From the NCBI GenBank assembly GCA_028826165.1, contig JAPDFW010000109.1:1-64000 (forward strand): a stretch of 64,000 nt of DNA, in the 5' to 3' direction. Position numbers and translations under genes: made by a program. The DNA is from Anaeramoeba ignava BMAN (taxonomy: Eukaryota; Protista; Anaeramoebae). This document shows, piece after piece, positions 1 to 64,000 of the stretch. Position 1 is the stretch's first letter. Each line of letters begins with the position of its first letter. The notes under the pieces are model-generated. The model searched no databases, was not told the DNA's origin, and saw only the letters and a program-made list of their open reading frames with translations.

Positions 1-59
1 AATTTTTGAAATCAAATCTTTGAATAATTTGTTGAATATTTGGAATAATAAATTCTTCA

Positions 60-513
60 CATTTTTCAATAAGAACTTTAGATGAAATGTTTTGACTTTT
101 GAAATAAATGATAGCAATATTATCAAGTTGTAGATATTCTTTCATTTCAAGTTCAATTTGTTTTTAACATCATTTAACTTATTTTGATTAGCAAATTCCC
201 AATATTTATCAAATTCTTCTTTATTAAAAAGATAATTCTCCACTATAAATATATTCCATTATTGGTGTAAACAATATTTGAATGAAAATTATTAAATGTT
301 AATTTTGTCTGTTGTTTTTCAAAAATTTTGGTTAAAAAGTTAATGAACGAGCAGTCAAAATGGATTTATGGCAATAAAGTATTCTTTTATCAATTCCACA
401 ATAAATTTGAATATCTGATGTTTTTATTAAATATTGATAAAATTTGTTTCTGATGTTTTTATTAAAATTCTTTAAATTTTTGTAATTCGTTTTGGTTTTT
501 GGTTTTGATTCAT
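60..513 (-). pseudogene. Degraded BTB/POZ-domain gene
   Basis: Minus-strand fragments read SDIQIYCGIDKRILYCHKSILTARS and IMEYIYSGEL (BTB motifs HK.IL.ARS and EY.Y.G). They are broken by frameshifts and stops. ATG at 513; the 3' end is approximate. Confidence 0.6.
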
Positions 514-519
514 TTTTCC

Positions 520-1850
520 TTTTTCAAATAAATAAAATAAATTTAATTAATAATTTATAAATATTTTGATTATTTAAATAATTTAGATAAATAATATTTT
601 TATATTTTTAAATAAATAAAAATAAATAAAAATTAAATAATTTTAATTGATAATTTATAAATATTTTTATTATTTAAATAATTTATGTTTAAAATAATTA
701 TTATTATTTATTTATAAATCACTTACTTTTATTGTCTGATGTTTTTCTATTTTGTTTTTCAAATAAATAAAATAATTTTAAATAAATAATTTATAAATAT
801 TTTTATTATTTAAATAATTTAGATAAATAATTTTATAAATATTTTTATTATTTATTTTTAAATATTATTTAAATAATTTATGTTTAAAATATTATTTTAT
901 ATCTTTTTAATTTAAATATTGTTTTTGCTCTTTTTCAAATAAATAAAAACAAATTAAATTTAAAATTAAATTTAATTAATTTATAATTATTTTTGGTTTA
1001 TTTAGATAAATAAAATTAAAATAATAATTTATGAGTAAAATTATATTTTTTTTATATTTTTAATTAATTTTTCCTTTTTAATAAATAAAATAAATTAAAT
1101 TTAAATTTAATAAATAATTTATAAAAATATTTTGATTATTTAAATAATTTAAATAAATGATTTTATGTTTAAAATAATAATTTATATTTTTATATTTTTA
1201 TTTCTTACTTTTTTGTGATGTTTTCTGTTTTTCCTTTTTAATAAATAAAATAAATTAAAAATTAAATAATTTTAATAAATAATTTATAAATATTTTGATT
1301 ATTTAAATAATTTAAATAAATAATTTATGTGTAAAATAATAATTATATATTTTTAATTTAATTATTTTTATATTTTTAATTTTTGTTTTTTTTTTTTCCC
1401 CTTTTTTTTAAATAAAATAAATTGAAATTAAATAATATTAATAAATAATTTATAAATATTTTGATTATTTAAATAATTTAAATAAATAATTTTATATTAA
1501 AATAATAATTTAATATTTTTAATTTAATTATTTTTAATTTTTATTTTAATTTTTATTAAAATAAAATAAATTTAAATTAAATAATTTTAATAAATAGTTT
1601 ATAAATATTTTGATTATTTAAATAATTTAAATAAATAATTTATGTTTAAAATAATATTTTAATATTTTTAATTTAATTATTTTTAATTTTTAATTTGTGT
1701 TTTTCCTTTTTAATAAATAAAATAAATTTAAATTAAATAATATTAATTAATAATTTATAAATATTTTGATTATTTAAATAATTTAGATAAATAATTTATG
1801 TGTAAAATAATAAATATAAATAAATTACTTTTTATTTCTTTTGTGTTTTA
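520..1850. repeat. Degenerate AT-rich tandem repeat, unit about 150-180 bp
   Basis: The block aataatttataaatattttgattatttaaataattt recurs at about 550, 655, 790, 1115, 1280, 1445, 1595 and 1750. Confidence 0.8.
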
Positions 1851-2199
1851 CTTTTATGAAAAAAAAAATGAAAAAAAATGAAAAATTTGTTTTTTTTATT
1901 TTTTTAATTAAAAAAAAAAAAAAAAAAAAAAGAAATTAAAAAAGAAAATTTCTTATTTATTAAGTTTTGAATAAATTTCAAAACAAATTGTTTATTTAAT
2001 TTATTTTTCAAAAATGAAATAAAATTGATAAAATTGTTCTTAATCATAATTTTGAATTTTTAATTAAATTTATTTATTTTTCCAAATAAAAATTAATTAA
2101 AATATTTTTGAAAGAATTTATAAATAAATTAAATCTATTTAAATATTGAATTTCTTTCTATTTTTGGAAATAATTTAATAATAATTTTTAAATCAAAAC

Positions 2200-5100
2200 A
2201 ATTCAATTCTATCTATTTTTTTTTTGGAATTTAAATATTAATATTTTTGGAATTTAAATAATTCTATTAACAAAAAAGAAAATTTTTGAATATTTTATAT
2301 TTTGTAATAAAAAATCAAGAAATATTTCTTTTTTTGGAAATGTTTTGATTTGAGTTTGAGGTTTATAAAGGAAATAAATTTGGAAATTTTGTTGAATAAA
2401 AAAGGAATAAATGAATAAATAAATAAATAAATAATAAATAGTTTTTTCAAAGTTATTCAAAAGTAGAATTAAATAAAATCTTCCAAAATTTGAAGATAAA
2501 TATTTTAAAGAAGATTTGTTGAGTATTTATATAATAATTGATTTATCTCTATAATATTTGTGAATTTGGAAATATTTTGAAATCAAATTTGTTTTGGATT
2601 ATATTTTGGATTAAGTAAATGAACAGATATCATGTTTTTAAAAAGAATTTTGAATATTTCTTGATTAAATTGATTTAAATAATAAATTCAATAAGAGTTA
2701 GAATTTTGATATTTATATCATTTTCCAATATTTAAGTAAAGAGAATTGAAATTTAAAAGTGATTTGGGGTTTTGAAGATTATTTTCATTTGTTTCATTTT
2801 GTTTTTCCAATAAGGATTTAATTTCTCAATTTTAAAGAAGTTAGAATTTATAAATAATTTTTTTTGTTGTTAAATAATTAAGATTAATGAACAGAAATAA
2901 CTTGTTATTGTTTAGAATTTTGTGAATTTAAATTGGATTTGAAATTGAATTCAATATTTTGAAAAAGAATTTTTTGTTTGATATTAATGGAAATCTTTTC
3001 AAAATGGAATGATTAATAAATATTTATGATTAGGAATTTTGTAATTTTATCAATTATTTTGGAGAAATGAAGAATAATTTTGTATTAAATTAAATTAAAT
3101 TAAATTAAATTAAATTTATTGATAAAATTGAGTTATATCTGTTATATTTTTTTGAATAGATTAAATAGAAGTATATTTCCTTGAAATAAATAAATAATTT
3201 GTGAATATTATTGAAATTATTAAGAAATGTATTTTCAATTCAATTCAATTTAATATTCTTTTTCTTGAAGAAAATAATTGAATAATAATTTTGAAATGGA
3301 ATTAAATAATATTCTGGAAACTGGAAATATTTCTAAAGAAAGGATATATAAATTATTCAAAAATGTTGTTGAATTTTGTTAATTTTGTTTTAGAATATAA
3401 AAAGTTGTAATTAATCATCAATTTCAAAATATTTGTGGAAAATATTCTTTTTGTGTATTTTGAATAATTGATATTTACAAATAAAAGGGAGAAATATTTT
3501 GTGAAGATTTGTGAAAATAAGTATTCATTGATATCAGTAATTTTTTATTCAAAAAAAAATATTTAAGAAATATATTTTGATTTTATCTTTTTTTTCAGTT
3601 TCAAGAAAATGGAAAAATTTTCATAATTTTAATATTTGGTTAATTGTTTATTTGTGATATTTTGATTCAAGAAATAAATAAATATTCAAATTATTATTTT
3701 AAGTTATTGAATATATGTATCAAGTGATTCCAATGCAAAAATAAATTGAAGATATTTAAATAATTTTCATAAATTCTTGAAATAATAAAAATGGAAATAA
3801 GTATTTCTGTTTATGGATTAAATTGTTGAATATATGTAAGATAGATATTTTTGTTGTTGATAATAATTCAAATTCTTCTTTCTTTTCATAATATAAATAA
3901 AATAATCTTGAAAAATTGTGAGATTTGAGAAATATTGATTAAAGTGGAAGAAAATATTTCTGTAATGATGTAAACAGTTAGAAAGTTTGTTTTTGAAAGG
4001 GAAATGAATGAAAATTGTTGTATATTCAATATTAAAAGATCAAATAAGTGATGAAATATTTTGGAAATCAAGAAGATATTTTCTTTTCTTTTTATTGTAA
4101 ATGTTTCAATTTGTGGATTATCTCTTAATTGTTATTCATTTTTTCTTAATAGAAAAATCTATATTAAATAAAATTCTTTCTTTCTTTCTTTCTTCTTTTA
4201 AATTTCTTTTTAAAATATCCAATAATGTTAAATATCAATAGTTTTCATTTAATTCAAATATTAAAATGAATTCTGTAACAAGATCTATAAAAAAAACAAG
4301 AGAAACAAATAAGAATTAATAAAATATTTCATGTGCTAATTATAGATTTTAAGGAAATATTTTGGTTATTAATTTAATTACACAAATTTCTTCTTCTTCT
4401 TTTTTTCGAATAAGAAATAACATTAAAAACGAGAATATAAATGTTTTTCTTTATAATATCAATAAATAGATTATGAAAATACAGTAAGCTTGTTATTGTT
4501 TGTTTTATGTTAATTTCTTTTTTTGATTTTGAAATGTAGAATTGTTTTAAAATATCCATTTTAAGTTCTTTTTCTTTTTCTTCTTTAAAATATTCCATAA
4601 TAATATTTGGTTTTATCTTGATATTTGATTTATTGATTTCAAAATTTTTTTCAATTAGATTCAATCTGTTTTCTTTGTGTTTCTATTCAAAGATTCTATT
4701 TTAATATCAATTTTATCAACTGAAATATATATTTTTTATTGTATTATTTTTGAATTGAGAAAAGAGATATAATGTTATTGATGAATTTTTTTTTTGATTT
4801 AATACAAAGGTGAAAACTTGAATATTTATCAATTTGATTTCCTTTTTCTTTTATTATTATTTTTTTTTTGTTTTTGCAATTAAATTTTCATAATCAAAAT
4901 TAATGTAAATTTGATTTGATTTCTTTTAAATATTATGAAGAGATATATTTATTTTGTTGATTATAATTTTGTTTAAATTTCATTTCAATTTGTAAATAAT
5001 TTGATAATTTAAATTATTTGTGTTTTGATAATTGAAATTTATTGTTAGATTTCTTTTTTTTAGAAAATGTATCAATTTTGATTTTTGATTTGGGAATTTT

Positions 5101-5450
5101 GTTTCATAATTTTATTCAATTAATATAATAAGTTTCATTTTCAAAATTATTTTTTTTTGAATATAAGGAAATATTTTATAAATTTTTGAGAGTTTTTATT
5201 TGATAAATTCTATTGTATTCCTTTTTTAAATAAATAAAAAAATTATTTTGGAATTTGAATTAAAAATTTTAAATCAAATAAAATAATTTACTATTGGATA
5301 ATAATAATCATCTTCTTCAATTTTCTAAATTGTTTTAATAATTATTTCTTGAATAAAATCAACAATTTCAAATCATTTTTGAAGCAAAAATTTGAAATTT
5401 TCTTTTTAATAATAATATCTAAATATTTCTTCAATTTTTAATTTCTTCAT
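2200..5450 (-). pseudogene. Possible heavily decayed coding sequence of unknown identity
   Basis: Non-repetitive, with slightly higher GC and codon-like minus-strand fragments (e.g. IEEDDYYYPIV, KEEKEKELKMDILKQF). There is no ORF over 100 aa and no consistent splice model. Confidence 0.3.
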
Positions 5451-5459
5451 TATTAATTT

Positions 5460-7830
5460 TAACATATTTATATTTATTTTTAAATCAATTTTGAATTAAT
5501 TTGGATAATAAAATCTTTTATAAATTATATAAATAAATTATTTTTATATTTTAATTTTAATTTTTATTATTTAATTTTTGATTAAATTTATATTAAAAAT
5601 GTTTAAATTATTTTATTAATTATTTAATAAGGAAAATAAATAATAAAATTATATTTTATATTATTAATTTATTTCAAAATAATTTTATATTTTAAATTTA
5701 ATTAAATATTATTATTTAAAATTTATTTAATATTATTTTATTTTTTGAAATAAAATTAATTAATTTAATTTTTGATTTAAATTTATATTTATTTTTAAAA
5801 TCAATTTTGAATTAATTTAGATAATAAATTCTTTTTATAAATTATATAAATAAATTATTTTACATTTTTAATTAACATTTTTATTATTTAATTTTTGATT
5901 AAATTTATATTAAAAAAATGATTAAATTATTTTATTAATTATTTAATAATGAAATGAATAATAAAATTATATTTTTATATTATTAATTTATTTCAAATTA
6001 ATTTATACTTTAAATTTAATTAAATATTATTTATTATTTATTATTATTTAAAATTATTTTATTTTTTTTTGGAAATAAAATTAATTAAATTTAATTTTTG
6101 ATTTAAATTTATATTCATTTTTAAATCAATTTTGAATTAATTTGGATAATAAATTCTTTTTTATAAATTATATAAATAAATTATTTTACATTTTAATTTT
6201 TATTTTTATTATTTAATTTTTGATTAAATTTATATTAAAAATGTTTAAATTATTTTATTAATTATTTAATAAGGAAAATAAATAATAAAATTATATTTTA
6301 TATTATTAATTTATTTCAAAAATAATTTATATTTTAAATTTAATTAAATATTATTATTTAAATTTATTTAATATTATTTTATTTTTGGAAATGAAATTAA
6401 TTAAATTTTAATTTTTGATTTAAATTTATATTTATTTTTAAATCAATTTTGAATTAATTTAGATAATAAATTCTTTTTATAAATTATATAAATAAATTAT
6501 TTTACATTTTAATTTTGATTTTTTTATTTATTTTTTTTTTAAATTTATATTTTAAAAATGTTTTAAATTTTTTATTAATTATTTATTTAGAAAAACAAAA
6601 ATGAATAATAAAATTATATTTTATATTATTAATTTATTTCAAATTAATTTATATTTTAAAATTTAATTAAATATTATTATTTAAATTTATTTTAAAAATT
6701 ATTTTATTTTTGGAAATGAAATTAATTAAATTTAATTTTTGATTTAAATTTATATCTATTTTTAAATCAATTTTGAATTAATTTAGATAATAAAATCTTT
6801 TATAAATTATATAAATAAATTATTTTACATTAATTTTATTTTTATTATTTAATTTTTTGATTAAATTTATATTAAAAATTATTAAAAATTATTTTATTAA
6901 TTATTTAATAAGGAAAATAAATAATAAAATTATATTTTTATATCATTAATTTATTTTCAAAATAATTTATACTTTTAAATTTAATTAAATATTATTATTT
7001 AATATTATTTAATATTATTTAATATTATTTTATTTTTGGAAATAAAATTAATTAAAATTAATTTTTGATTTAAATTTATATTTATTTTTAAATCAATTTT
7101 TGAATTTAATTTAGATAATAAATTCTTTTTATAAATTATATAAATAAATTATTTTATATTTTTAATTTTAATTTTTATTATTTTATTTTTATAATTTTGT
7201 TTTTAAAATTTTTATTTGATTTTTTCTTTTATTTAATAAGGAAAATAAATAATAAAAATTATATTTTATATCATTAATTTATTTCAAATTAATTTATAAT
7301 TTAAATTTAATTAAATATTATTATTTAAATTTATTTAAAATTATTTTATTTTTGGAAATTAAATTAATTAAATTTAATTTTTGATTTAAATTTATATTTA
7401 TTTTTAAATCAATTTTGAATTAATTTAGATAATAAATTCTTTTTTTATAAATTATATAAATAAATTATTTTACATTTTAATTTTAATTTTTATTATTTAA
7501 TTTTTGATTAAATTTATATTAAAAATTATTAAATTATTTTATTAATTATTTAATAAGGAAAATAAATAATAAAATTATATTTTATATCATTAATTTATTT
7601 CAAATTAATTTATACTTTAAATTTAATTAAATATTATTATTTAAATTTATTTAAAATTATTTTATTTTTGGAAATTAAAATTAATTAAATTTAATTTTTG
7701 ATTTAAATTTATATTTATTTTTAAATCAATTTTGAATTAATTTAGATAATAAATTCTTTTTATAAATTATATAAATAAATTATTTTACATTTTAATTAAC
7801 ATTTTCTCTTTATTTTTATAATTTTGTTTT
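5460..7830. repeat. Satellite, unit about 320 bp, about 7.5 copies
   Basis: The marker aaatcaattttgaattaattt(a/g)gataataaa occurs at about 5482, 5799, 6123, 6440, 6763, 7090, 7406 and 7723. Confidence 0.9.
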
Positions 7831-7914
7831 TGAAATTTTTATTTGATTTTTTTCTTTTTCTTTTTATTTTTAATTTAGAAAACAAAACAAAAACAAAAAT
7901 GAATAAAAGTTTTA

Positions 7915-9100
7915 AAATCATTTCTTAATTAATTTTATTGCAAAATAGTAAATTAATTATTATTAAAAATTAAAGTAAAATAATAAATGAAATATTTTAA
8001 TTAAATTTATTTCTTTTATTTTTAATAATATTAATTTAATATTAATAATAAATCCTTTTTAAAATCATTTCTTAATTAATTTTATTGCAAAATAATAAAT
8101 TAATTATAATTAAAAATTAAGTAAAATAATAAATAAAATATTTTAATTAATTTTATTTCTTTATTTTTAATAATTTTAATTTAATATTAATAATAAATTC
8201 TTTTTAAAATCATTTTTAATTAATTTTATTGCAAAATAATAAATAAATTATAATTAAAAATTAAATTAAATTTTTATCTAATTTTGTTTCAAATTTATTT
8301 CTTTATTTTTAATAACATTAATTTAATATTAATAATAAATTCTTTTTAAAATTATTTCTTAATTAATTTTATTGCAAAATAATAAAATAATTATTATTAA
8401 AAATTAAATTAAATTTTTATCTAATTTTGTTTCAAATTTATTTCTTTTATTTTTAATAATATTAATTTAATATTAATAATAAATTCTTTTTGAAATCATT
8501 TCTTAATTAATTTTATTGCAAAATAATAAATTAAATTATTATTAAAAATTAAGTAAAATAATAAATAAAATATTTTAATCAAATTTATTTCTTTATTTTT
8601 AATAATAATTAATTTAATATTAATAATAAATCCTTTTTAAAATCATTTCTCAATTAAATTTAATGCAAAATAATAAATTAATTATAATTAAAAATTAAAT
8701 TAAATTTTTATCTAATTTTTGTTTCAAATTTATTTCTTTATTTTTAATAATTTTGAATTAATTTAGATAATAAATTCTTTTTAAAATTATTTCTTAATTA
8801 ATTTTATTACAAAATAGTAAATTAATTATTATTAAAAATTAAATTAAATAATAAATAAAATATTTTAATCAATTTTATTTCTTTATTTTTAATAATATTA
8901 ATTTAATATTAATAATAAATTCTTTTTTAAAATTATTTTTTAATTAATTTTATTGCAAAATAGTAAATTAATTATTATTAAAAATTAAGTAAAATAATAA
9001 ATAAAATATTTTAATCAAATTTATTTCTTTATTTTTAATAATAATTAATTTAATATTAATAATAAATCCTTTTTTAAAATTATTTCTTAATTAATTTTAT
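7915..9100. repeat. Satellite, unit about 145 bp, about 8-9 copies
   Basis: The marker ttaattaattttattgcaaaata recurs at about 7925, 8072, 8217, 8359, 8503, 8651, 8795, 8940 and 9087. Confidence 0.9.
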
Positions 9101-9195
9101 TGAGAAGAAGATTCGAAAATGAATTCAAAAACTGTTGATTTTTTTAGTGATTTTTATTTGAGAATTTAAATCTCATTTACTTTAAAAAAAAGAGA

Positions 9196-9595
9196 ATTTG
9201 ATTTTGAATTTGAATTTGAATTTGAATTTGAATTTGAATTTGAATTTGAATTTGAATTTGAATTTGAATTTTGAATTTAAATTTGAATTTAAATTTGAAT
9301 CTTGAATTTGAATTTGAATTTAATTTGATTTTGAATTTGAATTTGAATTTGAATTTGAATTTGAATTTGAATTTGAATTTGAATTTGAATTTGAATTTGA
9401 ATTTGATTTGAATTTGAAATTGATTTTGAAATTGATTTTGATTTTGAATTTGATTTTGATTTTGAATTTTAATTTGAATTTGAATTTGAATTTGAATTTG
9501 AATTTGAATTTGAATTTGATTTTGAATTTGAATTTGATTTTGAATTTGATTTTGAATTTGAATTTGTATTTGTATTTAAATTTGACTTTGAATTT
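9196..9595. repeat. (TTTGAA)n microsatellite
   Basis: Hexamer array read directly, just downstream of the membrane-protein gene's stop codon. Confidence 0.95.
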
Positions 9596-9651
9596 CTTTT
9601 GTTATGTTTGATTTTTATGTGGAAAAAAAAAGGGAAAAATAATTTAATTGA

Positions 9652-11201
9652 TTATTTTTCTTTTTTATTTTCATCATTATCATTATCATTATCATTATCA
9701 TTTTCAGAATCGGAACTTTCTGTTTGTTCTGAACTTTCAGTGTTATCTTCTTTATTATCTTCTTTGTTATCTTCTTTATTATTTTCTTTTTTATCTTCTT
9801 TTTTATCTTCTTTATTATCTTCTTTTTTAATGTTATCTTCTTTTTTATCTTCTTTATTATCTTCTTTTTTAATTGGAATTTGTTGTCTTGGTCTTCTTCT
9901 TTGTTGTTGTTGCTGCTGTTGTTGTTGTGGATTTGATTTTTTTCCAAATAATTGAAAAACTAATTTGATTTTGAAAAAGAAGAAAAATAAAAAATAAAAA
10001 ATAAACATTTCATTTGAAATTTTTATTTTTATTTTTATTTTACGTAAAAGTCCGCCACCAATTCCAAATAAAAGTAATTTTATGAATGAAGATTTTTGAC
10101 TTTGTTTTTTTTGAATTTCAAAAGATTTCACTTCTTTTTTTGTTTCATCAATAATTTCAATTACAAATGATTTTTGATTGAGTAAAACAATTTGTGAATA
10201 TTTAGATCCTTTTTCTTGGTTTTCTGGTTTCCATTTTTGAAACGAGAAGTATAGTTTCCTTGATATATCAAAATCTATATTCATTAATGATTCCCAAGGT
10301 CCTTCTGTTGATTCTGTTGAAAGAAGAATATTTCCAGATAAACCTGAATCTAAATCACTTGTTTTTTTTTTTTTGGGATTTGAAATTAAAATTAATTTAA
10401 AATTCATTTTGAAATTAAAATTAAAATTAAAATTAAAATTAAAATTAATATTAAAATTAAAATTAAAATTAAAATTAAAATTCATTTATAAAATTAAAAT
10501 CAAAATCAAAATCAAAATTAAAATTAATATTAAAATTAAAATTAATATTAAAATTAAAATTAAAATTAAATTCAAAATTTAAATTAAAATTAAAATTAAA
10601 ATTCATTTATAAAATTTAAAATTAAAATTAAAATTAAAATTCATTTATAAAATTAAAATTCATTTATAAAATTAAAATTAAAATTAAAATTAAAATTAAA
10701 ATAAAAATTAAAATTTAAATTAAAATTGAAATTCATTTTGAAATTAAAATTTAAAAAAGATTTACACTTTAACATAATAAAATTCTTCTTCGTCTTCATT
10801 TGTTAAATTTAATGAACCAATTAATTCTTTATCAAACTTTAAAGTAAGTTCTCCTGATGAAAACGCATCTTCTATTAATTTTTGAAATGATAAAAAATTG
10901 ATTTGAATATTTTTTGTTTTATAAAAATTTAATTTTTAAAAAAAAAATAATACTTTCTGGAGTTGAAGAATCAAATTTAGAAATAAATCCTTGGACAATC
11001 CATTCACTTAATTAAAAAAAAATGAAAAATAAAAGAAAAAAAAATTTTTTTTTGATTTTTAATTAAAAAATTGTTTTTTCTTTTTCTTTTTCTTTTTCAA
11101 TTTTATCTAACAAACCCAACAAAAAAATCCTTTAAATTGAAAGAGGCACAAGATATAACTGAAAAAAGTAGAATTATCAAAAATAATTTTTGGGAAATCA
11201 T
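9652..11201 (-). CDS. Single-pass type I membrane protein with signal peptide, acidic tail and C-terminal KKxx motif (ER-resident candidate); 5 exons
   Basis: ATG at 11201 gives MISQKLFLIILLFSVISCASFNLKDFFVG|EWIVQGFISKFDSSTPE|...VK|VDLDSGLSGN..., joined by GT-AG introns. TM segment LLLFGIGGGLLLFQLFG, then KEDN repeats; ends ...NKKEK*. Confidence 0.75.
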
Positions 11202-11357
11202 TGAACAAATTTTTTGAAAAATGAAAAATGAAAAATGAAAAATGAAAAAAAATTTATTTCAATAATGAAAATAAAAACAATTCAAATTAAAAACAAAAAA
11301 TCAAATTTAAAAAGTGGAATAACAAATCTTTTTCTTAAATTTTCTATTAGTCTTCAT

Positions 11358-13465
11358 TTATAAAAGTTTACTTGGATTGTTTTGTTTTGCATTTAAAGAT
11401 TTTATTTGAGAATTTTTTCTTTTAATTTCTTGTTTAAGTTTTTCATTTTCTTGAATAACTTCTTTTAATTTTGAACTTAAAACCATATTCTCCTCTTTTA
11501 GTTCTGTATTTTCATCAATTAATTTTTTTAATTGCTTTTCTTCTTTTTGTTTTTTTGTTGTTTTAGTCTTTTTTTTTAATTAATTTTTTAATTAATTTTT
11601 TAATTAATTTTTGAATTTTTGGAAAGAAATAATATTTACTCTTTTAATTGGATTTTGAATAGATTGGATTGAATGATTTGATTTAGGAGAAGAAGAAACT
11701 CTTTCATTTTCATCAATTAAGAAATTATTGTCAAGTCTTTTAATCTAAATTTTTTGAATATTTTTTGGATATTTTTGGATATTTAAATATTTAGATATTT
11801 AGATATTATTTGGATATTTAGATATTTAGATATTTAGATATTTAGATATTTAGATATTTAGATATTTAGATATTTAGATATTTAAATATTTAGATATTTA
11901 GATATTTGGATATTTAGATATTTAGATATTTAGATATTTAGATATTTAGATATTTGGATATTTAGATATTTAGATATTTAGATATTTAGATATTTAGATA
12001 TTTAGATATTTAGATATTTAGATATTTAGATATTTAGATATTTCAGAGATATTTAGATATTTAGATATTTAGATATTTAGATATTTAGATATTTAAATAT
12101 TTAGATATTTAGATATTTAGATATTTAGATATTTTAGATATTTAGATATTTAGATATTTAGATATTTAAGATATTATTTATTATTTAGATATTTTGAATT
12201 TTTAGATATTTAGATATTTTAGATATTTAGATATTTAGATATTTAGATATTTAGATATTTAGATATTTAGATATTTAGATATTTAGATATTTAGATATTA
12301 TTTAGATATTTAGATATATTCAGATATTTTAGATATTTAGATATTTAGATATTTAGATATTTAGATATTTAGATATTTAGATATTTAGATATTTAGATAT
12401 TTTAGATATTTGGATATTTAGATATTTAGATATTTAGATATTTTTGGATATTTAGATATTTTAGATATTTAGATATTATTTAGATATTTAGATATTTAGA
12501 TATTTAGATATTTGGATATTATTTAGATATTTTTAGATATTTAGATATTAGATATTTGGATATTTAGATATTTTGATATTTAGATATTTAGATATTATTT
12601 AGATATTTTTTAAGATATTTAGATTTAGATATTTATTTAGATATTTTAGATATTATTTAGATATTTAGATATTTAGATATTTAGATATTTTTAGATATTT
12701 AAGATATTTAGATATTTTGATATTTTAGATTTAGATTTTTATTTAGATGTTATTTAGATATTTAGATATTTAGATATTTAGATATTTAGATATTTAGATA
12801 TTTAGATATTTAGATATTTAGATATTTAGATATTTAGATATTTAGATATTTAGATATTATTTAGATATTTAGATATTATTTAGATATTTAGATATTTAGA
12901 TATTTTAGATATTTAGATATTTAGATATTTAGATATTATTTAAATATTTAGATATTTAGATATTATTTAAATATTTAGATATTTAGATATTATTTAGATA
13001 TTATTTAGATATTTAGATATTTAGATATATTTAGATATTTTATTTAGATATTTTATTCAATAGATATTTAGATATTTAGATATTTAGATATTTGGATATT
13101 TGGATATTTAGATATTTGGATATTATTTAGATATTATTTAGATATTATTTAGATATTATTTAAATATTTAGATATTTAGATATTATTTGGATATTTAGAT
13201 ATTTGGATATTTAGATATTTAGATATTTAGATATTTAGATATTTAGATATTTAAATATTTTTTAATAAAGAATAAATAAAAAAAGAATAAAAGAAGTAGA
13301 ATTAAGAAAATCAAAATAAACCTTCCTATAATTTGCCATTCTACAACGATTACAAATTCTAGTTGATTTATTGAATTCTGGTGAAAGTGAAATTAAAATT
13401 TTTAATGGTTTTGGTCTTGAAAAACCAAGAAGATTTATTCCACAACAACAACAATGTTGATCCAT
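11358..13465 (-). CDS. Small Cys-rich (CCCC...CxxC) coiled-coil protein, copy A; 3 exons
   Basis: MDQHCCCCGINLLGFSRPKP...ICNRCRMANYRK|IKRLDNNF...NPIKR|TKTTKKQKEEKQLKKLIDENTELKEEN...SKLL*. Intron 1 (11745-13321) is GT-AG. Inverted paralog of 14057-14658. Confidence 0.8.
11760..13260. repeat. Intronic (GATATTTA)n 8-mer array (sense strand TAAATATC)
   Basis: About 1.5 kb of degenerate 8-mer array filling intron 1 of copy A. Confidence 0.95.
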
Positions 13466-14056
13466 AAAAAAAAAACAAACAAAATAGAAAAATAATTTGA
13501 AAATAATTTGTGAAGAAAATGTGAAGAAAAAAATAATTTAGATTTTCCAATTTAAATTTAAATTAATTTGGTTCGACTTTTCATTTTTTTTTTATTTGGA
13601 TTTTAATTTTTGATTTAAAAAAATAATTGAATTAGTGATAAATAAAATAAAAAATGAATTAAAAAAAGAAATCCAACACACGAAAACAAAAATTCTTCTT
13701 TTTCTTTTTATTTTTTTTTTTTAAAGAATTTTCAAGCAAGCAAACTCAATTAATTTTTTTCTTTTATTTAAATTTTTTTATTTTAAAAAGAATCTTTTTA
13801 TTAAAATTTAAAAAGAAAATTTAAACATAAAGGATCTCCCCAAAAGGAACAAGAGGATCAATTCCCATTTAAACAATTCCTAAAAACCCAAACAAGAAGA
13901 AAAACAAAATAAAAAAAAAATCCAACAAACTAAAAAAAAAATTAAAAAAAAGATCAGAAAGGTATTGGATCATTTTTTTCCTTTTCCTTTTCCTTTTTTT
14001 TTATTATTATTATTATTATTTTTGTTTTTTGTTTTTTTCCCTTTTTTCTTTTTAAA

Positions 14057-14658
14057 ATGCAAATTAATCAATTTTGTTGTTGTTGTGGTATAAATTTAAT
14101 AGATTTTTCAAGACCAAAACCAACAAAAATTTTAATTTCGCTTTCACCAGAATTCAATAAATCAACTAGAATTTGTAATCGTTGTAGAATGGCAAATTAT
14201 AGGAAGGTTTATTTTGATTTTCTTAATTCTACTTCTTTTATTCTTTTTTTATTTATTCTTTACTAAAAAATATTAAAAAAATTTAGATTAAAAGAGTTGA
14301 TAATAATTTCTTAATTGATGAAAATGAAAGTGTTTCTTCTTCTCCTAAATCAAATCATTCAACCCAATCTATTCAAAATCCAATTAAAAGAGTAAATATT
14401 ATTTCTTTCCAAAAATTTAAAAATTATTAAAAAATTAATTAAAAAATTAATTAAAAAAAAAAGACCAAAACAACAAAAAAACAAAAAGAAGAAAAGCAAT
14501 TAAAAAAACTAATTGATGAAAATACAGAACTAAAAGAGGAGAATATGGTTTTAAGTTCAAAATTAAAAGAAGTTATTCAAGAAAATGAAAAACTTAAACA
14601 AGAAATTAAAAGAAAAAATTCTCAAATAAAATCTTTAAATGCAAAACAAAATATATAA
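14057..14658 (+). CDS. Small Cys-rich coiled-coil protein, copy B; 3 exons
   Basis: MQINQFCCCCGINLIDFSRPKP...NYRK|IKRVDNNF...|TKTTKK...AKQNI*. Intron 1 is 14207-14286 (80 nt). Near-identical to the reverse complement of copy A. Confidence 0.8.
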
Positions 14659-14740
14659 AATGAAAATAGAAATGAATAAAGAAAGAAAGAAAAACAATTT
14701 TTATTCCACTTTTTAAATTTGATTTGTTTTTAATTTCAAA

Positions 14741-15380
14741 ATGAATTTTAATTTTAATTTTGATTTTGATTTTGATTTTGATTTTGATTTTGATTTTGAT
14801 TTTGATTTTGATTTTGATTTTGATTTTGATTTTAATTTTGATTTTGATTTTGATTTTAATTTTGATTTTGATTTTGATTTTAATTTTAATTTTGAATTTA
14901 ATTTTGATTTTGAATTTAATTTTGATTTTGATTTTAATTTTGATTTTGATTTTAATTTTGATTTTGATTTTAATTTTGATTTTGATTTTGATTTTGATTT
15001 TGATTTTGATTTTAAATTTTGATTTTGATTTTGAATTTTAATTTAGATTTTGATTTTGATTTTAATTTAGATTTTGATTTTGATTTTGATTTTGATTTTG
15101 ATTTTGATTTTGATTTTGATTTTGAATTTGAATTTTAATTCTAATTCTAATTCTAATTCTAATTCTAATTCTAATTCTAATTCTAATTATAATTCTAATT
15201 CTAATTTTAATTTTAATTCTAATTCTAATTCTAATTCTAATTTTAATTTTAATTTTAATTTTAATTTTGAATTTTAATTTTGATTTTGATTTTGATTTTA
15301 ATTCTAATTCTAATTATAATTATAATTCTAATTCTAATTCTAATTCTAATTTTAATTATAATTATAATTTTAATTTTAAT
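14741..15380. repeat. Intergenic hexamer microsatellite (TTTTGA/TTTTAA, then AATTCT)
   Basis: Read directly from the sequence. Confidence 0.95.
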
Positions 15381-15465
15381 TGATTTTAAAAAAAAAAATG
15401 AAAAATTAAAAAAAAAATGAAAATCACTTTTCTTTTTTCTCATTTCAAAAAAAAAAAAAAAAAAG

Positions 15466-18400
15466 ATGCAAAATTATAATAATAACAAAATGCAACCGAG
15501 CGGACAAACGATGGGGAACAGTTACCGTAAGGAGAAGTACATAGGACGGGAGACGAACGACGAAGAAGAGAGGGAAACGGACGACAATTTCCTATTTGAA
15601 GATGCGACTGAATATGGAGTTTTTATTGTAAATGGTCTTTCCAGATTTCTGAGAAGGATTTTGGTTATTTTAACCCTGCTGACTTGAGCGTAAATGATTT
15701 TATCTCAATCACTAGAGGGATGTCGCTCGCGGCGTTTCGGATGATGAGTTCCGGAAGGCCTTTGAGCAAATAGGTCCCGTGTTTAGCGCTAAAGTCGTGA
15801 GAGATAAATTGACAGGAAGAACAAGAGGCTTTGGTTTCGTTCGTTTTGTCGATAAGGATTCCGTTATGAAAGCTGTTGCTTTGGTTAAAAAGCCTCTTTT
15901 TCAGGACGATATTACCGGAAGATTGTATGTTGTTTTTTTTTTGTTTCTTGAAAAAAATAATTAAATTTATAATAAAATTTATAATTAAATTTATAATTAA
16001 ATTAATAATTAAATTTATAATTAATTCAATTTCAAAATTTATAATTAAATTTATAATTAAATTTATAATTAAATTTATAATTATATTTATAATTAAATTT
16101 ATAATTAAATTTATAATTAAATTAATAATTAAATTTATAATTATATTTATAATTAAATTTATAATTAATTTTATAAGTAAATTTATAATTAAATTTATAA
16201 TTAAATTCAAAATTTATAATTAAATTTATAATTAAATTAATAATTAAATTTATAATTATATTTATAATTATATTTATAATTAAATTAATAATTAAATTTA
16301 TAATTAAATTTATAATTATATTTATAATTATAATTTAAATTAAATTTATAATTAAATTTATAATTAAATTTATAATTATATTTATAATTAAATTTATAAT
16401 TATATTTATAATTATATTTTATAATTAAATTTATAATTAATTCAATTTAAAAATTTATAATTAAATTAATAATTAAAATTTATAATTATATTTATTTTTA
16501 ATTTTATTTATAATTAAATTTATAATTATATTTATAATTATATTTTATAATTAAATTTATAATTATATTTATAATTATATTTATAATTAAATTTATAATT
16601 ATATTTATAATTAAAATTAATAATTATATTTATAATTATATTTATAATTAAATTAATAATTATATTTATAATTAAAATTTATAATTAAATTTATAATTAA
16701 TTTTATAATTAATTTTTATAATTATTTTTAATTAAATTAATAATTAAATTTTATAAATTAAATTTTAAAATTTTATAATTAAATTTATAATTAAATTTAT
16801 AATTAAATTTATAATTAAATTAATAATTAAATTTATAATTAAATTTATAATTAAATTTATAATTAAATTTATAATTAAATTTATAATTAAATTTATAATT
16901 ATATTTATAATTAAATTTATAATTAAATTTATAATTAAATTAATAATTAAATTTTATAATTAAATTTTTATAATTAATTCAATTCAAAATTTTATTAATT
17001 AAATTTATAATTAAATAAATTAAACAAATTTATAATTAAATTTATAATTAAATTTTATAATTATATTTATAATTATATTTATAATTAAATTTATAATTAA
17101 ATTTATAATTAAATTTATAATTAAATTTATAATTATATTTATAATTAAATTTATAATTTAAAATTTATAATAAAAATTATAATTAATTTAATTCAAAATT
17201 TATAATTAAATTTATAATTAAATTCCGATAAAAAATTAATAAAAATAGTCAAGAAGTCCGAATAAATCTAATCGATCCAAAAAAGAAATTGTTTGTTGGA
17301 AAAATCCCAATTTATCTCTCAGAAGAAGAGGCCCGAGAAGAAATCGAGAAGATTGGAAAATTACCAGTAGAAAGTTTTGAGTTGTGTGTTGATGGAGAAG
17401 GAAATTCAAAAGGATTTGGGTGGGCAAATTATACAAATAATAGAAATGCTTCAAAAGCAGTTAAAAACTTTGCAAATGCTTATTTGCAAGGACAATCAAA
17501 TTTATTTGTAAAATTTGACGAAATCAAACCCCAAGATCCAAGATATATGTAAATAAGAAGAAGAAAAGGAAAGGAAAAAAAAACATTTTAATTTGAACTT
17601 AACTACACAATTTAAAAATCAAAAAAAAAAACTTATTAACTTTTAAAAACAAAATTTAACAAGTTTTAGTTTTTTATTATTTGCAATTTGGAAATAATTC
17701 AAATAATAATTATAAATAATTATAAATAATTACAAATAATTCAAATAATTTAAATAATAATAAATAATTCAAATAATTCAAATAATAATTCAAATAATTT
17801 AAATAATTTAAATAATTACAAATAATAAATAATAATAAATAATAATTCAAATAATAATAAATAATTTAAATAATTCAAATAATTTAAATAATTCAAATAA
17901 TAAATAATTCAAATAATTCAAATAATTCAAATAATTTAAATAATTTAAATAATAATTCAAATAATAATTCAAATAAATAATAAATAATTTAAATAATCGC
18001 TTATTTATATATATAATAATAAAAAAATCAGTTCAAATAATAAAAACCTCTTTATAAAAGGAGTCGCACCACAAGTACGAGAAGATGAACTCTTCCAAAT
18101 TTTTGGAGGGATATCAAACGGGGTAATAAAAGTCAAAATCCCACTAGACAAGCAAACATCGACACCACTCGGACATGCAATAATACATTACCAAACACGA
18201 GAACAAGCAGAATCAGCAATGAAAAAATATCACGGATATCAACTTCACGGGAAATCACTGCGAATAGAGTGGTGTGTGCCAGCAGATGCGCGGGAATCAC
18301 AGCAAAACTCGCGAAACAAATTTGGATATCCATATTCAAATCAAATGAATGGATTCCATCCATTTCCACAAGGACAACGAGAGACTTTCTATAACAAAGG

Positions 18401-19421
18401 AGCAGAGAACCCATACAAGGGACAAAGTGGCGAGTACAATGTATACGGGACAGACTATCAGAACCAGCAAATAACAACACCGTATAATCAGCAAACAGGA
18501 CAATATTATCAATCACAAAAAACAAGTGGATATTCAGGATATCCGAATACCAGTTACTCACAAACAAGCACGTACTACGGCTATCGGCAGCCGTACAACC
18601 CATATGCGAATCAGTATCCTAGCAAATACTCGAGCGTGGGTCAACAGCAGAGTAACTTGCCACAGCAACAAAGCAATTTTACTCCTCAGCAAACAGCCTA
18701 TTCCACAAACACCTCGCACACAAAATCAAATAGTTACGATCCAAATCTGTATTCCCAGCACACAACCGCGTACACCTCAAATGTGTACCATCAAAAATCT
18801 AATCTTCCCGATAATACTTCGTTGGCTCAGCAAACAAGCACTTTTGATTCTTATAATTATCCCCAAAATACAAATACAAATAATTCAAATACAAATACAA
18901 ATAATGCAAATACTTTTGATTCAAATTCAAATTCAAATTCAAATTCAAATTCATATCAATATTCACAGAATCAAGCATATTCGCAAAACCAAGCATATAC
19001 TCATAATCAAGCATATCCTCAGACTCAGCAATCTCAATTCTCGCAGGATTTGCACACACAGAATTATTCTAGAGATTATCAACAGGCTTATCAACACCAA
19101 AATTATGATTCTTATTATACCCAAAATTTACCAGATTCAAACCAGCAAACTTATCAACAATATTCCCAAGTTCAACATCCTTTTGATCAACAAAATTCTG
19201 CTAATTATGGTTTAAATCCAAAAGAAAAATTGTAAAAGAAAAGAAAAATTTAATTTAATTTAATTTAATTTAATTTAATTTAATTTAATTTATTTTGATT
19301 TTTATTTTATTTTAGATTGGATCAAAAACAAAAAGATTCACTTTATCAAGATAATTTAGAACAAAAACAATCAGGCCCAAAACCTATTCATCTTTTTCCT
19401 GTTCCTTTATTCAAGAAATGA
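15466..19421 (+). CDS. 3xRRM RNA-binding protein, hnRNP Q/R (SYNCRIP)-like, with Q/Y/N/S low-complexity tail; 5 exons
   Basis: RRM1 GVFI|RDV...RGFGFVRF; RRM2 LFVGKIP...SKGFGWANY; RRM3 NLFIKGV...LRIEW. GT-AG introns at 15628-15715, 15925-17248, 17549-18031 and 19232-19315 restore a single frame. Confidence 0.8.
15960..17220. repeat. Intronic (TTATAATTAAAT)n 12-mer array
   Basis: Fills intron 2 of the RRM gene. Confidence 0.95.
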
Positions 19422-19598
19422 TTCCAAAAAAAAAATCACAATAAAAATCAAAATCAAAATCACAATCACAATCACAATCAAATATTTCTTTTTTCTTTTT
19501 TCTTTTTTCCAATTCAACAAGAAAAAAATTTTTTAAAATAAATTCATTTTTCATTTTTCATTTTTCATTTTTTTCATTTTTTTAGAAATAAAAATAAA

Positions 19599-22500
19599 AT
19601 GAGTGAAAAAATAGAAGAAATTACAAAAGAAGAAATTACAAAAGAACAAGAAAAAGAACAAGAAAAAGAACAAGAAAAAGAACAAGAAAAGATTATTCCA
19701 AAACTTTCTGTTGAAAATATCCTTTAAAAAAAAACTTTAAAAAAATTTAAAAAAAAAATAAAATTTTTTTCAAGAAGTTTTTCTTTGATAAAAAAAAATT
19801 TATTTGAAAATTAATGAAAAATACTATTTACAGAAATTAAATCAGCACAAGCGCAACATGGATTAAAGCATTATGATTATCGAAGATATCGACAATTTTG
19901 TTCAAGAAAAATTCGGAAATTAAATCACAAGTTAGGAGTTTCAAAAACAAGAGTAAAAACGTTTACGAAATTTACTTTATCAGCGGAGAACTGTACAGAA
20001 AGTAGGTATTTGTTGAGTCCATTGTTTCAAGCTGAGCGAGCATGGGCTTATGCTATGGAGTTGAGAGAGATTACTGAAAATCCAAGAACAATTTTTCATT
20101 TACTTAGAAGACTTAAAAAAGCAGCTAATTGGTCAAATGAGTTATTAAATTTGTGTACAAAAAAAGCTGATGATAAAACAATACTTGAAGCTGAAGTATA
20201 AAAAATATTAAAAATATAAAAATATAAAAATATAAAAATATAAAAATATATAAATATTCAAATATATTAAATATAAAAATATAAAAATATAAAAATATAT
20301 AAATATACAAATATAAAAATATAAAAATATTAAAATATAAAAATATAAAAATATTCAAATATAAATATATCAGATATAAAAATATATCAGATATAAAAGA
20401 TATAAAAATATATCAGATATAAATATAAAAATATAAAAATATATAAAAATATATATTAAAATATTAAAAATATTAAAAATATAAAAATATAAATATAAAA
20501 ATATAAAAATATAAATATAAAAATATAAAAATATAAAAATATAAAAATATTAAAATATAAAAATATAAAATATAAATATAAAAATATAAAAATATAAAAA
20601 TATAAAAATATAAAAATATATTAAAAATAAAAAATATTAAAAATATTCAAATATAAAAATATAAAAATATAAAATAAAAATATTAAAATATAAAAAATAT
20701 AAAAATATATAAATATATAAATATTAAAATACAAAATATAAAAAATATAAAAATATAAAAATACAAAAATATTAAAATATATCAGATATAAAGATATAAA
20801 AATATTAAAATATTAAAATATTAAAATATAAAAATATAAAAATATAAAAATATTAAAATATAAAAATATAAAATATAAAAATAAAAAAACATAAAAATAT
20901 AAAAATATAAAAAAAAATATAAAAATATAAAAATATAAAAATATATAAAAATATAAAAATATAAAAATATAAAAATATATAAAAATAAATATTAAAATAT
21001 TAAAATATAAAAATATAAAAAAATAAAAATATAAAAATATTAAAATATTAAAATATTAAAATATAAAAATATTAAAATATAAAAATATAAAAATATTAAA
21101 ATATTAAATATAAAATATAAAAATATTAAAATATAAAAATATTAAAAATATAAAAATATAAAAATATTAAAATATAAAAATATAAAAATATAAAAATAAA
21201 AAATATAAAAATAAAAATATAAAAATATATAAAAATATAAAAAAAAATATTAAAATATAAAAATATAAAAATATAAAAATATTCAAATATAAAAATAATA
21301 AAAATATAAAATATAAAAATATAAAAATATAAAAATATTCTCAAATATTAAAAATATAAAAATATAAAATTCCGTCATAATATATAAAAATATAAAAATA
21401 TTAAAATATAAAAATATAAAAATATAAAAAAATAAAAATATAAAAATATAAAAATATTAAAATATAAAAATATAAAAATATAAAAAAAAATATAAAATAT
21501 ATAAAATATAAAAATAAAAATATAAAATATAAAAATATTCAAATATAAAAATATAAAATACAAAAAATATAAAAATATAAAAATATATTTAAAAATATAA
21601 AAATATATCAAATATAAAAATATATTAAAAATAAAAATATATCAAATATAAAAATAAAAAAATAAAAAAATAAAAAAATAAAAAAAAATATAAAAAATAT
21701 AAAAATATAAAAATGTTTTCAAATATAAAAATATAAAAATATAAAAATATAAAAATATAAAAAATAAAATAAAAAATAAACTATATAAAAATATAAAAAT
21801 ATAAAAAATAAAAAAATATAAAAATATTATAATATAAAAATATTAAAATATAAAAATATTAAAATATAAAAATATAAAAATATTAAAATATAAAAATATA
21901 AAAAATAAAAAAAAATAAAAAATATAAAAATATAAAAATATAAAAAAATATAAAAAATATAAAAATATAAAAAAATAAAAATAAAAATATAAAAATATAA
22001 AAATATTAAAAATATAAAATATAAAAATATTAAAAATAAATATTAAAAATATAAAAATATAAAAAATATAAAAATATTAAAAATATTAAAATAAAAAATA
22101 TAAAAAATTTAAAAAAAAATATAAAAATATAAAAATATAAAAATATAAAAATATTCAAATATAAATATAAAAAATAAAAAATATAAAATATAAAAATATA
22201 AAAATATTCAAATATAAAAATATAAAAAATATTAAAAATATTAAAAAATATAAAAAAATATAAAAACATAAAATATAAAAATATTAAAATATAAAAATAT
22301 AAATATAAAAATATTAAAAATATTAAAAATATTAAAATATTAAAATATAAAAATATAAAAATATAAAAATATAAATATAAAAATATAAAAATATAAAAAT
22401 ATAAAAATATAAAATATATAAAAATATAAAAATATAAAAATATAAAATATTAAAAATATAAAAATATAAAAATATTAAAATATAAAAATATAAAAAAATA

Positions 22501-24614
22501 TTCCAAAAAAAAAAAATATAAATATAAAATATATAAATAAAAAAATATAAAAAATTAAAAATTTAAAAATAAAAATATAAAATATAAAAATATAAAAATA
22601 TAAAAATATATAAAAATATAAAAATATCAGATATAAAATATAAAATAAAAATATAAAAAATATAAAAATATTAAAATATAAAAATATTAAAATATAAAAA
22701 TTAAATATTAAAAAAATATAAAAATATTAAAATATAAAATATAAAAATATTAAAATATTAAAATATAAAAATATTAAAATATAAAAATATTAAAATATAA
22801 AAATATTAAAATATATAAATATAAAAATATAAAAATATTAAAATATTAAAATATAAAAATATTCAAATATAAAAATATTCAAATATTAAAATATAAAAAT
22901 ATAAAAATATTCAAATATTAAAATATAAAAATATTAAAATATAAAAATATTCAAATATAAAAATATTAAAATATTAAAATATAAAAATATAAAAATATTA
23001 AAATATAAAAAGGCTTATTCAAGTTTTATGAACGGTAACCTTCTAATGGAAATGGAAAATTGGAAAGAAGCTCTTAATAAATTCCTTAAAGCAATGTAGA
23101 AATTTTCATATTAATTTTTAAAATTTAAAATTTATTAATTCTAAAAAAAAATTTTGTTAAAAATAGTACAATTTTTGAACAATTAAGTAAAATTGGAAGT
23201 TTTGAAATTCAACAACTTTTTAATAAACAAATCGAAGAACTTCAACCTTCAATAAGATATTGCACTTTTAATTTAAGTAAAAAAGCCAAGATTACAAGTT
23301 CCGAAATTTTAGAAATGGAGTTGAAAAATGAACCTGGAAATCTTTTACTTAAAGAAAAACTTGAAGTAAAAAAAATAATTTTGCAATTTTTTGTGTTATT
23401 AATTTTAATTTTTTGAAATTTAGAAAGTAATTTCTGATCTGCTCAAACAAAAAGCAACAGGTTTAACAGAAATCAAATGGAGAGAAAAATCAATTCCAAT
23501 AAAAAATTTAAAAACAAGAGAACAAATTGCAAATGCGCATGTTTATAAAATTGAATTGGATCGGATAACAAACGAAAAAATTAAAGTGAATGAAAATAAT
23601 GAAATGAATGAAAACATTGAAAATAATGAAAATAATGAAAATGATGAAAATGATGAAAAAATCAAGAACAAAAAACCTACATTTGAAGAAACAATGGCTT
23701 TGTATGGCAAAGTATTTACGTTTTATAATGAGGCGAATCTATCCATTTCGGAAGATTTGCGCGAGTTGCAATCAGCCAAGAAGAAAACATCAACAAATGT
23801 GGATCAACAACGGGAACTTCAATATTTGCATTTTTATGTGATGAAAGAAATTCTAACACTCACAGTTTCACAGAATCAGTTCTTGGTCAATTATCTGCAT
23901 GAGACAAAATCAGAACCTGATCGTTTTGTGGATGTTTTCAATAAATTGATCCAAGAAATCCGAGAAATCGAGGAATTGAATCAGCAAGCAAGTGCATTTG
24001 AAACACAACAAAAGGAAGAAAAACCGCAAAAGGAATCACAACAGATTTTTGAGGAGAATTATTTCATCAAGTCAAAAAGCTTAGAATTTGCTTGTTTCCG
24101 ACTTTATTATCTTGCGTTGACTTATGAAAAGCTTGAGAAATTTGCAGAAGCGTTGAGCATTTTGGATCATACTTTGCATTCTGCCGCGTCTTCTATTGAG
24201 CATATCAGCAAGCAATTCAACGGCAAAGAGCCTGAAGAGCTGAAGAAATTGATCCAAATGACTGCGGCTAAAAAATTGCAAATTTATTCCCAACAATTTA
24301 TTTCATCTCAGAAGGAAACTGGTTTAACTCAAGAAGACAAACAATTTTCCCATTTGGGTTTGTTGGATCGATTGGATCATCCAATTCCAAATATTTTTGT
24401 TCAAATGCCCCCGAAAAAACCTAAAGATTCTGAAAAAACTGATCTTGCAAATGAAACTTTAAATCAGAAAGACCCTTATAATATTTCCCCCTTTTTATCG
24501 TTGATGAAACCTATTTCCTGCAAACCTATTCTTCTTGATACTGCTTTTGACAAGATTTCTTTTCCTTCATTAGAAAAGAAGATGAAAGCAAAAAAGACTT
24601 GGTGGTTTTTTTAA
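19599..24614 (+). CDS. SRP68: Signal recognition particle subunit SRP68; 5 exons
   Basis: IKSAQAQHGLKHYDYRRYRQFCSRK, LFQAERAWAYAMEL, HLLRRLKKA, PSIRYCTFN and C-terminal KPISCKPILLDTAFDKISFPSL match conserved SRP68 motifs. Confidence 0.95.
19717..19824 (+). other. U12-type (minor spliceosome) AT-AC intron, SRP68 intron 1
   Basis: 5' end ATATCCTTT, 3' end ...AATAC. Excision gives in-frame LSVE-I-FTEIKSAQAQHG. I found no GT-AG pair that restores the frame. Confidence 0.85.
20196..23012. repeat. SRP68 intron 2 (2.8 kb) filled by (AAAAATAT)n
   Basis: GT at 20196 and AG at 23011-23012, with a degenerate 8-mer array between. Confidence 0.95.
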
Positions 24615-24697
24615 AGTTTTTTAAAAACAAATTCAATAAAACAAATTCAATAAAATTTTTATTTTTATTTTTATTTTTATTATTTATTTTTTATTTA

Positions 24698-27600
24698 TTA
24701 TTTTTGCAAATTATTTGAAGGGAAAAAAGGAAACATTTGTTGGGAATTATTTGGCATTTGAACTGGAAATGGAAATTGTTGCATTTGTTGAAAAAAATTT
24801 GGATTAAAATTTGGATTAAAATTTGAATTTTGATTTGGATTAAAATTTGGATTAAAATTTGGATTAAAATTTTGATTTGAATTTGGATTTTGATTTGAAT
24901 TTGGATTTTGATTTGGATTTTGATTTGGGTTTTGATTTTGATTTGGATTTTGATTTTGATTTTGATTTGAATTTTGGAATTGAGAATTTAAAGGTTGAGT
25001 TTGAGGAAGAACAAAAAAAGAAGAAGCATTTGGAAAAGCAAATCCTTTTATTTTATTTAAAAAAGAAATTTAAAACAATTTTTTTTTCAATCTAAAAAAA
25101 TTTTACCATAAAATTGAGAAACATAATCAGCTAAATTGATAAAATAAAATAAAAAGATAAATTTTTTAATTTTTAAAACATTATTAAATTAATAATTTCA
25201 AACCGTAAGCTTGAGGAGAAAATATTGGTTGATATTTTCTTTGTTGTTGTGATGTTTCTTCTTGTTCTGGAACATCTTCTTTTCTGAAAGCAGCACCTAA
25301 ATCCATCTTTAAATTTAAAATTTAGATTAAAATTAAAATCGGAAAAAAATTAGAAATTTAAAAATTTAAAAATTTAACTGTTTTTCCCATATAATCAATT
25401 GATTTTCTTCTTTTTAATTCTTCAGCCACTTTAGGATCTTCAAAAGTAACAAAACCATAACCTTTAGAGAGTTTTGTTGATCTATCCATAATTATTTTAC
25501 AATCAAGAACTACACCAAATTTAGAAAAAAAGTTTGTCATTTCAGCCTCATCTACCTTATAATTTTATAATTAAATTTATAAATAAATTTATAAATAATT
25601 TTATAAGTAAATTTATAATTAAATTTATAATTAAATTTATAATTAAATTTATAATTAAATTTATAATTAAATTTATAATTAAATTTATAATTAAATTTAT
25701 AATTAAATTTATAATTAAATTTATAATTAAATTTATAATTAAATTTATAATTAAATTAATAATTATATTTATAATTAAATTTTATAATTAAATTTATAAG
25801 TAAATTTATAAGTAAATTTATAAGTAAAGTTATAATTAAATTTATAAATTAATTTATAAGTAAATTTATAATTAAATTTATAAATAAAGTTATAATTAAA
25901 TTTATAATTAAATTTATAATTAAATTTATAATTAAATTTATAAGTAATTTTATAATTAAATTTTATAATTAAACTTATAAATAAATTTATATAATTAAAG
26001 TTATAAGTAAATTTATAAGTAAATTTATAAGTAAAGTTATAATTAAATTTATAATTAAATTTATAATTAAATTTATAATTAAATTTATAATTAAATTTAT
26101 AATTAAATTTATAATTAAATTTATAATTAAATTTATAATTAAATTTATAATTAAATTTATAATTAAATTTATAATTAAAGTTATAAATTAAATTTATAAG
26201 TAAATTTATAAATAAAGTTATAAGTAAATTTATAAATAAATTATAAGTAAATTTATAAATAAATTTATAAGTAAATTTATAAATAAATTTATAAGTAAAT
26301 TTATAATTAAAATTTGTAATTAAATTTATAAATAAATTTATAAGTAAAGTTATAAGTAAAGTTATAAGTAAATTTATAAGTAAATTTATAAGTAAATTTA
26401 TAAGTAAATTTATAATTAAATTTATAATTAAATTTATAAGTAAATTTATAATTAAAATTTATAAGTAAAGTTATAATTAAATTTATAATTAAATTTATAA
26501 TTAAATTTATAATTAAATTTATAAGTAAATTTATAATTAAATTTATAAGTAAATTTATAAGTAAAATTTATAATTAAATTTATAATTAAATTTATAAATA
26601 AATTTATAATTAAATTTATAAATAAATTTATAAATAAATTTATAATTAAATTTATAAAGAGTAAATTTATAAATAAATTTATAATTAAATTTATAAGTAA
26701 ATTTATAATTAAATTTATAAATAAATTTATAAATAATTTTATAAGTAAGTTATAATTAAATTTATAATTAAATTTATAATTAAATTTATAATTAAATTTA
26801 TAAGTAAATTTATAAATTAAATTTATAATTAAATTTATAATTAAATTTATAAGTAAATTTATAATTAAATTTATAATTAAATTTATAAGTAAATTTATAA
26901 TTAAATTTATAAGTAAATTTATAATTAAATTTATAAGTAAATTTATAATTAAATTTATAAATAAATTTATAAGTAAATTTATAAGTAAATTTATAATTAA
27001 ATTTATAAGTAAATTTATAATTAAATTTATAAATAAATTTATAATTAAATTTATAAGTAAAATTTATAATTAAAGTTATAATTAAATTTATAAATTAAAT
27101 TTATAATTAAATTTATAATTAAATTTATAATTAAATTTATAATTAAATTTGTAAGTAAATTTATAATTAAATTTATAAGTAATTTTATAAGTAAATTTAT
27201 AATTAAATTTATAAATAAATTTATAATTAAATTTATAATTAAATTTATAATTAAATTTATAATTAAATTTATAATTAATTTTATAAGTAAATTTATAATT
27301 AAATTTATAATTAAATTTATAATTAAATTTATAATTAAATTTATAAGTAAAATTTATATAAGTAAATTTATAAGTAAATTTATAAATAAATTTATAAGTA
27401 AATTTATAATTAAATTTATAATTAAATTTATAAATAAAATTTATGAAGTAAATTTATAAGTAAATTTATAAGTAAATTTATAAGTAAAGTTATAATTAAA
27501 TTTATAAGTAAATTTATAAGTAAATTTATAAGTAAATTTATAAGTAAATTTATAATTAAATTTATAATTAAATTTATAAGTAAATTTATAAGTAAATTTA

Positions 27601-27836
27601 TAAGTAAAGTTATAAGTAAAGTTATAATTAATTTTATAAATAAATTTATAAGTAAATTTATAATTAAATTTATAATTAAAGTTATAAGTAAAGTTATAAG
27701 TAAATTTATAAGTAAATTTATAATTAAAGTTGTAAATAAATTTATAATTAAATTTATAAATAAATTTTATCAGAAATGGAGATACTTTTGAATTAATTCC
27801 ACCAACAAAAAGTTTTCTTTCACGAATATCAGACAT
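24698..27836 (-). CDS. Single-RRM protein resembling the Boule/DAZ family, with Q/N/P/F tail; 5 exons
   Basis: MSDIRERKLFVGGINSK|VDEAEMTNFFSKFGVVLDCKIIMDRSTKLSKGYGFVTFEDPKVAEELKRRKSIDYMGKT|MDLGAAFRKE. Includes a 24-nt microexon at 25107-25130; stop at 24698. Confidence 0.8.
25560..27770. repeat. Intronic 12-mer array (AAATTTATAATT/AAATTTATAAGT)
   Basis: Fills intron 1 (25556-27785) of the RRM gene. Confidence 0.95.
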
Positions 27837-27929
27837 TTAATCAATAAAAAAAAAATAAAAAATGAAAAAAAAAAAGATTATGAAAATTATTTTTTTTTCT
27901 TTTCCTTTTTTTTCTGTTTAAATAAATAA

Positions 27930-29452
27930 ATGACATCAACTACAAAAATATACAATACATTCAGTATTTTAAATACAAAAGGATTAGCATTAGGATTAAT
28001 GATATTATTAACGTTATTATATTTAGCAGCAGGAATAATAACATTGATTGAAATGACTAAACATTTGCGTTTTTTTTTGTATATGAAAATCAAAACAAAA
28101 ATCAAAATGAAGTTTTAATTGTTGAAGGAAAAAAAATATAAATAAATAAATAAATATTAAATATTTACAGAGCAACAACTGCTCATTCACAAACTACTAA
28201 GAAAATTCGAGGTTTTCGAGTTGTTATTCTTTTTATTTCTGCTTGGTTCATGATTCATCAAGGTTGTATTTCGATGTTTGGATTCAGTTCAAACCATCTT
28301 TATGTTCTATTTATTGTTGCTTATGCTATCCCTTTTTATCTTCAATTCTGCTCGTATAATATTTGATTTAAATATTTACTTTATATATTTATTTTATTTT
28401 AAATATTTGTTTTGATTTTGATTTTGATTTTAATATTTTTTTTAAATATTTATTTTGATTTTTAAATATTTTTGAATATTTGATTTTTTGAATATTTGAT
28501 TTTAAAAAACATTTATTTTGGATATTTTGAATATTTTATTTTAATTATTTTGATTGAATATTTATTTTGAAAATATTTACTTTAAAATTATTTGATTTTT
28601 AAATATTTATTTTAAATATTTATTTGAATATTTTTTATTTATTTTAAATTTTTTTGATTTTTAAATATTTATTTTAAATATTGATTTTGAATATTTTTAT
28701 TTATTTTTTGAAATATTTATTTTAAATATTTATTTTGATTTTAAAATATTTATTTTGAATATTTATTTTAATTATTGAAAATTTTGAATATTTTAAATAT
28801 TTATTTTTAAATATTTATTTTGATTTTAAATATTTGATTTGATTTGATTTTGATTTTATTATTTTGATTTGAAAAAAAAAGATATATCCTTCTTACATGG
28901 TTACTAGGAATAATTCGCTATGCTACAATATCAAACCAAAAGGCAATCAAAAAGGTCTTAAACCCAATATTCATTGTAGTTCTTATAATATCATTTGGGC
29001 TTTTACTTTTTTCAGGAAATTATTACAGTAACGAGAAAATGCAGTTTGTAGTGAGCGGATTTATATTTTTGCTTCTTGTATTATTTCTTGGAACATCAGC
29101 ATATTTATTTTATAGATTTATAACAAGATTAAGCATGTCTTTCCAGTCTCGAAGTCGAGTGAAAATTTTCATGAATTTAATCATTTTCAATTCAACTTTG
29201 TTTCTATTGCGAGCAATATATGATTTCATTAATGTCGGAACAACAAAAATCATCGACTGGAGCACTAAGGATGACAATACCTTTTTCCCTTTTTATTTTG
29301 TTTGGATGATTATTTTTGAAATATTGCCAGTTGTTGTTCTTGTTTTGGCTTTTCATATGAACATTTCAAATGAAATGGGAAGAAAAGGAAGTCTTACTTC
29401 TATTAATACTCGTTATCATGATATAGAGGATGATGAAGATGAAAGTGATTGA
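27930..29452 (+). CDS. Multi-pass (about 7 TM) membrane protein, GPR137/THH1-TOM1-TOM3-like; 3 exons
   Basis: Hydrophobic segments GLALGLMILLTLLYLAAGIITLI, IVAYAIPFYLQFCS, TLFLLRAIYD and FVWMIIFEILPVVVLVLAF, joined by GT-AG introns. The family call rests on motif resemblance only. Confidence 0.65.
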
Positions 29453-29653
29453 TTTTATAATTGTTTTGTTTTTGTTTTTGTTTTTGAAAACAAAAATCGG
29501 AATAAAATTTAAAATTTAAAATTTAAAAAATTATAACTTTTAATTAATTTGTAAATTAAAATTAAAATTAAAATTAAAATTAAAATTAAAATTAAAATTA
29601 AAATTTTAAATGAAATTTTAAATGAAAATTAACAACAAAAACAATAAAAACAA

Positions 29654-32600
29654 TCAGTCTGGCTGGAACTGGAGTGATAGTTCCCACATTTGGGATTCAG
29701 TAATAATAAAAGAATCTGAAGAAAAAAAAGATTGAATCAAAGGAACTTGAGGGAATTCATAAGAAACAGATTGGAAAGACTTGAGCTCCTTTATGACTCT
29801 ATACATGCGCCTTCGCTTAGTCCAAAAAATAAGAGAGTCCGCAATGCGGCTTGGGAGTTCCTCGATCTTTGTGAGGTCAGATAGATAGAGACCGAGATAG
29901 GGAAGAGCAGGACGGGGTGATTTCTTGAGCTCATTGCGCATAGTTTTGAACCCACCGATAGCACCAGTGAGATTATCGAGATCGTAGAACTTAGTCATGG
30001 CTTTCTGAGGGACAAGTTCCCATGAGCGGGTGAGCCTGTCGACGGTTACGTGCTGCAAACCAGAGATAACGGCCATGGCATCGTTGTAATTTCTTAATAA
30101 AATTAATTGCTCAGTAAGCTCAATTAACCGCGACATAATCTTCGCCCGCGGCTTCAGCTTTTCATAGCGCAGAATCACGCAAGTCACAAATGTTGCCAGA
30201 TGATTGAACCACTCGACCATGGAAATGATATTCGGGCTCAACGTCTTCTTGCTTCTTTTTGCCCATGAGATGTTCAGTAGTTCTTTTGTTTGGATTTTCG
30301 AGAAGTATCCAAAAGTGATGCTTGTTAATTGCCGCGCGGCTTCGTCTGGTGAGATGTCCTCGAACCCAAGCTTCTCCAAAGAAGTGATTTTCGGCACTTT
30401 TGGTTTCCAATTTGGAAAGTCCTTGATGTATATTTCTTGGCGAAATAACCCGCCGTTCTTGTTCGTTTCTATTCCATCTTCTGACGAGAAATCCTCGTCC
30501 TCTTTGATTCGCACCATCTTCATAGGTCCTGTTTTCTGCGGCGCTCCCTTTTGCGATCGTTTTGGTTGGCAACATTTTTCTTTTTTGTCAAAATTCCCAT
30601 TGTCTTTAATTTCTTCAGGAAAGTTTTCCTGTTTTGTCTCCTCTTTTCCCCCGTTTCGAATCAGCTGCAGCAACTGGTGTCCGCGCTGTTGGAACCTTCG
30701 GTCGTTATGTGTTACTAGGATGTTTGTCGCAAAATTTTGGATCATCGACTTCACTTCGTGTGAAATCTTATTCAAGCTACTTTTGCAGAATCGGTAGATC
30801 ACTCGAATCACGCTTGATTGAATCCTGCGCTTCTCGTGCGCGCTGAACATGTTTCCGTTCTGCGGATGCGTGTCGGGAACTTCGAACCGCTCGAACATTT
30901 TCTGCAGAAAAGTCTCGTCATCCGTAATTGTTGGGAGTAACTCAATAAACATGTCCAGGAACTCTCCCATTATTGTTGAGGGTGAGGTCACGATTTCAAC
31001 AAGCTTGTTCAGGCTAAGCGCCTTGATCCGCTCTACAGAGAATGTTTCATCGAGCGGATCGTTGTTCTGTGTTTCTGTGTCTTGCTCCAAAACGAGCACA
31101 ATTCCTTTGCCTTTGTAAGAGTCCCAAAACGGAATTAAATCTGGATTTGTTTCTGAAAAATTCATTTCGAAATCGATGTCGATATTTTCTTCTTGAGGGT
31201 TATTAGAATTATTTTTCTTATCAATATCAACAACTTCCAACTGCAATTCATTTTCATTTGGATTCAAATTATTATTATTATTATCATTATTATTATTATT
31301 ATTTCCTATTTGATTTGTTTGTGATCGTCTCAATCCGTTGGCGTCTTCCACAATGCTATTTAGAGATGTAAAAGATACACTCGGTTTGATTGGTGTTTCT
31401 AAGCTTTCTTGTATGTTTGTTATAAGCTTCAATGTATCTCCAACCTTGATTTCCTGAAGGCACAAAGGCAGATCATCGCTCAGTAGTATTAATTCTAATA
31501 TCTGCTTTCCTTTCTCCTTCGTGTTTTCGTTGTGTCTCTTCTGGCTGTATGGGTTGGGTTCGTTTGTTAGATCATATTCGCTAAGGTCGTCGTATCCGTA
31601 AATGACTTGGAATACTGAGAATTTTTTTGCTGACCGAAGACCCAGGAATATTCGGCAAAATTCGTTTATTAAAATTTTGATTTGTGTTGTGAAGTCCACC
31701 ATTAATTGCTCTTCTTTTTGTGTTTTTTCTCCTGTTTGTTTATCTATTGATGGGTAGATGATGTTAATTTTGCCTGGTCTTGGTTGGAATTTAGCGAAGA
31801 TGTAACCGCCAACCTTTTTTTTTTTTAATTTTTTAATTTTGATTTTGAAATGAATTTTAATTTTTTAATTTTAATTTTGAAATGAATTTTAATTTTGAAA
31901 TAAATTTTAATTTTAAATTTTAATTTTAATTTTGAAATGAATTTTAATTTTGAAATGAATTTTAATTTGAATTTTAATTTTGATTTTGAAATGAATTTTG
32001 AATTTTGAATTTTGAAATGAATTTTAATTTTAATTTTAATTTTGATTTTGATTTAAATTTTAATTTCAATTTTAATTTTAATTTTAATTTTGAAATGAAT
32101 TTTAATTTTGAAATAAATTTTAATTTTAATTTTAATTTTAATTTTAATTTTGATTTTAATTTTGATTTTAATTTTAATTTTGAAATGAATTTTAAATTTT
32201 AATTTTATAAATGAATTTTAATTTTGATTTTAATTTTGATTTTAATTTTGATTTTAATTTTGATTTTAATTTTGATTTTAATTTTGATTTTAATTTTAAT
32301 TTTGAAATGAATTTTAATTTTAATTTTAATTTTAATTTTAATTTTAATTTTAATTTTAATTTTAATTTTGAAATGAATTTTAATTTTGATTTTAATTTTG
32401 ATTTTAATTTTGATTTTAATTTTGATTTTAATTTTAATTTTGATTTTGATTTTGATTTTAATTTTAATTTTAATTTTGATTTTAATTTTAATTTTGAATT
32501 TAATTTTAATTTTAATTTTGATTTTGAAATAAATTTTAATTTTAATTTTAATTTTAATTTTAATTTTGAAATGAATTTTAATTTTAATTTTGATTTTAAT

Positions 32601-35600
32601 TTTAATTTTAATTTGAATTTTAATTTTGATTTTGAAATAAATTTTAATTTTAATTTTAATTTTAATTTTAATTTTAATTTTAATTTTAATTTTAATTTTA
32701 ATTTTAATTTTAATTTTAATTTTAATTTTAATTTTAATTTTAATTTTGATTTAAATTTTAATTTTGAAATGAATTTTAATTTTGAAATGAATTTTGATTT
32801 TAATTTTAATTTTTAAAATGAATCCTAATTGAATTTGTACATGATACTGTGAAACATAACTAGAAAGCTTCCGCTTCTTTCGTTCTTCCATCCAAATTCC
32901 AAACGCATTATCAGCACTCAAAGTAGGATAAGCCTTACCAAACTGTTGATTTTTTTCAACAGGAACAAAAGAAACATGTTGAATTTCATAAGTAGATTCT
33001 ATTCCACTTTTAAAAGAACCATCAAGTTCAGATCGGGAAACCTTTTTAGGAATTTTAAGGAGAAGACCATATTCTTGCTTGGAAGCATGGAGCTCAAAGC
33101 AGAGCTTAGCAAGGACTGTAGAAACTAATGTATTAACAGGAAAAGTGACATGACGTGGTTGAAGATCCTTTGGATCAGGTGGAAGAATGATATCCAAATT
33201 ATCAGGTGGTAACTTCCGGATCTGAATCTGTTTGTCTCGATATGCTGATATTAAAGAGTCATTTGGAATAAAATCCCCATCAATGAGAAATGATGCATCT
33301 AAAATTTGGATCGATATATTTCGCGCTATTGTTGGATTTGGCGCCTCTTCTTTAGCCCATTCTCCGTCTTCAAAACTGCCAAAAAGTCCGTATATTTCTT
33401 GCGAGATACGATATCTTCTTGCAAATTCTCTTATTATTTCTCCTGCTGTTGTTGTTTCTTGTCCTAAAAAAGCTTCTACTACACCATCAGGTAATTTTAT
33501 TTGAAGTGTGAAGCGTTTTGTTTCTTCTATAATTTTTTCTTGTTTCTTTTTGGTTTCTTTGGTTTTTCTTTTAGACCAATTTATTTGTGCGAGGTTTTCA
33601 AGATCAAAACTTTCTTTCTATTATTTAAATTTTTAATTTTTAATTTAAATTTTTAATTTTTGAATTTTTAATTTTTAAATTGAATTTTTAATTTTAAAAT
33701 GAAAATCCTTACTTTATCAAAAAGATCAAAATCAAAATCAAAAAATTCTAATCTTCTCTTTGAATTATCAGATAAACTAGAAACAAAACTCTTCAAAGAA
33801 TCACAAAAATCTGGATCAAGATTCATATGAAGAGATTGAATAACAGTAGCAATTCTTCCAAGTAAAATCAAGGAATACATTTGTATATCTTTTGGAGTTG
33901 AATCAGCACGAACAAGCTCAACAATCTCATTAAGATCCATTTGTCTATCAACAATTCTTGGAAATTGAGGTTTTCTTTTTGAAGAAACATAAGAGCGAAG
34001 AATATCAAATAAACACAAAGGAATAACAACTGGTGTGATTAATGTTTCTATTTCTAAATTCAATAATGCTGGATCTGCTTTTGTGGCTAATTCTGAAAAG
34101 AATGTACTATTCTTTGCAAGATTGATTAATGTTTTCAGTATTTCAACTCTTTTTTTATGTTTTGTTTGCTCTCCTAAATTGTTTAAAGGAGGTATATCTT
34201 CTCCACTTTTATATTTTGAAATTAAATTTTAAAATGAAATTAAAATTAAATTAAATTTAAAATTAAAATTAAATTAAATTAAAATTCAATTAAATTAAAT
34301 TAAAATTCAATTAAATTAAATTAAAATTAAATTAAATTAAATTAAAATTAAAAATTAAATTAAATTAAATTAAAATTAAATTAAATTAAATTAAATTCAA
34401 AATTAAATTAAAATTAAATTAAAATTAAAATTAAATTAAAATTAAATTAAATTAAATTAAATTAAAATTAAATTAAATTAAATTAAATTAAAATTAAATT
34501 AAATTCAAAATTAAATTAAATTCAAATTCAAAATTAAATTAAATTCACTTTGCAGAATCTTTAGAAAATGAAAATGGTGTTTCGGGAAGTCGAGATAAAA
34601 CATAATAAAACAAAGCAATTCCTTTTATTCCAATCAAAAGCTTCATTTTCTTCATACATTGTTGACTAAAAAACTTATACATTTTGGAATACATTGTCAT
34701 CCAAGTCAACATTTTATCACTAGAAACAGAAGTAATAGTACGATAATTCATAAAACTCTTTTGTGAATTTTCATTTGAATTCATATTATCCAAAGGATCA
34801 AGATTATCGATGTCATCATCAAGTGGAATATCAGGAATATCCTGTTGTTGATTGTTGTCATTCATACCTATTAATTGTTTCTTATTATCCAGTAAATCGA
34901 TATTGATGACTAAATTTTGAGGTGATGAAACTAATTGAGAATCATGATGCCTCAATACATTGCTAAATGATTTAGATTTCATTTTCATTGATAAAGGTCT
35001 TTGTGGTAAATTATTTTGTCGTGTAAATCCCTTTTTTTGTACATGTCTTGGTGATATTAAATAATGATCTGTTTTCATTCCTGATTTTTCAACTTCGTTA
35101 TCTTCTTCATCTTGGTGCATTGCTAAAAATCTTCGTTTCTTTTCTAAACTAAGTCCTTCAATTATTTGTCTTTTTGCTGGATCGATTCTTTTTTAATTTA
35201 TAATTTATAATTTATAATTTATAATTTTAATTTATAATTTATAATAATTTATAATTTTTAATTTATAATTTATAATTTATAATTTATAATTTATAATTTA
35301 TAATTTATAATTTATAATTTATAATTTATAATTTTAATTTTAATTTATAATTTTTAATTTATAATTTATAATTTTTAATTTATAATTTTTAATTTATAAT
35401 TTTTAATTTATAATTTTTAATTTATAATTTTAATTTTAATTTATAATTTATAATTAATAATTTATAATTTATAATTTATAATTTATAATTAATAATTTAT
35501 AATTTTTAATTTATAATTTTTAATTTTTAATTTTTAATTTTTAATTTATAATTTTTAATTTTTAATTTATAATTTTTAATTTTTAATTTTTAAATTTGTT

Positions 35601-37643
35601 GAATTGATTTAAATTAAAATGGAATGATAAAAATAGATCATCAAATACCCCCATTCATCTAGTAATTTTTTTAATTCAATTTGTATTTGTTCCTCTGAAA
35701 TAGCTTGTTGATCCAAAGGAACAGAAACAGATTCAGGAACAACAAGAACACGTTTTCGTGATCCTTGACTAAGATTTAAAGTTTGTGGTCTTTTTCTACG
35801 TGCTTTTTTGGGTGATTTTGAGTTGGTTAATTTCCCTGGCTTAATTGGTGCTTGTGTAAAATCTGGTGCTGCTATTGTTATTGAGATTATGATTTTCTTT
35901 TTTAATAAATTTTTTCCTTTTTTTTCTTTTTGTTGTTAAATTTTTTTTCAAACCTTTTCCCATTATTTGTCTTTTTTCTTTAACAATTCTTGGTTTACTT
36001 TCTCGTCCTTTTTTTCTTTCTTTCTTTTTGGGTGTTTTCTTTTGTATATTTTTATGAATTACTGTTAACACTTTTTGAATATCCTCTTTTTCTAACTGTT
36101 TTTAAATTATTTTATTAATTATTTTATTAATTATTTTATTAATTATTTTATTAATTATTTTATTAATTATTTTATTAATTATTTTATTAATTATTTTATT
36201 AATTATTTTATAAATTATTTTATTAATTATTTTATTATTTATTTTATAAATTATTTTATTAATTATTTTATTATTTATTTTATTAATTATTTTATTATTT
36301 ATTTTATTAATTATTTTATAAATTATTTTATTAATTATTTTATTAATTATTTTAATAATTATTTTATTAATTATTTTATAAATTATTTTATTAAGTATTT
36401 TATTAATTATTTTATTAATTATTTTATTTATTATTTTATAAATTATTTTTATAAATTATTTTATTAATTATTTTATAAATTATTTTATTAATTATTTTAT
36501 TATTTATTTTTATTAATTATTTTATAAATTATTTTATTAATTATTTTATTAATTATTTTATAAATTATTTTATAAATTATTTTATAAATTATTTTATTAA
36601 TTATTTTATTAATTATTTTATTAATTATTTTATTAATTATTTTATTAATTATTTTATTAATTATTTTATTATTTATTTTATTAATTATTTTATTAATTAT
36701 TTTATAAATTATTTTATAAATTATTTTATAAATTATTTTTATAAATTATTTTATAAATTATTTTATAAATTATTTTATTAATTATTTTATTAATTATTTT
36801 ATTAATTATTTTATTAATTATTTTATTAATTATTTTATTAATTATTTTTATTAAATTATTTTATAAATTATTATTTTATTAATTATTTTATAAATTATTT
36901 TATTATTTTATTTATTATTTTATTAATTATTTTTATTAATTATTTTATAAATTATTTTATTAATTATTTTATTATTTATTTTATAAATTATTTTATTAAT
37001 TATTTTTTATTAATTATTTTATTAATTATTTTATTAATTATTTTATTAATTATTTTTTATTAATTATTTTATTAATTATTTTTATAAATTATTTTATTAA
37101 TTATTTTATTATTTATTTTATTAATTATTTTATAAATTATTTTATTAATTATTTTATTAATTATTTTATTAATTATTTTATTAATTATTTTATTAATTAT
37201 TTTATTTATTATTTTATTAATTATTTTATTAATTATTTTATTAATTATTTTATAAATTATTTTATTAATTATTTTATTTATTATTTTATTAATTATTTTA
37301 TTAATTATTTTATTAATTATTTTATTTATTATTTTATAAATTATTTTATTAATTATTTTATTAATTATTTTATAAATTATTTTATAAATTATTTTATTAA
37401 TTATTTTATAAATTATTTTATTAATTATTTTATTAATTATTTTTATGTTTGATAATTGAAAACTATTTAATTAAGCTTTTTTTTTTGCTTTTTGGTTTTT
37501 TTTAAATCATTTTCAATTCATTTTGAAACGAAATTTACTCTTTGAGTTCTATGGAAGTTATCTGTTGGTTGATTTCCAAATGAAATTGTTTTGGATCTTG
37601 TAAATGAATGAGTATCAGTTGAAAATTGATTATTTCGACTCAT
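29654..37643 (-). CDS. Large RasGEF (REM + CDC25) with N-terminal formin-GBD-like segment and talin/FERM-like ubiquitin folds; 7 exons
   Basis: The last exon has IKALSLNKLVE (REM), EAARQLT, LRNYNDAMAVISGL and PALPYLGLYLSDLT (CDC25). Upstream exons join by GT-AG introns from ATG 37643 (MSRNNQF). LLDEWG|IDPAKRQIIEGLSLEKKRRFL resembles Drf_GBD. Confidence 0.85.
31830..32815. repeat. Intronic (TTTTAA/TTTTGA)n array
   Basis: Lies inside the last RasGEF intron. Confidence 0.95.
36105..37440. repeat. Intronic (ATTTTATTAATT)n 12-mer array
   Basis: Lies inside RasGEF intron 1. Confidence 0.95.
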
Positions 37644-37849
37644 TTCGTTTTATTTTAAAAGAAAAAAATTATTTTTTTTTTGATATAAAAAAGAATAAAG
37701 AAATTTTTAATGGAAATTTTGAATTGAAATTTTGAATTGAATTGAAAGGAATAAACAACAAAGAAAAAAAAAATTAAAATCGAAAAAAATGAAAAAAAAA
37801 ATGAAAAAAATTTTTTATTAATTTTTTCTTATTATTATTCATTTTTACT

Positions 37850-39150
37850 AATTTTTATTCATTCTTTTTTTAATTAATTTTATTTTAATATTTTTAAATA
37901 AAATTAATTTAAATTTTATTTATAATTTTAATCTATTTTTATTTCTCAAATTAATTTATATTTTAATTATAATTATTCTTGTTTTTATTTTATATATTTT
38001 TTATTTAATATTTTTAATTAATTTTATTTTAATATTTTTAAATAAAATTAATTTAAATTTTATTTATAATTTTAATCTATTTTTATTTCCTAAATTAATT
38101 TATATTTTAATTATAATTATCCTTGTTTTTATTTTAGATATTTTTATTCAATTTATTTAATTTTTAATATTTATAAATAAAATTAATTTAAATTTTATTT
38201 ATAATTTTAATCTATTTTTATTTCTCAAATTAATTTATATTTTAATTATAATTATTCTTGTTTTTATTTTAGATATTTTTATTTAATATTTTTAATTAAT
38301 TTTATTTTAATATTTTTAAATAAAATTAATTTAAATTTTATTTATAATTTTAATTTATTTTTATTTCCTAAATTAATTTATATTTTAATTATAATTATTC
38401 CTATTTTTATTTTTAGATATTTTTATTTAATATTTTTAATTAAATTTATTTTTAATATTTTTAAATAAAATTAATTTAAATTTTATTTATAATTTTAATC
38501 TATTTTTATTTCCTAAATTAATTTATATTTTAATTATAATTATTCCTATTTTTATTTTTAGATATTTTTATTTAATATTTTTAATTAAATTTATTTTAAT
38601 ATTTTTAAATAAAATTAATTTAAATTTAATTTATAATTTTAATCTATTTTTATTTCTCAAATTAATTTATATTTTAATTATAATTATTCTTTTTATTTTA
38701 GATATTTTTATTTAATATTTTAAATTAATTTTATTTCAATATTTTTAAATAAAATTAATTTAAATTTTATTTATAATTTTAATCTATTTTTATTTCTCAA
38801 ATTAATTTATATTTTAATTATAATTATTCTTTTTATTTTAGATATTTTTATTTAATATTTTTAATTAAATTTATTTTAATATTTTTAAATAAAATTAATT
38901 TAAATTTTATTTATAATTTTATCTATTTTTATTTCCTAAATTAATTTATATTTTAATTATAATTATTCTTGTTTTTATTTTTAGATATTTTTTTATTTAA
39001 TATTTTTATTTAATTTTTTTTAATATTTTTAAATAAAATTAATTTAAATTTTATTTATAATTTTAATCTATTTTTATTTCCTAAATTAATTTATATTTTA
39101 ATTATAATTATTCTTGTTTTTATTTTAGATATTTTTTTTTATTCAATTTA
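37850..39150. repeat. Intergenic satellite, unit about 140-145 bp, about 9 copies
   Basis: The marker aaataaaattaatttaaattttatttataattttaatctattttt occurs at about 37896, 38040, 38175, 38317, 38462, 38607, 38747, 38887 and 39030. Confidence 0.9.
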
Positions 39151-39198
39151 TTTAATTTTTTTTTTAGAAAACAATAAAATTTTAATAAAAGGAAAAAA

Positions 39199-41029
39199 TT
39201 AATTAAAATTTTGAGAATGATTTAAAATAGAAGAATGTGGAGGAGGATATTCACCAAAAGTAGGAGGAAAAGTATAAGGTTTAGAAATAGTAGTTAAAAT
39301 TTGACTTGTAATTTGAGATTCTTCAGGATTATGTTGTTTGTATTGAAATCCATCTCTTTTAGTAAGTTCTTTCTTTAAAATTATAAAAAGAAAAATAAAG
39401 AGAAAATTTTTTAAAAATTAAATAAAAAGAAAAAGAAAAAAAGGAAAGTTTGATATAATTTACTTTTACTTGATCTATTTCACCTAATAAATGTGTAACT
39501 TGAATCTTTAATAAATGATTTTCTTTTTCTAGTGAATCTACTTGATTTTCTAATTGAGATATTTTATTTTTTACTCTTTCTCTACTCATTTTAGCACTTA
39601 TTCGGTTTTTTAATTTTCTTCTCTTCTTTTTATCTTCTTCTGTTAAAGTTTTTAATTGACATCTTGGAACTACCAAAAGCATTTGTGCTTCTGCTAATTC
39701 TGCCTCTTTTTCTTGTTGTTCTTCAATGCTTAAATTATTTTTAATATTTGTTTTGTCAACTTCTTCATTTTCTTTTTTTCTTTTTTTCTTGTTTGCTTTT
39801 GTTTTTGTTTTTGTTTTTGAATTTAATTTTGATTTTGTTTTTGAATTTGATTTTGTTTTTGATTTTGATTTTCCTTTTGATTTTGATTTTGATTTTCCTT
39901 TTGATTTTCCTTTTGTTTTTTTTGCTTTTGCTTTTCCTTTTGTTTTTCCTTTTGTTTTTGTTTGCTTTCTTTGTTTTTGTGTTTGTGGTTTTATTGGTTG
40001 TATTTCTGTATTTTTCGTATAAATTTGTGAGTTACTGGTTATCTTTATTTGATTTATGTTTTCCATTTCTTTTTGATCTTCTTCTTTTGAGTTTTCAATT
40101 TGATTTAAAAAATCATTTTGAATTTGGTTTTGGATTTCATTTATAAAGTCATTTTGATTTTCAATTTCATTTTCATTTTCATTTTCGTTTTCATTTTGAT
40201 TTTCATTTTCATTTTCATTTTCATTTTCATTTTGATTTTGATTTTGATTTTGATTTTCATTTTCATTTTCATTTTGATTTTCATTTTCATTTGATTTTCA
40301 TTTTCATCTTCATTTTGATCTTCATTTTGATTTTGATTTTCATTTTGATCTTGATTTTCATTTTCATTTTGATTTTGATTTTCATTTTCATTTTGATCTT
40401 GATTTTCTTCTTTTTGATCTTCATCTTCATTTTGTGGGTATTGAGGATAATTATAATAATGAAAATGATTTTGATTTTCATTTTGATTTTGATTTTGATT
40501 TTGAATTTGATTTTGAATTTGATTTGAATTTGGATTTTGATTTGAATTAGGATTTTGATTTGAATTAGGATTTTGATTTGGATTTTGATTTTGGATTTGG
40601 ATTTGGATACTGATAATGAAATTGATTTGAATACTGATTTTGGAATTGATTTGAATACTGATTTTGAAACTGATTTGGATATTGATTTTGGAATTGATTT
40701 GGATACTGATTTGGATATTGATTTTGAAATTGTGGCTGATAAGCATTTGGATAAAAACCAATAGGTTGATTATTATTTTTTTCAAAACTATCATTTTCTT
40801 GTTTGTTTTCAACAAAGTTATCCTCTTCTTCTTGATTTTCAGTGAAATTTGAATTGGAATTAAAAATGGGTTTTGAATTTGAAATGGGATCAAATTTTCC
40901 TTTTTTTCGATGAATATCTTCTTGAATATGCTGGCAAATTTCACGCTCAACAAGTTGGTTCTGCTTTAACATTGATTGATCATGACCTTCGAATCTTGAT
41001 TGTTTGTTTCTTGAATTGCGAGAAAACAT
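39199..41029 (-). CDS. bZIP transcription factor with N/Q/E low-complexity N-terminus (two apparent frameshifts in the repeat tract)
   Basis: KKKRRKLKNRISAKMSRERVKNKISQLENQVDSLEKENHLLKIQVTHL is a basic region plus leucine zipper. The N-terminus at 41029 connects through +1/-1 shifts near 40590 and 40290. The last exon junction is uncertain. Confidence 0.8.
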
Positions 41030-41474
41030 TTTCTTTTATTTTCTTTTTGATTTAATTTAATTTGATTTGATTTATTTTGTTTTGTTTTTCTTATTTTATT
41101 TTAATTTGGCAAATAAAAAAAAAATTTATAAAGGAAATGAATATAAATTGAATAAAAAAAAAATTTAAAAAAAAAATGAAAAAAATGAAAAAAATGATTT
41201 TTTTAATTTTAATTTTAATTTTAATTTTAATTTTAATTTTGTTTTTTTTATTCAATTTGTTCATTTAATTTATTTTAACCCCCTCTTTTAATTCATTTCT
41301 TAATTATAATTTTCTTTTTTTTTATTAAAAAAATAAATAAAAAAATTAAAAGAAAATCAACAAAAAAAAATTTTTTCTTTTTTTTTTTTTTTAAAAGAAA
41401 AATTTTGAATAAGATCTTAATTTAAATTTGATTTAATTTTTTAAAATAAACAAAAATTTAAAAAATAAAAAAAT

Positions 41475-44204
41475 CTAATTAAAATTTTTTAATCGAAAAC
41501 CTAAAATAGATCTGACATCATTTACTGTTCTTAAAGCTTCAAGAAAAGGTAATAAAACGAGTAAAGAAGCATCTTTTTTTTGATCTTGATAATTCATCCA
41601 AGTTGTAATTGGAATTGCGTTTTGTGGATTCATTGAATAAGCAATTGGTGAATTATCAATTATAATACATGAAGAAAGATCTCTTTTGAAAATATTTAAA
41701 TTCTTAGTGTAAGTATTATTTAATGGTGTACATTTCTATTATTGATTTGTTTTTTAAAATTAGTTTTTAATTTTCACTTTTTTTTTTGGATTGTTTTTTT
41801 TTTACATCTCGAAATAATCTTTGTTTGATTTTTTTTTCTGGATCTATAAAATCAATTACTGGATCAGCATATTCATTTAAACTTGCTGTAAATATTGCAA
41901 CATCATACCATTCACATACCTAATTTAAAATATTTAAAATATACAATTAAATATTTAAAATATTTAAAATATAAAATTAAATATAAAATTAAATAAAATA
42001 TAAAATTAAATATAAAATTAAATATAAAATTAAATATAATATTAAATATAATATTAAATATAATATTAAATATAATATTAAATATAATATTAAATATAAA
42101 ATTAAATATAAAATTAAATATAAAATTAAATATAAAATTAAATATAAAATTAAATATAATATTAAATATAATATTAAATATAATATTAAATATAAAATTA
42201 AATATAAAATTAAATATAAAATTAAATATAAAATTAAATATATAATAAAAAATATAATATTAAAATATAATATTAAATATAATATTAAATATAAAAATTA
42301 AATATAATATTAAATATAAAAATTAAATATAAAATTAAATATAAAATTAAATATAAAATTAAATATAAAATTAAATATAAAATTAAATATAATATTAAAT
42401 ATAAAATTAAATATAAAATTAAATATAATATTAAATATAATATTAAATATAAAATTAAATATAATATTAAATATAATATTAAATATAATATTAAATATAA
42501 AATTAAATATAAAATTAAATATAATATTAAATATAAAATTAAATATAAAATTAAATATAAAATTAAATATAAAATTAAATATAAAATTAAATATAAAAAT
42601 TAAATATAAAATTAAATATAAAATTAAATATAATATTAAAATATAAAAATATTAAATATAAAATATAAAAAATTAAATATAAAATTAAATATAAAATTAA
42701 ATATAATATTAAATATAATAATAAATATAATATTAAATATAATATTAAATATAAAATTAAATATAAAATTAAAATATAAAAATAAAATAATAATAAATAT
42801 AAAATTCAAATATAAAAATAAAACAAATATAATATTAAATATAAAATTAAATATAAAATTAAATATAAAATTAAATATAATATTAAATATAATATTAAAT
42901 ATAATATTAAATATAAAATTAAATATAATATTAAATATAATATTAAATATAATATTAAATATAATATTAAATATAATATTAAATATAATATTAAATATAA
43001 TATTAAATATAAAATTAAATATAATATTAAATATAATATTAAATATAATATTAAATATAAAAATTAAATATAAAATTAAATATAAAATTAAATATAATAT
43101 AAAATTAAATATAAAATTAAATATAAAATTAAATATAATATTAAATATAATATTAAATATAATATTAAATATAAAATTAAATATAATATTAAATATAATA
43201 TTAAATATAATATTAAATATAATATTAAATATAATATTAAATATAAAATTAAATATATTAAATATAAAATTAAATATAAAATTAAATATAAAATTAAATA
43301 TAAAATTAAATATAAAATTAAATATAATATTAAATATAAAATTAAATATAAAATTAAATATAAAATTAAATATAAAATTAAATATAAAATTAAATATAAA
43401 ATTAAATATAAAATTAAATATAATATTAAATATAAAATTAAATATAATATTAAATATAAAATTAAATATAAAATTAAATATAAAATTAAATATAAAATTA
43501 AATATAAAATTAAATATAAAATTAAATATAATATTAAATATAAAATTAAATATAATAATAAATATAAAATTAAATATAATATTAAATATAATATTAAATA
43601 TAATATTAAATATAATATAAAATATAATATTAAATATAAAATTAAATATAAAATTAAATATAAAATTAAATATAATATTAAATATAAAATTAAATATAAA
43701 ATTATATATAATATTATATATAATATTAAATATAATATTAAATATATATTTCTACATGTTTAAGAAATATATCAAGATAGGGACGTTTATAAACATATAA
43801 ATAACAAGGTTTTGGGTCAAGAAAAACTTTAATTTTAATTTGAAAATGAGAATCAATAGGTTGAGGAGTTGAATGAACAAGAGTTTCATCAAGATCTAAA
43901 ATTAAAAGCTTTTTTTGAGAATATCTTCTAAGTAAATAATTTCTTGCTTTTGGACTCCATAAATTATCATGAAATAATTTGTTTACAACTCTATTATTAT
44001 TACTAGTTTTACTTTCACTTTCAATTGTATCTGAAAATTCATCTTCAAATAATAATCGAAAAATCTTTTTAAATTTATATTTTATATTTTAAATTTATAT
44101 TTTAATTTATATTTTAAATTTATATTTTTATTTATATTTACTTCCCAAAACCAAATATAAATTAATTGAAATAATTGTTTTAAAACAGAAAAAAGAAAAT
44201 TCAT
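41475..44204 (-). CDS. CTDNEP1: CTD nuclear envelope phosphatase 1 / Nem1 / Dullard-like HAD (FCP/SCP) phosphatase; 4 exons
   Basis: KKLLILDLDETLVHS, YVYKRPYLDIFL, FTASLNEYADPVID, IIIDNSPIAY and LLPFLEALRTVNDVRSILG, plus a hydrophobic N-terminus. Confidence 0.85.
41925..43745. repeat. Intronic (AAATTAAATATA/ATATTAAATATA)n 12-mer array
   Basis: Fills intron 2 of the phosphatase gene. Confidence 0.95.
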
Positions 44205-44751
44205 TTTATTTTTAAAAATAGAAAAATGAAAAAATGAAAAATGAAAAAATGAAAAAATTAAAAAATTAAATTAAATTAAATTAAATTAAATTAAATTGCT
44301 TTGTTGTTTCTTTGTCAATTTCTTGTTAATTTTTGTTTTTAAATTAAATAAAAAAGGGAAAAAAAAATTTTTTTTAAATAATTACGAATTTAGATTTAAA
44401 AAAAGAGAATAAGAAACGAATTTATGAATCTATTTAAAATTTATTTTTTAAAAACTGATCAAAAAAAAGGAAAATTTTTATTTATTAATTAATTAAACAA
44501 ATTTTCCTCTTTTTTCTTTTATTTAAATTTTTTTATTTTTTAAAATTATTTTTTTCATTTTTTCCTTTATTTTTAAATACAAAAAAATAATTTGAACTTT
44601 TTATTTTTTAATTTTTATTTTTTTATTTTTTTTTGTTGATCAATTTTTTTCTTTTTTTTTAGTTAAATTAAATTAAAATTAAAATTAAGTAATAATTTAT
44701 AAACAATAATAACAACAACCACATTATAAAAAAGATAAATTGAATAATAAA

Positions 44752-46170
44752 ATGGAGTCGAAAATAGCAATAATTGGACCAGGAAGTGTTGGAAAAAGTG
44801 CATTAACAATACAATTTCTTCAAAATCGATTTATAGCTGAGTATTTTAATTGGAAAAAAAAATTTACAAAAAAAAATTTTTTTTCACCTTTTTTTTTAAT
44901 CATTTTTAAATCATTTTTAAATTGATTTCTTTAAATCTTTTTTTAAATTGGATTTTAATTTGAATTTTAAATTGGATTTTAAATTGGATTTTAAATTGGA
45001 TTTTTTTAATCAATTTTTTAATCAATTTTTTAATCAATTTTTAAATCATTTTTAAATTGATTTTTTCTTTAAATCATTTTTAAATTGGATTTTAAATTGG
45101 ATTTTAAATTGGATTTTAAATTGGATTTTAAATTGGATTTTAAATTGGATTTTTAATCAAATTTTTAATCATTTTTAAATTGGATTTTAAATTGGATTTT
45201 AAATTGGATTTTTAAATCATTTTTTAAATTGGATTTTTTTAATCATTTTTTAATCATTTTTTAATCAATTTTTTTTCTTAGTTATGATCCAACTATTGAA
45301 GAAAATTATAGAAAGACTGTTTTTGTTGATAATGAACCTTGTCTTCTTAATATTTTGGATACTGCTGGACAAGAAGAATATCATTCAATGAGAGAACAAT
45401 ATATGAATTCAGGTCAAGGATTTTTGTTAGTTTTTTCTATTATTCATCAATCAACTTTTAATGAAATGAATGAATTTCGTGATCAAGTAAAAATACAAAA
45501 TGAAAATCAAAATTCAAAATCAAAATCAAAATTAAAATAAAAATCAAAATCAAAATCAAAATCAAATTCAAATTCAAAATCAAAAATCAAAATCAAAATC
45601 AAAATCAAAATCAAAATCAAAATCAAAATCAAAATCAAAATGAAAATCAAAATCAAAATCAAAATCAAAATCAAAATCAAAATAAATAAAAATAAAAATA
45701 ATCAAAATCAAAATCAAAATCAAAATTAAAATCAAAATCAAAATTAAAATCAAAATTAAAATCAAAATTAAAATCAAAATCAAAATCAAAATCAAAATCA
45801 AAATGAAAATCAAAATGAAAATGAAAATCAAATTAAAATCAAAATCAAAATCAAATCAAAGTAAATATTTAATTAATATTTATTTTTTTTTCCTTCATTT
45901 TAGATCATAAGAGTTAAAGATACTGAAGAATTTCCTTTAGTTTTAGTTGGAAATAAAGCTGATCTTGATAATAGAAGAGCTGTTCCAAAATCTGAATGTG
46001 AAAATTTAGCAAAAGATTTTCATTGTCCTTATATTGAAACTTCTGCAAAAACAAATCAAAATGTTGAAAAAGCTTTTCATGAAATTATTCGTTTAATAAG
46101 ACAAAAAACTTCTTCAAAATCTGAAAATCGTAAACCTTCAAAAAGAAAAAAGAAATGTTTAATAATTTGA
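44752..46170 (+). CDS. Ras-subfamily small GTPase; 3 exons
   Basis: GPGSVGKSALT, YDPTIEENY, LDTAGQEEY, VGNKADL and ETSAK motifs, a polybasic tail and CAAX (KRKKKCLII*). Confidence 0.95.
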
Positions 46171-46350
46171 TTCAATATTTTTTTCTATTCTATTCTTTTC
46201 TATTCTATTCTATTTTTTTTTTGTATTTCACTTCCTTTTGAAAAATGAAAAATGAAAAATGAAAAATGAAAAATGAAAAATCAAAGTCAAAAAAAGAATT
46301 TTTTTTTTTGATATTTTTTTGATCATTTTTTTGATCATTTTTTTTTTGAA

Positions 46351-48871
46351 ATGAAAAGTGAAAAAGTAAATTTAATTTCTTGTTTTAATTTACAAGAAAA
46401 AGTATTAGTTGCTGTTAAATGCAGGTTTGATTTTTTAAAATTGAAAAATTAAAATTGATTTTTTAAAATTGATTTTTTTTATTTAGACCTTTGCTTCAAA
46501 ATGAAATTGAATTTGGTCAAAAAAAGTAAATTTAAAAAGAAAAGAAATTATTTTTTTGTTTGTTTGTTAAATTGATTTTAATAATTAAATTTCTGGTTTT
46601 TTTTCTTTAGTGTTGTTGAAATTGATAGTAAAAATAAAAGTATTTATATTAAAAATGAAAAGACATTCAATCATAAACAATTCACATTTGATTTAGTTTT
46701 TGATGAAAAGTAAGACAAAAAAGAATAAAAAAAAATGGAATAAATTTTTTTTTTAATTTTCTTTTTTTTGTTTTTAAAAGTTCTCAACAAGAAGAACTTT
46801 TCCAAATAACAGATAGAATTGTAGATTCAGTTATATCAGGATTTAATGGAACAATTTTTTGTTATGGACAAACAGGAAGTGGGAAAGTAAATTGAAAAAA
46901 AATAGATTTGATTTAATTTAATTTTGATTTAAATTTGATTTAATTTTGATTCAATTTTGATTTGATTTGATTTGATTTGATTTGATTTTATTTGATTTAA
47001 TTTAATTCAATTTTGATTTAATTTGATTTGAATTTAATTTTAATTTGATTTGATTTAATTTGATTCAATTTTGATTTAATTTTGATTTGATTTAATTTCA
47101 TAGACATTCACAATGGAAGGAAATCAAGAAACAGGAATACAAGGAATCACACCAAATTCAATCCATAGAGTTTTTGAAAAAATTTCTCAACAACCCAAAA
47201 ATATCCAATTTTTAGTCCAACTTTCAGCATACGAAATTTACAATGAAAAAATAAGAGATTTGTTTTGCAAAGAAAGTAAATATGGATTAGCAGTCAAAGA
47301 ACACAAAACAAAAGGATTTTATATTGAATCAATATCATCAAAAATCCTTAGAAATGATCCCCAATCCATAAAAACAATTCTCAAAACAGTCCAAAAAAAT
47401 CGCAAAGTTGGAAAAACAAAAATGAACCAAAAATCGTCCCGTTCTCATTGCGTTTTTGCAATAACAATTGAAGCAAGTAATGTCGATGGAAAGGGAAAAA
47501 TCAAAAAAGGAACTTTGAATCTTGTTGATCTTGCAGGCTCAGAAAGACAAAAAAAATCCCATTCAAAAGGCCAAAGATTCCTTGAAGCAACAAAAATTAA
47601 TCTCTCACTTTCTGCTTTAGGAAATGTTATAAATGCACTTGCTACTGGAAGACAAAGACATGTTCCTTACAGAGATAGTTTGCTAACAAAACTTCTTCGT
47701 GAATCTCTTGGTGGAAATTCAAGAACTTTAATGATAGCAACCATTTCTCCTGGAGGTAAAAGAAATATCAAAATAAAAAAAAAAGGATTCTTCCAATTTT
47801 CTTCCTATTTTGGTTTGAATCCCAAATTCGAAATTATTCCAAAAAATTCAAATTCCGATTTTTATTCCATTCGATAAAAACAAAATAGATTATAATTTTC
47901 AAGAAACGATTTCAACTCTTAGATATGCAAATAGATCAAAAAATATCAAAAATACTCCAAGAATCAATGAACAAACAGATCCTCAAAATGCTTTGATTGA
48001 ACAATACAAAAATACAATTTCTCAACTCCAAAAAAAACTCCAAGACAATTTCCCACAAAATCAAACAGAAAAACAAAGAATAGAAATCATAAACGAACAA
48101 AAACTCAAAACAAAATATGAAAAAAAACTAGAAAAACAAAAGAAACAAAACCAGAAAGAAAAACAGGAAAAGAAAAAATTACTGGAAAAAATTAGAGAAA
48201 TGAAAAAGGATTTGATAAGTGGACAAGCACATAAAGAGTCATTGATTAGAGAAGTGGAACAAAAAACAGAAGACCAATTATTTTCTTCTCAAAAAATTTC
48301 TCATCTTCAAGAACAATCACAAACAAAAGACCAAATTATATCTAAATTAAAAGAAAAACTAAAAATGCAAGAAAATGAATTATTTGATCAGCAATCTGAA
48401 TTCCAAAAAGATATGGAATTCCAACTTACAATCATTAGGGAAATGAAAAAAATACTCAGTTTTCAAGCATTTGTGATTGATTCTTTCGTTCCTTTTCATG
48501 AATTACAAAAAATTAGACAACAAGCTGTTTATGATCGTGACTTAGAAACTTGGCATTTAGCTTCAATTTCCAAAAAATATTCTTTCAATCCAAATGAAAA
48601 TGAAAAAGAAAATGAAAATGAAAATCAAAATGAAAATGAAAATCAAAATCAAAATCAAAATCAAAATCAAAATGAAAATGAAAATGAAAATCAAAATGAA
48701 AATGAAAATCAAAATGAAAATGAAAATGAAAATCAAAATGAAAATGAAAATCAAAATGAAAATGAAAATGAAAATCTAATTGAAAATAATTTCAAATCCT
48801 TTTTTTTAAAAAATTCTTTTAATCAAAGACCTTCAACTTCAAGAGGTTTTCGAACTGAAAATTTTAAATAA
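46351..48871 (+). CDS. Kinesin-2 family motor (KIF3/KIF17-like)
   Basis: [15 protein letters not shown]|[17 protein letters not shown] and [10 protein letters not shown] motor motifs. The neck [21 protein letters not shown] and tail [21 protein letters not shown] are typical of kinesin-2. Confidence 0.9.
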
Positions 48872-48883
48872 AAAATCAAAATT

Positions 48884-49370
<487 letters not shown>

Positions 49371-50238
49371 AATGATTTATTATCCAATTTTATTATTAAA
49401 ATTATAATTTATTAATTTATTTTTCAATATTTTCTTTTTTCAATATTAATCAATGAAATATAAAAAATAAATAATCAAAAATATCAATTTAAGCAATGAA
49501 AATATTAATTCAGTTTGAAATAAAAGAAATCCAATTTAAATTATTATTAAATATTATTCAAATTCAATTTTTTTCTTGATTAAAATATTTTATCAATTTT
49601 ATTTAATTTTTGGTAATAATTTTATATTATTTTGAATAAATAAATGTTAATAAAATATATAAAATAGAATTGATTCCAAATTTAATTATTTAATTTTCTT
49701 TATTTCATTTTTATTTTTTTCATTTTTTCTTTCAAAAACAAAATTTAAAATTAAGTAAATATTTTTTCTTAAATTTTAAAAACAAAAATCAAAAATAAAA
49801 ATAAAATTTAATAATAATAAATAATATAAATATAAAATTTAAATGGAATTAAAACAAAATAATTATTAATTACTTATTAATTTATTATTATTTCAATAAA
49901 CAAAAAAAAAGAAAAATAAATTTCCAAATTAAATTTTATTTACAAAAAAATTATCAATAAAAAATTTAAATTTAAATTTAATTGAAAATAAAAATGAAAA
50001 AGAAAATTATTTTTATTATTGATTTATTATTATTTCATAAATATTTATTTTATTTATTCCATTAAAAAAATAAATTTTCCTTTTTTTGTTTTAAAAAACA
50101 AAAAGAAATTTATTTTATTTATATAAAAATTTAATATAATAAAAATATTAAATACAACATAAATTATTTATCTAAATTATTTGAATAATTAAAATATTTA
50201 TTAGTTATTTATTAAAATTAATTAGGCTATTCAAGAAA

Positions 50239-53200
50239 ATGGATCCATCAATTTGCCCAAAATGTTTCCAAAATTATTCACAAGAAAGAAAACCAATGAT
50301 TATTTGCCAAGAAGGCCATTCAATTTGCGAAGATTGTGTGAAAAAAATTAATAGTTGTCCTTTTTGCAGAAGTTCTTTTGATGATTTTAAACCAATTTTA
50401 AACCGCACTTTATTACAACTTGTTGAGGTATTCAAGTTACAATCAAAAGAACAAAAAGTTCCATTTATTCCATTATCAGAATTAGAAGTTGAACCAAAAC
50501 CATTTGCTATAGGAGGAAGTGCTCAAATTTATAAAGGAAAATTTAAAGGAAAAGATGTTGTTATCAAGAGAATGATGGCTATGAATGATGAAAAATCAAA
50601 TCATGAATTCGAAAACGAACTGAAATTGGCTATGAAATTGGAACATCATTCAATTATTAAAATGTATGGAAAAACAGAAATGGATAAAATGATGGGAATT
50701 GTGATTGAATTCGCGAATCAAGGAGATTTAAGTAGCAAAATTCAAAGTTTAACATTTGAAGAACAAATTGATTATTCTTTGGAAATTATTGAAGGGATAA
50801 GAGTTTTACATTCAAATTCAATTATTCACCGTGATTTGAAACCTCAAAACATTTTGATAATCGATAATCATCCTAAAATTGCTGATTTTGGAATTTCAAA
50901 AGTGAGAGAACATACTCTGAAAGTTACTTCAGTTACCATTTCATTTGGTTATTCAGCTCCCGAACTTTTTCAAAAAGAGAATATTTATGATACTTCTTGT
51001 GATATTTTCAGTTTATCAATGATTTTATATTCAATTTTCTCAAAGAAAGAACCTTTCGAAAATTTGAATCCTGTTATGATTACTGTGAAAGTAATACAAG
51101 GTGAAAGACCTGAATTTCCAAATGATTTTCCAAAAGAGTTAGCGAAAGTGATTGATAAAGGATGGAGTACAAATCCAAAAGAAAGATCTTCATTGAATGA
51201 ATTTACTCAATGTTTAGAAAGAATAAAACCTCAAAGTAATTCTTTTTTTTTAACAAGATTTATTCAACCAACAAAACAAATTTTATTTTCTTTTAATTAT
51301 ATTTAATTTTCATAAACAATTAATGAAATGCCCAAAATAACAGAACCGATTCTACCAATTTCCCCTAACAATTTCACTCCTTCAAAACCTTCTAATAATA
51401 GAACTAATTTATCTCCACCTGTAATTTACAATACAACCTCACATTTTTCAAAATTAAAATTAAAATTAAAATCAAAATTAAAATCAAAATCAAAATCAAA
51501 ATCAAAATCAAAATATAAATCAAAATAAAAATCAAAATCAAAATCAAAAAAAAAAAATAAAAATCAAAATTAAAATTAAAATTAAAATCAAAATCAAAAT
51601 CAAAATTAAAATTAAAATTAAAATTAAAATTAAAATCAAAATCAAAATTAAAATTAAAATCAAAATTAAAATCAAAATCAAAATCAAAATCAAAATCAAA
51701 ATTAAAATCAAAATCAAAATCAAAATTAAAATTAAAATCAAAATTAAAATGAAAATGAAAATGAAAATAGATTGCTAAATTTGTGAAGAAAACTTTTGGA
51801 ATTGCTCAATACGATTTCGAAGCATCAAATCCATCAGAATTATCATTTTCATTTGGAGATGAAGTTGAAATTTTAGCACAACATCAAGATGGATGGGGAG
51901 ATGCAAAATTGAAAGGAAAAGCAGGACTTGTGCCTCTCAATTACTTAGATATAATTGAAAAAACAGTAAAAATGACACCACCATCGACACCCAAATCACG
52001 AATCCCACGAAATCAAATCGATAAATCAAATCAATTTTCAAAACCAAAATCACCAATATCTAATTTAAGAAAAAGAGAAACAAACCAAAATCAATTTCGA
52101 AATTCAAATCAAAATCAAAATCAAAAAAATAAGATCAAAGAAATCAAACCACAATTAGAAATGAATGTTTCTGAAAAAGGACAACAAACTTTAGAAGATT
52201 TTATAAATCAAATTTCAAATTTAAATGAAAGTAAATTGTTTTAAATTTTAAATTATTAAAAAATTATTTTGAAATTTAAATTCAAATTTAAAAACAAAAT
52301 TAAAAAAGAATCTATTGAAGAAACAATAAAATATATGAAACAATGCCCAAATAATCAAAAAATTCAAGAAAATGGATGTTTTATTTTACAAAAATTTGCA
52401 AACAAAAATGAAGGTAAAAATTTTATATCTTTTTATTATTTTCCAAAATTAAAATTTAAATGAAAATTACTTTTTTTTTGCTTTAATTTTTAATTCTAAA
52501 AAAAATTCAAAATCAATATTAAAACTCAATACTTAAAGATAATCGAAATAAACTCAGAAATTTAAAAGGAATAAAATGTGTTATTAAAGCAATGAATAAT
52601 TTCCAAAATAATCAAGATATTCAACTTAAAGGATGTGAAGCTTTATGGGATATTGCTGTTAGAAATGATGGTAAATAAAAAATAAATCAAAAAATAAATT
52701 GAAAAAATTATTTTAATCCATTATTTATTTTCCATTATTAATTATTAATTATTAATTATTAATTAAAAATTAAATCAAAAAATAAAAATATTAAAATAGA
52801 AAACAAAATTGAAATAAGAAATTTAAAAGGAATTGAACCTATTATTAAAGCAATGAATAATTTCCCAAATAATCAAAATATTCAATATTATGGATGTTCT
52901 GCTTTAGAGAATATTGCTGTTAATAATGGTAAATAAAAATAAAAATAAAAATAAAAAATATTATTTATTTTCCATTTTTTTTTTGAAATTTAAAATTAAA
53001 AATTAAATCAAAAAATACAAAAAATAATTACAAAAAATAAATCAAAATTAAATAAATTTACAAAATAATAAATAAATAATTATTAATTATTAATTAAAAT
53101 CCAAAAAAAAATTAATCAATTTCAAATTTATTTTCAAAAATAAAAATATTAAAATAGAAAACCAAATTGAAATAAGAAATTTAAAAGGAATTGAACCTAT

Positions 53201-54730
53201 TATTAAAGCAATGAATAATTTCCCAAATAATCAAGATATTCAATATAAAGGATGTGGAGCTTTACAGAATATTGGTGTTAATAATGGTAAATAAAAAATT
53301 AAAAATAAAAATAAAAAATATTATTTATTTTCCATTTTTTTTTTGAAATTATAAATTAAAAATTAAATCAAAAAATACAAAAAATAATTACAAAAAATAA
53401 ATCAAAATTAAATAAATTTACAAAATAATAAATAAATAATTATTAATTATTAATTAAAATCCAAAAAAAAAATTAATCAATTTCAAATTTATTTTCCAAA
53501 AATAAAAATATTAAAATAGAAAACAAAATTGAAATAAGAAATTTAAAAGGAATTGAACCTATTATTAAATCAATGAATAATTTCCCAAATAATCAAAATA
53601 TTCAATATTATGGATGTGGAGCTTTACAGAATATTGGTGTTAATAATGGTAAATAAAAAATTAAAAATAAAAAATCAAAATAAAAAATAATTATTTTCCA
53701 TTTTTGAATTTTTGAAATTAAAAATTAAATCAAAAAATACAAAAAATAATTACAAAAAATAAATTAAAATTAAATAAATTTACAAAATAATAAATAAATA
53801 ATTATTAATTATTAATTAAAATCCAAAAAAAAAATTAATCAATTTCAAATTTATTTTCAAAAATAAAAATATTAAAATAGAAAACAAAATTGAAATAAGA
53901 AATTTAAAAGGAATTGAACCTATTATTAAATCAATGAATAATTTCCCAAATAATCAAAATATTCAATATTATGGATGTGGAGCTTTATGGAGTATTGCTG
54001 TTAATAATGGTAAATAAAAAATAAAAAATAAAAAATAAAAAATAATTATTTTCCATTTTTTTTTTGAAATTTGAAATTAAAAATTAAATCAAAAAATACA
54101 AAAAATAATTACAAAAAATAAATCAAAATTAAATAAATTTACAAAATAATAAATAAATAATTATTAATTATTAATTAAAATCCAAAAAAAAAATTAATCA
54201 ATTTCAAATTTATTTTCAAAAATAAAAATATTAAAATAGAAAACAAAATTGAAATAAGAAATTTAAAAGGAATTGAACCTATTATTAAATCAATGAATAA
54301 TTTCCCAAATAATCAAAATATTCAATATTATGGATGTGGAGCTTTATGGAGTATTGCTGTTAATAATGGTAAATAAAAATTAAAAATCAAAATAAAAAAT
54401 AATTATTTATTTTCCATTTTTTTTTTGAAATTCAAAATTAAAAATTAAATCAAAAAATACAAAAAATAATTACAAAAAATAAATCAAAATTAAAATTAAA
54501 TTTACAAAATAATAAATAAATAATTATTAATTATTAATTAAAATCCAAAAAAAAAATTAATCAATTTCAAATTTATTTTCAAAAATAAAAATATTAAAAT
54601 AGAAAACCAAATTGAAATAAGAAATTTAAAAGGAATTGAATCTATCAAAAAAGCAATGAATAATTTCCCAAATAATCAAAAAATTCAAGAAAAAGGAAAA
54701 TGGGCTTTAGGAAGATTACAAAAAAATTGA
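50239..54730 (+). CDS. RING finger - TKL-type protein kinase - SH3 - armadillo-repeat protein; about 11 exons
   Basis: RING: CPKC...CQEGHSICEDC...CPFCR. Kinase: IGGSAQIY, VVIK, HRDLKPQN, DFG, APE. SH3: AQYDFEASNPSELSF...GW...GLVPLNY. Then ARM repeats, one per exon; stop at 54730. Confidence 0.9.
52800..54730 (+). repeat. Tandem exon+intron units of about 360 bp, each encoding one 43-aa ARM repeat
   Basis: 129-nt phase 1-1 exons at 52800-52928, 53158-53286, 53520-53648, 53881-54009 and 54240-54368, then a terminal exon at 54603-54730. The introns are near-identical and 229-234 nt long. Confidence 0.95.
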
Positions 54731-54836
54731 ATCACTTTTTCTTTTTCTTTTTCTTTTTCTTTCAAGACAATTTCAATAAAATCAAAATCAAAATCAAAAT
54801 CAAATTATTTTTATATATATTTTAGATTTTATTTTA

Positions 54837-55122
<286 letters not shown>

Positions 55123-55216
55123 TTAAAATTAAATTAAAGAAAAAGTTGATTATTTTTTATTAAAAAAAGAAAGAAAAATATAGAATAATTTCTTTTTCTT
55201 TTTTTAAATTTAAAAT

Positions 55217-58200
55217 TTAAATTTTATCAAAAGTAACTTGCATAGATAAATTATTTGGAATTTTTGATTTTGAAAAATGAATTTCAGCAGGATTTTTTGG
55301 ATAATTCCAAAATAAAACTTTATTAATAACAAGATATTCTTCAGGTTTAAAAGCATTTGGATGTTCAATATCAAAAGCAATTAAATTCTAATAGAAAACA
55401 GAATAGATTTATATTTATTATATTTATTATATTTATTATATTATAAATTACATCAGGAGTTCTTGAATTAAAAAGATCATAATAATGTCTAACTTTTTCA
55501 AAATGTTTTTCTTGAGAAGAAACAATATTTGTTAAATTTTGTTGAATTGCAAAAACATTTCTAACCATTCTCATAATTCCATTTTTATTAATTTTTTTAA
55601 TTTCTCTAGCACCTTCAACAAGAGTTTTTGAAATAAGACGAGCTAAACCTGAAAAAAGATAACTAAAGAAGCAAAGGAATTAAAATCAATATTGAATTTG
55701 AATTTGAATTTGATTTGATTTAATTGGATTTGATTTGATTTGATTTGATTTGATTTGATTTGATTTGATTTGATTTGATTTTGATTTTGATTTGATTTGA
55801 TTTGATTTGATTTGATTTAATTTGATTTGATTTGATTTAATTTTGATTTGATTTGATTTGATTTAGATTTGATTTGATTTTGATTTAGATTTAATTTTAT
55901 TTGATTTGATTTGATTTGATTTTGATTTGATTTTTGATTTTGATTTTGATTTTTGATTTTGATTTGATTTAATTTGATTTGATTTTAGATTTGATTTTGA
56001 TTTGATTCAATTTGAATTTTGATTTAAATTTAAATTAAAAAAATTTTGATTTGATTTGATTTGATTTAATTTGATTTGATTTGATTTGATTAATTTGATT
56101 TGATTTGATTTGATTTGATTTGATTTGATTTAGATTTTGATTTATTTTGAATTTGATTTTGACAATTTAATTTTTAGATTTGATTTAATTTGATTTGATT
56201 TAATTTGATTTAATTTGATTTGATTAGATTTGATTGGATTTAATTTAGATTTGATTTAATTTGATTTGATTTGATTTGATTTGATTTGATTTGATTTAGA
56301 TTTGATTTGATTTGATTTGATTTGATTTGATTTAATTTAATTTAGATTTGATTTAATTTGATTTGATTTAATTTGATTTAATTTGATTTGATTAGATTTA
56401 ATTTTGATTTTGATTTGATTTGATTTAATTTAATTTGATTTAATTTTGATTTGATTTGATTTAATTTTAATTTGATTTAATTTAATTTTAATTTGATTTA
56501 ATTTGATTTGATTTGATTTGATTTGATTTGATTTGATTTGATTTGATTTGATTTGATTTGATTTGATTTGATTTGATTTGATTTGATTTGATTTGATTTG
56601 ATTTGATTTGATTTGATTTAATTTAATTTAGATTTGATTTGATTTTGATTTTAGTTTAAATTTAAATTAATTTTGATTTTGATTTGATTTGATTTAATTT
56701 AGATTTAATTTTATTTGATTTGAATTAAATTTGTATTTAAATTTAAATTTAAATTTAAATTTGTAATTGTATTTAAATTTGTATTTAAATTCGAAAAGAA
56801 ATTGAATTTGTATTCGAAAAGAAATTAACCTTTTTTGATTAGAGGGAAGAAAAGATGTCATAATATCTTCATTAAAAGCTAAATCCTTATTCAATTCATT
56901 AATAAACATATCTGGTTCAGTTGGTTCTTGATCTAAAGCATAATTAACATTTGAAATTTGCTGAAGAAAATAATAACAATGGAAACGGTATTCTTTCTTC
57001 AAAGTAAGCAAACATCTAGCGGAAAGTTTTCTAAAATGGGAAACAAGAAGATTTAAAGAATCAAATATTTTGGGATGATAATGGAAATTGAATAGAATTT
57101 TTTCTCTTGATTTGGAATATTTTTTGTCATGATTTGGATTTGTTTGATGAGATAAAGAATCAATTTGAGAAGATGATTGAATAAATCCTTTGACGCAACT
57201 TGCGACCCAATCAAGAGAATCAGACAAATTTGCGAGTAAAATTAATCTTGGAGATTCTAAAATAAGACCGTTTTTTTCTAGTTTTCTGTTGTTCAGAAAT
57301 TTTTGTTCGAATAAATCCTCCTTTTGCGAAAATTTCTCAATTTTGTCTTCAAGTTCTTTCATAATCATTTCAATACTTCCAGAAGATCGTCTTTCGCTGT
57401 CTGTTAATTGGATTGAAAGACGTGCTTGATTTTGTTGTATATTTTGATCCTTTTCAATTTCTTCTGAGAATTTTGAATGAATTGAAATGAAAATAGGATC
57501 ATCTTTTTGGATTTTGAAAGCGTCTTGATTTTTAAAATAATTATGTGATTCTGATCCACTTATTACTTTGTCGTATTGATCCTGACAAACTTGGAAATAA
57601 GTTTTTAATAATTGATTAATAACTTCGAGGAAATTTTCCATATAAGATGGCATTAAAATTCCTGAAGTAAAGAGCTGGGATACTAATTGGATAATATCGA
57701 TTGAGCTCTAAATATATTTTGATAAATTTTTATAAATATTTAAAATTTTTCATAAATTTTTTTGTATAATTTTTTTTAACTTGTAATAATGGTCTGTTTG
57801 ATTCTTCTGATGAATAAATTGCATGTATATTTTTTTCTCTTGGTTTAAATGCATCCAAAGAATTTAAAATATTATTTAATTTTTCCATAAAATCGAAATT
57901 AAGTTGCGGAAAAAGGAGGTTATTTAAAAATTCATCCAAAAAAATTTGAATTCTTGATTTTCTGTTTTTTTTTTTAAAATTTTCAATTCCCAAATTGAAT
58001 TTTTTTGAAAATTGAAAATTTGAAAAATTTCAAAAGTTACTCAGTAATTTTCAAACTTCGATTAACTTGATCTGAAAAATTAACAAGTAATTGATAAACA
58101 GAAATGACATTATACATTGAAGATTTAATGTCGAGTTCAGGAAGAAGTTTTTGTTTTATATTTCTTCTTTTTGATCTTTTTTCTGCAGTTAATTGCTGAT

Positions 58201-61200
58201 ATAATTGTTCAAATTTTCCATTGTAATCATTTACAAAAGATTCTGAATTTGCAAAACTGAATTGAATTGTATTCTAAATTTTAAATTAAATTAAATGAAT
58301 TTTAACATTAAATTTTCTTTCGTTTTTTGGAATTTACATCATTTTTCTTTTTTAATTGAGGATTTTTTTGGAATGAAGATTTTCCAGAAGGAAAAATATA
58401 AGGTTTAATAAAATCTTGAATTTCTGTTAAAATTGTATTCCAAACGATTTCCATTGTATATTCATAAGCTGGTTCTTCAGCTTTTTTTTTTTTTTTGATA
58501 GATAAATAAATATTTTCATAAATAAATAAATAAATAAATAAAATAGTTTCTTCCTTGATTACAATTTTTCTCTTGTTCAGGAGATAACCCATAAATTTTA
58601 TTTGGAAGATTATCAATTTCATATTCTCCAAGAAGTTTTGTGTTATCCTGAGCAAATATTACTCTTCTATCTGGACGAAAATTCTTTTTATGAAGCTCCT
58701 CCCAAACAATTTTATGATTGCGAATGACTTTCAAAGTTTTTTTTGCCATTTGTTTAACAAGAGTATAAAGAATTCCCCAAGAATTTTCATTTTCAATTAA
58801 AGAATTTGCTTTTTTATGGAAAAAGGGTATTTGTTTTTGGAATAGTTTTTGGATTGGAAAATCCCCTTTATAATGAGTATTCTTGATTTCATAAATACAA
58901 TCCTCAAATAATCCAAGAATTTCTGGCTTGATATTTGCGCGAATTAATTGAGCGGTTGTTCCTATTCTATCAAGAACATTGAGTGATTCTACCAATAATT
59001 TCATTCTATAAGCCGTGTTATTTTCTTGTGGATTATTGATATCTTCGTAGATTAAATTTTTCTTGCGAATATCTTCTTCTTCCTTTTTACTTTCACTTTC
59101 AATTTCAATTTCGTTTGATAAAATTGAGTTTATTTGTTCAGTTCCATCAATTTCTTCACCAGAAAGTAAATTTTCGACTGAATTTTCATCAAATGGTTTT
59201 TGTTTTTTTAGTTGATAATGTTCTTTTTTGATATTTCTTTGAATATTGATATTACTATTACTATTATCATTATTATTGCTATTGCTATTAATATCTTCTG
59301 TTTTATCAAATGATTTTTCAGATTCATATTCAATATTTTTTTCTTTTTGATTATTTTGTGGAATTATTCCATTTTCTAAATCAATATCTTGTGTTTCTTC
59401 TTCACTATCTTCATCTGATTCATCTTTTAAATTTGGTAATTTTTTAAGATAAATATAACCTTGTAATTCTTCAATAAACTGTTGGTAAATAATCTATTAT
59501 ATTATATTATATTTTTTCCAATAAAAAATTCAATTTTGATTGATTTTTTATTGGAAAATTATTTTACATTCATTTTATCGTTAACATATTCTAAAATTCC
59601 AGTTAATCCAGAGATTTGGATTAAATCTTCTGAAACTAATTGGAAGAACGATGACATTAATAAATAAGAAGCATGCAAGAAGTTTTTATTTTGTAAATAA
59701 TTTTCGAGGATTTCTGGAACTTTTTGAAGGACAATTCTTTTATTATTTGAATATAAATTTTTGAATATAAATTTGAATATAAATTTGAATATAAATTTGA
59801 AAATAAATTTGAAAATAAATTTTAAAAATAAATTTGAAAATAAATTTGAAAATAAATTTGAAAATAAATTTGAAAATAAATTTTAAAATAAATTTGAAAA
59901 TAAATTTGAAAATAAATTTGAAAATAAATTTTAAAATAAATTTGAAAATATAAATTTAAAAATAAATTTGAATATAAATTTGAATATAAATTTAAATATA
60001 AATTTGAAAATAAATTTAAATATAAATTTAAATATAAATTTGAAAATAAATTTTGAATATAAATTTGAAAATAAATTTAAATATAAATTTAAATATAAAT
60101 TTGAATATAAATTTAAATATAAATTTGAATATAAATTTGAAAATAAATTTAAATATAAATTCGAATATAAATTTAAATATAAATTTGAATATAAATTTGA
60201 ATATAAATTTGAATATAAATTTGAATATAAATTTAAATATAAATTTGAAAATAAATTTGAATATAAATTTGAATATAAATTTGAAAATAAATTTGAATAT
60301 AAATTTAAAAATAAATTTGAAAATAAATTTGAAATTAAATTTGAAAATAAATTTGAAAATAAATTTGAAAATAAATTTGAATATAAATTTAAAAATAAAT
60401 TTAAATATAAATTTGAAAATAAATTTGAAAATAAATTTGAATATAAATTTAAATATAAATTTGAAAATAAATTTGAATATAAATTTGAATATAAATTTAA
60501 ATATAAATTTGAATATAAATTTGAAATAAATTTGAAAATAAATTTGAAAATAAATTTGAATATAAATTTGAATATAAATTTGAAAATAAATTTAAAAATA
60601 AATTTGAAAATAAATTTAAAAATAAATTCGAATATAAATTTAAATATAAATTTAAATATAAGTTTGAATATAAATTTAAAAGATAAATTTGAATATAAGT
60701 TTAAAGATAAATTTAAAGATAAATTTGAAAATAAATTTGAAAATAAATTTGAAAATAAATTTGAATATAAATTTAAATATAAATTTGAATATAAATTTAA
60801 TTATAAATTTAAATATAAATTTGAAATAAATTTGAAAATAAATTTTAAAATAAATTTGAAAATAAATTTGAATATAAATTTGAATATAAATTTGAAAATA
60901 AATTTGAAAATAAATTTGAAAATAAATTTGAAAATAAATTTGAAAATAAATTTAAATATAAATTTAAAAATAAATTTAAAAATAAATTTGAAAATAAATT
61001 TGAATATAAATTTAAATATAAATTTAAATATAAATTTGAATATAAATTTAAATATAAATTTAAAGATAAATTTGAAAATAAATTTAAATATAAATTTAAA
61101 TATAAATTTGAATATAAATTTAAATATAAATTTGAATATAAATTTGAATATAAATTTGAATATAAATTTGAAAATAAATTTGAAAATAAATTTAAATATA

Positions 61201-62477
61201 AATTTAAAAATAAATTCGAATATAAATTTGAAAATAAATTTAAAAATAAATTTAAATATAAATTTAATTATAAATTTAAAGATAAATTCGAATATAAATT
61301 TGAATATAAATTTGAATATAAATTTAAAAATAAATCTGAATATAAATTTAAATATAAATTTAAATATAAATTTGAATATAAATTTGAATATAAATTTAAT
61401 TATAAATTTAAATATAAATTTGTTTGATAAATTTAATTATAAATTTGTTTGATAAATTTAATTATAAATTTGTTTGATAAATTTAATTATAAATGTTTGG
61501 TAAATTTAATTATAAATCTTTGGGTAAATTTTCTGATAATTTTCTTGATAATTTGATACATTTGATCAATTAATTTTAACATATATTTATATTGTAAAGA
61601 AAATTCCCAAGCAGTTTTAATTTCACTAATAGATAAATTCATCATAGTTTTACAAGTTGTAATTTGGTTATAAAGAGTTTCAACTTCAGATTGAACAGCA
61701 TTCATATTTTTTAAAACCTCAGAAAAACTTTGAATACTTTTATTAAATCCATCATAATAAACTAAATTGAATTGAAATTATATTTTTAAATTGAAATTGA
61801 AATTGAAATTGAAATTGAAATTGAAATTGAAATTTAAATTGAAATTGAAATTGAAATTGAAATTGAAATTAGATTTGAAATTGAAATTGAAATTAAAATT
61901 AGATTTTAAATTGAAATTAGATTTGAAATTGAAATTAGATTTTAAATTGAAATTAGATTTTAAATTGAATTTAGATTTGAAATTGAAATTGAAATTGAAA
62001 TTGAAATTGAAATTGAAATTGAAATTGAATTTTAAATTGAAATTAGATTTGAAATTGAAATTGAAATTGGATTTAGATTTGAAATTGAAATCGAAATTGA
62101 AATTGAAATTAGATTTGAAATTGAAATTGAATTTAGATTTTAAATTGAAATTGAAATTGAAATTAGATTTTAAATTGAAATTGAAATTGAAATTGGATTT
62201 TAAATTGAAATTGAAATTGAAATTGAAATTGAATTTAGATTTGAAATTGAAATTGAATTTTAGATTAAAAACCTTCTGTTATTCTTTTCATTAAAGCTTC
62301 AACTCCAACAAGATGATTTTCAATTTCTTGAAGTTCTGCATTTGGATCAGCTTTATCTCTAAAAATTGCAACAGCTCTTCCAAGTGGATTAAATTCACCT
62401 TCTTTTTCTTTATATTCTGAATCAGTTGTTCTTAAAATTTCAATTAATTCTTGTTTTATATTATCAGGTTGATTCAT
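55217..62477 (-). CDS. EXOC4: Exocyst complex component Sec8
   Basis: FNPLGRA, YYDGFNKSIQSFSEV, QKVPE, FIEELQGYIYLK, CLLTLKKEYRFHCYYFL, EPDMFINELNKDL and NGIMRMVRNVFAIQQNLTNI are Sec8 motifs. Multiple GT-AG introns. Confidence 0.9.
55700..56700. repeat. Intronic (GATTT)n array
   Basis: Lies inside a Sec8 intron. Confidence 0.95.
59750..61490. repeat. Intronic (AAATTTGAATAT/AAATTTGAAAAT)n 12-mer array
   Basis: Lies inside Sec8 intron 2 and explains the spurious 494-aa ORF. Confidence 0.95.
61790..62265. repeat. Intronic (AAATTG)n array
   Basis: Lies inside Sec8 intron 1. Confidence 0.95.
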
Positions 62478-62536
62478 TAAAAAAATAAAATGAAAAGAAA
62501 AAAATGAAAAAAATAATTTAATTTTTATTTTTATTT

Positions 62537-63215
62537 TTATTTTTGTGAAAATTCAAAAAAACTTTTTGAAAAAAGTGTCTTTTTGTTTTTTGAATCAAGA
62601 GAATTTCTGAAAAAATAAATTTCACATTCTTTAAAATATCTTCGATTTTCTTCATCAACAAGAACAATATTTAAATAATAATTAACACTAAACTTATTAT
62701 CAATATTTTGATAAGTTGGAGTTATATTTAAAGATTCCAAAAAGAAACGAATTGGAATTTTTTCACCTTTAACAACAGAACCATCCATTATTTCAAATTT
62801 AGTAAGAGTTTCACTTTCTGTATAAATAATTGTTCCTGTTCCTGTGACTTCTCTTTTAATAATTGAAACTTCCATATATTTCAAACGTATTTTAACTTTT
62901 AAATAAGAAACTTCACCTAAAACAACATCAAGAAGATGAAATCTAAAAAGTGGAACAAAAGTTTTGAATGAATTAAAAAATTCAATTAAAAAATTCAATT
63001 AAAAAATTCAATTAAAAAATTCAATTAAAAAATTCAATTAAAAAATTCACTTGGATTTCTCAATTCCAATTCTCATATCTAGTGAATTTGGTATTCCAAC
63101 TTCCATTTTAATTGAATCATTCTTTTTAGGAGCTTTTTTTATATTATTAACCCATATTTTAAAATCTTGAGTATCAGTTTTAGATTGTTTTTGAATAATA
63201 ACTCTAATTAGATAA
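62537..63215 (-). CDS. VPS26: Retromer subunit Vps26, last two exons (5' part lies beyond the window)
   Basis: NDSIKMEVGI, FHLLDVVLG, TKFEIMDGSVVKGEKIPIRFFL and NKFSVNYYLNIVLVDEENRRYFK match Vps26. Confidence 0.92.
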
Positions 63216-63219
63216 CTAA

Positions 63220-64000
63220 ATTTATTTTAAATTTTAATTTTGATTTTAATTTTAATTTGATTTTGATTTTCATTTTCATTTTGATTTTGATTTTGAATTT
63301 GAATTTGAATTTTATTTTGATTTTAATTTTGATTTTGATTTTGATTTTGATTTTGATTTTGATTTTGATTTTGATTTTGATTTTGATTTTGATTTTGATT
63401 TTGATTTTGATTTTGATTTTGATTTTGATTTTAATTTGATTTTGATTTTGATTTTGATTTTGAATTTGAATTTGATTTTGATTTTGATTTTGATTTTGAT
63501 TTTGATTTTAATTTTGATTTTGATTTTGATTTTGATTTTAATTTTGATTTTGATTTTGATTTTTATTTTAATTTTGATTTTGATTTTGATTTTGATTTTG
63601 ATTTTCATTTTGATTTTGATTTTCATTTTGAATTTGATTTTGATTTTGATTTTGATTTTGATTTTGATTTTGAATTTGAATTTTGATTTTGATTTTGATT
63701 TTGATTTTGATTTTGATTTTCATTTTGATTTTGATTTTCATTTTGAATTTGATTTTGATTTTGATTTTGAATTTGATTTTGATTTTGATTTTAATTTTGA
63801 TTTTGAATTTTAAATTTGATTTTGATTTTAATTTAAATTTGAATTTGATTTTGAATTTGATTTTGATTTTAATTTTGATTTTAATTTTGATTTTAATTTT
63901 AATTTTGATTTTGATTTTCATTTTTAAATTAAATTAAATTAAATTAAATTAAATTAAATTAAATTAAATTAAATTAAATTAAATTAAATTAAATTAAATT
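63220..64000. repeat. Intronic (TTTTGA)n then (AAATT)n array
   Basis: Lies in the VPS26 intron that runs off the window end. Confidence 0.9.

Follow-up and report, generated by a model that had tools for sequence, protein, structure and literature searches.

The gene M0811_11943 of Anaeramoeba ignava lies on the forward strand of the window (the whole stretch of DNA analysed here, 64,000 nucleotides of contig JAPDFW010000109.1 from strain BMAN) and encodes a protein of 847 aa (P0151) in which a RING-like finger is followed by a protein kinase domain, an SH3 domain, and an array of armadillo (ARM) repeats. Compared one by one, the exons of the gene match the annotated protein exactly, and their coordinates are given in Table 1 together with those of the neighboring microsatellites. 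The stretch from 52309 to 54730 is the ARM-repeat domain of this expressed gene, and consists of an N-cap, a first repeat, five internal repeats, and a C-cap. One run (X5, from a second sample) behaves like RNA, with exons covered and introns not, and provides two splice junctions, one joining the end of exon 3 to 52309 and another, with GT..AG borders, skipping the 125 nt between 52413 and 52539, in both cases from short contigs that are not attributable to a single paralog. A ciliate origin with a reassigned genetic code was considered and dropped: Gln is always CAA, the long ORFs read through in the standard code, and the proteins map to A. ignava. Position 52309, where the first-pass annotation had begun its description of the array, is the first base of the N-cap exon (52309–52413). 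The only annotations given to proteins of this family are "aardvark" and "hypothetical".

Table 1. Exons, tandem unit, and microsatellites at the M0811_11943 locus (positions in the window).
Feature	Position	Strand	Basis
Second (AATC)n microsatellite, 5' of gene	48880–49314		TRF
Exon 1, RING-like C3HC4 finger and protein kinase domain	50239–51235	+	P0151 residues 1–332
Exon 2, short linker rich in Pro/Ser/Asn	51344–51420	+	P0151 residues 334–358; AG/GT borders
Intron 2, holds (TCAAAA)n microsatellite 51448–51768	51421–51770	+	TRF; missing from P0151
Exon 3, SH3 domain and low-complexity Pro-rich linker	51771–52230	+	P0151 residues 359–511
Exon 4, N-cap ARM-like repeat, 105 nt, phase 1-1	52309–52413	+	P0151 residues 513–546
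Exon 5, "first-type" ARM repeat NRNKLRNLKGIKCVIK..., 132 nt, phase 1-1	52539–52670	+	P0151 match
Tandem unit (exon plus intron), period 362 bp, 5.3 copies	52778–54688	+	TRF, 95% matches
Internal ARM repeat exon 1, helix 3 NIQYYGCSALENIA	52800–52928	+	P0151 match
Internal ARM repeat exon 2, helix 3 DIQYKGCGALQNIG	53158–53286	+	P0151 match
Internal ARM repeat exon 3, helix 3 NIQYYGCGALQNIG	53520–53648	+	P0151 match
Internal ARM repeat exon 4, helix 3 NIQYYGCGALWSIA	53881–54009	+	P0151 match
Internal ARM repeat exon 5, helix 3 NIQYYGCGALWSIA	54240–54368	+	P0151 match
Last exon, C-cap repeat ...KIQEKGKWALGRLQKN, TGA stop	54603–54730	+	P0151 match
(AATC)n microsatellite, immediately 3' of gene	54837–55066	.	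TRF

Exon 1 contains both the RING-like finger (residues 6–43) and the kinase domain (residues 92–325). All eight zinc ligands of the finger are present with canonical C3HC4 spacing (C6-x2-C9-x13-C23-x3-H27-x2-C30-x2-C33-x6-C40-x2-C43), and no Pfam RING model scores above its gathering score, the Sina_RING model giving 29.1 bits with exon 1 and 26.1 bits with the full protein (threshold 29.3) and five further RING models being likewise sub-threshold. The kinase domain is matched by Pkinase (Pfam, 158–162 bits) and carries HRDLK at 197, DFG at 216, and APE at 240, with the lysine provided by "VVIK". Exon 3 matches SH3_1 (Pfam, E = 9e-13), and a BTB/POZ domain is absent from this gene.

Each of the five internal repeats is encoded by a 129-nt exon of phase 1-1 bounded by AG/GT, and the introns measure 229–234 nt, the number of five units being that of one assembly. 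The joint duplication of exon and intron had been recognized in the first-pass annotation, and the helix-3 strings quoted there, including those of the two flanking repeats, are exactly equal to the translations. It had also stated that every difference among the five exons changes an amino acid, sometimes through multi-base codon swaps, and this is what we find: the 12 variable columns are all non-synonymous (replacements K/Q, A/S, N/D, Y/K, S/G, E/Q/W, N/S, and A/G), with two- and three-base swaps among them. In alignment A1, amino-acid identity to the first internal repeat of the window is 86–90% for the window's three other distinct internal repeats and as high as 90% for exons of the nearest paralogs. 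The window array taken by itself yields modest selection statistics, and the strong ones come from the family (see below). An all-non-synonymous pattern has a chance probability of about 0.09–0.17 in this array, and compared with the intron its exons are more variable if only the unique 3' portion is counted (12/129 versus 1/165, p = 3e-4) and not more variable if the slippage-prone A/T-rich 5' part is included as well (p = 0.49).

The ARM fold is well supported by profile searches and structural models. P0151 is matched by ARM_LRRK2 (PF23744) with 130.1 bits versus a cut-off of 26.2 and by Arm (PF00514) with 49.5 versus 20.6 bits, and isolated single exons are sub-threshold in Pfam. For the array of the window gene itself, AlphaFold predicts regular three-helix repeats (pLDDT 95.9, pTM 0.92), and the H1-H2-H3 pattern recurs every 43 residues in the AF2 models (pLDDT 95.5 and 95.9). 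Queried with the model of a paralogous array (P0001), Foldseek ranks designed ARM proteins and beta-catenin highest (TM-scores up to 0.77), and phmmer against the PDB retrieves ODAD2 (2e-28) and Vac8 (6e-23). From the correspondence with positions of designed ARM proteins, ligands are predicted to sit in the groove that the H3 helices build.

The window gene is one member of a large and recently expanded family. It is far from single-copy: at least 531 DNA matches to the exon-plus-intron unit were found in the 42.8-Mb genome, and a profile search yielded 1527 candidates (all 150 that were scored reach at least 89 bits), these searches having used single exons or the database proteins P0151 and P0001. 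We have read 142 repeat exons directly, in 24 arrays of like architecture located on 19 contigs. The N-cap is kept in about 20 paralogous arrays, the exon type of 52539–52670 also starts arrays on C80, C68, C72, C81, C102, and others, and paralogous arrays close with the same C-cap type as 54603–54730, followed on C80, C68, C72, and C81 by the same (AATC)n. Regarding the partner domains of the 24 arrays, BTB plus coiled coil was found in at least 12, RING-kinase-SH3 in two, and RING alone in one, and BTB is also present in P0006, P0012, P0021, and P0043; fusions to NB-ARC or ROC-COR are absent. The common partner in this family is thus a ubiquitin-ligase module and not a kinase; the E3 plus kinase output proposed in the first-pass annotation fits the domains of the window gene and applies to 2 of the 24 arrays only. 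In their searchable parts, the Anaeramoeba papers and the literature on ARM arrays under diversifying selection contain no prior description of this family, and it goes unmentioned in the searchable text and supplements of the Anaeramoeba genome paper.

We have studied variation in 120 of the 142 exons. The ARM scaffold is almost invariant among them, and codons 29, 30, 33, 36, 37, and 40, which share one face of helix 3, are hypervariable (helix-3 variability moment 0.61, p = 0.0017), giving 107 distinct six-residue codes among the 120 repeats. The codon numbering is that of designed ARM proteins, in which Glu30 and Trp33 lie exposed at the peptide site, in contrast to the buried Ile27 and Leu32 (PMC4756613); solvent exposure in our repeats is deduced from helical periodicity together with this correspondence. 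At the six codons, a class picked after inspection of the data, divergence is ~6–8 times that of synonymous sites or introns. Within arrays, their pN amounts to 0.316 versus a pS of 0.048, a scaffold pN of 0.048, and an intron distance of 0.038 (pairwise-aligned, as an ungapped 60-nt upstream comparison is inflated by poly-A length shifts), and pN exceeds pS at these sites in 18 of 19 arrays. Per-site dN, obtained by Fitch parsimony on a FastTree tree of the 120 exons, is 4.4–6.5 times the global dS at sites 29, 30, 36, and 40 and mostly less than 1 times at scaffold sites. Overall dN/dS is 1.2–1.3, all these ratios having been counted by us, with parsimony and the Nei-Gojobori method, on sequences that are short, recombine, and come from an extremely AT-rich genome. 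Positions 26, 30, 33, 36, and 37, which the first-pass annotation had assigned to the peptide-binding face of helix 3, are all significant, with 30 and 33 corresponding to the peptide contacts of designed ARM proteins, and the site-wise comparison it had suggested gives dN > dS on helix 3 on a count basis. The third base of codon 36 is G in 63 cases and A in 4, whereas codons for these amino acids at other places in the exons end in G 22 times and in A 1622 times (p = 1e-90); this base is therefore frozen, and change is confined to the first two positions of the codon.

Short identical patches shared between loci, together with decayed exon copies, show that gene conversion and birth-and-death turnover take place in this family. 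The 3' ~78 nt of the exon at 53158–53286 and 20 nt of the next intron recur unchanged at an exon belonging to another gene, on C72, the 5' parts of both exons being unrelated, and one pair of columns among the window exons fails the four-gamete test, in agreement with the mosaic distribution of variants noticed at first reading. Decayed exon copies were found in paralogs, some of them with stops inside arrays.

Could relaxed constraint alone, with variable surface residues drifting in young duplicates free of selection for diversity or of specific ligands, produce this pattern? The window array by itself is compatible with it, given that its all-non-synonymous columns may have arisen by chance and its exons vary no more than whole introns, and so is an overall dN/dS of merely 1.2–1.3. 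However, the neutral rate caps dN under drift, and the six sites exceed both synonymous sites and introns, with dN per site reaching 4–6 times the global dS. Residues of H1 and H2 that are polar and presumably exposed (E4, R6, N7, K9, E12, K16, N19, N20, N23–Q25) are near-invariant, and the frozen third base of codon 36 is contrary to slow neutral decay, all of which makes drift an unlikely account.

Exon skipping, as proposed in the first-pass annotation, or somatic rearrangement might also generate many receptor isoforms from each gene. Internal exons of 129 or 132 nt are symmetric, so that skipping any of them keeps the frame, and the stop-bearing decayed exons inside arrays need skipping if those genes are still functional; nevertheless, the annotated mRNA keeps all five exons, the germline diversity over hundreds of repeats suffices for the pattern, and the sole RNA-like run (X5, short contigs not assignable to a paralog) contains no skipped junction. 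We consider such combinatorial transcripts quite improbable. The array could moreover be an artefact, its units having been expanded, collapsed, or made chimeric from reads of many paralogous arrays, considering that over 500 copies of the unit occur in this genome, that public contigs end within the window array and none spans it, and that the DNA runs share their sample with the assembly. Against this, the array is just 2.4 kb long, the published A. ignava assembly was both built and checked with long reads (PMC11550330), the units have their own specific variants, and no conflicting letters are reported inside repeat exons. The same architecture is repeated in the 24 arrays on 19 contigs, and P0043, an independent transcriptome protein, carries a BTB-ARM array. 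An assembly error is hence very hard to believe, and the exact copy number in the window is irrelevant to the conclusions at the family level.

Taken as a whole, the data are best explained by diversified ARM recognition arrays that serve mainly ubiquitin ligases, an explanation that we consider probable. Each ARM repeat (H1-H2-H3) corresponds to one symmetric phase-1 exon, arrays would grow and shrink through unequal crossing-over between exon-plus-intron units, and gene conversion within and between loci would hold exons and introns near-identical, with diversifying selection presumably making the six helix-3 positions and a few neighbors differ in nearly every repeat. The hypervariable positions are predicted to lie along the concave groove in which extended peptides are held by ARM proteins, so the array is most likely a custom surface for peptide or protein recognition, and as variation is almost confined to this predicted peptide-binding face it looks like a target-recognition kit. 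Since most sister arrays are attached to BTB, substrate recognition for E3 ligases appears to be the likeliest role, in which the array would bring chosen targets to the ubiquitin ligase and, in the window gene, to the kinase as well.

A further possibility, doubtful and speculative, is that these arrays form a germline-encoded and fast-diversifying intracellular ARM repertoire. Each repeat would then supply a short hypervariable helix-3 code, much as the modules of engineered peptide binders do, and whole arrays would read stretches of foreign or symbiont proteins into Cul3/BTB, RING, and kinase outputs, amounting to ubiquitin-coupled control of symbionts or something akin to innate immunity in a metamonad. 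Candidate targets would be proteins of prey bacteria, sulfate-reducing symbionts, Legionellales-type parasites, or giant viruses.

Near-identical repeats differing at few surface positions are a hallmark of fast-evolving recognition systems, such as lamprey VLRs, the repeats of fungal NLRs, or the LRR/TPR genes of brown algae. In the literature searched, we found no natural system of this kind with the armadillo fold, and none coupled mainly to ubiquitin-ligase modules. If our explanation is correct, the ARM fold would be the fourth scaffold used for a solution that has evolved repeatedly, protein engineers would gain hundreds of natural variants at exactly the positions that are randomized in designed ARM binders, and A. 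ignava, a free-living anaerobe with bacterial symbionts, would provide a testable system for the surveillance of non-self or of symbionts.

The resemblance to the exon-shuffled genes of brown algae proposed in the first-pass annotation is real. The ROCO-LRR and NB-ARC-TPR candidate receptors of Ectocarpus have in-frame exons of one repeat each, shuffling, and positive selection acting on those residues predicted to bind ligands (Zambounis et al. 2012, PMC3341825), and on count-based tests our arrays show such selection on predicted ligand-contact residues as well. Both have one repeat per frame-preserving exon, tandem duplication of exon plus intron, and inactivated exon copies within arrays, in a large species-specific protist family. 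However, the repeats are ARM of 43 aa here and LRR of 24 aa or TPR in Ectocarpus, the exons are of phase 1 instead of phase 0, and the partners are ubiquitin or phosphorylation modules (BTB, RING, kinase-SH3) rather than ROC-COR or NB-ARC switches, A. ignava being a metamonad amoeba. The WD40 (HNWD/HET), ANK, and TPR repeats of fungal NLRs, known for their high internal conservation (Paoletti 2007; Dyrka et al. 2014, PMC4986451), are similar in having repeats >85% identical, concerted evolution with exchange within and between paralogs, few hypervariable positions of the interaction surface under diversifying selection, and one repeat cassette joined to various N-terminal effector domains. They differ in that our scaffold is ARM with NACHT/NB-ARC absent, and fungal repeats are not encoded one per exon.

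With the nematode MATH-BTB and F-box families and TRIM5-type RING proteins, the family shares the lineage-specific expansion of ubiquitin-ligase adaptors in which the substrate-binding part is fast-evolving and the ligase-docking part conserved, although here that part is a repeat array with few variable positions per repeat and there it is MATH, FBA, or B30.2. Selection in the nematode MATH-BTB and F-box families was reportedly described by Thomas in 2006. Designed ARM proteins (PMC4756613) and importin-alpha resemble our arrays in their N-cap, identical internal repeats of 42–43 aa, and C-cap; in the designed proteins, the hypervariable positions 30 and 33 are the engineered peptide contacts and Asn37 is, as here, mostly kept. 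Ours is instead a natural family, in which position 33 is mostly Gly in place of Trp and binding of extended peptides is predicted. Finally, the order of E3 finger, kinase, and ARM array is also seen in the protist U-box/RING-kinase-ARM proteins P0153 and P0160, and in plant U-box-ARM (PUB) ligases the ARM region is likewise the target-binding part of an E3. The window gene differs from all of these by a RING-like C3HC4 finger instead of the U-box and by the inserted SH3 domain; P0153 and P0160 share only ~28–29% identity with the window's cassette in their ARM regions. Unlike them and the PUB ligases, the ARM part of the window gene is a homogenized, hypervariable cassette common to the BTB genes of the family.

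The ARM array forms the 3' end of a gene of eleven exons (50239-54730, + strand), whose annotated A. ignava product is P0151 (M0811_11943, 847 aa), named 'RING-type E3 ubiquitin transferase' in UniRef. In an exon-by-exon comparison, the translations of all eleven exons match successive parts of P0151; the borders are GT-AG, and a single codon is split at every phase-1 junction. We searched with single exons or with the database proteins P0151 and P0001 (a paralog with RING, kinase, SH3 and ARM domains). Pfam domains found above their cut-offs in P0151 were Pkinase (158 bits), ARM_LRRK2 (130), Arm (49.5) and SH3_1 (45), and its kinase retains the HRDLK, DFG and APE motifs. The N-terminal finger has the complete C3HC4 ligand pattern and narrowly misses the Pfam RING cut-offs (Sina_RING, 26-29 bits vs 29.3, with P0151 or exon 1). 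A (TCAAAA)n microsatellite of 320 bp (51448-51768) makes up most of intron 2. The upstream neighbour at 44740-45540 resembles an intron-split Ras-family small GTPase, and 47113-48871 resembles a kinesin motor and, behind it, a coiled coil containing an (NE/NQ)n tract.

All the public runs consist of short contigs, none of them crossing the whole array, and the DNA runs share their sample with the assembly. One run, X5, from a second A. ignava sample, covers the exons and not the introns of this gene. Exactly 52414-52538 is missing from it across a GT..AG joint, and one of its contigs runs from the end of exon 3 straight to 52309. X5 thus has the behaviour of RNA and provides support for two of the gene's junctions. 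It additionally holds one paralog junction.

A. ignava BMAN is extremely A+T-rich (PMC11550330), and the G+C content of the window is 16%. Tandem Repeats Finder detected a 362-bp period at 52778-54688 (5.3 copies, 95% matches), the repeat unit being an exon with AG and GT borders followed by an intron of 229-234 nt.

Internal repeat exons of the ARM array in the window gene
Feature	Position	Strand	Description
Internal ARM exon 1	52800-52928	+	129 nt, phase 1-1
Internal ARM exon 2	53158-53286	+	129 nt, phase 1-1
Internal ARM exon 3	53520-53648	+	129 nt, phase 1-1
Internal ARM exon 4	53881-54009	+	129 nt, phase 1-1
Internal ARM exon 5	54240-54368	+	129 nt, phase 1-1

The first-pass annotation had described these five exons as duplicated together with their introns and had held that every difference among them alters an amino acid. 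That observation is confirmed, since we recovered five 129-nt phase 1-1 exons, translations identical to the quoted helix-3 strings (five repeats and the two flanking ones), and 12 variable exon columns in the five-unit alignment, 12 of 12 changing the amino acid. The replacements are K/Q, A/S, N/D, Y/K, S/G, E/Q/W, N/S and A/G, several of them 2- or 3-base codon swaps. With 9-12 events and ~18% synonymous sites, the chance of finding only non-synonymous changes within the window is 0.09-0.17. Substitution columns are more frequent in the exon (12/129) than in the unique 3' two-thirds of the intron (1/165, p = 3e-4), whereas its variability is no higher than that of the full intron when the slippage-prone, A/T-rich 5' part is included (p = 0.49). 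One pair of exon columns fails the four-gamete test. Taken alone, these within-window statistics, obtained from one strain and one assembly, are modest.

The window gene is a member of a large family and not a single gene. Its exon-plus-intron unit has at least 531 matches over many contigs of the 42.8-Mb genome, and a repeat-peptide profile yielded 1527 first-look candidates, all 150 of those scored reaching at least 89 bits. Reading the loci returned by two genome searches gave 24 arrays on 19 contigs with a total of 142 intact repeat exons, all of them 129 or 132 nt long, with AG/GT borders and in phase 1. Intron length varies by subfamily (~60-260 nt) while the rule of one exon per repeat is constant, and N-cap, 'first-type' and C-cap exons are common to the arrays. 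Those read directly have 3-11 repeat exons, and clusters of profile matches suggest that contigs C46, C17 and C60 have arrays with about 15-20 repeats. The window gene is flanked by (AATC)n microsatellites (48880-49314 and 54837-55066), and the same (AATC)n, translated as INQS repeats, is found behind the C-cap exon of paralogs on C80, C68, C72 and C81 (loci L005, L007, L009 and L010); because of this recurrence, the duplicated segment seems to include the 3' flank. The annotation of P0001 (C68:278072-282267, L011/L037) has an odd junction between …NIAANNG and NLKGIEPII…, where a repeat exon appears to lack the usual 3' splice frame and the annotation to take an alternative site; either a frameshift in the exon or a mistake in the annotation could account for it.

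It is at the level of the family that the variation becomes clearly focused. Across 120 core exons, the scaffold N-x-IEIRNLKGIEPIIK(A/S)MNNF(P)NNQ(D/N)IQ--GC-AL--I---N is nearly invariant down to the codon, with GGA, ATT, TTC and CAA fixed at many sites. Codons 29, 30, 36 and 40 have an entropy above 2.4 bits, and codons 2, 13, 26, 33, 37, 39 and 42 one of 1.3-1.8 bits. By Fitch parsimony on a FastTree tree of these exons, a count-based test on recombining AT-rich sequences like the others used here, overall dN/dS was 1.23, and dN reached 4.4-6.5 times the global dS at the first group of sites and 2.0-2.9 times at the second, all 11 being significant after Bonferroni correction; most scaffold sites gave 0-0.6. 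Pooled within arrays, the Nei-Gojobori non-synonymous distance at six sites (codons 29, 30, 33, 36, 37 and 40, a class picked after the data were seen) was 0.316, against 0.048 for synonymous sites, 0.048 for scaffold non-synonymous sites and 0.038 for pairwise-aligned introns. The six-site excess over pS was found in 18 of 19 arrays, and the 120 repeats have 107 distinct six-residue combinations. The focus on the predicted ligand face of helix 3 that had been proposed from the window holds for the family.

Codon 36 provides an independent sign of the same kind. The genome otherwise uses almost exclusively A-ending codons, but the third base here is nearly always G irrespective of the residue encoded (TGG, TTG, CAG, GGG, AAG, GAG, AGG, TCG; in the window, for example, at 52907-52909 and 53265-53267). 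For Gln, Leu, Gly, Arg, Glu and Lys, we counted 63 G-ending vs 4 A-ending codons at this position, compared with 22 vs 1622 for these amino acids at other positions of the exons (p = 1e-90). Only the first two bases of an ancestral TGG have therefore changed, and the silent third base remains at the family consensus. Such a pattern is expected from recurrent amino-acid replacement in copies that are otherwise homogenised, and not from slow neutral decay.

AlphaFold2 modelled the arrays of the window gene (P0151:500-847; pLDDT 95.9, pTM 0.92) and of the paralog (P0001:490-835; pLDDT 95.5, pTM 0.91) as eight regular three-helix repeats each. One exon corresponds almost exactly to one structural repeat, helix 1 running from 2 residues before the exon to residue 7, helix 2 from 11 to 20 and helix 3 from 25 to 38. 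The best PDB matches of the P0001 model in Foldseek were engineered or designed ARM proteins (4rv1, 6s9o, 5mfm) and beta-catenin, and the window array matched ODAD2/ARMC4 (2e-28) and Vac8 (6e-23), as well as designed ARM proteins and the LRRK2 ARM domain, in phmmer. Variability in helix 3 is strongly one-sided (helical moment 0.61, permutation p = 0.0017), with sites 26, 29, 30, 33, 36 and 37 on one face and the invariant I27, Q28, G31, C32, A34, L35 and I38 on the opposite one. Our numbering of the repeat codons agrees with the one used for designed ARM repeats, whose Asn37, which holds the peptide backbone, corresponds to a mostly conserved Asn in the family repeats. In the designed repeats, Ile27 and Leu32 are buried, and Glu30 and Trp33 are surface residues of the peptide-binding site (PMC4756613). 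Helical periodicity and this correspondence suggest that the variable helix-3 residues are exposed. A simple relaxation of every surface site is argued against by the polar residues of helices 1 and 2, which are expected to be exposed and remain conserved.

Exchange among copies is also apparent. In internal exon 2 of the window, the 3' ~78 nt and the first 20 nt of the intron are identical to a 'first-type' exon of a BTB gene on C72, whereas the 5' half and the upstream intron are unrelated. The shared patch is a short conversion or recombination tract whose breakpoint falls within the exon. The distance between aligned introns is 4.8% for copies of one array and 7.9% for copies of different arrays. 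There are decayed copies too: an otherwise intact repeat exon with TAA at hypervariable codon 29 (C72:107458-107583, in L009/L020/L033), truncated exons in arrays on C60 and C89, and relic, decayed C-caps beyond the stop codon on C72 and C80. The shared tract, the intron distances and the decayed copies point to unequal crossing-over, by which arrays would gain and lose exon-plus-intron units, to homogenising conversion that would keep copies alike, and to a birth-and-death turnover that would replace them. Duplication of exon units and mosaic exchange, as first suggested for the window, hold for the family, whereas the exon skipping and the immune-receptor role suggested with them would be speculative.

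The arrays are preceded by different partner domains. BTB domains act as adaptors of Cul3, while RING and U-box domains both serve as E3 modules. A BTB domain and a long coiled coil are found ahead of at least 12 of the 24 arrays, RING-kinase-SH3 ahead of two (the window and C68:278072, P0001) and a RING finger directly ahead of one (C67); the ~1-2 kb upstream of the remaining arrays contained no informative domain, and no fusion to an NB-ARC, NACHT or ROC-COR switch was found among the partner domains of the 24. Further A. ignava database proteins have ARM-RCC1-BTB and BTB-BACK-ARM forms. The simplest reading of these partners is that the array would be the target-recognition part of ubiquitin ligases, and in the window gene also of a kinase. 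The 'E3 plus kinase' output proposed earlier fits the window gene and P0001 but is a minority arrangement (2/24, vs at least 12/24 with BTB). Other protists have U-box-kinase-ARM proteins with the same domain order, e.g., P0153 and P0160, and its presence in other eukaryotes indicates that the order of E3 finger, kinase and ARM is older than the Anaeramoeba expansion. P0153, P0160, P0152 and P0154 (MMETSP, EukProt, JGI) are ~850-910 aa long, with U-box, then kinase, then ARM. In the metagenomic proteins P0004 and P0156, LRRK2/ARMC5-type ARM arrays are fused to an NAD:arginine ADP-ribosyltransferase domain (PF01129). Upstream of the array at C107:204288-207695 (L039), an uninterrupted ORF of ~500 aa consists nearly entirely of the repeated coiled-coil unit 'QQKDQEINQF(K/N)R(N/D)I', so the BTB paralogs have a coiled-coil spacer that is itself an expanding repeat.

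The searchable text of the Anaeramoeba papers and supplements contained no prior description of this family, and we found no ARM arrays under diversifying selection in the literature searched. The four closest parallels include designed ARM repeat proteins and the nematode MATH-BTB and F-box families, which are expanded E3 adaptors. They also include the Ectocarpus ROCO-LRR and NB-ARC-TPR genes (PMC3341825), which resemble the family in encoding each repeat by its own exon, in exon shuffling, in their decayed intronic exons and in positive selection, and the WD, ANK and TPR domains of fungal NLRs (PMC4986451), whose internal repeats are likewise >85% identical, evolve in concert and are positively selected at the binding surface. 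The A. ignava family differs in using an ARM scaffold and phase-1 exons, and in having BTB, RING and kinase domains as partners instead of NB-ARC, NACHT or ROC-COR.
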